NCBI GenBank assembly: GCA_964016885.1 | Contig: OZ024740.1 | Span: 347,262,001-347,326,000 of the forward strand | DNA from: Eledone cirrhosa | Lineage: Eukaryota | Reading direction: 5' to 3' | Length of the DNA stretch: 64,000 nt | Shown: piece by piece, positions 1-64,000 of the stretch | Position numbering within the stretch: position 1 is the first letter of the stretch | Layout of the letters: each line of letters starts with the position of its first letter | Program-made: the position numbers and the translations under genes | Notes under the pieces: model-generated | Databases searched by the model: none | What the model was told of the DNA's origin: nothing | What the model saw: the letters and a program-made list of their open reading frames with translations, nothing else

Positions 1-701
1 CACACACACATATATATACATATATATACATATATATATAGATACATATATATATATATAAAGATTGTTTGTCCTCCATTTTTATTATTAATGATATTAT
101 CATCTTTCATAACAATAATAATTATAAAAATATTAATATAATAATAATAATAACAATGACGAACAATAAGTATTTCTCAAGTAGAATAATGAGGAGCTTT
201 TACACATAAATACCCCCCCCCCCCCCCCACACACACATACTGATTAAACCATAAAACATAAACAAAGACAAACAAAGGCGGAATATACAATAAAAAATGC
301 AAAATGAAAGATAAATGTGGAAAACTTTTTCAAATAAATGTGACAAAACTATTAAAAGGAAAAATATATATGCGACAAATAAAAAAACAAAATATCATCG
401 ACCTCCTTCAATCTGCTTCTCCTAGTATGTATATTTAAATGAATTTTTATCTCGAGCATTCTTATAAGTATCTCAGGGAGTGCAGGCCGTTTATTCTACA
501 AGTATCATGCATCTTCAAATGAGGAATATGGTACACATACACACAATTATACCCACTCAAACACATACAGTCACGCATACATAATCACATGAACCCATAA
601 CCACACACATAACTACATACTCACACGCAAACACATTGGTGACGTGAAGATAGACAAACAATGATAAGCGAATGTCTCATGTATGCTGCTCCCACAAAAA
701 T

Positions 702-765
<64 letters not shown>

Positions 766-1169
766 ATATATTTATATATATATGTACATATATAGAGGAA
801 GAAAGAGAGAGAGAGAACGAGAGAGATTTAGAGCACGATCATGACTCGATATAAATATATATTTGCACGTGTATATGCATTTTACCTCTATTCCCATATC
901 TACGAATCGCTCTCTCCTATTCTTTCGGTCTTTACCCTCTCTCTCTTACTCTCTCTCTCACTTCCTCTCTCTTACTGTCTATCTCTCTCTCTCTTTACCC
1001 TGTCTCTCATTGGCTGTATATGTATATATACATACTCAATATGCATTTACCCATTGCGTATGTACTTAGACACATCACCCCATAACAGATATAAAAATAT
1101 GAATGCACTTATGCGACACACAAAGACACACAAACATAGTCACACACACACAGACACAGACACACACAG

Positions 1170-1214
<45 letters not shown>

Positions 1215-1534
1215 AGTGGAGAGATCACACGTATGTGCGCGCATAAACTTAAACAAAGCCTGCGCGCACAATTAGATGTGCCTCCTGAATATATGATGAA
1301 ATAAACCAATAGGAATTGAAAGAGTTATAAAGAAATCAATGTAAGAAGTGTTCTTTTAAATAACAATATAGAACAGCAGCTAAAATAAAGTAACAAAAGA
1401 ACAATTGATGAAGTGGAATAGAATAGGACAATTTAGATAGTTGCATTTGGATAGTTGTATTTTCCTTATTATTTTTCCTTCGATTGTTATAGTTGTTATT
1501 GATGATGTTATTTTTTTTGTTCTTATCATATAAT

Positions 1535-1573
<39 letters not shown>

Positions 1574-1635
1574 ATGTGTGTGTGAGTGTATGTGTATATA
1601 TATGTTTGTGTATATATATATATATATATATATAC

Positions 1636-1715
<80 letters not shown>

Positions 1716-1719
1716 ATAT

Positions 1720-1797
<78 letters not shown>

Positions 1798-1830
1798 TAT
1801 TATATATTATATATATACATATATATATAA
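1535..1830. repeat. (TA)n/(TG)n microsatellite block, representative of dozens across the window
   Basis: Direct reading. Confidence 0.95.
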
Positions 1831-4540
1831 TTTATTGTTTCATTTCTTTATTTCTGTATTGGTATTTAGCTTCTCTCTTTGCTGCCATTTTTTGCATTAT
1901 TCTTCAGCTGACACTCCATAAATAACAAAATGTGTCTCCTTAAAACGTATGTTATTGGCTTTATCATCTGTTTTAATCGCATCAAAGTAAATTAGATTTC
2001 TGCTTCTTCCTAGCTGCGAACGAATCGATTAGAATTCAAGGCAGCCCTGAAAATAAAAAGTATGATCGAAATATGAATTTCGGGAGGATTCTATACTACA
2101 CTTCACACGTTTACTTATAAAGTGAAACTCACACGAAGACGAAAATCCACCAGATATATATATATAGTCATCGTACAAACTAGCAATGAAATATAATAAT
2201 GAATTGTATGAAATAATGCCATGAACGAGTTACATATTTAGTTAAGAATTGGATCAGTTACAATTCTAGCTAGAAATAGATAAATGTATTTATAGATTTG
2301 AAAATGAATTTGTAACGCAAACCATTGGAACATTGCAGATCTTGAAATATGATATATTTTAAAATATTACAATCATCTAAAAGAAATATATCCAAACTGC
2401 AGCTCTGCTCCTTACATCATAACCAACCTCATATTCGAGTGAATTTGAAAAGTTCTCCTCTGAGTGGAATACTTAAAGCAATAGAATAAATTGTTGCTCA
2501 TAGTAGTTTGACCAACTACACATGCTGATCTTTAACTAAATAATATCAATCTATTGTTTATATTTAAAGATAAATATTATTTCATGATAGTACTGTAAGA
2601 AATATAACTAGGTTATAAGTAAATGTTGCACAAAGTGTCCTCCTTGAATCCACCAAATAAAGGTTATTCCTCTACGTGCATTCATTTCTACAAAAGCTGT
2701 TGAAAAGAGCCATGTATCATAATTAACTAAATCACCTTTTAATTTCTCCGCAATGGCCCACTTCCGATTGGTCACAAGCCTATCAGTAAAAAGGTAGGTT
2801 GGATAAGTGATTCCTTTCTTCCATAAAAAAAATAAACACCAACTCCAGGTTTTAGAGCAACATAAGTGTGTAAAACACTAAAGGAGATAACATTAATTAA
2901 ATTCGAAACGGTGTGTCGTTGAAATGATGATAGAAAGTTGTTTCTCAATGTTACCTCTTGCAACCGCTGCAGCTTGATTTTCAAATGTATTATCCGTTTC
3001 ATCCATTTTGGATTAATTACCATGACCAGGAAATGTTACTTGACAAGTGAACATGTGGCGTCCGTCTTATAATGATGTTCAGAAAAACAGGATATTATAG
3101 TTACATCAGCACCTAAATGTGTACAGCGGGTTCCGTTCCTGCTTGAAACAAACGTATTTCCTTTTTCTCAGTTAAGGTTTCTAGCCAATGTACGTCATAT
3201 CATATTCTCTATTATTCTTCGAAAACTATTAAAATGCTATAATTTTCTCTAACATTTCACAACAGCTTAAAAGAGACAAGAATGCTGCGAGTCCGTGTTT
3301 GATCTAGAGATGAAGTGATTGGCATAATCACTGCTAACATTTTGTTCATCGAAGGAGCATATACGTGCGAGTTCGGTCTGCTAAAATAGCAATCGCAAAC
3401 TCCTCAAACCACATCTTGCCATCTTTAAAAAGATACGATATATGGAATAATATGATCTGTACACATTTTATGAACATAATATAGAATTGTCAAGGCTGCG
3501 GCATTTTGACCATTGATTTGGGTGGTTTGACATTGTGGATGTCCGATAATGGCATCCTTCTTCCATATAAAACCGTTGACGGATTTCTAAGTTATCAAAA
3601 CTTTCTGTGGAGCCTGGCGGGTAATATATCAAAATATCTAAAATTTACGAAGATCAACGTCTGAGAGGGAGTTTCGATTCTGATGTGAAGTAGTTTCCTT
3701 TCACCTGACTTCCTTCAACCGCTTGGAGAGAATCTGAACATTCAAAATATACTTATCTAATATATAATACAAAACATTTGCGTCTAGCCAAAAGAAATGC
3801 CTCCAAAACTAACAATACATTTACTTCTGCCAAATAAAACATTATAAACAAAATAGTGATTTTAAAAAAAAGACAAACAGCAATAGAAGATATAACGGCA
3901 AGCAAAAATATGAATCAAATACAAAACTACGGTGAATAAAAATACACAAAGATAATTAAAAATATATAAGACGTACAGAAACCTATTATTTAGAATAATA
4001 ACGAATTGCCTTAAAAACAAAATTTCTCTACGCAAATAAATCTACAGTAAAACAGAATATTCGAAGTACGAAAAAATACACATATATAAACAATGGCATA
4101 TCCCTCCGGTTATACCTGATATCAGCTGTAAAAATATTGATGAGGAAAGCCATGTGAAACAATTGCCCTCCCAACAAAAATTGATATGAATAAAAACAAG
4201 AGAAAATTGCATTCGTGACGAATATGAAACATTTGCATATAACTAATGTTGTTTACTTTATTCAAGTGGACCATTCAAATCTTCAGACATGGTGCCAATT
4301 ATTTATAGTAAACGTGCATTTTCTAGTAATAAAGAATGACAGAATAACAGTATGATCTATTGTATTACTCTCTCTCAAACTCTTTTGCTTTCTCACTTTC
4401 TGTATTTCTTTTTTCTTTATTCCCCCTCCTCTCTCATATATGTTTCTATGTAAGCGAAAAGTAAACAGAAAACAAAAAAGGAAGCAATAAAGTACAATGA
4501 CGATATTTATTATCTTAACCCGTGATAGAGTAGGAAATGG

Positions 4541-4575
4541 TTTTATCGGTTCGGACACTTGTCCTTCATCAGAAT
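4541..4575 (-). ncRNA. Degenerate minimal hammerhead motif
   Basis: Minus strand CTGATGA-a-GGAC-aagt-GTCC-GAACCGATA; the last part looks like a decayed GAAACCGGTA seen elsewhere in the window. Confidence 0.5.
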
Positions 4576-4678
4576 ATATAATAAGAAATAGAAAGATAGA
4601 GGAGCGTGAGAAGATGAAGAAACGGAACAAACATTTTTTTGAGTAAAAACAAGTTTGTCTCGAGTTAGCCATTTTGGC

Positions 4679-4740
<62 letters not shown>

Positions 4741-4742
<2 letters not shown>

Positions 4743-4886
4743 CGAAGGAAGTGTGGTAAGGAACCAGGTGGACCATAACGCACCAGAGTACTCGATACTT
4801 AGGGGAGCAGAGTGGGTAATAGGTCTGAACAGACCTAGCTGTCGAAACGGCCGGAGCTCAGCCGTCGGGGTCGTGACTCATTTCCT
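4741..4886. mobile_element. Family A pLTR fold-back remnant (antisense end joined to the sense HHR 3' half)
   Basis: 4741-4823 is antisense to about 12216-12298, followed by sense gtcgaaacggccggagctcagccgtcggggtc. Lies between (TA)n tracts. Confidence 0.8.
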
Positions 4887-5198
4887 ATATGTATATATAT
4901 ATATATATATTGCTATTCTTGGGTAACGTTCTGAAAAAGAGAACTCAATATATTAAAAATGATAGCATATAAAGTCTATATGCGTATGTAACTCTGTATG
5001 TCTGTGTGTATATATGCGCATTGATTGATTAAGAAGTGATGTTTATAGAAGTAGTCCTAATTCTGTCGGTTATGAAGTTTTCAGAGAGTACTGTTTTATA
5101 TTACCCATTCTGGACACACGCCGGAGATTGACCAAATACAGTTGGATCACATAGGTAAAGTCGTCAGATTCTGAAACACTCACCGAGCGATTCTAGGT

Positions 5199-5318
<120 letters not shown>

Positions 5319-6122
5319 CATGTGGGTGGTGTATTCGCCATTCGTGATAAAATAACATTGGTTAATTGTCCGTTAGATCTGCTTTCACCAAAATATACGT
5401 ATTATTTACATGTAGACATTATATTCATTTATTCCTATTCATAGACATTGAAACCGCAGCATACAATAATATCTATGGCAATAAACAACGTTAACAGAAA
5501 CATGTGCATGTAAATAGTGGAAGCTGATGTGTTAAAACATGAATAATTAACACGATATGGAGTTAGTCAACTGAATTAGTTATAGCCGATTTACAAGTTT
5601 GACTGATCAGTATAAAAAAAGAGTTGACTGAGTAAATCGATTAAGCTATGTGCATTTACGCGAATATTTTGAATATAATATTTTTGCGTTCAAAGTAATA
5701 CAAAAATTATTTTATATTTACCTATTACAAAAGATGCCGTCGAAAAACTTTCACCACAGACAATTAGCTTATAATATTCACTTATATCGGAAGGATAAGG
5801 AACATAAATAGATATTCATAGACACAAATGCAGCCACCAGTAGAGAAACACATACGCACAAACACACATGTATATATATACAAGAAGGTAGTCCAGCATA
5901 ATCGAAGCTCTAGTTGCGGGCAAGCTAACGAATGTTGTTGGGAAGTGCAGTCAAAAGCACTCAATAAGAATTTTACCTTAGAATTATAACATTACGTAAA
6001 TTGAAGCCAGCGACCGAAAAGCGAGCCGCTAGGACCAGAACAACGAAAAATCCGACTCAGCGAAAAGTTTAACTGTTACCTGGACCTTCATGGACATATT
6101 ACGTAATATTATATAACATCTC

Positions 6123-6312
6123 AACTGGACGCTGGATTGGCAGTATCGGTAGAGGGTCGGACGCTATGCTTTACAGCACAGAGTTACGCCCCTTTACGAT
6201 GTGAGTGGAAATCCCGCCAAGGTTAACCTTGCCTTTCATCCTTACGGGGTCGATAAAATAAAGTACCAGTAATGTACTGGATAATTGCTGGCCTTGTGCA
6301 AAAGTAGAAACA
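6123..6312 (+). mobile_element. tRNA-derived SINE, full length, with 15-bp TSD
   Basis: A-box-like tggcagtatcgg, central ttgcctttcatccttacggggtcgataaaataaagtaccag, tail gccttgtgcaaaagtagaaacaatt. TSD attatataacatctc at 6108-6122 and 6313-6327. Confidence 0.9.
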
Positions 6313-6656
6313 ATTATATAACATCTCCACTAGGTTTCTGTAAATCCGAAACCAACAAAATCCATTTGCAGGGGCCTGCAAGTTAATTGGGCTTTGGAAG
6401 ATATAACAGTGGAATTTACTTGGTCAACAAGTTTTCGTTCTGCCTCCGCCGGTTGCAAGAACTAGTAGTAAACACTGCTAGTAGTCACGTTGTTTCTCCG
6501 AAGGGAGAAATTCAAAAATTTGAACAAAGGATTTAAATCCTTTACACAAACCAAATGAAAGCTCTCAACTAGATGTTATTAAGCATAAAAGATTAACCAA
6601 TCAATAGAAGTGTCTAATTAAATTAATCAATTAATCATTAAATCTAGGAGATAATA

Positions 6657-6840
6657 GTTGTTTCTACGTTAGGCACAATGCCAGCAATTACCCAGTGCAT
6701 TACTGGTACTTTATTTTATCGACCCCGTAAAGATGAAAGGCAAAGTCAACCTCGGCGGGATTTGAACTCAGATCCTAAAGGGACGTAACTATGCTGGAAA
6801 GCATGGCGTCCGACACTCTACCGATACTGCCAATCCACCG
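6657..6840 (-). mobile_element. tRNA-derived SINE (same family)
   Basis: Reverse complement of the consensus, with B-box gagttcaaatc; gagataata on both sides. Confidence 0.9.
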
Positions 6841-7016
6841 AGATAATAATGCAAGAAGGTAGTACAGCGTAATCGAAGCTCTGGTTGCGGGCAAGCTAAC
6901 GAATGTTGTCGGGAAGTGCAGCCAAAAGCACTCAATAAGGAATTTTACCTTAGAGTTATAAGATTACGTTTAGACAGCTATGCAAATTGAAGCCAACGAC
7001 CGAATAGCGAACCGCT

Positions 7017-7092
<76 letters not shown>

Positions 7093-7993
7093 GTTATGTA
7101 TATTTGGTTATATATATATATATGGCTAATGTCTTCAACACATAAATGATGCTACCTCTGGTTTCAAACGTTGCATGTATAGATTGCGGCGGTTGCACAG
7201 ATACATATACGACGCAATCTTTTAGGCAACTCTAAACAAAGATGGCCGAGACTATTAACGTGAGATCTCGTTAGGTGCAAGGGTGATAACCCACCACCTT
7301 AATTAGTCTTTAGTTTTCCTAATTCAAGGGGGATAACTCTTCCTAATAGAATAGTGAATCAGCTATTAATTAAGGAGTATTCCCAAATCAGGGGAAGAAA
7401 TCTTGTTAATATAGTGTAATATGATATATCTTGGGGTCAAATACTAATTATGTGTGTATCTACTAGTGTGTGTAGGCCATTGAGCGTATCTGCGTATGGA
7501 TTTATGTATGGTGTTTGTGGGTGTTTGGATTTGTGGGACTACACACACTGACATTTCAACACCTTAATAACCATACATTTGAACCCATTGCTACTAAACA
7601 CTCAAAATACACAGACATCAAAAATGCCATCTTCACCCATATTATGAATGGTAAGAGCATTTTCTATTTCTAAACAAGTGAATTCAATTGGATATTGACT
7701 TATTGAACAACACTTCCACCGCCAACACTGCACCTTCATAAAAAAACATGTATAAGAATAAATGTTGACAGAAAATTCGCATATATTCATTCTGCTCACA
7801 GAATATACGTAAAACATTTTTTTGAATATTTAGTATTTAATTTTTGAAAATATTGTTATTACCATCTAAATCGGTTGTATTACAATGTAAAGTAATATAT
7901 ATATATAGAGAGAGAGAGGTGGAAAAGAATGAAATGAAATGTCATTTCTCACTCTTAGTACGGCTGATACTTAAATATAAGTATGTATACGTA

Positions 7994-8064
7994 TATACAT
8001 ATATGTATACAGACGTACAGTAGTATGTATATATATACATACATGCACACATAAATATATGTAC

Positions 8065-8156
<92 letters not shown>

Positions 8157-8227
8157 GTACATATATTTATGTGTGCATGTATGTATATATATACATACTA
8201 CTGTACGTCTGTATACATATATGTATA
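7994..8227. repeat. Perfect palindrome centred on (AT)n
   Basis: About 70 bp of flank (tatacagacgtacagtagtatg...gcacacataaatatatgtacg) is mirrored exactly across the (AT)n tract. Confidence 0.9.
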
Positions 8228-8293
8228 CGACCCGACCATGAGACAGGTTGTACTGGGATACATGTTACCAGTAGCACCAACTGGTGACCTGAC

Positions 8294-8346
<53 letters not shown>

Positions 8347-8349
<3 letters not shown>

Positions 8350-8912
8350 GTCAGGTCCCATGGTCGGGTCGTTGGCGACTAAACTGGCAACCCTACCAAG
8401 GTTTCTTGGTGAGAAGGGTGACTTTGGACATCCTGCAGGACTAAAAACAAAACCTGTCAAAGGGCAAAGGAGCTCTTAAGAGTCAATGCCCATCCAAAAT
8501 CACCGGGAGAGATGACCCCTTAGCCTTTGTCAAAGCAGAATTCTAGGAGAAGGAAAACTCTGATATAAGACCTGCAACTCTGATGGTATCCAATGATGTT
8601 GACTTGTTCTTCTTTTTGGTAAATATCATCTTGGTTAAGAGAGTGGGACTGGCTTTGTGCAGTGCCTTTGCTCACTATAAAAGCTTCACGGCACAGGCAT
8701 TGCTTTATATCTGGAGATCTCTCTGCACTCATCGTCACATGGTACCATGGGCCCAACACTATGTGTCAATAATTGTCACAAGTGTAGTGTTTGTACCAGA
8801 GTTTTCAAGTCGCTGGCTGGACTAAAAAGTCACACTCGTTCAGCGCATCGGTAGGGTTCTCCTACATGTATATAAAGTAGTAGTCGCACTCGAAAACGAG
8901 TTGGCAGCCACC
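8347..8912 (+). mobile_element. Non-autonomous element, probably derived from an RTE-LINE 5' UTR
   Basis: Contains ctaggagaaggaaaactctgat (RTE 5' UTR-like, from recall). 8515-8912 recurs inverted at 62745-63137; the 5' part recurs inverted at 30085-30267 and 8228-8293. Confidence 0.55.
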
Positions 8913-8913
8913 A

Positions 8914-8995
<82 letters not shown>

Positions 8996-8996
8996 A

Positions 8997-9128
8997 AAGA
9001 GCTTCTACAGGACTAGAACTGTTTCATTCGTGATCCTTCAGAAGCTCTTCTTTATTAAAACATTTATACTCTGTTATTTATTGAGTACCCTACTTAATGT
9101 GGTTACCTCCGATTCAACCCGGAATAAC
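8997..9128. mobile_element. Family B pLTR fold-back (antisense HHR joined to sense tail)
   Basis: Minus strand ctgaagg-atcacgaat-GAAACAGttctagtcCTGTAgaagctctt, then plus-strand tail as at 16350-16420. Confidence 0.75.
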
Positions 9129-9160
9129 TTATATATAAATATATATTTATATATATATAT

Positions 9161-9282
9161 AACTGCCGGAACTAAGCTGCCGGGGACCTCACTCATTTCC
9201 TATTACCCACTTTACTAACCTAAGTATTGAGTACTCTGGTGCGTTTTGATGCACCTGGTATCTTACCACACCCTCTTTGTTA
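9161..9282 (+). mobile_element. Family A pLTR 3' fragment
   Basis: Similar to 12180-12298 and to the reverse complement of 12506-12628; within (TA)n. Confidence 0.75.
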
Positions 9283-9284
9283 TA

Positions 9285-9396
<112 letters not shown>

Positions 9397-9421
9397 TATA
9401 TATATATATACATATATATAC

Positions 9422-9468
<47 letters not shown>

Positions 9469-9471
9469 CAG

Positions 9472-9528
<57 letters not shown>

Positions 9529-9669
9529 AACGAGTAGGACCCCGACGGCTGAGCTCAAGCCATTTCGACGGCTAATTCTGGACTAAACGAAAATGTTTAT
9601 CCTGGTAAATGAATAACCGAGCTTCTCAGGGCGTAATTCCATATATGGTAAAAGTGATTGTCACAAGGA

Positions 9670-11045
9670 TTGGTCAGAAGTTACTATGCTTCAATTACCT
9701 TACCGCTCCTTACGGCCGCCTTGGACTTTGCCCAGACACTTGCGCCCATCACCGACCAGGAAAGAAATATCATCCTCCACGCCAGGAAGACAGTCCTACT
9801 TTTCGACAACTCCAAATGGATAAAGAGAGCTGCCGACTCCCCCTTCGACGTCAGTATGTGCGCGACGGATTCGGCTGAGGTCACAGATCTTATAGAATTA
9901 TTCCTACTAGTTAAACTCACCGATATGTTTCCTGCATTCCGCGGTGGATTGTACCGTGCTGATCGGCTCCTTACCCTTAAAGGGTACAACCCCAGTAGTA
10001 CAGACCGGGTCCATAAATAATTAATCAGCTTCTTCCGCGACTGGGGATTTAAAATAACCCTACAAACGTCCCTAACCCGAGTAAACTTCCTGGACGTTAC
10101 CCTTGACCTTGATAATGATCTGTACTACCCATACAGGAACCCAAACGACAACCTGCACTACATCCACCGCCGGTCAAACCATCCTAGAAACATCACCAAT
10201 AACCTGATTAAAAATATCTCCGTCCGCAGATCTCGTTTGTCCGCTAATGAGCAGATATTCGAGGAACATTCGCCTTATTACAACCAGGCCCTCAAGCGGA
10301 GTGGCTTCCGGGAGGAAATATCCTACTGTCCAGCTTCCATTATCGGAACCAGCAGGCGACACCGCCGCTCACGCAACGTAACATGGTTCAATCCTCCCCA
10401 CAACGCCGAGGTGACAACACCTATCGGGAAAATCTTCTTTAGGCTCATCGAAAAACACTTCCGACTACAACACCGCTACCACAACATAATCAACAAAAAT
10501 ACCATTAAACTCTCCTACAGCACCACACCTAACTTTGCACAAAACATCGTCTCCTCTAACAACAAAAAACTCAACCCCTATGGAAGAAATAAGCTAGAAA
10601 GCAGTGGAGAGCCGACCGGGAGGTGTAATTGTCTTGTTGGATCCATTTTCCCCCTCGACAACAGATGCAGAGATCGTAATGTGATCTACCAGTGCAACGT
10701 GAGGACGGAACCTCCAACAAAGCTTATATTGGATTAACCGCTTGTGACTTCAAGAATCGGCTATACCAACATGACATACTTTCCGAAATCCAGCCCGGCG
10801 TCACGCCACTACATTTTCGGGCCACATCTGGGACCTGAAAGATAACAACATAACCTATAATCTCACTTGGAGCTTACTGTCCAGAGCCAACTCTTACACG
10901 GGAGGATGCCGCCCGTGTAACTTATACTCGGAGGAAACATTACAAATGCTGTTTTCGACGGACCAACTCCTAAACAAGAAAGACGAACTGGTAACTGCAT
11001 GCAAACACAAATTGCGTAGGACTTACCTCGCCCTCAAACCCCATA
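9670..11045 (+). pseudogene. Disrupted PLE reverse transcriptase (C-terminal half), thumb and GIY-YIG endonuclease
   Basis: FDVSMCATDSAEVTDLIELFLL and GLYRAD (decayed GLYRDD); VNFLDVTLDL after a stop; VTWFNPP; CNC-x5-(F)PLDNRC; then in shifted frames YIGLTACDFKNR, HIWDLKD, CRPCNL, LLNKKDELVTACKH. These motifs match the Naiad PLE clade as I recall it. Stops and frameshifts are present. Confidence 0.88.
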
Positions 11046-12109
11046 ATGACCCGGGGGGTTGGACAAGGGCTGTAACACCCCGCTTGTCGACTTTGTAATG
11101 GGTAACCCCTGCTTACAAAGGTAGAAGTAAGATTTTCTTATATAATTTTGATCGTTTCCTCTATATTTCCTTCTTCCCCCATCCCTTCCTAGTCCTTCCA
11201 CCCCAGGTCTCCTTCTTTGTCGTCGTTATTTTCACCTTCTCGCCCACCCCAAGGCAGACCATCGGCCCTCTGTAGCCTCAGTACCCCCACCCCACCCCCT
11301 ATTCTATGATAGAATTGGCCGACTCCGCTTTTTATAGCAGATCTGCTAGACCCCAGATACTTGCTTTCTTATCTGATTGCTGCCCCATTTCCGTGATTTC
11401 TAGATTTCTTAGTGGTATCTTTGCTTTAGTTTCTCGTATATCAGTATTTATTATTTTTTTTAATCTTTTCATATATATCGTACGAGCATTTATGTAGTTT
11501 GCATTAGAATTTATGTATTGTAGCGGTACTCTTATATATCGTATTAGTATTTATTTTCAGGATTCTGAATTAATATTTCGTATTAGTTTCGGGACTCTGA
11601 ATTATTATTTCGTATTAGTTTTTTTTAGTATTTTGGCCCCCTACTTGTTGACCTGTCATTGTAAGATAGATTTGGCCGATTACTACTAACTCATAAAATT
11701 CTTTCACTACAATCTCGTATTTAGTATCCCGCCCCACCTATTAAACCTTTCTATAGTTTAGCAGTACCAGTGAGAGATTTGATGATTAAGGTAGGGGAAT
11801 AGTAACCAGAAATTGTGATTTTTTTATATTTTTAAAATTCTTATTTTTCTATATAGATTAACTCCATATAGATTTACTTATTGTTTCGACTTCCTACCCC
11901 CTACCCCTCTTGACCTCTTATCCTTAAGATTCTGCTGTAGTTGTCACTTTCAACGCACGACTGGGTTTCCTCCACTCCCTCTCCCTCTTTCTTCTACTGG
12001 CAAAGTCAGCTACCCCTACCTTCCACAAAATGCCATGATAGAATTATGTGTCTCAAAAACAAACTTTTCACCAATCCTTGTGACAATCACTTTTACCATT
12101 TATGGAATT

Positions 12110-12205
12110 ACCGCCCGAGAAGCTCGGCTATTCATTTACCAGGACAAACATTTTCATTTAGTCCAGAATTAGCCGTCGAAACGGCTTGAGCTCAGCCGTC
12201 GGGGT
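12110..12205 (+). ncRNA. Hammerhead ribozyme-like motif in the 3' pLTR of the Naiad element (family A), degenerate core CCGAGAA
   Basis: CCGAGAA-gctCGGCTA...TAGCCGtc-GAA-ACGGCT-tgagctc-AGCCGT-C-ggggt. The mirror copy at about 9540-9634 (-) has core CTGAGAA. Confidence 0.6.
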
Positions 12206-12366
12206 CCTACTCGTTCCTATTACCCAGTCTACTACCCTATGTATTGAGTACTTTGGTGCGTTATGGTCCATCTGGTTCCTTACCACTTTTCCTTCGTTAT
12301 ATATATATATATATGTATATATATATGTATATATATATATGTGTATGTGTGTGTGTATATATATAT

Positions 12367-12399
<33 letters not shown>

Positions 12400-12410
12400 C
12401 ATATATATAC

Positions 12411-12505
<95 letters not shown>

Positions 12506-12508
<3 letters not shown>

Positions 12509-12684
12509 CAAAGAGGGTGTGGTAAGATACGAGCTGGATCATAACGCACCAGAGTACTCAATACTTAGGTTATTAAAGAGGGTAATAGGAAATGGGTGAG
12601 GTCCCCGACGGCTTAGTTCCGGCAGTTCGGACTTCGCTGTCGAAATGGCCGGAGCTCAGCCGTCGCGATCCTGACTCTTTTCCT
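12506..12684. mobile_element. Family A pLTR fold-back remnant
   Basis: Antisense pLTR end (12506-12628) followed by sense gctgtcgaaatggccggagctcagccgtc; flanked by (TA)n. Confidence 0.8.
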
Positions 12685-12771
12685 ATATATATCCAAAATT
12701 AAATTAAGGGTGTCATGTCCGAGAGACAGGCGCCATATCCACTGTAGAATAAGCTCAAAGATTCCAATGAA

Positions 12772-13054
12772 TAGAAATTGATTGATTATATATATCTAAA
12801 ATTAACATATGAAACAATCACAGAGAATAATTTGTAAAGTGTGTAAGCACACATAGCTAGGTAGGTAACTAATTAAAGTTTAACTAGAACTTTAAATATA
12901 GATACCTTTTAAAATGATAAGGTTTATATATTTAAAGTTCTAGTTAAACTTTAATTAGTTACCTACCTAGCTGTGTGTGCTTACACACTTTACAAATTAT
13001 TCCGTGATTGTTTCATATGTTTATTTTAGATATATATATGTCAATCAATTTCTA
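12772..13054. repeat. Long near-perfect palindrome (arms about 135 bp, spacer about 10 bp)
   Basis: tagaaattgattga...ctaggtaggtaactaattaaagtttaactagaactttaaatata is mirrored after 12919. Confidence 0.9.
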
Positions 13055-13066
13055 GTTGATATAAAA

Positions 13067-13152
<86 letters not shown>

Positions 13153-13328
13153 TAAGGTCAGATACTACGTCGCCAAAATACCAGATACCTAGCTTGATCT
13201 TCAGTCAGTACCGAGGGAAATAAAATGGAAAACGAATATATATGTAGTTATGAAAAATCAGGTTATATCCAACGTTGGTAGAGCACTCAGTTCAAAGGAT
13301 GAGTTTGGTATAGAATTGTTGTGGAATT

Positions 13329-13411
<83 letters not shown>

Positions 13412-13480
13412 GAAAGACACATAGATACACATATACATCCCCACCATACACACATACACACACACTCACACGCACACGCG

Positions 13481-13515
<35 letters not shown>

Positions 13516-13567
13516 GTGTGTAAATTCATACTCACATTTTTTTATGTATATATATATATATATAAAT

Positions 13568-13598
<31 letters not shown>

Positions 13599-14986
13599 CA
13601 TATTTGTATGTATAGATAAATGCGTACATATATTATTTGTGTGTTTATATGAAAGCGTATGTTGTTATCCGTTATATTTCTCTAGCTTCAATCAGAATGT
13701 ATAGCAACCGAGATTGAAATACGAAATTCAATGTGTTTATGAAAAGTACGCAAGTGATAACCGGATGTTTTAGCTAGCTGTTTGTGGGACGAAATTGGAA
13801 ATGGCATCGACTTACCAACTATATTTATTTACAGTGTCTCCTGATAGCCAAGCCATTGTATCTTGCTGGCGCAGTATCATGTGACACGTTCGTTTGTTAG
13901 AACCGTGTTTGCCTGTGCGCAGCGATAAGAGATAATCCATAGGCTTTCGACAGAACAGCATATAACTCGACAGAGCGAATCTGCGGATAAATACAGTGAT
14001 ATTTATACATGTCTCGTCCGGTCAACCACTCCGGTCTCGTCTGAACATCGCTCAGAGTAGAGGACTTGTGTATTAGAAGTTCACCGGGAAAATTCTCACA
14101 AACGTTAGACAATAATCTGCACAACCCAGGTTTATTAGTGGACATACCTACTCAGATTGGAGGTTATGATAGTTTTGTTTACATTGTTGGTGTGGAGACT
14201 TGTATTGGCGAGGGTGTCGAAATGGTGTCAATGGTTTTGGTGGGGCTTATGATTATATTGTTGAGGAGTTCGGAGGCGAAGGTGATGATAATAATAATAG
14301 TCGTGGATATTGTGTTAGTGATTGTTGTTGTTGTGATGATACGATGGTAGTATTAGTTGTAATTGTGCTGGTATTGTTAGTGGTGGTGGTGATGATCGCT
14401 GAGATTATAATAGAGATTATGGTGGTGGTTTGGTTATTAAATTACTGGGTGATGGTGGTTGATATGATACAGATTTTTCTTCCTTTAGTTGTAGTCGATG
14501 TATACGTGGTGGTGATAGTGCAAAATGTGGCAATAATGTTCGTCATAGTGGTGGTTCAGTTGATAGATGGCCGTACCTGCGATGGTTGTTGTGATTGTTT
14601 GCGTAGCAGAATTGGTGGTGGTGAATGGCGGTGGTTTGGATTAGTAATTGGGATATGTCAGCTAGTATCAGACAGTGAAGTAAAGTATTAACAGAGTGAT
14701 TGGGAAAGAAAAGGAGAAAAGATAACGATCAAACCAAAATCAGTACTTTTGATGCCACACTCAAATAGTATTTTCAGACGCTGTAGGAATGATGAAGAAA
14801 CCGAAAGCAACAACATTAAGAAAAACATACACAATGGGATACAATAATAGCAAGAGCACAGCTTTACGCCAACAATAAAAACTATAAAAATAACAAAATG
14901 AGTAAGGAACACAAAGACAACAATAGCAAAAGTAATACGAATGTATGTATGTCTTGGCTTAACGACTGCAGTTTTTAACCCCTATA

Positions 14987-15017
<31 letters not shown>

Positions 15018-15024
<7 letters not shown>

Positions 15025-15693
15025 ATACTTGGGGAGGGTCATATTTGTGTAATAATATTGCCAGAATTAATAACAGAACACACTCACTTTTTGGTTGGTT
15101 TTCGCTTCTGTGTATTTTATATCGGTTAATTTAATTTATTCGTTCCTCAATGTTACCATTTACTAACCAACGGTCAAAAATACAGATATAATATAGACAC
15201 AAACACATATATATAGTCTAACAAAGTTATTTTGTTGCATATCTGCAACATCGTCAGTGATGCTATTATGTTTCCTCCCGTTGTATTGTATGCCTACGCC
15301 ATCTTTATTTAGTCTGTTTATTTATTTTTATTGTTTTTGTCTTCTCTGCGCATGCGTTTGCGTGTGTGTATAGTGTTTGATGTGTTCGTGTTTGGGTGAC
15401 TGTGTATTGGTTATTGTATTCTATTTTAGTTTACTAGTGTGTGTTTATAACTGTTTGTTGTTATTGTGCTTGTGTATGTATTTATTTGGTCAGTCAATGG
15501 TAACATTGAGGACCGAATAAAAAAATTAAATTAACCGATATAAAAGACACAGAAGCGAAAACCAACCAAACAGTGAGTGTTTTATTAATTCTGGCAATAT
15601 TATTACACAAATATGACCCTCACCAAGTATAACAATATTTGTTTCGACACACGATTTCATATAAAAAAACCTCGCAAAACTAATTCATCGCCG
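15018..15693. mobile_element. Inverted-repeat unit (family D pLTR): arms 15018-15170 and 15486-15638, HHR-like extension to 15693 on the minus strand
   Basis: The arms are reverse complements. Minus strand reads cgatgaattagttttgcgagg...gtcGAAACAAataTTGTTatac. Related pieces at 47726-47829 (CTGATGA at 47729) and 52407-52468. Confidence 0.75.
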
Positions 15694-15849
15694 TTATATA
15701 TATATATATATACTAGCATAGTACTCGTAAACAGTTCTTTTATTCTAGCGTCCTTTCAGAAACTCATAACCTTTGTGCTTGAAGCTGTAATACATTTTAT
15801 TATAATTTTCACTGGCAGCTTCGGGTTTTACCTTCTTGGTGTAAATACT

Positions 15850-16125
15850 GCCGTGTTTAGCTTTGCTTTTCATCCTTACAGGGTCGAAAAATTAAAGTAA
15901 AGCATTCGGGTACAGTTAATCCTCTTTCACCTTCCCCAAAATTATTGGCTTCGTGCCTAAATCAGAACCCATTATTTTCACATGCCTAAGGGTGGTGAAT
16001 TGGCAGTGTCGCTAGAGAGACCAACTGGCTTTGCAACATAAAGTTACATCCCTTTACGTTCTGATTTCCATTCCAGCTGAGATTAGCTTTGCCTTTCATC
16101 TTTACGGGGTCGATAAAATAAAGCA
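15850..16125 (+). mobile_element. Two diverged SINE fragments (same family)
   Basis: ctttgcttttcatccttacagggtcgaaaa... at about 15860, and ggtggtgaattggcagtgtc...gcctttcatctttacggggtcgataaaata at 15990-16125. Confidence 0.7.
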
Positions 16126-16291
16126 TTGAGTTCTCACATTCTTGCCTCCTCCAATAATCACAAAATTACTGAATAATATACAAAGCTACACTATATACAA
16201 ATTCAAACACACGCGCACACACACATACAGGTACACAAACACACACATACAGACACACATAAACACACACACATATTTCCTCTTTTACCTG

Positions 16292-16336
16292 TTCCTGATG
16301 ATTTCTCCAGAATGAAACAGATCTAGTCCTGTAGAA
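16292..16336 (+). ncRNA. Minimal type I hammerhead, family B
   Basis: TTC-CTGATGA-tTTC-tcca-GAAt-GAA-ACAG-atctagtc-CTGT-A-GAA. Followed by the family tail (tatactctgttatg..ttgagta..ttacttactg.ggttacc..cgatt.aacccgg) to about 16420. Confidence 0.75.
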
Positions 16337-16436
16337 GCGATTTCTATATTAAATATTTATACTCTGTTATGTTTTGAGTATCTTACTTACTGTTGTTACC
16401 CCCGATTGAACCCGGGATAAACCAATGTATATATCG

Positions 16437-17089
16437 CCATCTTAAGCGTCTGACGACATATTCGCTTTTTGTAGGAGGAGCTTTTGGTAAACATGGTTGG
16501 AGGGAGTTGGAATGTTCTTCAGGGAGTAATCCAGTTCCTATAAATCCATACTGACGTTCATGAGACGCAAAATTGTGTAGGACACGAGGATATAGAGAGC
16601 GCTGTCAGGGTAGTAAGCCAAACTCGCACGTGGTGAAGAATCTGCTAAAAGCGAAACTTCTACGTAGTGAAGAGAATCTGCTGACCGGTGCTGGAGACGT
16701 AAATAGTGGTGGAACACTGTAAGGTAATATCTCTAGTGGTAGAGCACTCAGTCCATGGGACGAGTTAGGTAGTGATTGCCTAAACACGAGAAATGAATTT
16801 TTCACACGTTGTCCACACGTCACCAAACACCTATTGCATAACTACAAGGCTCCGGACTGATTCTTTGTAATTTTATTTTCAGCCTAAAAACTTTTCGGAC
16901 TTTCGCAGTTATCTCCCTTACATATCTCGCACGCAGTCTAGTTTTGCCTGTGTGAAGTGACCGGGTTTTTGCACATGCGCGTTGGTACAGTTGTCCTCCC
17001 TGTTCCTATAACCATGCCCATTCCGAGCTGAGGATCCGGTAAGGTGAAACAATCGTTCTCGGTATGGTGAACTAACTGTTGTGTAACCA

Positions 17090-17092
<3 letters not shown>
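16437..17092. mobile_element. Naiad-type PLE remnant (family C): inverted 5'/ORF-start segment on minus joined to a sense pLTR with HHR
   Basis: Minus 16437-16550 translates (with a frameshift) as DYSLKNIPTPSNHVYQKLLLQK/EYVVRRLRW, a Naiad-like N-terminal motif from recall. 16736-16772 is antisense to 22376-22410. HHR at 17023. Confidence 0.7.
17023..17062 (+). ncRNA. Minimal type I hammerhead, family C
   Basis: CCGAG-CTGAGGA-tCC-ggtaa-GGt-GAA-AC-aatc-GT-T-CTCGG, with a perfect 5-bp stem I. Confidence 0.75.
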
Positions 17093-17158
<66 letters not shown>

Positions 17159-17197
17159 AGGAAGTTATAGTTCACTTGAAGCATTGTGTGATGAGGT

Positions 17198-17608
17198 ATA
17201 AACGTTTGTATTTGTAAAGCTAAAACAATGCAGGTATGAACATAGAATACAGAATGCAAATGCAAAAGATATTGTTGACAATTAGTCCTTTACGTTAAAT
17301 TTATTTAAATGTCCTTAATTTTCGAGATAATATCTCTTCTTCGGAGGGAAGTAAAGCGGTTAAACCAGTGTTCTAAATAGCTTGCCAAGTCATGCTGACA
17401 TTTCCTGTCAGCCTGACTTGGCAAGCTATTTAGAACACTGATTTAACCGCTTTACTTCCCTCCGAAGAAAAGATATTATCTCGAAAATTAAGGACATTTA
17501 AATAAATCTAAGGTAAAAGACTAATTGTCAACAATATCTTTTGCATTCGCATTCTTTATTCTATGTCCATACCTGCATTGTCTTGGCTTTACAAATACAA
17601 ACGTTTAT
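17198..17608. repeat. About 410-bp near-perfect palindrome, 5-nt centre (tttcc, 17401-17405), each arm with an HHR-like half-site
   Basis: The arms are reverse complements with scattered mismatches. Left arm (minus) has CCGAAGA-a-GAGAT-att-ATCTC-GAAA; the right arm has one stem mismatch. Confidence 0.9.
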
Positions 17609-17625
17609 ATATATATAGAGAGAGA

Positions 17626-17710
<85 letters not shown>

Positions 17711-19466
17711 ATCAAAAGATGGTTAAAAGAGTTCCATGTATTTTATTATGCGCATTTCAATAACAAATATCATCATGCGATAACATTTGCGTTTTCGTCA
17801 GATAAAATAGGGAGACATGACATGAAGGTTAAAAAACACTTGTGAATAGTGCAGTTTTAAATCAACATATGAAAAGTAGTTTTAGATTGATGTGTGATAT
17901 TGTGAAAAAAATTGAGGGGGGGGGGATGAAAAACAGGAGGAGATGAGAGTAAAAAGTGGAGGAGGGGGAGTATAATGAGGAAGGATGAGTTAGGAGGAGA
18001 GATGGGTGATAGAGAGACAAACTGTAGAGTGCTACTTATCCGATATCTGCATTACTACAATAAAACTCGCCTCCTACATATATATATATATATATATTAT
18101 AAGCATGCCTATATCAATAGAACCATATAAATTCAAACGTGGCTAAATTTATGAGCTCTTGAGTAGCTATGGAAGTATGCGCACGAAGGTTTCTATTCAC
18201 ATTTGATCCGAGTGGATCGAATTCATTTGTTCCACACATACTTTGTGGAAAGTCATTATAATCATATTTTCCACTCTTACCCCATATAAATGTTTGTACG
18301 TACTAAATTAGGCAAATAATATATGTACACCTGAGGACATATCTTACTAAATCATTTGTATTTTCGCCTCATTACGATGATTGACAGCCAAATAAAGTGG
18401 AGAACTTCAATATAGAAACAACATCCATTCATCAAAGCAACAAATGGTGATTTGTTCTATTAAACCTTTTTAGTCTAATATTGCTGGCTTTCGTGGCAAA
18501 GCCAGAAGGCGATTATGTTTTCTCAGATGAAATTATCTTAAATTTCCTCTGACTTAAGAAGATTCGAACGTAAGAAACACTTTATAAAGTGCGAAGATGA
18601 CCCAAGGTAGGTTAAATCAATCCAGGTTAAAATTATTATCACCTCATTAATCATCAATTAGTTCACTCGCAGAAAACTCTACTAACGGTTATTCAGTTAC
18701 CGAGCTTCACCATTTTCAGAAACGAAGGACGGGCGTTATTTCATACATCGGATGAAAAAGAAGAAAAACACAAAAACAAAAGGAAATCTATATTATGATA
18801 CAAAACGGATTTAAGTGTCCCTTTTTTCTTTTTTCTTTTAGGCTCTTTCTTTTATGCATACGTGTATATATATTTATGTTTATGTACAGTTTGCATATTT
18901 CTATTTTGTTTCTTAATTATATTTTAGCCGTTAATCCGATTATAAGATTAAACTGTTGTTAGTAGAATCTTCAATTTCCTCGATGGAATATACTACCCTT
19001 TAAAATAATTTCTAGTGGTCCGATTAATAATCTATGCTTATAAATATATAAATACATTGTTAAATGCTTCTGTGTTTATACATACAGTGGATATATAAAC
19101 ATCTATGTATATAAATATATATTATATATATATATAAGTGTGGTGTGAGTGTGTGTGTATGTATATATACGGGGGCATGTTTGTGTGTAAGAGAGGGAAA
19201 GAGAGAGTGTGTGTGTGTGTCTATGTTTTAGTCTGAGACTCGCGTCTCCCAGAATGGGCATGTGCTTCTTTCCATGCATTTGAATGTGATTAGTTGTGTG
19301 GTAATTCCTAGAATATTGTAGTGTTGTCATTATTATACTCTATTCATCCAAATTCTCCGAACTCAGGCAAACTCGGGAACAGTAAAACTGAAATGAAATT
19401 TCCTATAAGGGAATAGGAGATGGAGATAAAAGTAAATAACACATGGTATATACAAACACACAAACA

Positions 19467-19540
<74 letters not shown>

Positions 19541-19900
19541 GAGAGAGAAAAAGAATTGTATGTGTACGTGCGTATGTATGTGTGTATGTGTGTGTGTGTG
19601 TGTGTGCAATAATCAATAAAAACTCTTAGAAAAAAACTATTGGAGCAAATGTTCTTGTCATTACATTTTTTCCTGTCCGTGTATTTACCTAGAAGATTAT
19701 GGACTTTGGTCTTTTCACGACTTAATCTCTATACTAGAATGGTTCCTTCCAGGAATCAGTGAGGATATTTTTTCTTTTCTTTCGCTATTTTATTTTGTTA
19801 TTTATTATTTATTCTATTGTTTCCTTCGTTTTCTTTCGCTATCTTCTTAATTTCATGTTAGCTGTTTAGCATTCTATGTGTGTGTTTCAATCTCCTAAAC

Positions 19901-20052
<152 letters not shown>

Positions 20053-20117
20053 GTATATATATATGTGTGTGTGTTTGTGAGTGTATGGGTGTATCTATCG
20101 TAGTTGTATACGTATAA

Positions 20118-20225
<108 letters not shown>

Positions 20226-20716
20226 GTGTGATTGTGTGCGTGTAAGAGAGGGAGAAAATTCGTGTGTGTCTATCTATCTATTTCGCTCTAGCTGCATCTG
20301 CGTGTATTTGCCAGGGATTAAATGAATTTGAAGCCACACCACAAAATCTCAGATGTGGTTTTAGTTACACCAAGTGTAATATGCTATCCGATTGTTCTGT
20401 CGTTGCCGAACCCAAACTCAAGACACCAAAACCCTAAATCAAACACAAAAGTAAAATAATAACTATAGAATTGAAAATGAATTATTTAAAAAATAAATCA
20501 AACTAGATATAAAGCAATGGATATTGATCAAGTTATTGTTGTTTGAATGCGAATCCCTACATAACCCAAACACATACTGTCGGAACAATCTTTAAGCGCC
20601 ATATGCGAACGTGGATTGATTGCTGGATTTGTGGTGGAAATACCACAAGACGAAACTTAAGACAAATTGTTAAATATGTCAGAAAAATTACAATTTATAC
20701 TCGGCTGTTTGGATAA

Positions 20717-20908
20717 GGGCGGTGGGTTGCAGTGTCGGTAGTGGGTTGGACGCCAAGCATAGCAGCAAAGATTTACGGCCCTTTACGGTCTGAGTTCAAA
20801 TCTCGCCGATGTTAACTTTGCCTTTCATCCTTTTGGGGTCGATAAAATAAAGTACCACTAATGCACTGGAATAATTGCTGGCCTTGTGCCAAAAGTAGAA
20901 ACAAATAT
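20717..20908 (+). mobile_element. tRNA-derived SINE, full length
   Basis: gggcggtgggttgcagtgtcggtag...gagttcaaatc...ggggtcgataaaataaagtacc...gtagaaac. Confidence 0.9.
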
Positions 20909-21059
20909 TTAGTTGGCTCTCATAGCTCCCTTCTTTCTACTCTCTCTTTCCCTCTCTTTTTCTAGCTCCCAATCTTCTTCATAAACTCACATGTCTGGCT
21001 ATATACAACAGCCATTTTCGATATACACACTCTCATACACACAAACGCACACACACATA

Positions 21060-21090
<31 letters not shown>

Positions 21091-21099
21091 TCTTTATTA

Positions 21100-21200
21100 T
21101 GGCTAATTGATGAGTCTTGTTACTCTGGAGTTTCACCTGTAAACGCATATGATCCTGTGAGTACACAGGTGAAACTCCAGAGTAAAAACTCAATAAATAA
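21100..21200. repeat. Short fold-back with HHR 3'-half motif
   Basis: tactctggagtttcacctgt (21121-21140) and acaggtgaaactccagagta (21165-21184); GAA-ACTC-ca-GAGT-A. Confidence 0.6.
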
Positions 21201-21349
21201 TTAAATTCTGTTTCGCTGTTGAGTATGCATCCTCACGTCTGGCAACATCACACGTATTTCCATATAGTGTATTGATTGTGTTGTTATTTCTGTTTATCTT
21301 TTAATTCACATACACACACACACACACACACACACATACACATACACAC

Positions 21350-21402
<53 letters not shown>

Positions 21403-21700
21403 AAGAATGATTAATAAAACAGGTAGACATCATAAAAAGGTAATTTATTCCGAGTGCTTAAAAATGTTTCTTTAGTAGTTACACAGCCTAATCATTGTAG
21501 TTATTTATTTGCAGATACTCAATTTTCAAATGCAGAAGAATCGGAAACCGAGTTTCTTTAACTGTTCTTTCATAACTCGTTGAGTAACCCCTCACCGTAC
21601 GTCGACTCTATCTAGTGTAGTAATTAACCATTACTGCATTCAGGATAATCCTAAGCATTTCTTGCATAACCTAATATATATATACATATATATATATATA

Positions 21701-21882
21701 ATAATTGTTTCCAATTTAGGCACAAGGCTAGCAATTACCCAGCGCATTACTGGTACTTTATTTTATCGACGCCGTAAGGATGAAAGGCAAAGTAAACCTC
21801 GGCGGGATTTGAACTCAGACCGTAAAGGGACGTAATTGTTTGCTGCTATGCATGGCGTCCGACTCTCTACCGATACTGCCAA
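21701..21882 (-). mobile_element. tRNA-derived SINE
   Basis: Reverse complement of the family consensus. Confidence 0.9.
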
Positions 21883-22118
21883 ATAATAATACTATTTATA
21901 GTTATGTATATAGTATAAACAACTATAAACAAGAAGGTCAGTAATATCTTATTACCTTATTACCAGTAAGAGAAATAGCTCAATGTATGAACATCAGTTG
22001 TTTTACAGAGCAGGAAAATAAATAAACTATACAATTATCAAAGTTGTGTTCAAATCATTTAATAGCTGACAATCGTTTCTTCCAAACTCTCGTTTGGAGT
22101 CAATGGAGTCAATTTATT

Positions 22119-22413
<295 letters not shown>

Positions 22414-22451
22414 CGGCTATAGCCCACCAGTGTTCTACTATATGTATATTT

Positions 22452-22518
<67 letters not shown>

Positions 22519-22616
22519 CATACAGTAGAACACTGGTGGGCTATATCCGTATATATATATATATGTATTGCAAACAAATCGAATATTATTATTAATATTC
22601 GAAAAACTCAGATTAC

Positions 22617-22706
<90 letters not shown>

Positions 22707-22749
22707 AGACACAAAGCCGGTTTTGGTTACAAACAGCTAGCGAATTGGA

Positions 22750-23300
22750 AAATGATGTAGTAACATGTGCATTTAGCCAAATTTGTCTGGTCTTTGAGAA
22801 AAAATATATTAATATGTGGGCCAAGATGGTATTAGATCCAAAATAAACATTAATCCAGCACATTTTTTTTCAACCAAAGTTTCTAGAACATTTTGTGTGG
22901 ATTCTATAGTCTTTTTACGCATTTGTATCTTCCGATATTTTCTCCTACCTTTATTTCAGTTTGACATCACTTCCTGTACACCAGCTAATGATTTATGTTC
23001 TGGCCATCAGGCGAAATCAAAACCGATTCCAATAGACTGCTACCAGATCATCGTTATTTGTTCGTTCTTTTAAAAGATATGGTCAAATACAATACATCAT
23101 GAGGCAGTGATAAGTGATGTCCTTCATCATACGTTGTATTTCTCCATCCCTCCTCCAGCACATTACAAATTGTAGCACCATCAATCATAGCGACATACAA
23201 TCTAAACTCGATTTTCGTTCACGACATATCTATACTTGCTCCATTTGTAATCGTGTTCTCTCCCGGGAAACTGTTCCTATCAACTCACCAAGCCACCATC
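22750..23300 (+). pseudogene. Highly decayed RTE-like LINE 3' region (tentative)
   Basis: DGIRSKI (cf. GIRLxTK), a GH..R-like segment near 23000, and terminal YTCSICNRVLSR (cf. the C-terminal CxxCxR zinc motif of RTE ORFs). Confidence 0.35.
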
Positions 23301-23361
23301 CACTATCCCACCTCACCCTGAACTATGTTATATGTGTAAATGTACGTATATACATACATAC

Positions 23362-23450
<89 letters not shown>

Positions 23451-23774
23451 TATCTATATTCATACATATAAATGTATATTGCGTGTGTAGATGTTCACAT
23501 ATTCGATGACACATGTACTAATACATGCATGGTACACACATACGAACACACACACGCATACATCAATACAAGTAGAGAGAGGGTAGAGGGAGAGAGCGAG
23601 AAGCGAAGAAAGTGAGGTAAATAATACGTACAAAACTAAAATACATGTGTATCTGTCGAACACATCTATAATAGATGAGTATGAGTATATATATGTGAGT
23701 CTTTAAATGTAGCTATATGTTTAAATATGCAAGCTTCGTGTCTATATACATATGTATGTATGTATATATATATA

Positions 23775-23866
23775 CAGGATGTCTCAAATAATGTATACAC
23801 ACTTAAACAGCATTCTAATAAATATTGCCTGTACAGTTAATCAAAGTGTGTATACATTTTTGGGGA
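23775..23866. mobile_element. Tc1/mariner-type MITE, right end damaged
   Basis: ta-caggatgtctcaaataatgtatacacactt ... aagtgtgtatacatttttgggga; same family as 62329-62405. Confidence 0.65.
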
Positions 23867-25473
23867 TGTATATATATATATATATACATGTGTGTGTTTA
23901 TTTACGTGTGTTTGTGTATGGATGTGTCCGTGTAATTATTTATGTATATGTGTTAATGTTTCTATGTACGTTTGTTTATCTCGTCTATATATCTCTTTCT
24001 CTGTGTGTATAAATATGGCTTTTTACATGGACATCTCTAGTACAACATCACCGTTTTAATAAATTTATGAAATACAACTATCTGAAAATAGGTTAATTCA
24101 AATATCAATTTTAATATTTTACTTATATAAAAATATTCGTTTTGTTGTGATTTCCATGTATTTTATATTTATTTATTTCACAAGGAGCCTTAATTAGATG
24201 AATTGAAACTGTGAGTTTGACCTATTCAATGTGACGGCGCTTTTAATTGTCTTATACGAAATATTTAGTTTCACAATGAGGTTGTTCTCTTGTTTGAATA
24301 CATATCCATTCGTAGCAGTTTTGTCCGCTGAGCGCAGCCCAAACATCACCGCGCCCAAGGCCCAGAGTCCATCACCCTCTCCCCATTCGTCCTTCCTCTC
24401 TTCTGTGGCCAAAGATTCCATGTCCCCTCTTTCTTCTCGTTTATGGCATTTATAGTCCTTTCCTCTACCTTTTCATATAGCCAGATCTCCCCTTTATATC
24501 TTTCCCATTACTTAATTTTATTTTTATCTCTCTTTTTCATATTTATGTAATTATCAATGGCTTTTAAGCCAACTTTGTGAATTTAATTTGAATAAAATGT
24601 CTGCTTTCATATACAACTGGTATGTATTTTGTTGAACCTGGCCAAAAGCAATGAAATCTAAATGACACCAGTCCCTGTGTACTTTTAGCGTGAATAAATA
24701 TGATGAATTATTTCCTCCTAATTCTCGTTTCTGCCATTCTCCATGCCAATTGTGTTTGGTATTTATATTCTAAATTTGGTTTATTCCCCGGAAGGCCAGA
24801 TCCAAATTCGAGCATACCTATTACCACAGGCATTCCATCCAAGATAATCATATCCAGGCGCAGCATATCTCGAATCGAGATTGCGATTTAAGGAAGATGT
24901 TTCTGAGACATCTAGCAAATCAGTTGACTATGTAGAAGCTAAAGAATGATAAGAAATCTGCTCATACATAACATTCTCCCTTGTTCTTTTTAACTGACTG
25001 AGACGGCAACATTATTTTGGTTTTTTGACATACGTAGAACAAATGTTCTTTTTCTGGAAGACATAAATGCTAGTCTGCATGGGAATAAATAGAAATTTAC
25101 CAGAATCCCCAAAACGTGTCTCCAATGACACAATAGTCCTACTAACGACATTATTTCTTTTAATTTCATTCTTTCTCGTAGATATGTGTTCATACTTCAT
25201 AGAACTCAGTTTTGGTTTCAGTTCCTCCTAGAAACAGTAATATATAACAGTATTTAATATATTTATGTACGCCAATTCAAATACAGGTTTTTGATGGATT
25301 GTTCGGAGGATGCAGGGTACTATTTTATGCCGGCTTTCGGAGTCTCAGAGATCTCAGAAATATTAATTAAGTTAGTCTCATCTGATGCAGTACTACGTGT
25401 TAACTTTATTTGTTACATCATTGTACAGCATTGCTATTCTTTGTTGATTTTCGCATGCATATGTATGTGATGC

Positions 25474-25574
<101 letters not shown>

Positions 25575-27285
25575 ATTTTTGTATGGATGTATACATAGAG
25601 TGATATGAAATAGTCAGTGAGAGTGAGAGATAATTAATCAAAGACGGAGCTTAGTCTTTTATAGTTAAACAAAGCTTCACACGGAAAACAACGAAACACA
25701 TAGGACTAACAAATATAAAAGATCACTCTGCCTCGTCTATCAAACTCTTCGGCAACGCAATATCATACATAATGGAGGAATTGTATCATATTGAGCTTAG
25801 GTTATATGACGGCATGAACAAGCCGGCAAATAGATGCATCATTGACAACATAACAAAAAAAAGTGTCTGGAGGAACCATCAGAGTGTCATTCGATTTGAA
25901 AAATGTCTTACTATTAGAAAAAGTGCAGAATGCGACGAAGGGTATTAGCGACACTGACCTGAGAGCCAATATAAGTGTCATCTCAGTATTATCTAGGATA
26001 ATATAAGTTTTGACGCCATTCTTTATAAACTTTATCGTTTTTCTAATTTGACTTTGATCCCTCTATGTCATTTATAGAATTATAATTAGTATTAGTACAT
26101 GGTTCGTTGTTTTAGAATAGAATTAAACATTTTCTTTCTTTGCAATATAAATATATATTGAATAAATAAATACACAATAAATTAGCACACATTGGAAATA
26201 CATTAATTGCAAAACGTTGTACCATTTTATATAAACGTGACTCCAAATTCAATTTATGTTGGGTATTTCTTTTTATTTCAAAGAATTTCAATTTAGACAG
26301 CAGTTTTTGTACAGTATACAGTTGTACCATTGGGAAATCTATGGCGTCATCTCATTCTAGTAAATTAACGCTTTTGCAAATGTCCTTACGATAAAATGAT
26401 CCCACAATCCTGCATCAACAACATGGCAGTTTGTGTGGAAACACTGGGGAAGGGAGATGAATGCAACATTTCGACAAACTTTACCCCTGACCTTTGTTTA
26501 CTTACATTACAAACATGGATCTAATGAAGACATGCAGGATGATAGAAAAAAGTTTGAAAAATACCAGTCATTTAATTCGGCTTTCTGTTGATTAGAATAT
26601 CCATCTCCTTCAAACACCGCCGGCTTGTTATGCTGCGAAGGAAAACACTGATACTTCATCATCTATATTCCATGATTATGAGAAGTCGTGTGGCAGACAC
26701 ATTTTTCCAAAGATTATTTCTTTAATCAAGGGTTAGACTTTAGTCAAGGGAAAGGAAATACTGTGTGTATAGCATCTGGAATGTTTTCGTGGACTCAAAG
26801 TTTTTCCAGGTAAGACAAGGCTGGTAATGCATCGGTACTCTTACGTCTTATATTGGGTTACTAGTGGTCAAAAGCAGTGGCCTTCTTATGGAGATTTTAA
26901 ACATCAATGAATATAACTACAAAGTGTATTTACAAAACCCTAAACTTTCAGTGCAAACTAAGATTATTGCCAGTTCGAAATGAATAAACCCATCCCAGAA
27001 TTGCCCTCAGCAGCTCATATCTGAAATCTACTCAAAGCGGGGACGAAACGATTCTATATACATTCTGTTATTATCCGAGCCTTGAAGTGATCTATATATC
27101 AGCCGTATGCATCAAGCATCACCGGCCACTTTATTTGTCCTGAAAAGACATGCACAGTTCTTCTGCCAGGTATATTTGGCAGAAATATCGTATGATGAAT
27201 ATTTCTCTCTATAAAGTGTTTGAAACAAGCAATAGCAATAGCTGCAAACTTTAGCAGATTAATAGCTTTATTCGATATAGATAAT

Positions 27286-27387
27286 TGTTTCTACTTTAGG
27301 CACAAGGCCAGCAATTACCCAGTACATTACTGGTACTTTATTTTATCGACCCCGTAAGGATGAAAGGCAAAGTTAACCTCGGCGGGA
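27286..27387 (-). mobile_element. 5'-truncated SINE with 18-bp TSD
   Basis: 3' half of the consensus; TSD ttattcgatatagataat at 27268-27285 and 27388-27405. Confidence 0.9.
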
Positions 27388-28855
27388 TTATTCGATATAG
27401 ATAATAGTCATTAGAGTAAGTCTGATATTTAATAACCACTAATGAAATAATCAGGCATGTTTCGGCCTAACTTCGCAGGTATTTTTCTTCAGTATATTAT
27501 AAAGGAAATAGCAACTACAACATCGTCGTGTTACACTTGCTGTCTTGAAAAAATATTAAATTGGAAAATTTTGCCCTCTATATATAAAGGTACGCTTGCT
27601 CATGAATGGAACTGAACTGATCATAGGTCTACTGGATCGACGCTGACATGGCACTAAATATCATCGACTCTGTAGAAAATAGTTTCAGTTTTAAATAAAC
27701 ATACTGGAATTATATAACCGTGTTTTCAGTATTGAGATTTTGGAGCTCATATTTCAGAAAGTAAACGAGTTAATCCAGAGATGGGAGAACAACAGAAGTA
27801 TGTAACATTAGAAAATAGCTCTGCAAACAGGAGATAGATTATCTGGTTGATAAGACATAGGATGCAAATTACACAATTGAAAATAGAAAAACAAGCTCCA
27901 GAAGTAACAAATTCAAGGTTTAAATAGATGGTGAATAAAATATAGCAGTACAGTGCGAATAATATTACAAAGAATGCGCTTGCATGATACCTGTGTGGGT
28001 GAGTTAGTAAGAGAGAGATGAACTTGAACCATTCATTTAAGCATATTTAAACTGATTTTGACGCAATTGCAGAAACGATTGCAAAATTATAATGGTAAAA
28101 CTGGATTAGGTAATTCCGAATTTTACTAAATATATTGCATCGTCGTTGCCGAATATTTTGAACGGCTTTTTTAATTCCTTAGATATTTTTATTTCTATTG
28201 TTCACAATTTAAGGTAGGTATGTGTGGCATTCATAAACGGGTTTATGTTCGGGATCAATGAAAATATTCACATTCAACAAAACATATGAAGGTTAACAAA
28301 ATAGTTTAATGGAAAACGTGCATTGACTCAAGTCATCCAAATAAAAATGGGTTGATACACACATTCTTAGTTACCCGGCCTAAATTCTTAAATTTTCAGC
28401 TCAGCTGCATAGAAACATAATAGCTATTTTGTATTGTATGGAGAATATTATTTTCATTTTTGTCTTGTAGACTGTGGTAAGGTTTATTATGTAGCTTTCT
28501 GTATGGTAAAGTTTCATAATATCTCTATATCAACAGAGATTACTTTAAGCAGCTAAAGTTGGGTGGATGGACTAGGTATAGAGCAGCTTGCCTACTATTG
28601 TGATTCGAAGGAACTCCAAAGAAGGGTTGATGGAATTGCCGGATTATTCGCCAACATGGTGACATACAAACACATACACTCATACACACACACACACACA
28701 CACATACACACATATATATACATATATATATATATACATTTTTCTCTCTCTCGTCTACGATTACACAGAACTTACGTTCACCGAATTCACAGACTAGACC
28801 CCTTCTTCCTCCCGTTAGACCTGTACGGAATTCCTTCCTTGCTCACATTCCAACC

Positions 28856-28935
<80 letters not shown>

Positions 28936-29486
28936 TATTTGTATTTGTTTAATAACGTCTAGTTGAGAGCTTTTATTCGGAATGTTGAGCGGAATTTATT
29001 TTCCTTCGTTAACATTTTGAATTTACCCGCCAAAAACCGGGGGTTGCTTCCCTTGTTGGAAATAACATGTGACAACGAAATGATTGAAGTTTGTCTATTG
29101 TAGCGGTCGCATGGAGTTAAGTTCACATCAGTTTGATGCAAAAGAATGAAATGCCTGTCGATGAAGTGATTCCCCTGTTCGATCATGGAATACCACAATC
29201 TTACGTCTTATGTAAGTTGGATGGATGATTTCGGATTTATAGAAACATATCCGACGTATTGCAGAATATCGTTCGATCTGTCCAGGTCGGTTGTTTTAAC
29301 CTGATTAGTTCTTTGGTTGTTTTGGTATTGTATGGTTGGGTTTTGCCTACCGCAATTTTCAATTTGTTAAACGTAATGTTATTACTCTAAGGACCTACCC
29401 TTATTGAGTGCTTTGCTACTCATTCCATATTGTAGGTCGACTTTGCTTTGCCACAGCCAAAGCTTCGATTTTACTAAGCTTCCATT

Positions 29487-29531
<45 letters not shown>

Positions 29532-29550
29532 CTGTGTGTGTGTGTGTGTG

Positions 29551-29589
<39 letters not shown>

Positions 29590-29611
29590 CTCACTTTTTC
29601 TCTCTCTCTCT

Positions 29612-29683
<72 letters not shown>

Positions 29684-29788
29684 GGGGGAGAGAGAGAAAG
29701 AGAGCGAGAGAGAAAGGGAGAGAGAGAGAAAGAATAAAGATAATAGTAATCATAGGCGAGGTGTCAAATTTTCAATACGTTTTTACAG

Positions 29789-29874
29789 GTGTGACGCGCG
29801 TTTCGCGATTGATCAGATCAAGGTATGATCTCCATCGCTCGGGCCCGACTCTGGAATCAAAAGCTCATCAGACT
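29789..29874 (-). ncRNA. Type I hammerhead with extended stem II (family G)
   Basis: Minus: GT-CTGATGA-GCttTTGATt...gATCAAtcGC-GAA-AC-GCGC-GT-C-AC; palindromic ACGCGCGT. Confidence 0.7.
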
Positions 29875-30084
29875 TCTAATGGCAAAATTTTATTTCTAAA
29901 GTGTACGTAGCTTGCTCAACACTGCCTCCAATTTTTGTTGCATGAAGTTTCGATACAGTAAAAGATATTAATTAAAATGTTAAAAGGTAAAATATATTAA
30001 AATGTATTTTTTTTTTAAATATGCATATAAATATACATAAACGTATATAAAAGTACAAAGGTATATACATATGTAGATTTATTG

Positions 30085-30381
<297 letters not shown>

Positions 30382-30450
30382 AAAAAGAGATGAAATCGAA
30401 AATGCAACTGGAGTCTTATTTTTTTTTTAAATATATATATTTATTTGGTT

Positions 30451-30488
30451 CCTTTACCGGTTTCGCAGTTCTTCTGCTTTTCAAAAGG
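30451..30488 (-). ncRNA. Identical mirror copy of the 31573-31610 hammerhead
   Basis: cctttaccggtttcgcagttcttctgcttttcaaaagg is its exact reverse complement. Confidence 0.8.
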
Positions 30489-30856
30489 TGAGTTGAGATG
30501 GAGGGTCTGTGGTTTTTATCACATCTGGTTGGTCTCTGAATGTTACTTGTTTTATATGGAAAAAGTGGCTCGAAATGCCAGGTTTTTCGAGAAGTAATTT
30601 GATTGGTTTGTCAATAATTATAATAAATTTCGCGCCAGTTCGCGTTACAATAGTTCTTCAAATAAGAGCGGGGGTTTGTCACAGGTTGTTTTTTCATATC
30701 GGAGTGTTTGAATTTCTTTTTACTTGAAAAAATGGTCTCACGAAGGCTTTTTTTTTGGTTGGTTATAAATGAAATTATGGCTGTCACGTGAACAAGTTTT
30801 CATTAAATTTGCTTAAGTTTTCATTAAATTTGCTTAAACTTTAATCTGTTATTTTA

Positions 30857-30892
<36 letters not shown>

Positions 30893-31572
30893 GAGGTGTG
30901 GCAGAAAAGTTCCAGGACTGATGTCACAAAAGATTTATTTCAAACCCAAACTTCAGAGAAATGAATTATGGATAGAAAAGTAAATTACGTTTGAGAAATA
31001 TATAATTGAGAAATGATGCAAGAAATTACACTTGGCCAAAATATGAAGATATGACACTCATACACATAAACACACACATCAACACAGATACCCCTACAAA
31101 ATCTGAATTCTGACACCCCAGCGAACTAACCATATTCACTGAACCAGAACAATTCTCCCATCCCTTTCGCTTGACCATTATCTTTCACTTATCATAAAAT
31201 TCTCTACAAAGGCTACAGAATGGATTTCCAAATAAGGGCACGAAAATTTAATGAAAACTTGTTCACGTGACAGCCATAATTTCATTTATAACCAACCAAA
31301 AATAAGCCTTCGTGAGCCCCTTTTTTCAAGTAAAAAGAAATTCAAACACTCATATATGAAAAAAACAACCTGTGACAACCCCCCCCCCCCCCCTCTTATT
31401 TCAAGAACTATTGTAACGCGAACTGGCGCGAAATTTATTATAATTATTGACAAACCAATCAAATTACTTCTCGAAAAACCTGGCATTTCGAGCCACTTTT
31501 TCCATATAAAACAAGTAACATTCAGAGACCAACCAGATGTGATAAAAACCGCAGACCCTCCATCTCAACTCA

Positions 31573-31610
31573 CCTTTTGAAAAGCAGAAGAACTGCGAAA
31601 CCGGTAAAGG
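31573..31610 (+). ncRNA. 38-nt minimal type I hammerhead with U3-A8 core
   Basis: CCTT-TTGAAAA-GCAG-aagaa-CTGC-GAA-AC-cg-GT-A-AAGG; stems I and II are perfect and ACCGGT is palindromic. Confidence 0.8.
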
Positions 31611-31762
31611 AACCAAATAAATATATATATTTAAAAAAAAAATAAGACTCTAGTTGCATTTTCGATTTCATCTCTTTTTCTTTATACTTTCACTCGTGTA
31701 GGACACCTCGGTTATTTTTCATTTTGTAAAAAAACCTCACTTTCTAATATATATATATATAT

Positions 31763-32764
31763 ATAACGAAGGAAATGTGGTAAGGAACCAGGTGGACCAT
31801 AACGCACCAAAGTACTTGGTTTAGACCCCGGATACTTGCCCCCTTTTTGCGACCGCTCCCACTATTTTCCGTGCCTTCTATGTTTCTTAGTGGCACTACG
31901 CCTTATTTTCTCGTTTCAGTATTTCTTTCTTCGCTTTTCTTTTGGGCGGGGTGGATTCTGAATTTATTTTTCCGTATTCTACCTTTACTTCGTACGAAAT
32001 TTCATGTAGCTTGTTTAAGACCTTTTAGAGTTAGCATTAGTATTTTTTTTTTTCGGGACTCAGAATTATTATCTCGTACTAGTTTACTTTGCTGCACTGG
32101 GTGGTTGCTGGCATTATGCCCGGGATAGAAACCTTTATTATTTATCTCGTGGTAGTCTCTTTAGTATTTTGGCCCCATTTGTTGACCTGTCACCGTATGA
32201 TTTACGTACTTATACCTCTTAAAAGGGTCCTTGCCTATTCCGTCCCAATTAGTTCATTTACTTATTTCGTTATTTCTTTATTTCTTTCTTTACTTCTTTC
32301 TTTATTTATTTATTTATTTATCTAGCCTAACAATAGCTAGAGACTTAGGTCGTAGAACTTGCTTTACTTTTTTCTTTACACTTATTCGCTTTTCTTCACT
32401 CTCAGTATTTTTTCTTTCATATATATTTTTACCCCTCATTGTTCTACCTACCGTTCCGACTTCCTCCCCCTCCCCCTCCCCAGTATCTTCTTTGACCTCA
32501 TGCCCAGCTGTAGCTGGCGCTACCAACGCTTGTTTGGGTCTACTCCACCCATCCTCTCTTTCTCCTACTGGGAAGTTTAGCCACCATTTCCCCTACTAAT
32601 TTGCAATCACAGAAATACTACTGACTTTTGACAATCACTTTGACCATATATGGAATTACCCCTTGAGAAGATCGGCTATTTAAATACCAGGATAAATTTT
32701 CATTTAGTCCAGAATTAGCCGTCGAAACGGCTTGAGCTCAGCCGTCGGGATCTTACTGGTTCCT
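31763..32764 (+). mobile_element. Non-coding 3' portion of a family A Naiad PLE with a short inverted pLTR piece at its 5' end
   Basis: From about 31822 it resembles 11347-12218. 31763-31817 is an inverted pLTR end (ataacgaaggaaatgtggtaaggaaccaggtggaccat). Flanked by (TA)n. Confidence 0.8.
32658..32750 (+). ncRNA. Type I hammerhead motif, family A, U3-A8 core
   Basis: acCCC-TTGAGAA-GA(t)CGGCTA...TAGCCGTC-GAA-ACGGCT-tgagctc-AGCCGT-C-GGG: all three stems can form and the cleavage triplet is GUC. Confidence 0.7.
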
Positions 32765-33371
32765 ATATATATATATATATATAAATGTACAAACGAGTTT
32801 ACCCAGCTATGTATTAAATAGCATCACCAACCCGCAATTGGCCAAGCCGGGTGAGTACGGCTACACCCCAGACATAACCAAAACCAAAACATAAAACGGT
32901 AGGGATCAATCAGGAAGGTCTTCCTCCGGTAGGAGTGAAAAAATATTTATTAAAGATATTACTGAGTTACATTGTCATCTTTTCTATTTGTGATTATCTC
33001 TATGAAGATCTTAGTAGTTTATTTTATTTTATTTTAGAACAAGTTAATTGTTTCTTAAGGCTTTTCCCGAGTGTATATTTTGAATGCAGTCGTGATATTG
33101 ACACGTTATCGTAACAGACAGCAAAATATGAGTATGCTTTTGTAGTTCGTAAATTCATCATCATAAAATATAAATGGTTAGCTCCAGGTTACATTTATAG
33201 TTAATTTCCAAAAGCTGTATCTGCATATTCAACTCCTGTTTTGAGTTTTAGTATTGACTACGTCAATAAGAATATTAGTCTTAGCACCACTAGATACGCT
33301 AATGGATTTAGAAACGTTGTCGTTCCAAACTAAACATAAAATTCTAATAAAGGAACACTTAACAACGACAA

Positions 33372-33372
<1 letters not shown>

Positions 33373-33449
<77 letters not shown>

Positions 33450-33500
33450 CAGAGCAGCAGCAGCTGCAGCGGCAGCAGCAGCAGTAGTAGCAGTAGTATC

Positions 33501-33547
<47 letters not shown>

Positions 33548-33563
33548 GTAGTAGTAGTAGTAG
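33373..33563. repeat. (TAG)n/(CAG)n compound microsatellite
   Basis: Direct reading. Confidence 0.95.
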
Positions 33564-33626
33564 TTTGCTCAGTCATTCTCGAAAACACTGGAATAAAATC
33601 CGTGGTATCTGCAACATTAGTATGTT

Positions 33627-33760
33627 GGGCGGTGGATTGGCAGTATCGGTAGAGGGTCGGACGCCATGCTTTGACGCATAGAGTTACGGCCCTTGCCATT
33701 CTGAGTTCAAATCCCGCCGAGGTTAACTTTGCCTTTCATCCTTACGGGATCGATAAATTA
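33627..33760 (+). mobile_element. SINE, 3'-truncated
   Basis: gggcggtggattggcagtatcggtagagggtcggacgcc...catccttacgggatcgataaa. Confidence 0.88.
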
Positions 33761-36389
33761 TTATTAAGAAGACCATTATACGGGTATTTTGTATTAGTTT
33801 CTTTTTCTTCGGTTTTATAGGCGTATCCTGAAAGGTAATAAATAAATTTATTGTTTTCTGAAGCAGTGTTTTACATTGTGATTTTACCATTCAACTTCCT
33901 ACCGTCTCATCATTCTAATATTTTAAAGTAAGCAGCAGACACTTTAAGGTATCGCAATGCTGAGATAAAATATCTGTCCATAAGATTATAAAGAAACAAA
34001 TATTATTTAGACAACGAAACGTGTGACGAGGACATTCCTCCTGCCATCTTGTTTAAAAATACCAAATACAATTAGTCATGTTACAAAATTAGCATGTCAA
34101 TAGTCATGTCTATTTGTGACTAACTTTTTCCGAACCAATGAGAATGCGTACATATAGTCACTCCATCATATCACGAGCTACTGATTTTAAACTAGGAAGG
34201 CCACATTGTAATCTCGATGGGAAGGTTATGGCTGGAATGCCATTGATTATGGGTGGTTGATAGAATTGTACTGAGGTTAATTGACTTATCTGTAGTGAGC
34301 AAACATATTTGAGACTCAGGAGATGTGGTTTCGTAGAATAAAACCACTGAAAACTTAAAATAAGTATAATTCATTCGTAGTATATGATAGCAAATGTCAT
34401 GTTGATTAAAGATTTTTCTAAATTAAAATTATCTTTATATACTAAGCAGTGATCGGGCTGTAGACATACGTCGAAATGTTTTAGCATTTTGAAAAATTAC
34501 TTGTACATGTATCGACATTCAACTGAGATGAGTTGAGAGAGCTTCAACCAGAGTAAACTCGCAGCATCAGAAATGCCCGGCATTCAAAAGTCCTCATCAT
34601 CTCTTGATTCCAACGGTAGAAACGTATACCTGAAGAGAAGCTATCGATTTAAGATCTGACTTGATCATACTAATGAACATTTTGACATATCAGTTTCGCT
34701 GTTTACGCAGGCTAATGTGAGGCGTTGGGGTGACTGTATTGTAACAAAAGTATCACAAAATGAATCAAAAATTGAGATGCAACAGGTGTGGGATTTAAAT
34801 ATATATTGTAATGTTACAAGGTCACATTGTTTCAGTTTCAATTCCCTAATCACAGGGCAAAATCAAAGTATGGTTAAAGAGGCTGTATTGGGATGATGAA
34901 AGATTCCATATAGGTATGAAATAACTAAGGGGCGATTGTGTACTCTGCGTTTGTGTTAATGTACCTGGTAAGACATGTTATATTTGAGTGGCAACAGGTG
35001 CCGAATTAAGAGGGTTTTTCTCGCTTTGTTAAGTCGAATAAGTTTAATATGACTATGAAAGTAAATCTTTTAATTCCACACTTTCTCGATGATAATATAT
35101 AGAGGATACTTTTTCTTACGGAATTGTGGTAAATTTTTGGAACGTCGCATCGCTGTTATTATATTGTAAAACCAAATAAATGCAATTTCATTTCCTGTCT
35201 GAAACAGATTTCAATTGAACAGTGTTTAAAGTGACAATTACATAAAGTTAACCTCAATACATAGGTATCGAAATAATTCATTAGGATATGAGAGATCGAA
35301 TCTTTATTATGCTTATTTTCCCTCTGATGTATTGATATTCATCAATATCTTTCAATTGTCAAATACATATACATTCCTTCGACATTCAATACTTGATTTT
35401 GATGATCTGTATATATATATTGTTTCATTTATGAAACATTAATGCATAAAGCAACTGTTTTTAATAAAGGAACCAGTTTCCAGTGTGATTATGTAATTAG
35501 TAAAATCCTTCATACGACAATACTGAATATATTTTTTCAACAAAGCTTAGATTATTGTTTAAATGTAAACTTTTAATCATATAAAAGCAAATACTGTCAT
35601 GTAAATTACTAGAAAATCAATTAAATGTTCGTATGAAAAATCCTCTTTGACATAACTAAAGTTACGTGTAAAGAGGAGAATGCATCGCGAATAATTTTTG
35701 AACCATGCTCCCATATAGAAAATAACACAAATTTAAAAGAATGACGACCCATATAATCACAGGAAACAAAAATTAAACAGAAATTATTTCTCGAAGTTCC
35801 TATTAATGTTATGAATATATGCTACTCATTGAATGAGAAAGCAGTTCAACTCCTGAAGCCATTAATCATCCATATACTTGTGCGAAGTAGAATTTTCTGT
35901 TATGGCTTCACTGAAGACAAAGAAAATAAATCGACACCAACTGATATTGGAATGCGATTGGCAGCTCTAAGCTCTTAAGCCGAATTTAATAACAAAAAAG
36001 GTCCACGAAACGAAATCGCATTAATTATTCTTATCATTAATATAATTTTCAAAAATATTATTCGTTTATGTTTTTAATATAGCATCCATCTGATGATGAA
36101 GAGACCTTATTATGAAAGCATCTACCATTGTTAAGTCCAATCCTTTTCTATTCAATTTTCAGATTCTGTTAAGCTATAGTTGCATAGTGTGTACTATTCC
36201 ACCTTTAATTCTTAGAATGCTTATTCTATTTTATTTATTTTCTTTGTTTATAATTACCTGAGCATATGTACCCTACAAATATTTTTATGTACAGAAATAT
36301 TTTAAGTGCAGAATTCTGCAAATATTTATTTTAATTTCTGTAAACTATTCTGTGTGAAATAATTTTCAAGAATTGATTTGAGTACAATA

Positions 36390-36585
36390 TAGTGGGTTAG
36401 ATTCCATGAGTGGTTGGTGCATTCTGTCTTTGGGTGAGACATTTCAATACACTTTACTTCATTAACTCAGCTGAGACTGTAGCAACACCATCTGCAGGAT
36501 TAGAACTGCAATGGACTGGCGATCCGTCGAGGAAGAACTCTTGTACTCCCAGTCGCTAAAATCTATCGACTCGTAATAAGCTGCC
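36390..36585 (+). mobile_element. Old SINE of a second family (CORE/V-like central motifs)
   Basis: tgtctttgggtgagacattt...actcagctg...ctgcaatggactggcgatccgtcgagg...tactcccagtcgct resembles conserved SINE body motifs as I recall them. Single copy in this window. Confidence 0.45.
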
Positions 36586-38004
36586 TGCTTCGTCTAACCT
36601 GTGCAAGTATGAAAGCACCGACATAAATGCAAACCCTACCACTCTATGATGTCTTTTTTAAATAGCAATTTTGGAGACAATGGGTTAATATGACAATAAA
36701 CTATACAAGAGAACCACGGTAATCCTGTATTATTTCAAATTTAAATGAAAATAATTGTCATCGAATTTGCAGCACACTAACAAGATTTAAAATCGAATGA
36801 AGTTGTTTATTTTTCCCAGTCTAGGTCATTAAAAAGAAATGAAGTCGAAATGTTAGATATCTCTACTTATTGTACTAGTTACTAATATAATTGGTTAGCT
36901 TTATTGTGTTGAAGTTTACCGAGACAACATCACTAGTCAGTCTCATTTAGTCCCAGTAAATTCAGTGAATCTTTCGAAGAAAACTTTGCAATTGTGTAGA
37001 AATAAACGCAGTAATTTACATATAGAAATCGAACACGAAACATTTCAAATTACTAACTAAATTTATTAAACCATCTTTCTGTACTTAGTGACGGCAGAAT
37101 CGAGAAACAAAAATCTCATAAACGCGGGCATTGGCCAACATGTACACAGTTTTTCAATGCCATTTGTTAGTCTGTTTTTCAATCCCAGATGGAAATAAAA
37201 CATTTGTTAAAAAATAACAAAAATGTGTAGAGAAATATAACAAAATAAACCTGCAATATTAAAAGGAAAGAACAAGGAAGAAAATAGAATGAAAGAAATA
37301 CAGTATTACGATTTGGTATCGAATTCTTTTATGATAAACACTGCTAAGAAGGAAAGACATTTTAAAAACCAAACCTGAAGAGGCTAGGGCGTAAAACCAA
37401 GGACGGCAACAACAATAGCAAAAATAAGTACCAAATATATAAAACCAACAATAAAAATACTTTCCAATTTACCATCCGATATTTGTTCTAGTAGATTCGT
37501 GATTTCTTAATTTATTTTTCTATTATTTGCTTTTGTATATATTTTTTACGTTTTGTTCTATTTTCTTTTGTGTAATTTTGGTCTATGTTTTGAAATGTGT
37601 GTTATATGTTTTTTGTTGATCGTATTGTTTTTGGTTTTGTGAAACTGTTAGCTATTTTCTGTAGTGTTATAGACATTTATATTTTGTTTTTGTTCGTTGT
37701 TGTAACTTTTGTTGGTGTTTTTCTGGCTATTGTTGTCGACAGTGTTCTTCATGTCGTTGTTGGTAATGTTTTTGTTATGGTTGCGATGATGATGCTGGTG
37801 GTGCTTCAGTTATTTTGTTTCCACTCATTTCATGATCGTAATAGAAAAAGTCTTTAAAATGCCCATTCTCTTTCTTTGCATAAGTTACTCGTTGACAATC
37901 AGTTCGATCTCAGACGAATACATTTATTTTATTTTATTATAATTCCTGTTGATGTTTTTGTTATTATATGCTGTTAACATCTTTCCATTTAAATTATTCT
38001 AACT

Positions 38005-38370
<366 letters not shown>

Positions 38371-38788
38371 CCTTCTTACTCACATATCTTTCTATAAACG
38401 TATTTCTTCATTACTGTCTTTCGATATTTATTTCTATTCTTATTGTTAATTTTTTATTTTTTTTATTTAACTATGATTTTTTCATTTAATTCTCCATCCC
38501 TTTCTTTTCAAGTTCTTTCGTATTCGTTCTCTATCTCCCTTTTTACTGTACATCTCGTGTACGATCTGCCTACACATTTTGTATTTCCTAACTTCAACCT
38601 CTGTCAACTTCATTATCCTTAATTTTATTTTTACTTTTTATTTGATTACATTACATTTTCTAGTTTATTTTATTTTATTAACTTATCAATTCAAACATGC
38701 GTGCATTCATTTTAGTTTCCAATGCACCACCTCTCTCTTTTCCTCACTCCGTCTCTCTTTCCCTCTGCATATATATATATATATATAT

Positions 38789-38830
<42 letters not shown>

Positions 38831-39146
38831 GCACCGATATATATATATATATATAATTCTGTCTATCTCTGTCTCTCTCATTCTCTCCATTGAGTTTTCT
38901 AGAAATTTCTGTCAGCTTATTTTGACTTTTTTGTCTTCTGGTTCTTATTATATACATTCTTCTGTATCTCTCTTTTTTTCATACTCTTCCTTTCACTCTC
39001 CTTTTTCTTTCCTTTTCACCTACGATTCTCTGTTTCTTGCATTCTCATGTTTATCTATATAACTCGCAAACTATTCCATATAATTATATCTATCCGTTTA
39101 ACTATTTATTCACATTTCTATGTCACTTACTTTCTGTCCACTTCTC

Positions 39147-39209
<63 letters not shown>

Positions 39210-39232
39210 GTGTGTGTATGTGTGTGTGTGTG

Positions 39233-39279
<47 letters not shown>

Positions 39280-39466
39280 TTCATTTACACGTAGAATCAT
39301 CTTTTTTATATATAACTATTTATGCGATACATTCATTTATCTCTCTCTAAATCTTCATTTGCCTCATTCATTCCTCTCCCTTCTTTCTCTGTCTTTTTTA
39401 TACACACACGCGCGTATATATATATATTTATATACGTTCATTTAACGAAGTGTCTATATACCTAAC

Positions 39467-39551
<85 letters not shown>

Positions 39552-39822
39552 CTGACGAGGTATCTAACGATATGTGTGTTTTTCCATTTGTTTGTGGTGT
39601 CACCATATATATCTAACTATTTATTTATTTGAAAACGTTTGTAAAATGAAATAAAGAATCTTCCATTTTACTACCCTAAAGTAAGTGTATGGAACACAGA
39701 CAATATCAACGGTAATATGGTCCTGCAGGTTTGAACAACTTAATCAATTAACGGCCAACATACACAACAATATATAATTTTAAAACCCAAGAAAAACACA
39801 TACACAAGTATATATACACGAG

Positions 39823-39940
<118 letters not shown>

Positions 39941-40469
39941 TTATTTGTTTATGGTGTGTGTGTGTATGAGTATGGATATAAGAAAAATATATATAAATAT
40001 ACATAAATACATGGATGGATAAATACTTACATATATTCAACTACATATAATGAGTCACATATACACATAAGTGCATAGAGCAATACATACAAGTACATTG
40101 CATATATATTTCTTTATCTTCATTGGTATGTTGTATTTCATTGCTATTTCATATGTACTACTACTTTTCAGATTTTCAATTTTTTTTTCTTTTCATTTCA
40201 GTTCATTCAATTTCGCTCTTCTTTGTCCAGTACTTTAATGAAAAATGTTCGTTCATTTATATTTATTTAGTTTTCGTTATTATTAAAACAATTATTATTA
40301 TTATTACTATTATTAATATTATTATTTGTATTAGTAGCCGTTGTTGTAGTAAAGGGAGATTGTTAGACAGACACTGACACGTAAACACACACGCATACAG
40401 ACACTCGCTCATAGACTCTCGCTCTCTCTCACACACACACACGCGCACACACACACACACACACACAAA

Positions 40470-40538
40470 ACTTTTATACTCTGCTATGTATTGAATACCT
40501 TACTTACTGTGGTTACCTCCGATTCAACCCGGAATAAC
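40470..40538 (+). mobile_element. Family B pLTR tail fragment
   Basis: tttatactctgctatgtattgaataccttacttactgtggttacctccgattcaacccggaataac. Confidence 0.75.
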
Positions 40539-41217
40539 GTATATATATATATATATATTCATGCCCCTTTATTATACGTGTATAAATGCATACATACAAT
40601 ATTACATATATTTATATGTGTGTTCTTCTGGTTATATTATTTTATACATTTTCACCTATAGAAAGAGCTTGTTTCTAACATAGAAAGGAGACTCTTTTAT
40701 TGAATTTTAGCCAACCTCAACTAGGTAAATGTGATACGTATGTATGAATGTACATATTTGTGTGCACATGTGTGCTGCTGTTGTTGTCATTGCATGTGTA
40801 GATTTGTATACTTTGCATTATACGTGTACATGTGCATGTTTCTGTGTATATGTTTATGCAGTTATTACGAGTTTAATTACGTAAACGTTTGGTTGTTTTT
40901 ATTTTTACATTTACTTTAATAGACTGTATTTGCAACGTACTACCTGGCCGTAGAGATTTGTACTGGCACAGTTACTAACATATCCAAGAATCGTTGACAG
41001 TTACAAACCTAAATGTATAATCAGCGTGAGGTATCTGCAGATTTCACATTAGCTCAGCATAGATGTTCTCATATTCGCTAATCTTTAGCATTGACAATTG
41101 CTGCCCAGGTGATTTCTACTACTGCTCAGACCTATTTTTCCCTGTCATTATTCCCACTGTATTAATATTTATAATAATAATAATAATAAAACCTACTAGG
41201 TGCTAGATCTTCGTTAC

Positions 41218-41304
41218 ATTGACGCACGTTTCATGATTTAGCAGCTCCAGGTAACGATCTACATTGATCTGGCTCGACTCTGGAATCAAAAGCTCGTCAG
41301 ACTT
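41218..41304 (-). ncRNA. Second family G hammerhead
   Basis: Minus: gaagt-CTGACGA-gcttttgattccagagtcgag...aaatcat-GAAAC-gtgc-GTC; shares gcttttgattccagagtcg with the 29.8 kb copy. Confidence 0.6.
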
Positions 41305-41427
41305 CAGTAATGGTAATGACAAAATGATTCTTTTACAATTTTGAAAAAGTTCATATCAGTTCTCATTCATTTCTGGTCAATTTTACTTCATTTTGGTTCC
41401 TAATCTAAACATATATATATATATATA

Positions 41428-42184
41428 CTAGCTAAACTACCCGTCCTTTGGACGGTTCAAGTAGCTTTCGATGTATCTCATTAAACTAAACAAAGTAAAT
41501 TTGAATACATAGAAGAAAAACGTACTTTATGTAAACATGAAAACCTGAGGCACTATTCCAGCGAAATAATTAATATGTGAGCTCGGCGTCATCCGTTATA
41601 CCATGTAACAACAGAAATCCAGTCTAGGTATAAATGTTTTCGACAACAGTAAAAGCGCATCATGAAATAGAGAAGTGAAGTGAATAATAGACACTATTAT
41701 GTACAAAGCATAATATTGTAAAAGTTATGTCATCACTTAATGTATGAACATCAAGCTTGAAACGATAAATTATACAATGTCAAATCTATAACTTAACTTA
41801 GTAATCTGTTAGAAATTGCTGGTTGTGAAATATACAAAATGATATTGTTATTCTCAAGGAAGCGTACCTTTTGTTTCAAGTAAAAAGAGTAAATTAAAAT
41901 CCGAATGAGCCGAATTACGAAAGATAACTCTTGTCTGACTTAACGATAACTCTTGTCTTACTTAATCACGAAAATTCACGCAAATAACCGAAAAGTTTTT
42001 AATGTCTCCAAAGGCCCCAATATCGATTTTTGAAAGCCTTAGTAGATCATGTACAGATTTTGTGCAAGGAAAAGCTCTGTAAAAAATTTCAAAGAAATCG
42101 CATGAATGGTCTAGAATATATGAACCCTCATTATAAATTGTCCACACACACATACAGAAAACTTCGTCTTTATATATATACAGA
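41428..42184 (-). mobile_element. Non-autonomous Helitron
   Basis: Minus strand begins a|TCtgtatatatataaag and ends in hairpin CCGTCC-aaa-GGACGG (41441-41455) followed about 10 nt later by CTAG|t. A/T insertion site, no TSD. Confidence 0.8.
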
Positions 42185-42217
42185 TATATGTGTGTGTGTA
42201 TTTGTGTATGTGGGGGG

Positions 42218-42287
<70 letters not shown>

Positions 42288-42513
42288 ACGTGCTTGAGTG
42301 GGTGTATATGTGTGCGTGTGTGTGTAAAAAGTAAACAGAAATAACAAAGCAAACGAAATAATAGGAAAAGATTTTTAACGTTTTGAACACTAGTCCATCT
42401 TCAAAAGATAGCATGAGAAATAAAAGATGAAATATAAAGATAAAGAGTCAAAAGGGAATGGAAAGGAAAATAATTGAGAAAAAAAAATACATGCGTATTC
42501 ATTCAGCTATATC

Positions 42514-42591
<78 letters not shown>

Positions 42592-42780
42592 TGTGTTTGT
42601 ATGTATATATTTTGGGGAACGTTATCCTGTTAAAAAAACGGAAGGGAACCCACAACTAAATTATGTTACACAATGAAGCAAGTAAAGGGTGTACTCATTG
42701 TCATTCGGTGTTGTAACAACATGCGGTGGATAAATAGAAAATTAACAATCTACTGCCTGGAATTCAGACACCTTTCTTTT

Positions 42781-42966
42781 GGTGGATTGGCAGTATCGGT
42801 AGGGGATCGGACGCCATGCTTTCCAACATAGTTACGTCCCTTTACAATCTGAGTTCAAATCCCGCCGAGGTTGACTTTGCCTTTCATCCTTACGGGGTCG
42901 ATAAAATAAAGTACCAGTAATGCACTGGGTAATTGCTGGCCTTGTGCCTAAAGTAGAAACAATTAT
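42781..42966 (+). mobile_element. tRNA-derived SINE
   Basis: Matches the family consensus along its length. Confidence 0.9.
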
Positions 42967-43179
42967 TTTATTTTCCATCGAGGGATAAACGTACGACACT
43001 TTTCACTAAACTTTGCCTTTAAGAATGTTCAGAGTAGCTGTATTAAGCGAGTATGACTTATTTTCATGATATCAGATTATGGTGGTGGTGATGTTGATGC
43101 TGCTGCTGATGCTGATGCTGATGCTGATGCTACTACTAATACTACTACTACTACCACTACTACTACTACTACTACTAAT

Positions 43180-43282
43180 GATTGTTTCTTATTTTGGCAC
43201 AAGGTATGCAATTATCTCAGTGCATTGCTGGTAGTTTATTTTATAGATCCCGTAAGGATGAAAGGCAAAGCTAACCTCGGCA
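43180..43282 (-). mobile_element. Diverged SINE 3' half
   Basis: ttggcacaagg...cccgtaaggatgaaaggcaaagctaacctcggcacgatttgaactcag. Confidence 0.8.
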
Positions 43283-43351
43283 CGATTTGAACTCAGACCG
43301 TATGCTAATACTAATAATAATACTAATACTACTGCTACCATTATTAATTAA

Positions 43352-43545
43352 GGGCGGTGAATTGGCAGTATCGGTAGAGGGTCGGACGCCATGCTTTGAC
43401 GCATAGAGTTACGGCCCTTGCCATTCTGAGTTCAAATCCCGCCGAGGTTAACTTTGCCTTTCATCCTTACGGGGCCGATAAAATAAAGTATCAGTAATGT
43501 ACTGCGTAATTGCTGGCCTTGTGCCAAAAAGTAGAAACAATTATT
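43352..43545 (+). mobile_element. tRNA-derived SINE, full length
   Basis: Matches the consensus; attattaat on both sides. Confidence 0.9.
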
Positions 43546-44135
43546 AATACCACTACCACCAAAACTACTACTATCAGTACTACTACTGAGTATTGCTTCG
43601 CTTTATTTGTCTCCAATCATGAAAACTAAGTTGACTAAGCACATGATGAAAGAAAGAGAGATAAATAGATAAAGAGAGAGAGGGAGAAAGAAATTAGAAA
43701 AATTCAGGTAAATTTAAGAGAAAGAATATGAAGAGACTAACAGGAGACTTCTAAATAAGAATATAGAAAGAAACAGAAAGGAGAATGAATAGAAAATTAG
43801 ATAACTAAATATAATCGTTGTCTTCCTTACTGTTCCGTTAGCAACAGATTGTGAAATATGTATAGTTTTTTCGTAAAGACTATGACGACTTCTGAGAAAT
43901 TAGAGATGAGGAATGAAAAATGAGAAAATGACATGCTACATTAACGCCACTTTTGTTTCTAAAATGGCTAATAGAAAATAGATAAATAAATAAATTTAAT
44001 AATTTGACATGATGATAACATTTGATTGAATAAAATCTGCAATCTTGTCAAATATGTTGTAAAAATAAGGTAGCTGAGTGTTTATCTCATTCTCTCTCAC
44101 TTTATCCCTTTCAGTCCCTGTATCTTTTCTCTCTA

Positions 44136-44197
<62 letters not shown>

Positions 44198-44308
44198 TAC
44201 AGATATATATACATACACTCTTGCATATATGTGTGTGTGTTTTATAAATATTTATACATATGCATATATATATATATATATATATTGCATATATGTGTGT
44301 GTGTTTTA

Positions 44309-44343
<35 letters not shown>

Positions 44344-45164
44344 ATAATAGAAAATGTTGTTTATTTGTTTTTTTAAGTCTTTTTTTTTTCATTTATCCAT
44401 CTCGCATCATTCTCTTGCACAGAACAATTCCACAATTCCATCCACATTCGTAACTGGTCTGTTTTCGATTACATGAATATATCGACAATGTATTATTAAC
44501 TTCATGCCAATAGCACTCATACGTAAATGCTCCAAATTGTTATATACGTTGAATTATTTTCTTGTCCGTCACCATGACTACGTAACCCGGCACAAAGTCT
44601 TATTATAAGTTACTAATTACTAATATCCATGATTGCCCACATTTGTAAACACGTGATTCTCTTTCTCTATGAACTATCTGTCAAATAACTCTTACGCACA
44701 TACTATTTCACATGTTACATGCATTCATGTACGCACATTCATACAAATGCAATACATACACACAAACTTGTTCCCACACTGTAGCGCTCTACCGCTCTCT
44801 AACCTCTCTTTCTCACCCACATGCACCTTCTCGAGTCCACTCATACTAATAGCTTGCACCTTACACTTACGCTTCGCTAATAGGAATATTTTCTTATGTG
44901 TAAACTCATTAGAAGCACTTGTTTAGCATTGTCATCCACATCAATATGCATGTACATATACAGTAATATGAAGCTTTATATATGCACACACGCTTGCACA
45001 TGCACACACACAAATACACACGTATATATATATATATATGATATATATATATATATGTATATATGAATATTTTAATATAATATAACACCCCCACACACAA
45101 ACATATACATGAATACACATATATATATACACACATATATGTGCACATATATATATATATATAA

Positions 45165-45301
<137 letters not shown>

Positions 45302-45302
45302 C

Positions 45303-45353
<51 letters not shown>

Positions 45354-46220
45354 TAATTATGTGCATTTCCCTGCATGCATATGCGTGTCTTTGTATTTTC
45401 GTATATGAGCGTGTATATGACAGTATTTGAGTGTGCATATACGCGGGTTATGAGATTGTATTGCGTTTCTGAATATAATTCCGCACGAACTCATCCGATC
45501 GCATCACTGCTTAAGCCAAACTGACGTCTTACACACTCTACACAAGGGCGATGAATATACCGGGTCAAACACTTGACCTGAGCCACAACCATTTATGGTT
45601 TTGTATTGATTAAAACAGGGTCTGACGTTATTGCACCGGACAGGATGCTTATTAAGTCGTATGTTATCTCTGTATGCACCATGGTTTTTTCTCTTTCACT
45701 CTCACATCTCTCCTTTTCCTTCACTCTATCTCTCCATTTCTCAAAATCGCACACATACTCTCTCTCTCTCTCTCCAACTCTCTCTTTCTCTCTCTAACTC
45801 AATATGTCTCTTTCTTTCTCTCTCTAACTCGATTTCCCTCTTCCTCTCTTTCTTCTGTGTCCTTCCGTTATCTAAAGTTAGTTAAACTGCCAGTCGCAGC
45901 GATGGAAGGAACTCAATGGTGGTATATCATGTACTGACCTCATCCGCACATGAGGTGGCCAGGGCCTCTAATCGGACAATCGAATGGGCCAAACTATTGC
46001 TGGAGAAATAACTTATTTTCATGCTAACACACATATAAGAACAATTTACAAGAATGAACTCAATTTTGTATATTAATATATGGATAACGTGAAAGAAAGG
46101 AAGGTTTCTCTATTATTTCCTTAGGTATTTTGATAGAAGCTATCTTCAGTAGCACTGACAATAAATAGCTGACCGTTTACATGCTTGTATTACGTGGTGT
46201 GTGCATAAGTATGTATATAT

Positions 46221-46294
<74 letters not shown>

Positions 46295-46314
46295 ATATAT
46301 GTGTATATATATAT

Positions 46315-46523
<209 letters not shown>

Positions 46524-47051
46524 AGTGTGTGTGCGTGTGGGGGGGGGGTTTAGAAAAGGCAAGTAAGCTTATATATAAAACAGTAGATAGATAGTGGATA
46601 TAGAGAAAATGTGAAGTTGGAAATAGCACGGAAAATATATTTAAGGGTCTGTTTTTCATTTTTGATTCGTCAAAGTGACATTATTGAAAAGATAATATTA
46701 TTGAAATAATGAGAGGGACAATTCTTTTTTTTTAAAAGTGTTATAATGTATATAAAGTATATAAAGTATTATCAGTTTCGATATATTACTAAAATACATC
46801 TTATCAAATGTTGAGTACTGAAATAAAAATTTAAAAGAATTAACACACTCAGATATACACACACAGGATGTTTTCAAAAAACAACTTTGTTCTGTGAAGA
46901 AACACAGCTACTGCTATCTTCACTTACCACCAAGTTTTGAGCAAGAAAGATGGAAGAAAACTTACTCCAACATTTGATTTTAATTTTAAATCCTTAATTT
47001 TTAGTTTTTAACTCCTATTAATTCTTTTTAATTTTTATTTCAATACTCAAC

Positions 47052-47093
47052 ATTTGATAAGATGAATTTTAATAATACATCGAAACCGGTAAT
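47052..47093 (+). ncRNA. Hammerhead motif with U3-A8 core
   Basis: AT-TTGATAA-GATG-aattttaataata-CATC-GAA-AC-cg-GT-A-AT. The mirror at about 46769-46810 retains TTGATAA. Confidence 0.65.
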
Positions 47094-47179
47094 ACTTTAT
47101 ATACTTTATATACATTATAAAACATTTTAAAAAAAAGAATTGTCGCTCTCATTTTTTCAATAATGTTATCTTTTCAATA

Positions 47180-47359
47180 TTTGTTTCTATCTTTAGGAAC
47201 AAGGCCAGCAATTACCCAGTACATTACTGGTACTTTATTTTATCGACCCCGTAAGAATGAAAGGCAAAGTTAACCTCGGCGAGATTTGAACTCAGGTCAT
47301 AAAAGGACGCAACTCTATGCTTCAAAATATGGTGTCCGACTCTCTACCGATACTGCCAA
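47180..47359 (-). mobile_element. SINE inserted in the right arm of the 46604-47438 inverted repeat
   Basis: Reverse complement of the consensus, interrupting arm homology. Confidence 0.9.
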
Positions 47360-47437
47360 ATGTCACTTTGACGAATCAAAAAAGAAAAACAGACCCTTAA
47401 ATATATTTTCCGTGGTATTTCAAACTTCACATTTTCT

Positions 47438-47535
<98 letters not shown>

Positions 47536-47536
47536 A

Positions 47537-47863
<327 letters not shown>

Positions 47864-49376
47864 TAAAGAGAGAGAGGGGGGAGAGAGAATATCATATATA
47901 TAACTCATACATACGTTCATACAGATTTATATATATATGCATATACTTTTGAGTCTATATATGAGAGGCAGCGTGCGTATGTTTTGCCGTACATGTATAT
48001 ATATCTGATGTACGAATAAGTTTCAATGACGAGGGAGGAATATAGACCTTGTATTTGAAAGAATTTCACATATGGGTAAGTATGTATGTTTAGGCGTTCG
48101 TGTATTTATATATATATATATAAAGATGGTTTGTACACAGACATTCAATGAAGAACCGTGCACTGGAGAATTCCACACCCTCGTCAATGAAATCTGCCAA
48201 CTTAAAGACAAAAACCTTGATTACAATATTAGCTGGTCGAAATTAGCGGCCGCAAAGGCCTATAGCAGCGGTATGTCCCATTGCGAGCTCTGCAACCTTG
48301 AATTGCTATATATCTTAAGGTACGATAAAATGCTGCTTCACAGCAAAATAGAAAAGTCAATTTTCTGCAGACATAGGATTGCTACTAAATTTACGAGATT
48401 TAAACCACCGTGATACGAACCAGCATCCCCAAACTTAATGGAAAATCAGTTAGAATTTAACGTATGAAATCCGCATTCTCACACAGACCACCTCAGAACC
48501 ATAATCCAGCCTCACTACATCTATACCACCAAGATGGGGAAGTAATATCTACAGATATCTACCAATTATCATGTCAGTCCATAAATCAATCTAGCCTTTG
48601 CTGTTGTTTATTCTTTCGGACCAAACAATTATATATACATATCTCATATTAACACCCATGATCTCTAACAGATTAACTTAATTCTAAGTACATTATCTTA
48701 TTACCCTTACAGTCCTTAGAATTCTTATTTTCTTATTTTCTTCTTATTACTAGTATGATCATCTCAATGTACCTTATCCCTAATTTGATTCATCATGTTC
48801 TCTATATATTTACCATGCATATTTTGTTGTTGATTTATTGTCTTAATTATACGCTATTTGTCATCGAAGTTGTGAAAACTAAATACCCATGATTAGAACT
48901 GGCAATCCCAACATTTAGAATAAGCCACCTAAACCTTAAAATACTGAATCTACAATTTCACTTAATACTACCTAAGAACCATATATCTTTATACACTCAC
49001 TCTATCAATATAACTAAGTTGATATGTCAGACCATAAATCAATCTCCGGTTTATTGGTAGCGTGCCTTTAGACCCACAGCACACTTGTATCTAGATAACT
49101 CATAATTGCACTTAAAGGGACAGATTCCAAAAATCTGACTCTGGGTACATTTTATTAGTTATCTCTTCATCCCTCAAAAACTACATCTAAAGTAACCTAT
49201 AGTAGTTTTCACATGTCAACTTCATACATATGTATCAAATCAGTTCGGTTACCATGTTAGTTTTATCATTTTATCATTATATTTTATTTTTCACTTATAT
49301 TGATGTTATTAATTTAACTATTCAGTATCTAGTTATTTTTTATTGATATTATTGTTCTGGTCTAATACCACTCCTC

Positions 49377-49384
49377 TATAAAAG
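49377..49384 (+). promoter_or_regulatory. TATA box candidate of the pLTR
   Basis: TATAAAAG about 35 nt upstream of the hammerhead. Confidence 0.45.
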
Positions 49385-49416
49385 CCATGCCTTGTGTATT
49401 ATCCTCACATTCGCTC

Positions 49417-49523
49417 GCTCTGATGAATTAACTGGTTATAAACAAAGTATTGGAGATCGATTGACGCAACATCTAGCGATTAGCGAACTCTAGACCTACC
49501 AGATCAAAGAAACAATTGTCAGC
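49417..49523 (+). ncRNA. Type I hammerhead with about 80-nt domain II
   Basis: GCT-CTGATGA(49420-26)-...-GAA-AC-AATT-GT-C(49520)-AGC; palindromic ACAATTGT and GUC triplet. Confidence 0.7.
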
Positions 49524-49575
49524 ACTGTGAATAGAGCCCTTATTGTACAGACAACCATGTTACTCTTATTTCTTG

Positions 49576-49705
<130 letters not shown>

Positions 49706-50237
49706 TTAGTTATACTATTTATGGTTATGTAAATACAAAACCTTATGCAGTTATAAGTATTTTACACACACCCTAAATAGTGGTAGGCAGTAAGTTAAGT
49801 AGCTCAATGTAAAAACATCAGATGATTTACAGAGCAGTTATATGAAATATAAGAATCAAAGAACTGTTCAAAACATTATTGTGCTTCCAGCTGTTTCCTC
49901 CAAACCGAGGTTTGGATTCTTCGGAGCAATTTATTAATGCATGGACAGTTATATGACCTCCTTTTCAGCCGAGAGACATACCGATACATATTCAAACATT
50001 GATACATATTCAAACATTGTGGGTCAACATTCATTACAGAATTTAGAGTGGCAGTACACACTTCGAGATTACATTTATATTAAGAGGTACAATCAAAAAT
50101 CAAAAATACAGGTTAAAATACAACATGAAGATAAGCGGTTATATAGTGCAAATGTTATATGTGTGGAGGAAATGTGTTATCGGTTTGGAGGAAACAGCTG
50201 TAAGCACAATAATGTTTTGAACAGTTCTTTGATTCTT

Positions 50238-50281
<44 letters not shown>

Positions 50282-50286
50282 ATATG

Positions 50287-50379
<93 letters not shown>

Positions 50380-50519
50380 ATATAGATAATACAAACAGAC
50401 ACAGACACAGACACACACACACGCACAGTCATATATATATATATATATATAAGTACTGAGTTCTCTACTGCTGCGGATATTACCTTCCAGTCTTCTACCT
50501 TTATATATATATCACAAAA

Positions 50520-50618
50520 TTTAATATAGAAATAGCTTCTACAAGACTAAAATTGTTTCACTCTCATGAGTATTGATTACCTTACTTACTGTGGTTACCC
50601 CCAATTGCACCCGGGATT
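50520..50618. mobile_element. Family B pLTR fold-back remnant
   Basis: Antisense aatatagaaatagcttctacaagactaaaattgtttca, then sense cttacttactgtggttacccccaattgcacccggg. Confidence 0.7.
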
Positions 50619-50742
50619 CATATATATATATATATATAAATATTTCGTATCTCCAAAGAAATACAGTTTTAGGAAGCCGTAGCTATGCAAACATCGGAGG
50701 GCTAACGCCCTCTGGTGATGTCCAGCAGAAGCAAGGGGGACA

Positions 50743-50786
50743 ACCGTCTATGCATTTCAGGCTTAACTGGCCTTCGTCAGGACGGT
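50743..50786 (-). ncRNA. Intact minimal type I hammerhead, family E
   Basis: ACCGTC-CTGACGA-AGGC-cagttaa-GCCT-GAA-ATGCAT-A-GACGGT: 6-bp stem I, 4-bp stem II, palindromic ATGCAT. Confidence 0.85.
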
Positions 50787-51063
50787 CCCTCCCATCGCTT
50801 GCAACTGCTGGACTAGAAGGCAGGCGAGAATATATACTTTTCTTGTCTGTGTAAATGAGGTGATTAATCTCATTTGCATATGAAGCTGCATAAGTTGGCT
50901 CAACTTATAATTTTAAAAAATAGGATTTCGCTTCAAGCATAGCTTTATACAATATGTATAAATATTTCGTACCTCCAAAGAAATACGGTTTTAGGAAGCC
51001 GTAGCTATGCAAACACCGGGGGCTAACGCCATCTGGTGATGCCCAGCAGAAGCAAGAGCGACA

Positions 51064-51107
51064 ACCGTCTATGCATTCCATGCCTAACTGGCCTTCGTCA
51101 GGACGGT
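51064..51107 (-). ncRNA. Mutated second family E hammerhead
   Basis: ACCGTC-CTGACGA-aggccagttaggcat-GGAATGCAT-A-GACGGT (GAAA changed to GGAA). Confidence 0.65.
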
Positions 51108-52463
51108 CCCTCCCTCCGATATATATATATATATGATGGATTTTCCCGTCGCAGACGACAAATGCCATCTCACCTAACTCGAAACTGATAGCGTCTTTAT
51201 CCACAGATTAGGAAGTCCTTCTACGGAGGTAGCTTTTTATTTAGAGATTCCAGACTTTGTTATTTTTTTCCATGTAATTGATGCTATCCTTATTATGACC
51301 TGATCTCATTCAAGCCTAGAGTAAATTCTTTCGTTTTTTAATTTCTCCTTCTTCATAGTCCCTTAAAACTAAGTGGCTTCATGCTTTGTCATGGATTTCA
51401 TGAGAAAAAAATGTGTTTGTTTGTGCAGGGGAAGGTATGTGTATTGGTATATGGGCATTCTGCATGATCTCGAGTATACATGTATGAATTTTTGTTCAAA
51501 GGTGGGGTGAAGATGAAGAGCAATATTATATGACTTTATGAGTGAAGTAAATGGATTGTCTTTAAAGGAAATTAAATAGAAACTTGTACCAGGAAATGAA
51601 ATTGTGTTTTGAGCAGACGAATGTGTACAGTTATGGAGGAGGGGAGGAGAAATGTATTCATATATGTATGTAGAAGATTAGATACATATTAAATATAAGG
51701 AGCTTAGACAAAATTCTACAAGATACATTTGTAATAGTTTTGGAATAACTTCAAAAATCGAATGAAACAAAAATATGTTGAATATCACATACCCTAGGGT
51801 ATTCAATGGTATAGTCCTTTCATGTGGATGCATCGTGTCTCCGAATTCCATAACCAGAATTGTTGCAAAATTATCACGTGGTTAAAGTTGTCCTATCTTA
51901 CACGAACAATAGTGATATTTATGACTGGTTACTTCATCATGTATATGGTTAGCAAAATAACTCCCGATCTTCCAATATACGAAGGATATGTGATCAAGTG
52001 AATATTCTTGAAAAGTTAATAATTCCTTATCTAAATCATAGCCCTAAGATCTTCATCAGACGCCACCAGTTGAAAACATATCAGATGAAACACGGAAAGA
52101 TTTTATTATCATCTTGCAAAATAAATCAATATATGACTGTATAGTATACAGTCATATACAGAAAGGTTTGGGAACCACTGCTGTATACTAAGAGCAATCA
52201 ATTTGTTTTCTATTTCCCGCCTTGTTTTTCGTCCATCATGTAATACTGCCGTTTCCTATTGCCTCTGTTGTATATATAGTCCCATGTACGTCAATACACA
52301 TACATTTTACCATTCAGAGGTTTTTTTAAAAGCCCAACTAACAGACTAATTGTATTCAGTTAAATACGACGTAAGCACATGTTACTACCTCATATATATA
52401 TATATATTTGGGGATGGTCATATTTGTTTCAACACACGATTTCATATAAGAATTCTTGCAAAA

Positions 52464-52499
<36 letters not shown>

Positions 52500-52502
<3 letters not shown>

Positions 52503-52730
52503 CTTTCACCGTATTTTTCACTAAAGAAATTTTTAGCCTGATAATGGGGTTTAGAACCCTCAGATAAATGGAAAAAGATGAGAATTGACGCACGTCAATA
52601 CTCATCTTTTTCCATTTATCTGAGGATTCTAAACCCCATTATCAGGCTAAACATTTATTTAGTCAAAAATACGGTGAAAGCTATTCTATTTTCTAATTTC
52701 AAACCAGCTCACTGTTTCAAAACATACTTT
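52500..52730. repeat. Fold-back palindrome (centre about 52591) of family F, homologous to 55190-55325
   Basis: agctttcaccgtattttt..ctaaagaaat..tagcctgata.tggggttt is mirrored. The plus arm has CTGAGGA (52620) ... GAAAGCT. Confidence 0.85.
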
Positions 52731-52933
52731 TATATATATATATAGGGAGAAAAAAACGATTATTAGGTAGAAAAATATTTTATTCCCGTTATCTTTTTAT
52801 TTTTTCTAGGTTAGAAAATGTTTAAAACAGATTATTTTACTTTGTGTGAAGTGTCAAAGAACTAATTAATTTATTTATTAAATACCAATAGCATTGATTT
52901 ATTTATTTATTAATTTATTTATTTACTAATTAT

Positions 52934-52971
52934 CAATTACCGGTTTCAGCATTTTATGCATTTTCAAATTA
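52934..52971 (-). ncRNA. Minimal hammerhead with U3-A8 core in the Neptune 3' pLTR
   Basis: Minus: tAAT-TTGAAAA-tGCAT-aaa-ATGCt-GAA-AC-cg-GT-A-ATTg. Confidence 0.72.
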
Positions 52972-53363
52972 TGTGAGTGGGTGAGAAAAAAAGGAATTTG
53001 TGTTTGTACAAAATGTAGAAGAGAAAATAAGGTGATGTTAAACATGTTAAGGTAACGGGAAAGAAAGAATAATATTATTTACAAACATGGTTTTTGAAGA
53101 CAAGCAGTCCAAACATTGTTTTTAGGAGAGATCGCTTGAAATTGTTCATTCTTGGAGGAGGCAAATAGCCGTGCGGGACTGGGTGTGTTTTCCTTTTTAG
53201 AGAATTAATATGCAGGGGGAGGTAATTCATAGTGGTAGGGTAGGAGAAAGAGAGGAGAGGGGGTAATTCATTTATATAAGAAAAAGGAATAGGTAGAGTG
53301 TAGGGATGTAACTCTTTAGAGAACATAGAAATGTGAGTCTAGGGGTCATTGTTCATTCTAGTT

Positions 53364-54384
53364 TTAGTTTAGTCCGAAGTTTAGTTCATTAAGTAGAGTT
53401 TGGAATGTGTTATTGAAGTACGTTTCCTTATTAGTAGGTTGGATGAAAGAAGCGTTGTCTATGAATTTGTAAATGGGGAAAATTCTAAAGTTTTGTAGTT
53501 GGTTAGGTGCACAGTTGGTGATATGTTCACTAAGAGCAATCTTTCTGTATTCCTGTATTTTGATTTGTGGTCTATGGACGGTCATAAGTTGTCGGAGGCT
53601 GTTTTTTGTTTGTCCTATGTAGTACTCTCGACAACCTGAGCAGGTCAAAACATAGATTAGGTTTTCAAATGCACATGTAAAGTTGTATTTAACTGTGAAA
53701 TATTGTCCTTGTTTAAAGTGGAATGTTGAACCTTCTATTAGATTTATGCATATACCACAGTTGGACCTTCCGCATTTTTTTACTGTAGGGTTCATTGTGA
53801 GGGTTGGTTGGATTTTGGCTTGTGTGAGAATGTTTTTTTATGGATTTAGGTTGTCGTTTGCTTTTTATGATGTAATGTGTTTGGAGGATTTTATTCATTC
53901 TTGAGTCTCTTTTTAGTAAAGGAATGTTCTGGAGGATGGTGTCGCATGCCTCATTCTTGAGGGGGTTGTGTGTGGAGATGTATGGTAGAGTTTTCTGTTT
54001 CGGTTCATTCCTGGGTTTGGGGCGTCTAAGTTCCTGGATGTTGAGTTTTAGGGCACGTTGGAATCCATTGTTGATTAGAGATGGTTTGTAATTTCTGTTG
54101 ATAAGAGTGTTCTTTAATTCTTCTAACCGTGTGTAGCATGTGTATTTATCTGAAACTATTGTGCAGATCCTTTTGGTTAGGTTATAAGGAATTGCCATTT
54201 TGTTATGGCGAGGGTGGCACGAGTTAAAGGGATAATATTGTTTGGGGTCTGTGGGTTTATAGTATATGTCTGTTTCTATTTTGTTGATTGTTTTCTTGAT
54301 CTGGATGTCAAGGAAAGGGAGTTGTTCATGGCTGTATTCCATTGTAAATTGAATGTTTGTGTTGAGTCCATTTAGAAGTTTTAA
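53364..54384 (-). pseudogene. Frameshifted PLE RT C-terminus, Cys-rich linker and GIY-YIG endonuclease
   Basis: LNGLNTNIQFTME..LPFLDI..TDIYYKPTD..NSCHPRH..IPYNL; KCGRSNCGIC; NLIYVLTCSGCREYYIGQT..VH..EH (CCHH arrangement); LN near the end. Confidence 0.9.
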
Positions 54385-54411
54385 ACTCAATACATAACAG
54401 AGTTTAAATAT

Positions 54412-54456
54412 TTCCTGATGATTTCCTCCGTATGAAACAGTTCTAGTCCTGTAGAA
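54412..54456 (+). ncRNA. Minimal hammerhead, family B, within a fold-back unit (54385-54478)
   Basis: TTC-CTGATGA-tttcctccgtat-GAA-ACAG-ttctagtc-CTGT-A-GAA; stem II is decayed. Confidence 0.65.
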
Positions 54457-54475
54457 GCCATTTCTATATTAAATA

Positions 54476-54528
<53 letters not shown>

Positions 54529-54635
54529 TATTGAAGTTTCCGTTGAAAATTGAAAAAGTCATAGATGTGAAGAGTGCTCTATGTAAGTACCAGAGCTAAA
54601 TTTAATGTATAATAAACAATACAATATAATTACCT

Positions 54636-54698
54636 CATTACCAGAGGTTTCCCGAATAAGACGAATACGAAAAACGTCCTCATTCGTTCATCGGACAA
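54636..54698 (-). ncRNA. Hammerhead-like motif downstream of tRNA-like copy 1
   Basis: Minus: CCGATGA-aCGAATGAGGACG-ttttcgtatt-CGTCTTATTCGg-GAAAC-ctctg-GTA; long stem II, U4C change, weak stem I. Confidence 0.55.
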
Positions 54699-54760
54699 GG
54701 CAATTTAAAACATAGTGAAATATTTGAAAAATCTCCTCAAAAAAGGCAAAAATTGACTTT

Positions 54761-54831
54761 TGCCGTACATGGGAGTCGAACCCACATCTTTGGTTATCCA
54801 GACCACTGTGCTACCATTACACCAATACACA
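54761..54831 (-). tRNA. tRNA-like sequence (repeat-borne pseudo-tRNA), copy 1
   Basis: 71 nt. A-box TGGTGTAATGG; D-stem GTGT/GCAC; anticodon arm TGGT-ctGGAta-ACCA; T-arm GTGGG-TTCGACT-CCCAT; 5 of 7 acceptor pairs; TTTTT shortly downstream. Confidence 0.65.
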
Positions 54832-54886
54832 TCCCATCTCCTTCCATTCGAATTAGAAGCTATGAACTTAGCAAGTGAATAATAAA

Positions 54887-55351
54887 CAAGCAAATTATAA
54901 ACGTAAACATGTAAATATGTTTTTGAAACGGTGCGCGAGTTTGAAATTAGAAATTAGAAATTATAAGCTTTCACAGACTAAAGACATTTCTAGCCTGATA
55001 GTGGGGTTTATAACCCTCGGAGAAATGGAAAAAGATGAGTGTTGCCGTACATGGGAGTCGAACCCACATCTTTGGTTATCCAGACCACTGTGCTATTCGA
55101 ATGGAAGGAGATGGGATGTGTATTGGTGTAATGGTAGCACAGTGGTCTGGATAACCAAAGATGTGAGTTCGACTCCCATGTACGGCAACACTCATCTTTT
55201 TCCATTTCTCCGAGGGTTATAAACCCCACTATCAGGCTAGAAATTTCTTTAGTCTAAAATACGGTGAAAGCTTATAATTTCTAATTCCTAATTTCAAACT
55301 CGCGCACCGTTTCAAAAACATACTTACATGTTTACGTTTATAATTTGCTTG
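54887..55351. repeat. Fold-back palindrome of family F (arms about 54887-55095 and 55136-55351)
   Basis: Reverse-complement arms of about 210 bp; right end abuts (TA)n. Confidence 0.9.
55117..55187 (+). tRNA. tRNA-like sequence, copy 3 (partial copy 2 at 55043-55095 on minus)
   Basis: Same sequence with one T-stem change; followed by acactcatcTTTTT. Confidence 0.65.
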
Positions 55352-55353
55352 CT

Positions 55354-55407
<54 letters not shown>

Positions 55408-56505
55408 TTTCAAATAGTTACTGGAGGGTTGAATACCAGGGCCTATACTTATGAAACTCCGATGAAATATCACTAACAAAATACATCGTGTCATATATTT
55501 CAGTCTACTATATATATTGAGTTCACTGGGTTTATAATTAAGAAAATGGTTTATCTATGTGTGCGCGCGTGTGTGTGTATGTGTGTGAGAGTGTATGTGT
55601 GTGCGTGTCTGTATCTGTCTGTTTGTGTTGTGTGTGTGAGTACATACGTGTGTGTGGGAGTAAAATAGAATGAGAAATAACTAAGAGAGAACGAGTGACA
55701 GAAACAAAAGAGACGATAAAATGGTTATTTTATAAAATGGTTATTTTATTTGCTGTTCAGCGTATGACATATATGTATGCGTATGTGTATGTGTCCGTAT
55801 GTGTGTTTATCTGTGTGTGTTTGCCTATGCATATATTTAAGCGATTGGTGAGAGAATGCCATGTGAAATATATGTTTACATTCTTTTTATTGAACGTAGT
55901 TTTTCTAGCAGACTAAACTCTGAATATTTAACTAGCCATTCGAGATGGTGGGAGAAAACAACATTTATGGGGTAAATTGCTAAAATATTAAGAATTACAA
56001 TTGTGTATTTTGACTCTGATGACAAATAAAAGCTAAACGAAAAAGATATACATATATATATTTATATATGGATAAAGCAAAAGCACAGAATGAAAAAGAT
56101 AAAGCTAGACATAAAGTAGCGAAAACAATAATCGAACAATTTCCATTAGTAAATTATACATGTACCAACTACAACAAACGGAATGTAATTTAAAGTTGTA
56201 CAGAGTTTCTTATAAATATGAATGTGTGCCCCAGGCACATATAATAACAAAAAATGTGTTAACGGATGTTTTCTGCTTCAGCTGTAGTCGACATAGGACG
56301 GATATATAACGTCATGTTTTTTTTCTTCTGTTTGATAACCACGCATATTTTCATGGTTTCGTTTTGTGTGTATCCCATTTTTTATTATATCCTATTTCTT
56401 TATGTTTTCTTATTTGTCTTTCCTATTCAAATCCATGTATATATTCAACAGAATGTTTATTTTTTTATACGTTATTAGCTTGATGTCCCTTGATTACAAG
56501 ACCTT

Positions 56506-56506
<1 letters not shown>

Positions 56507-56568
<62 letters not shown>

Positions 56569-56571
56569 CAC

Positions 56572-56607
<36 letters not shown>

Positions 56608-56652
56608 CATTATTATTATTATTATCATCATCATCATCATCATCATCATCAT
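56507..56652. repeat. (TAC)n-(TAT)n-(CAT)n compound microsatellite
   Basis: Direct reading. Confidence 0.95.
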
Positions 56653-58999
56653 CTTGTCTCTGTGTGTTACATTCGATTGACCAATGAGAAAAAAGTACTA
56701 CAACCAACTTCAGTAACTCGTTGGTACATTTTCTTTTTTTATTCTATTGTGTTTCCTATTTCAAATAATTTATGATATATCGTTCGGTTTACATTAGCAA
56801 GAAATGTTCTACCTCATAAAAACAACTCTATTGCAAATCACAGCAGTTAACGACTCATCTTCTTCAATATGTTTAGGTTGTACAGAAATTCATGTTAGAT
56901 TTGAGCAGTGATGCCTGAAAGCTTATGGAATAGAATTGAAAATATGCTATAGTTAAAGTATGTTCCATTTTATTTAATGACTTTTTTGCCAACGTAATAC
57001 GAGGCTATCGATTTCTGTTTAACATAAATTGCTGTTTTTATATTCAAAGAATTAGTTGAAGACTATGTGGCTGTTTTGTTCGCTAAATGTTTATTAGTCA
57101 AAACATTATCAAAAGACATAGCAGTGTGTTAGGCAAATGTCTGATAATTGAAATGTTATCCCCACAACTTAAGGACAAACAGTACCATAAAGAGGGAGAA
57201 CTGCCTTTCTAAAATGTAATTTTCGATGCACTTCAATTTCCGCCAAAGATTTCCTGCAGTGTTCGCATTTCTCAGATTCAGAAAGATGTGCGACTTGATG
57301 CCGACGGTGAGTTTTGAGGGGGCCTTTCATAGTTCATTATGATAGATCCGGTGATGATATGACTTCTGCTTGTGAAAAAGCTAATTTTCTTTACGGTCCA
57401 ACATTTGCTACACAATTAAACTATTTTCGTTCTGGACAAGCTGATATTACAGCTCTGATTTGATTGATCATGGATTACTTCATGTGACGCCCACTGTTAA
57501 ATTTCTTTCAACATTTCATTTGCATGTATCTGGCTTTATTTAGACCTCGAACACAAATGCGGCGAATATTACATGGAAATCAATGGGTTCATTCGATTCC
57601 ACGAACCCATATTCTACCCATGACTACAAATTTCCCCATGTGGCAAGAGTGACCCTTGTAATTAGAAGTTCTGCTTTATCAACATACTCAATAGTCATTT
57701 ACGAAACAAGAATGTGTCAAAATCCTTAATGTTTGCATTAATTTGAGTTCATGAAAAGATCGTATAATTCTTTGCTAGGACTTCAAAACTATTATCACCA
57801 CATCAAAACATATGAAAGCAATGTCGAACAGAACATTGAACATCCGATCACTTTCCGTATGAGTGATTTATAATTATTTCAGTTTAAGTGGATTTTCACT
57901 TAAGATTGGACACAAACAGAAGTACCTTATGAAAATAATTGTTGATTAAAGTTTAAAATTATTAATCTGAAAGAAGGAAAACCAATAAAAACTACCATAC
58001 ATCTTGTAATATAATCACCAATTGAATATATTACAATGTTTAAAATGTTAGATAGTGCAAACATCCACAATTTACTATATATCCATGATACACTATTAGA
58101 TGTTATAAGGATACTAACATATAATTCTTAAAATTCAATAAAATAAATTGCCAGTATTTGTTATTTCAGACGTCAAACTGTTTGAGAATAATGCATCTCT
58201 TGTATATACAACTGTGTTGTCTCTGTGTCCCAACCTTGTGTTTGTTTTATATATGTATGCGTGCATGAGTATGTACGGTGTATGGATGTGTGTGTGTGTA
58301 TGTCTGTTTTTTTATTGTTTAATTGTTTGTGAATATATATATGTGTATGAATATGTGTTGTCGTGTCATTTGAATGTTTTTGTACGCCTTCCCGTTTGAT
58401 GTGCATTTTTGTTAGTTTTCCCTATTTATCAAAGATTTGTATTTGTATGTATGTGCGTGCTTGTGTATGTGTGTGTTTTCGTATATGTGTCTATTAACAT
58501 GCCTCTGGGTAAGCATGCTAATGTCTCTTATCTCTCTTCCAAATATGGTTTCAAATGACCTTTTTGTATTGATTAAATACGCAAAGTGGTTTTGAAGATT
58601 CCTGTCCTAGATATGTACTGGAAGATAGTTTAGGCGTTGTGTTTAAGAATACGATAGACAAAATATCCTTGCAATTCAAAAGATACTTTTACTGAAGCCA
58701 AAAAGCGAACAAACAGAAATACAGATTCTGAATGTTAGTAGTATACATATATGAAGTACTAGTGTTTAATTAACCATAAGTCACTATCATGAGCATTCAG
58801 ATGTGCGACTAAATTAATTCTTACTCAGAAATGTAATATATAAATGGCTAAGTGTTCCACAGCTAGAGGTAAGCTTCAAGTCATTCTCAGGCCGAATCAA
58901 AATGACAAAATCTGACAAGGCCGGACGTTTGCATTGTAGTAACCACAGAGAGAGTGAATGATGACAGCAAAAAGACGAGAATCGAATTCAATTTTGTAT

Positions 59000-59115
59000 T
59001 AGGTTTATTTGTTAACGCCGAATAATGCTAATTTGAGCTGGGTACTATTTGAACTCAGAAATAGTATTACAAAGCATTATATTTGACGCCCTAACAATTC
59101 TGCCAGTTTGCCGCC
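59000..59115 (-). mobile_element. Old, degenerate SINE
   Basis: atttgaactcaga...gacgccctaacaattctgccagtttgccgcc resembles the reverse complement of the SINE head. Confidence 0.55.
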
Positions 59116-60699
59116 AAAAGTAATTCACAGGAGTGCATATGTAATTGTGCCAACATATCTAAATGACGATTACTTCGAGTAATTGAAAATTGCTTTGTAA
59201 AGATTATTTCACTAAAATGTTTGAATGAGAATATGATGTTCTCATTTCGGGATTTTCCTCTGACCATGGTACTATGATTTTAGATAGAGAAATAAAAAAT
59301 TCAAATGTTTTCTTCTTTTGGCGTCTTGAGATATCTTTAAATTAAGATTCATCTTGACATTTCCGATTTCCTTTTAAACTCCAGTGACACCAGTATGATA
59401 TTTTTTCTTTTGTTGTCAAATTTTATTACCAATTCCTTTTTCTAATTTATCATTAGTTGTGGTTATATTTAAATTTAACCGTAGCTCTGTGAAAATAGTT
59501 TCAGAACATGGGTGAAATGGTTATCTTAAACGGCGCCATTTCATTTACTAATATTACTTTTATCTCCTTTACCACACGTTAACAAAGAGAACATTTGTAT
59601 CTGTGCTTATTAATAAGTAAACACACCCAAAAACCACACAAGCATCAAGACCAAACACACACAGACAGTAACACATAGACAAACACAAACAGACAAACAC
59701 ACACAGATAAATATACATAGACAAACACTCATACTTATCATTTTCGAGCAACTGCTCTTGGGGTGTGGGATACACTTCCGATCTCAGAGAATGTTTTCAA
59801 TTATGCAGGGTCTCCCTTATTTTCTTATATCACAACCACTTTCTGTGGTGTACAAATTCTCTCCCACATATCCACCTATTCCGAAGACGGCAAAAGAGAG
59901 GAGGTTTCTATGTAGATGAGAGTTAGATAGAAAAGGAGTTGGAGAATAAATTGCACCAACTACATGTTTATACTTTAATGACCGAAACCGAAAGGAGAAA
60001 AAGCAAAGGATATCAAATGAACGACGCATATCGTATGTGAAAACATAAACTACAAATTTGTCTATGCACCAGCTAACGAATATGCAACTTCGCAGACATA
60101 CACATGCATGTTTATGTATGTATGTATGTATGTATGTATGTATGTATGTATGTATGTATGTATGTATGTATGTATGCATTTATGGGTGTATGTATGTATG
60201 CATGCATATGTATGTATGCATTTGTATGTATGTTTGTATGCACGATCTAATGAGGACGTGGTTCAGATCTCAGGGAATCGAAACTTTTGCAATTATCGTT
60301 ACCAAGGCCTCGGATTAACATATGTCTTGCGCGTATAATAGGATGGAGGGAAACTGTGAGAAATCAAGGTGAATGGAAAGATTAGGCTTGTTACATGTGT
60401 AACGCTGACATACAATGGGAATTACTTTAGCAGAATTCTTGTCTGTGGAATACTCAGATAATTACACGTTAAGTAACCTAGGCGGATATCGCGTTCTTCG
60501 AACATTTGGGTGCTCACCGACAAAGCTTTCGAAGACCCTTCACTTATAACGCTCATGTAAAATTCATTAGTTTAAATATGCCTTGAATCTTTACCAATAC
60601 TTTTGACAAATCACTTCCTTTTCGTGTTAAGACAATGTCAAAGCCTCCGCGTCCTCGGTCACTTGACTGCCATTGTAAAATAGCAATATTATCACAGAT

Positions 60700-62185
60700 G
60701 AACAAGAACCTGTGAGGAAAAGAGTTTGGAGGTGTGCTGGACAATTCTGAATTAACAAAACCCCAATGTTAGAGGTGCGGTGACATTACAGGAAAGCATT
60801 CGATTCTGTTCCACACTGCTGGATGCTAGATGCTCTTCGACTCACAACAGTCCCAGATATCATAATCAGAGTCATAGAGAAGACTATTTTCCTGAGCCAC
60901 AACCCAACGTTAAATATCGAGGTGGAGGAATATATTGACATTGAAAAAATATTTCAAGACATCAATCTTTTTGAGATGCCATTTATTCTGTCAGTAAACT
61001 ACTTGTCCTTTATACTGAGGAAATATGAGGGATACTTAATTCATTCGCATGAGGGCAGAACAATTAACCTAACACATAATGTCTTTGTGGATGACCTGAA
61101 ACTTTATGTTAAGAATATAAATGTTATGAAGTTCTCGAATGATACAAGAATGGAGTTTGACAAGAATAAATGTTCCTCTATGATTGTAAATCGAGGGAAA
61201 CCTGCAAGCCTTTCTAGCAACATCTTTATTAATGACCTGACTATTTCGCCAGTATCTTACGTTGACTGCTACAGATATCTAGAGATAGATGAACATACAT
61301 CCTATGATGTATCAAGAAACGAGTAACCAGCGAATATAACACCCGAAACTCTCACAATTGTCACCCACAATGAGTTCGCTGACACCAACATTTCAGTGGA
61401 TGCTAAGTGAAATGCCAGCCATTGATGTTAAAACCCAAATGTTCTAACCAGCACCGAAAAACTCCACAACAACAGTGACATACAGCATTGCTACCTAAGT
61501 GTATAGCGGCAGAAGCTGCCTACATGATAACAGAAATCTTATGCCCAGGAAAATAGCATGAGAATAACGCAACGAAGCAACGTATGAAAAGCAGCATACT
61601 TATTATCAACCAACTGTGCATGGCTATGTTGTCAGAATGCTTCAAATTGAGTGTGATATAGATAAGCAAAGTAGTCTATCTTGGACCAACAACCGGTATA
61701 GTATCTCTCACTTTCAAGCATATGTTTTTGCAAACCAAGACAGAAAATAACAAAACAATACCTAGAGATAGGGATGCAGGCAAAAAACTAGATGTGACAA
61801 TAGATGCAGACTCTTCAGAATAAACAAGGAGGATATCACCCACATTAGAATCAACTGTCGAAAGATATCATCACTATACTATCTACCTATGAGGCTTGAG
61901 TTATTGACCAAAATATTATTCACTGAAATCAGTAGAAAAAAAAAGAATGAATTTACTGAACTAATGAGGAAACTACAGATATTCCACCCTGACTATACCT
62001 TTAGATTTGTACCTTTGATCATTGGGGTGCTTCGAGGTGTTACTAACTATCTCAGTATAATTTCCGAGAAGGTGGGCTTCACAGAAACAGTAAGAGCACA
62101 ACTAGCTAGGAAGTTGCAAGTGCAATACATACATGAATGGGACTATAAAATCATGGAAGTCATTTCAGAAATTCAGTATGTAATA
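60700..62185 (+). pseudogene. Decayed non-LTR retrotransposon, R4/Dong-like (RT, Cys motif, REL tail)
   Basis: YRKAFDSVPHCWMLDALRL, IFQD, HNVFVDDLKLY, MEFDKNKC, YRYLEI; later CDNRCRL..EDITHI..NC and FRFVPLIIGVL. Many stops and deletions. Confidence 0.8.
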
Positions 62186-62328
62186 ACTGCACATACAAAA
62201 GTGTGGATGTAAATTCAAATGCACGTCTACACATATAACACAAGCCATACAGATCAACACATGCAATAACATCCATACCTGCACGTGCACACACATGCAG
62301 GCATACATGCGAATTTACATAGTTTATA

Positions 62329-62405
62329 CAGGGTGCCCCAAAAATATATGCACATATTTATTAGAATGGTGTTGAAATGGGTATACATTTTTTGGAGACA
62401 ACCTG
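62329..62405. mobile_element. Tc1/mariner-type MITE with TA target site
   Basis: TA-cagggtgccccaaaaatatatgcac ... gggtatacattttttggagacaacctg-TA. Confidence 0.75.
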
Positions 62406-62480
62406 TATTTAAATTTCAATGAAAACGTTTTGTTTCCATGTTAGAAATCGGCTCTCACTCTATTGGTGAGAATTCATAAA

Positions 62481-62662
62481 ATAATTCTTTCTACGTTTGG
62501 CACAAGGCCAGCAATTACCCAGTGCATTACTGGTACTTTATTTTATCGACCCCGTAAGGATGAAAGGCAAAGTTAACCTCGGCAGGATTTGAACTCAGAT
62601 CAGAAAGGGGCGTAACTCTGTGCTACAAAGCATGTTGTCCGCCCCTCTACCGATACTGCCAA
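62481..62662 (-). mobile_element. tRNA-derived SINE
   Basis: Reverse complement of the family consensus. Confidence 0.9.
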
Positions 62663-62744
62663 ACCAAATAAAACCAGAACATGTATACATACATACATGC
62701 TTACATACATACATACATAATACATACATGCTTACATACATACA

Positions 62745-63137
62745 TGGTGGCTGCCTACTCGTTTTCGAGTACGGCCACTACTTTATATCCATGTAGGAGA
62801 ACCCCTACCGATGCGCTGAACGAGTGTGACTTTTTAGTACAGCCAGCGACTTGAAAACTCTGGTACAAACACTACACTTGTGACAATTACTGACACATAG
62901 TGCTGGGCCCATTGACAAGTGCAGAGAGATCTCCAGATATAAAGCAATGCCTGTGCCGTGAAGCTTTTATAGTGAGCAAAGGCACTGCACAAAGCCTGTC
63001 CCACTCTCTTAAGCAAGATGATATTTACCAAAAAGAACACGTCAACATCATTGGATACCATCAGGGTTGCAGGTGTTATATCAGAGTTTTCCTTCTCCTA
63101 GAATTCTGCCTTGACAAAGGCTAAGGGGTCATCTCTC
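62745..63137 (-). mobile_element. Second copy of the 8515-8912 repeat, flanked by (CATA)n
   Basis: Near-identical spurious ORF translations (8583-8825 vs 62834-63061) confirm nucleotide homology. Confidence 0.85.
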
Positions 63138-63270
63138 CCATATATATATATATACATACATGCATACATACATACATACATACATACATACATACATACA
63201 TACATACATACATACATACATACATACATACATACATACATGCATGCATACATACATACATACATACATA

Positions 63271-63723
63271 AAAACTGCCACCAAATTAAAGCACAACCGG
63301 CCTGATATTGTAGTTTGGGACCACACATTGAAAACGTGTTCTGTTGTGGAGATCAGCTGCCCACTTGATGTAAACGTTGTCAGAAAAATACAGGAGAAGG
63401 AGGACATCTACGGACCATTGATGAGGAGTTTACAAATCCAGTATCCAAGATACACCTTTAGCTTCATACCCATCATTATTGGTGCTACGGGTTATATACC
63501 AACCCGCTTGGACCAAAGTATGACTGAACTTGGATTTGCGGACAAAAAGCGCAGCTCCCTAATTCATAGTCTACAAATGGCTGCGATAGCTGGCACCTTC
63601 AAAATTTGCAAAACATTCTCGCGATTCAAGGGATGACAATTTCTTTTCTTTTACAACCTTGCCACCAGGAAGGTGGCCGGTCAAAAAATATACTCAAAAT
63701 TAAGAGAAAGAGAAAACATACAT
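63271..63723 (+). mobile_element. 5'-truncated R4/Dong-like LINE 3' end with an open restriction-like endonuclease frame (to 63636)
   Basis: HNRPDIVVWD..CSVVEISCP..RKIQEKEDIY..IPIIIGATG is a PD-(D/E)xK REL pattern. Begins right after (CATA)n and ends at aaacatacata. Confidence 0.85.
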
Positions 63724-64000
63724 ATGGTATTCATCCAGATTTTTTTCTTTTATGCTTGAAACGTTGCTGTTTGTTAACTTTAAATGTAACACTTAAATTA
63801 ACAGCTTGGATTTTTAATGGGAAAGAATCAATCAATAGTTGTTTTACCATTCAACTAGTATAGTCGTCGATTTAATCACGAGCTGTTGCAAATTTCTAAT
63901 TCAAAAGAAAAATAATTAAAGTATGCCAAATAAACTGTTTTTGATTGGATGGGTGTTATGATTGATAAAACAATTTTTTCAAATATATTTTGCTACATGA

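Follow-up and report, generated by a model that had tools for sequence, protein, structure and literature searches.

The window analysed here is a stretch of 64,000 nt from Eledone cirrhosa, whose genome (3.0 Gb) is rich in microsatellites. Between 54,479 and 55,404 it holds a fold-back insertion of a tRNA-headed repeat beside the 3' end of a different element. We mapped the fold-back to the consensus of subfamily F1, whose numbering (unit 1-290) is used throughout, and found a single insertion with two arms. The plus arm begins at the fold-back apex at 55095 with the end of the linker (55095..55116, unit 269-290), which is the 3' strand of a 16-18 bp terminal stem, continues through a complete tRNA-like head with A and B boxes (55117..55187, unit 1-71; Rfam RF00005, 38.6 bits at 55117-55185), and ends with a body (55188..55354, unit 72-238; 98.7% identical to the F1 consensus). 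This body includes a run of five T residues, T5, at 55197-55201 within the terminal stem and a conserved stem, recognized from the fold, pair changes and end classes, that encloses the short 3' end A (55261-55266 / 55305-55310). It stops at the long 3' end B in a (TA)n target (55356-55404). The minus arm starts in a 5'-truncated head (55043..55095, unit 19-71; 16.2 bits, the Rfam tRNA gathering threshold being 29 bits), passes through the body and linker of one unit (54832..55042, unit 72-290, less 8 nt) and finishes with the whole of the next head (54761..54831; 38.1 bits at 54764-54828, called tRNA-Ser(GGA) by ARAGORN). The two arms are 94-98% complementary. An initial annotation had described three tRNA-like copies at these positions, a fold-back whose plus arm runs out at (TA)n, and an A box, a B box and an oligo-T after the cloverleaf (T5, unit 81-85); all of this is borne out. 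Its unit of 282 nt corresponds to the true spacing of the two minus-strand heads, but the full unit is 290 nt long and the 8-nt deletion accounts for the shorter distance.

The minus arm ends at unit 71 rather than at end A and abuts, over a 4-nt microhomology, an element that we call H1 (54530..54749, minus strand), which lies outside the tRNA-headed unit and is followed at its 3' end by its own (TA)n (54479..54526). H1 is the 3' end of a separate Penelope-like element (PLE) family. Its minus strand matches a descriptor for a type I hammerhead at 54628-54705, with a U4C core, a 9-bp helix II and a predicted cut after 54639. The hammerhead-like motif with a long stem II noted earlier downstream of copy 1 is therefore real but belongs to this other family, which is abundant (1,974 first-look candidates) and lacks the tRNA in all 24 of the other loci examined. 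Five fetched H1 copies have about 2 kb of upstream sequence in common, and in other copies an RT/GIY-YIG-type ORF lies upstream, matching HTH_animal/GIY-YIG clusters in the ESM Atlas at 0.95-0.97 while Pfam returned nothing. H1 came to lie beside copy 1 by chance, as the 3' end of a different PLE, and insertion with a target deletion accounts for the junction as well as a template switch does. Having been seen once, the junction does not identify a driver, and H1 as either the driver or a second type of unit was set aside as unproven. PLE remnants occur elsewhere in the window. A 5'-truncated, frameshifted fragment with the C-terminal part of the RT and GIY-YIG lies at 52900-54470 (minus strand), separated from H1 by (TA)n; one of three pieces of the window's PLE fragments matches Pfam GIY-YIG, at an E-value (7e-4) that does not pass the cut-off. 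A 127-residue frame at 48030-48413 (plus strand) presumably resembles the C-terminus of a PLE endonuclease. Pfam gave no match for this frame, nor for the PLE fragment of locus L325.

The tRNA-headed unit is a large repeat family, with at least four subfamilies, thousands of copies and a unit length of 260-290 nt. The consensus sequences that we built from genome-wide copies (F1, 290 nt; F2a and F2b, 260 nt; F3, 268 nt) are 86-97% alike. Exact-pattern searches returned 5,002 matches for a body 16-mer found in F1 and F2, 2,838 for an F3 13-mer, 3,530 for a tail motif and 1,323 for a head 18-mer, with 0-2 matches for reversed-pattern controls; copies that lack the head are hence in the majority (1,323 head versus 5,002 body matches). 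The same body is found at 30 of the 30 best-scoring head loci, a sample biased to near-identical copies, for which reason we relied on position-ordered exact-pattern searches. In these, 27 of 30 head matches are followed by the body of this family, with truncation, deletion or recombination accounting for the remaining three. The head is thus no ordinary independent SINE found mostly apart from this body. Median identity to the consensus is 97% for F1 (n=22) and 94% for F2 (n=42). Contigs of sequencing run X1 give the same picture as the genome; a 158-nt contig of depth 2.4 in run X4 is evidence for nothing. A second family member in the window is an F2 fold-back at 52.5-52.7 kb, composed of an inverted arm (52499..52593, minus strand, unit 64-157, 95.8% to the F2 consensus) that ends at end A in (TA)n and a forward arm (52592..52740, plus strand, from unit 66, 94.7%) that ends near B in (TA)n. 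Its apex coincides with the 5' breakpoint hotspot described below. The initial annotation had reported the body motif without a tRNA here; a copy is indeed present, but it is a 5'-truncated member of the 260-nt subfamily F2, which carries the same head elsewhere. Two other loci deserve mention. In an F2 arm at L162/L104 (G000:C1 near 26.47 Mb) the family sequence gives way at the B box to another, probably SINE-like sequence, a label that is inferred. At L303 (G000:C1 near 26.11 Mb) a complete F3 insertion is present twice, together with its TA flank, in head-to-tail copies spaced by 243 nt, pointing to duplication at the DNA level.

We mapped the ends of the repeat in 70 loci taken from the start of the body 16-mer list, of which 9 overlapping loci were dropped, leaving 61 loci and 82 arms. 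The 3' ends of these arms fall at A in 37 cases (about 160-176 in F1, about 155-173 in F2), at B in 42 (about 226-240 in F1, about 204-216 in F2) and elsewhere in 3, and 74 of the 82 arms reach (TA)n. Among the 38 fold-back junctions in the 61 loci, 32 combine one A end with one B end, six have one other end, and neither A+A nor B+B occurs; TA flanks are present on both sides in 30 of the 38. Poly(A) is absent, with A6 in one of 106 3' flanks. F2 dimers number 93 in the genome, and the family therefore displays both structural marks of PLEs, inverted 5'-truncated copies and partial tandems. PLE insertions have been described as carrying an inverted 5'-truncated copy, a partial tandem and a tail at one end, often in (TA)n (PMC8557442), and the tail has been explained, in the account consulted, as the gap between two internal RT start sites, a feature termed 'unique to PLEs' (PMC11167929). 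The A-B offset of about 45-65 nt exceeds the published PLE tail of 30-40 bp; the neighbouring H1 family has 76 nt. Because the insertion anatomy fits the published pattern, the tRNA-headed unit is in all probability mobilised by a PLE, and the genome-wide ends lend strong support to one of the two identities proposed at the outset, a PLE-dependent SINE-like element, which would borrow Penelope rather than LINE enzymes. No autonomous PLE with a common 3' region was found in about 1 Mb of family loci (nhmmer, TA-adjacent ends; the matches listed are family members only) or among 30 tail-motif matches. Many other (TA)n-terminated families lie in the flanks of these loci, some with perfect hammerhead cores (20 distinct matches), and different elements accumulate in the same TA tracts.

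The A and B boxes of the head are identical in the four subfamily consensuses, and the head is 91-100% conserved between subfamilies as compared to 86-97% for the whole unit. Depending on the subfamily the anticodon reads GGA or CGA, so decoding is not conserved; the variable arm is short, the acceptor stem of F1 has a bulge, and the constant anticodon and isotype features of a functional tRNA gene are lacking. The earlier judgement that a functional tRNA-Ser is unlikely is therefore upheld. Alignment with the tRNA-Trp(CCA) of the genome, the only parent tested, gave 39 of 72 identical positions for F1 and 40 of 72 for F2, where the shuffle maximum is 39, and the matches concentrate in the D arm and T loop, so an origin of the head from tRNA-Trp can be suggested only tentatively. 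Matches to the tRNA-Trp D-arm pattern lie in large clusters (G000:C4 277.41-277.44 Mb and 353.39-353.49 Mb), and all four of the cluster loci that we scanned hold tRNA-Trp(CCA) genes.

The initial annotation had also read the C(C/T)GAGG...GAAAGCT motif of the body as hammerhead-like. Rfam detected no hammerhead in 54530-55355 at E-values up to 10 (0 among 17 Rfam matches, of which those to miRNAs are fold-back artefacts), a search that is insensitive by itself since it also missed the hammerhead of H1. A strict descriptor returned no sense-strand match in the four consensuses; it also failed to find the proper fold of H1 and two further sequences intended as controls. A relaxed descriptor, modelled on the minimal PLE hammerheads as presented in PMC4209133, finds H1 and a hammerhead in 50620-50800 and misses two other controls in the window; with one extra core mismatch allowed, it gave no sense-strand match in the four subfamily consensuses and one weak antisense match in F3, which is at background level (8 of 100 shuffles). 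Folding predictions, moreover, place the GAGG stretch within a hairpin and the G-A of 'GAAA' at the closing end of a stem formed with the tail. That stem has changed from U-A to C-G by a double change in F3 and from G-U to G-C in F1, and F3, with 2,838 matches, reads GATA where the other subfamilies have GAAA. We also considered, by eye, an extended hammerhead in which the terminal stem would act as helix I, but discarded it for want of a helix II. On these models the unit very probably has no working hammerhead, and the first of the two proposed identities, a tRNA-headed retrozyme, fails in silico because the consensus offers nothing competent to cleave. The GAAAGCT stretch is possibly the relic of a dead hammerhead, as it precedes end A. 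The stem around that end recalls the stem-loop that has been reported as the start site in a PLE of anole. Elsewhere in the window, a direct repeat (50630-50793 and 50952-51114, spaced 321-322 nt), likely another PLE end or a retrozyme-like tandem, has in its copy at 50630-50793 a clean minus-strand hammerhead of type I, with a perfect core, a palindromic helix III and a 7-bp helix I.

The 5' breakpoints are as unevenly distributed as the 3' ends. Thirty-five of the 51 arms that reach unit 68 stop at 55-68, where 4.0 are expected from the hazard at 73-137. A further, head-anchored sample comprised 77 arms in 63 loci once 7 overlapping loci had been removed, with L159 counted twice and L238 three times; here 11 of 71 arms, two of which have a common apex, start at tRNA +1 plus or minus 3 (2.6 expected), and 17 more stop in the next upstream head. 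Because the arms of one fold-back share an apex, P values for these hotspots are overstated. The first hotspot is situated immediately 3' of A58 (unit 56), where a methylated adenosine would stop reverse transcription, although the T-arm/acceptor helix alone could give this stop. The second suggests, from breakpoint positions, RNA 5' ends at +1, formed either by Pol III initiation or by an RNase P cut. Both hotspots carry AT/TG microhomology, which, shared with TA/TG repeats, may add to them by helping joining. Taken together, the pile-up in the 3' half of the tRNA and at +1 makes it likely that synthesis of the template RNA begins at the tRNA, whose fold is retained. T5, which is conserved, lies ten bases after the head and would normally terminate Pol III. 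Copies that span +1 to end B nevertheless exist (L169, L245 and L255), so T5 must be leaky if +1 is the Pol III start. Moreover, 56 of the 77 head-bearing arms reach past +1 by more than 9 nt on the upstream side; a simple monomer transcript could account for them only with the help of read-through, jumping or a circle, and the linker beyond end B can be inherited only by copies that cross +1.

Support from structure for the fold of the unit is modest. T5 pairs with the linker in the 16-18 bp stem that closes the body, in which two G-U pairs have become A-U in some subfamilies, and the body stems show one double compensatory change and four one-sided changes that keep pairing; circular-fold z scores, however, are -1.1 for F1 and -2.2 for F2, seven predicted pairs are broken in some subfamily, and the alifold covariation term (+1.25) is not favourable. 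The predicted fold sets position 1 beside the last base. F1 and F2 are never mixed within one insertion (0 of 62 inverted pairs), and rare variants are common to arms (18/173) and to tandem units (18/136) about tenfold more often than to random pairs of the same subfamily (126/13,042), so that both arms and tandem units derive from the same source lineage. Most copies are shorter than two units, and the number of units falls roughly geometrically, from 5,002 single motifs (F1 and F2) through 93 F2 dimers to 4 F2 trimer matches in 3 loci; this agrees with multimers made by read-through, with jumping inside one molecule between its juxtaposed ends, or with a circle. An array of 25 F2 units (L238:912-7830; G000:C1 near 131.46 Mb) is bounded by an inverted arm ending at A on one side and by a B end on the other. 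Its units differ by 9% from the array consensus and share mutations in a mosaic, the top pair having 17 in common where the 95% point of the null is 10. This hierarchical sharing indicates that the array grew at least partly as DNA and leaves a rolling-circle origin unsupported, and L238 is a transposon turning into a satellite. Loci L257 and L259 are ambiguous with respect to a rolling-circle reading.

These observations are best accommodated if the repeat is a hammerhead-less, tRNA-headed, non-autonomous PLE of 260-290 nt, which we consider likely. Its template RNA would quite probably be initiated by Pol III, beginning at tRNA +1 and occasionally reading through T5 (unit 81-85), which would be paired in the conserved stem. 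A PLE protein would nick both strands of (TA)n, and RT would start at the internal sites A and B, one for each arm; the polymerase would usually stall in the folded 3' half of the tRNA, possibly methylated at A58, and the two cDNAs would be joined head to head over short microhomologies. Copies that pass +1 into the linker would rebuild tandem source copies. To this scheme as a whole, with Pol III transcription from the head and copying into (TA)n by a PLE enzyme, we assign somewhat better than an even chance on the sequence evidence.

The most serious competitor, although we think it unlikely, also invokes PLE mobilisation and lets the tRNA mainly replace the hammerhead. Host RNase P, acting at every +1, would divide read-through multimers into monomers, whose ends, held by stacked stems, would then be jumped or circularised. 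Breakpoints at +1, the juxtaposition of position 1 and the last base in the predicted fold, a T5 that speaks against long Pol III transcripts, the roughly geometric unit counts (5,002, 93 and 4) and the private variants of tandem units all agree with such processing, yet perfect A and B boxes are kept, the bulge in the F1 acceptor stem tells against it, and the 25-unit array fits DNA-level duplication, not one rolling-circle event. Processing at +1 also figures in a broader proposal that we regard as speculative, in which the family would be a novel class of parasitic RNA that is to PLEs what SINEs are to LINEs, and its tRNA mimic would serve as Pol III promoter, as a signal that replaces the hammerhead by directing RNase P to +1 (yielding a nicked or circular monomer) and as an RT barrier, by fold or m1A58, that sets the size of the fold-back. 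It is improbable that the head is a mere passenger, a tRNA pseudogene captured by a miniature PLE derivative whose source copies are transcribed by read-through and in which it only hinders RT. Most copies do lack the head (1,323 versus 5,002 matches) and its likeness to tRNA-Trp is only 40/72, but it is conserved at least as well as the whole unit, its boxes are invariant, and starts at +1 are in excess.

Two readings fare considerably worse. A retrozyme with a minimal hammerhead in each unit, cutting as a dimer, could point to the CUGAGG stretch of F2 and to GAAAGCU with its palindromic AGCU 15-25 nt before end A, the site of PLE hammerheads; given the absence of sense-strand matches in the four consensuses and of a helix II, the involvement of the G-A of 'GAAA' in a stem with a compensatory change, and the GATA of F3, we hold it to be very improbable. 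Hardly any more credible is a LINE-dependent SINE, or a DNA fold-back element, that merely sits in TA repeats. The family does have SINE-defining features (non-coding, shorter than 700 bp, a tRNA-derived head with A and B boxes), and the flanks of its loci commonly contain ORFs that we take to be those of RTE-like LINEs. Reverse transcription by a partner LINE, however, is not indicated: the ends are of PLE type, with (TA)n masking any target duplications, and the strict pairing of A with B, the 3' ends inside the unit, the lack of poly(A), the variable apex and the head-to-tail permutation contradict this reading already at the level of end statistics.

A hammerhead-less, tRNA-headed PLE would show that a hammerhead is unnecessary for PLE cargo. 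Its 260-nt natural substrate, with both start sites and both stop hotspots mapped, offers a template of minimal size for studying how PLEs initiate at two internal sites and form fold-backs, a mechanism that is poorly understood. Families of this kind are probably catalogued as 'unclassified SINE' or tRNA pseudogenes. In one octopus annotation, as reported, 893 unclassified SINE families are recently active (PMC13282606). Hammerhead mutants of a PLE are reported still to insert in vitro, hammerhead activity being dispensable there (PMC11167929). We found no description in the literature of a tRNA-headed element with PLE ends; Repbase/Dfam, subscription papers, supplements and the 1994 octopus SINE paper lay outside the scope of this search and may contain the family.

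The nearest precedents overall are Sm-alpha, MRC1 and the TRIMp3 elements. Sm-alpha of schistosomes is transcribed by Pol III and is the nearest precedent for the idea of a tRNA-headed retrozyme. Together with Sj-alpha it is described as a SINE-like repeat derived from a tRNA (Gln) and tied to the world of hammerheads and retrozymes, but Sm-alpha has an active hammerhead (PMC2770079) and our unit none. Metazoan non-LTR retrozymes likewise have units of a few hundred bases with a self-paired fold and a proposed PLE dependence, and they are organised in tandem (PMC7229834, PMC7761336, bioRxiv 10.64898/2026.07.22.740005). According to these accounts, however, their definition requires every unit to contain a type I hammerhead (bioRxiv 10.64898/2026.07.22.740005), and they are said to lack promoters (PMC7761336), whereas the tRNA-headed unit has A and B boxes, lacks the hammerhead and mostly occurs as fewer than two units. 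MRC1 of Chlamydomonas, which depends on Chlamys, is also non-coding and partially head to tail, with PLE insertion anatomy and microsatellite targets (PMC8557442), and a short Penelope of heliconiines is another non-autonomous PLE (PMC6685494). The passages that describe these two elements mention no tRNA head, unlike the unit studied here (PMC8557442, PMC6685494), and MRC1-type elements generally have 3' sequence in common with an autonomous family, for which the unit showed no equivalent in about 1 Mb of its loci. Like the unit, tRNA-derived SINEs as defined in SINEBase are non-autonomous, shorter than 700 bp and equipped with Pol III boxes in a 5' tRNA module, but they depend on partner LINEs (PMC3531059), whereas the unit has PLE-type ends, internal start sites and no poly(A). 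The TRIMp3 elements Cassandra, Helenus and Ajax are reported likewise to place the promoter of a small-RNA gene in a non-autonomous element that uses non-LINE machinery, although as LTR elements (PMC10886601), and the tRNA-headed unit would be their PLE counterpart. With SINEs defined as parasites of LINEs, and with small-RNA-headed parasites of LTR elements known, a tRNA-headed parasite of PLEs would fill the missing cell.
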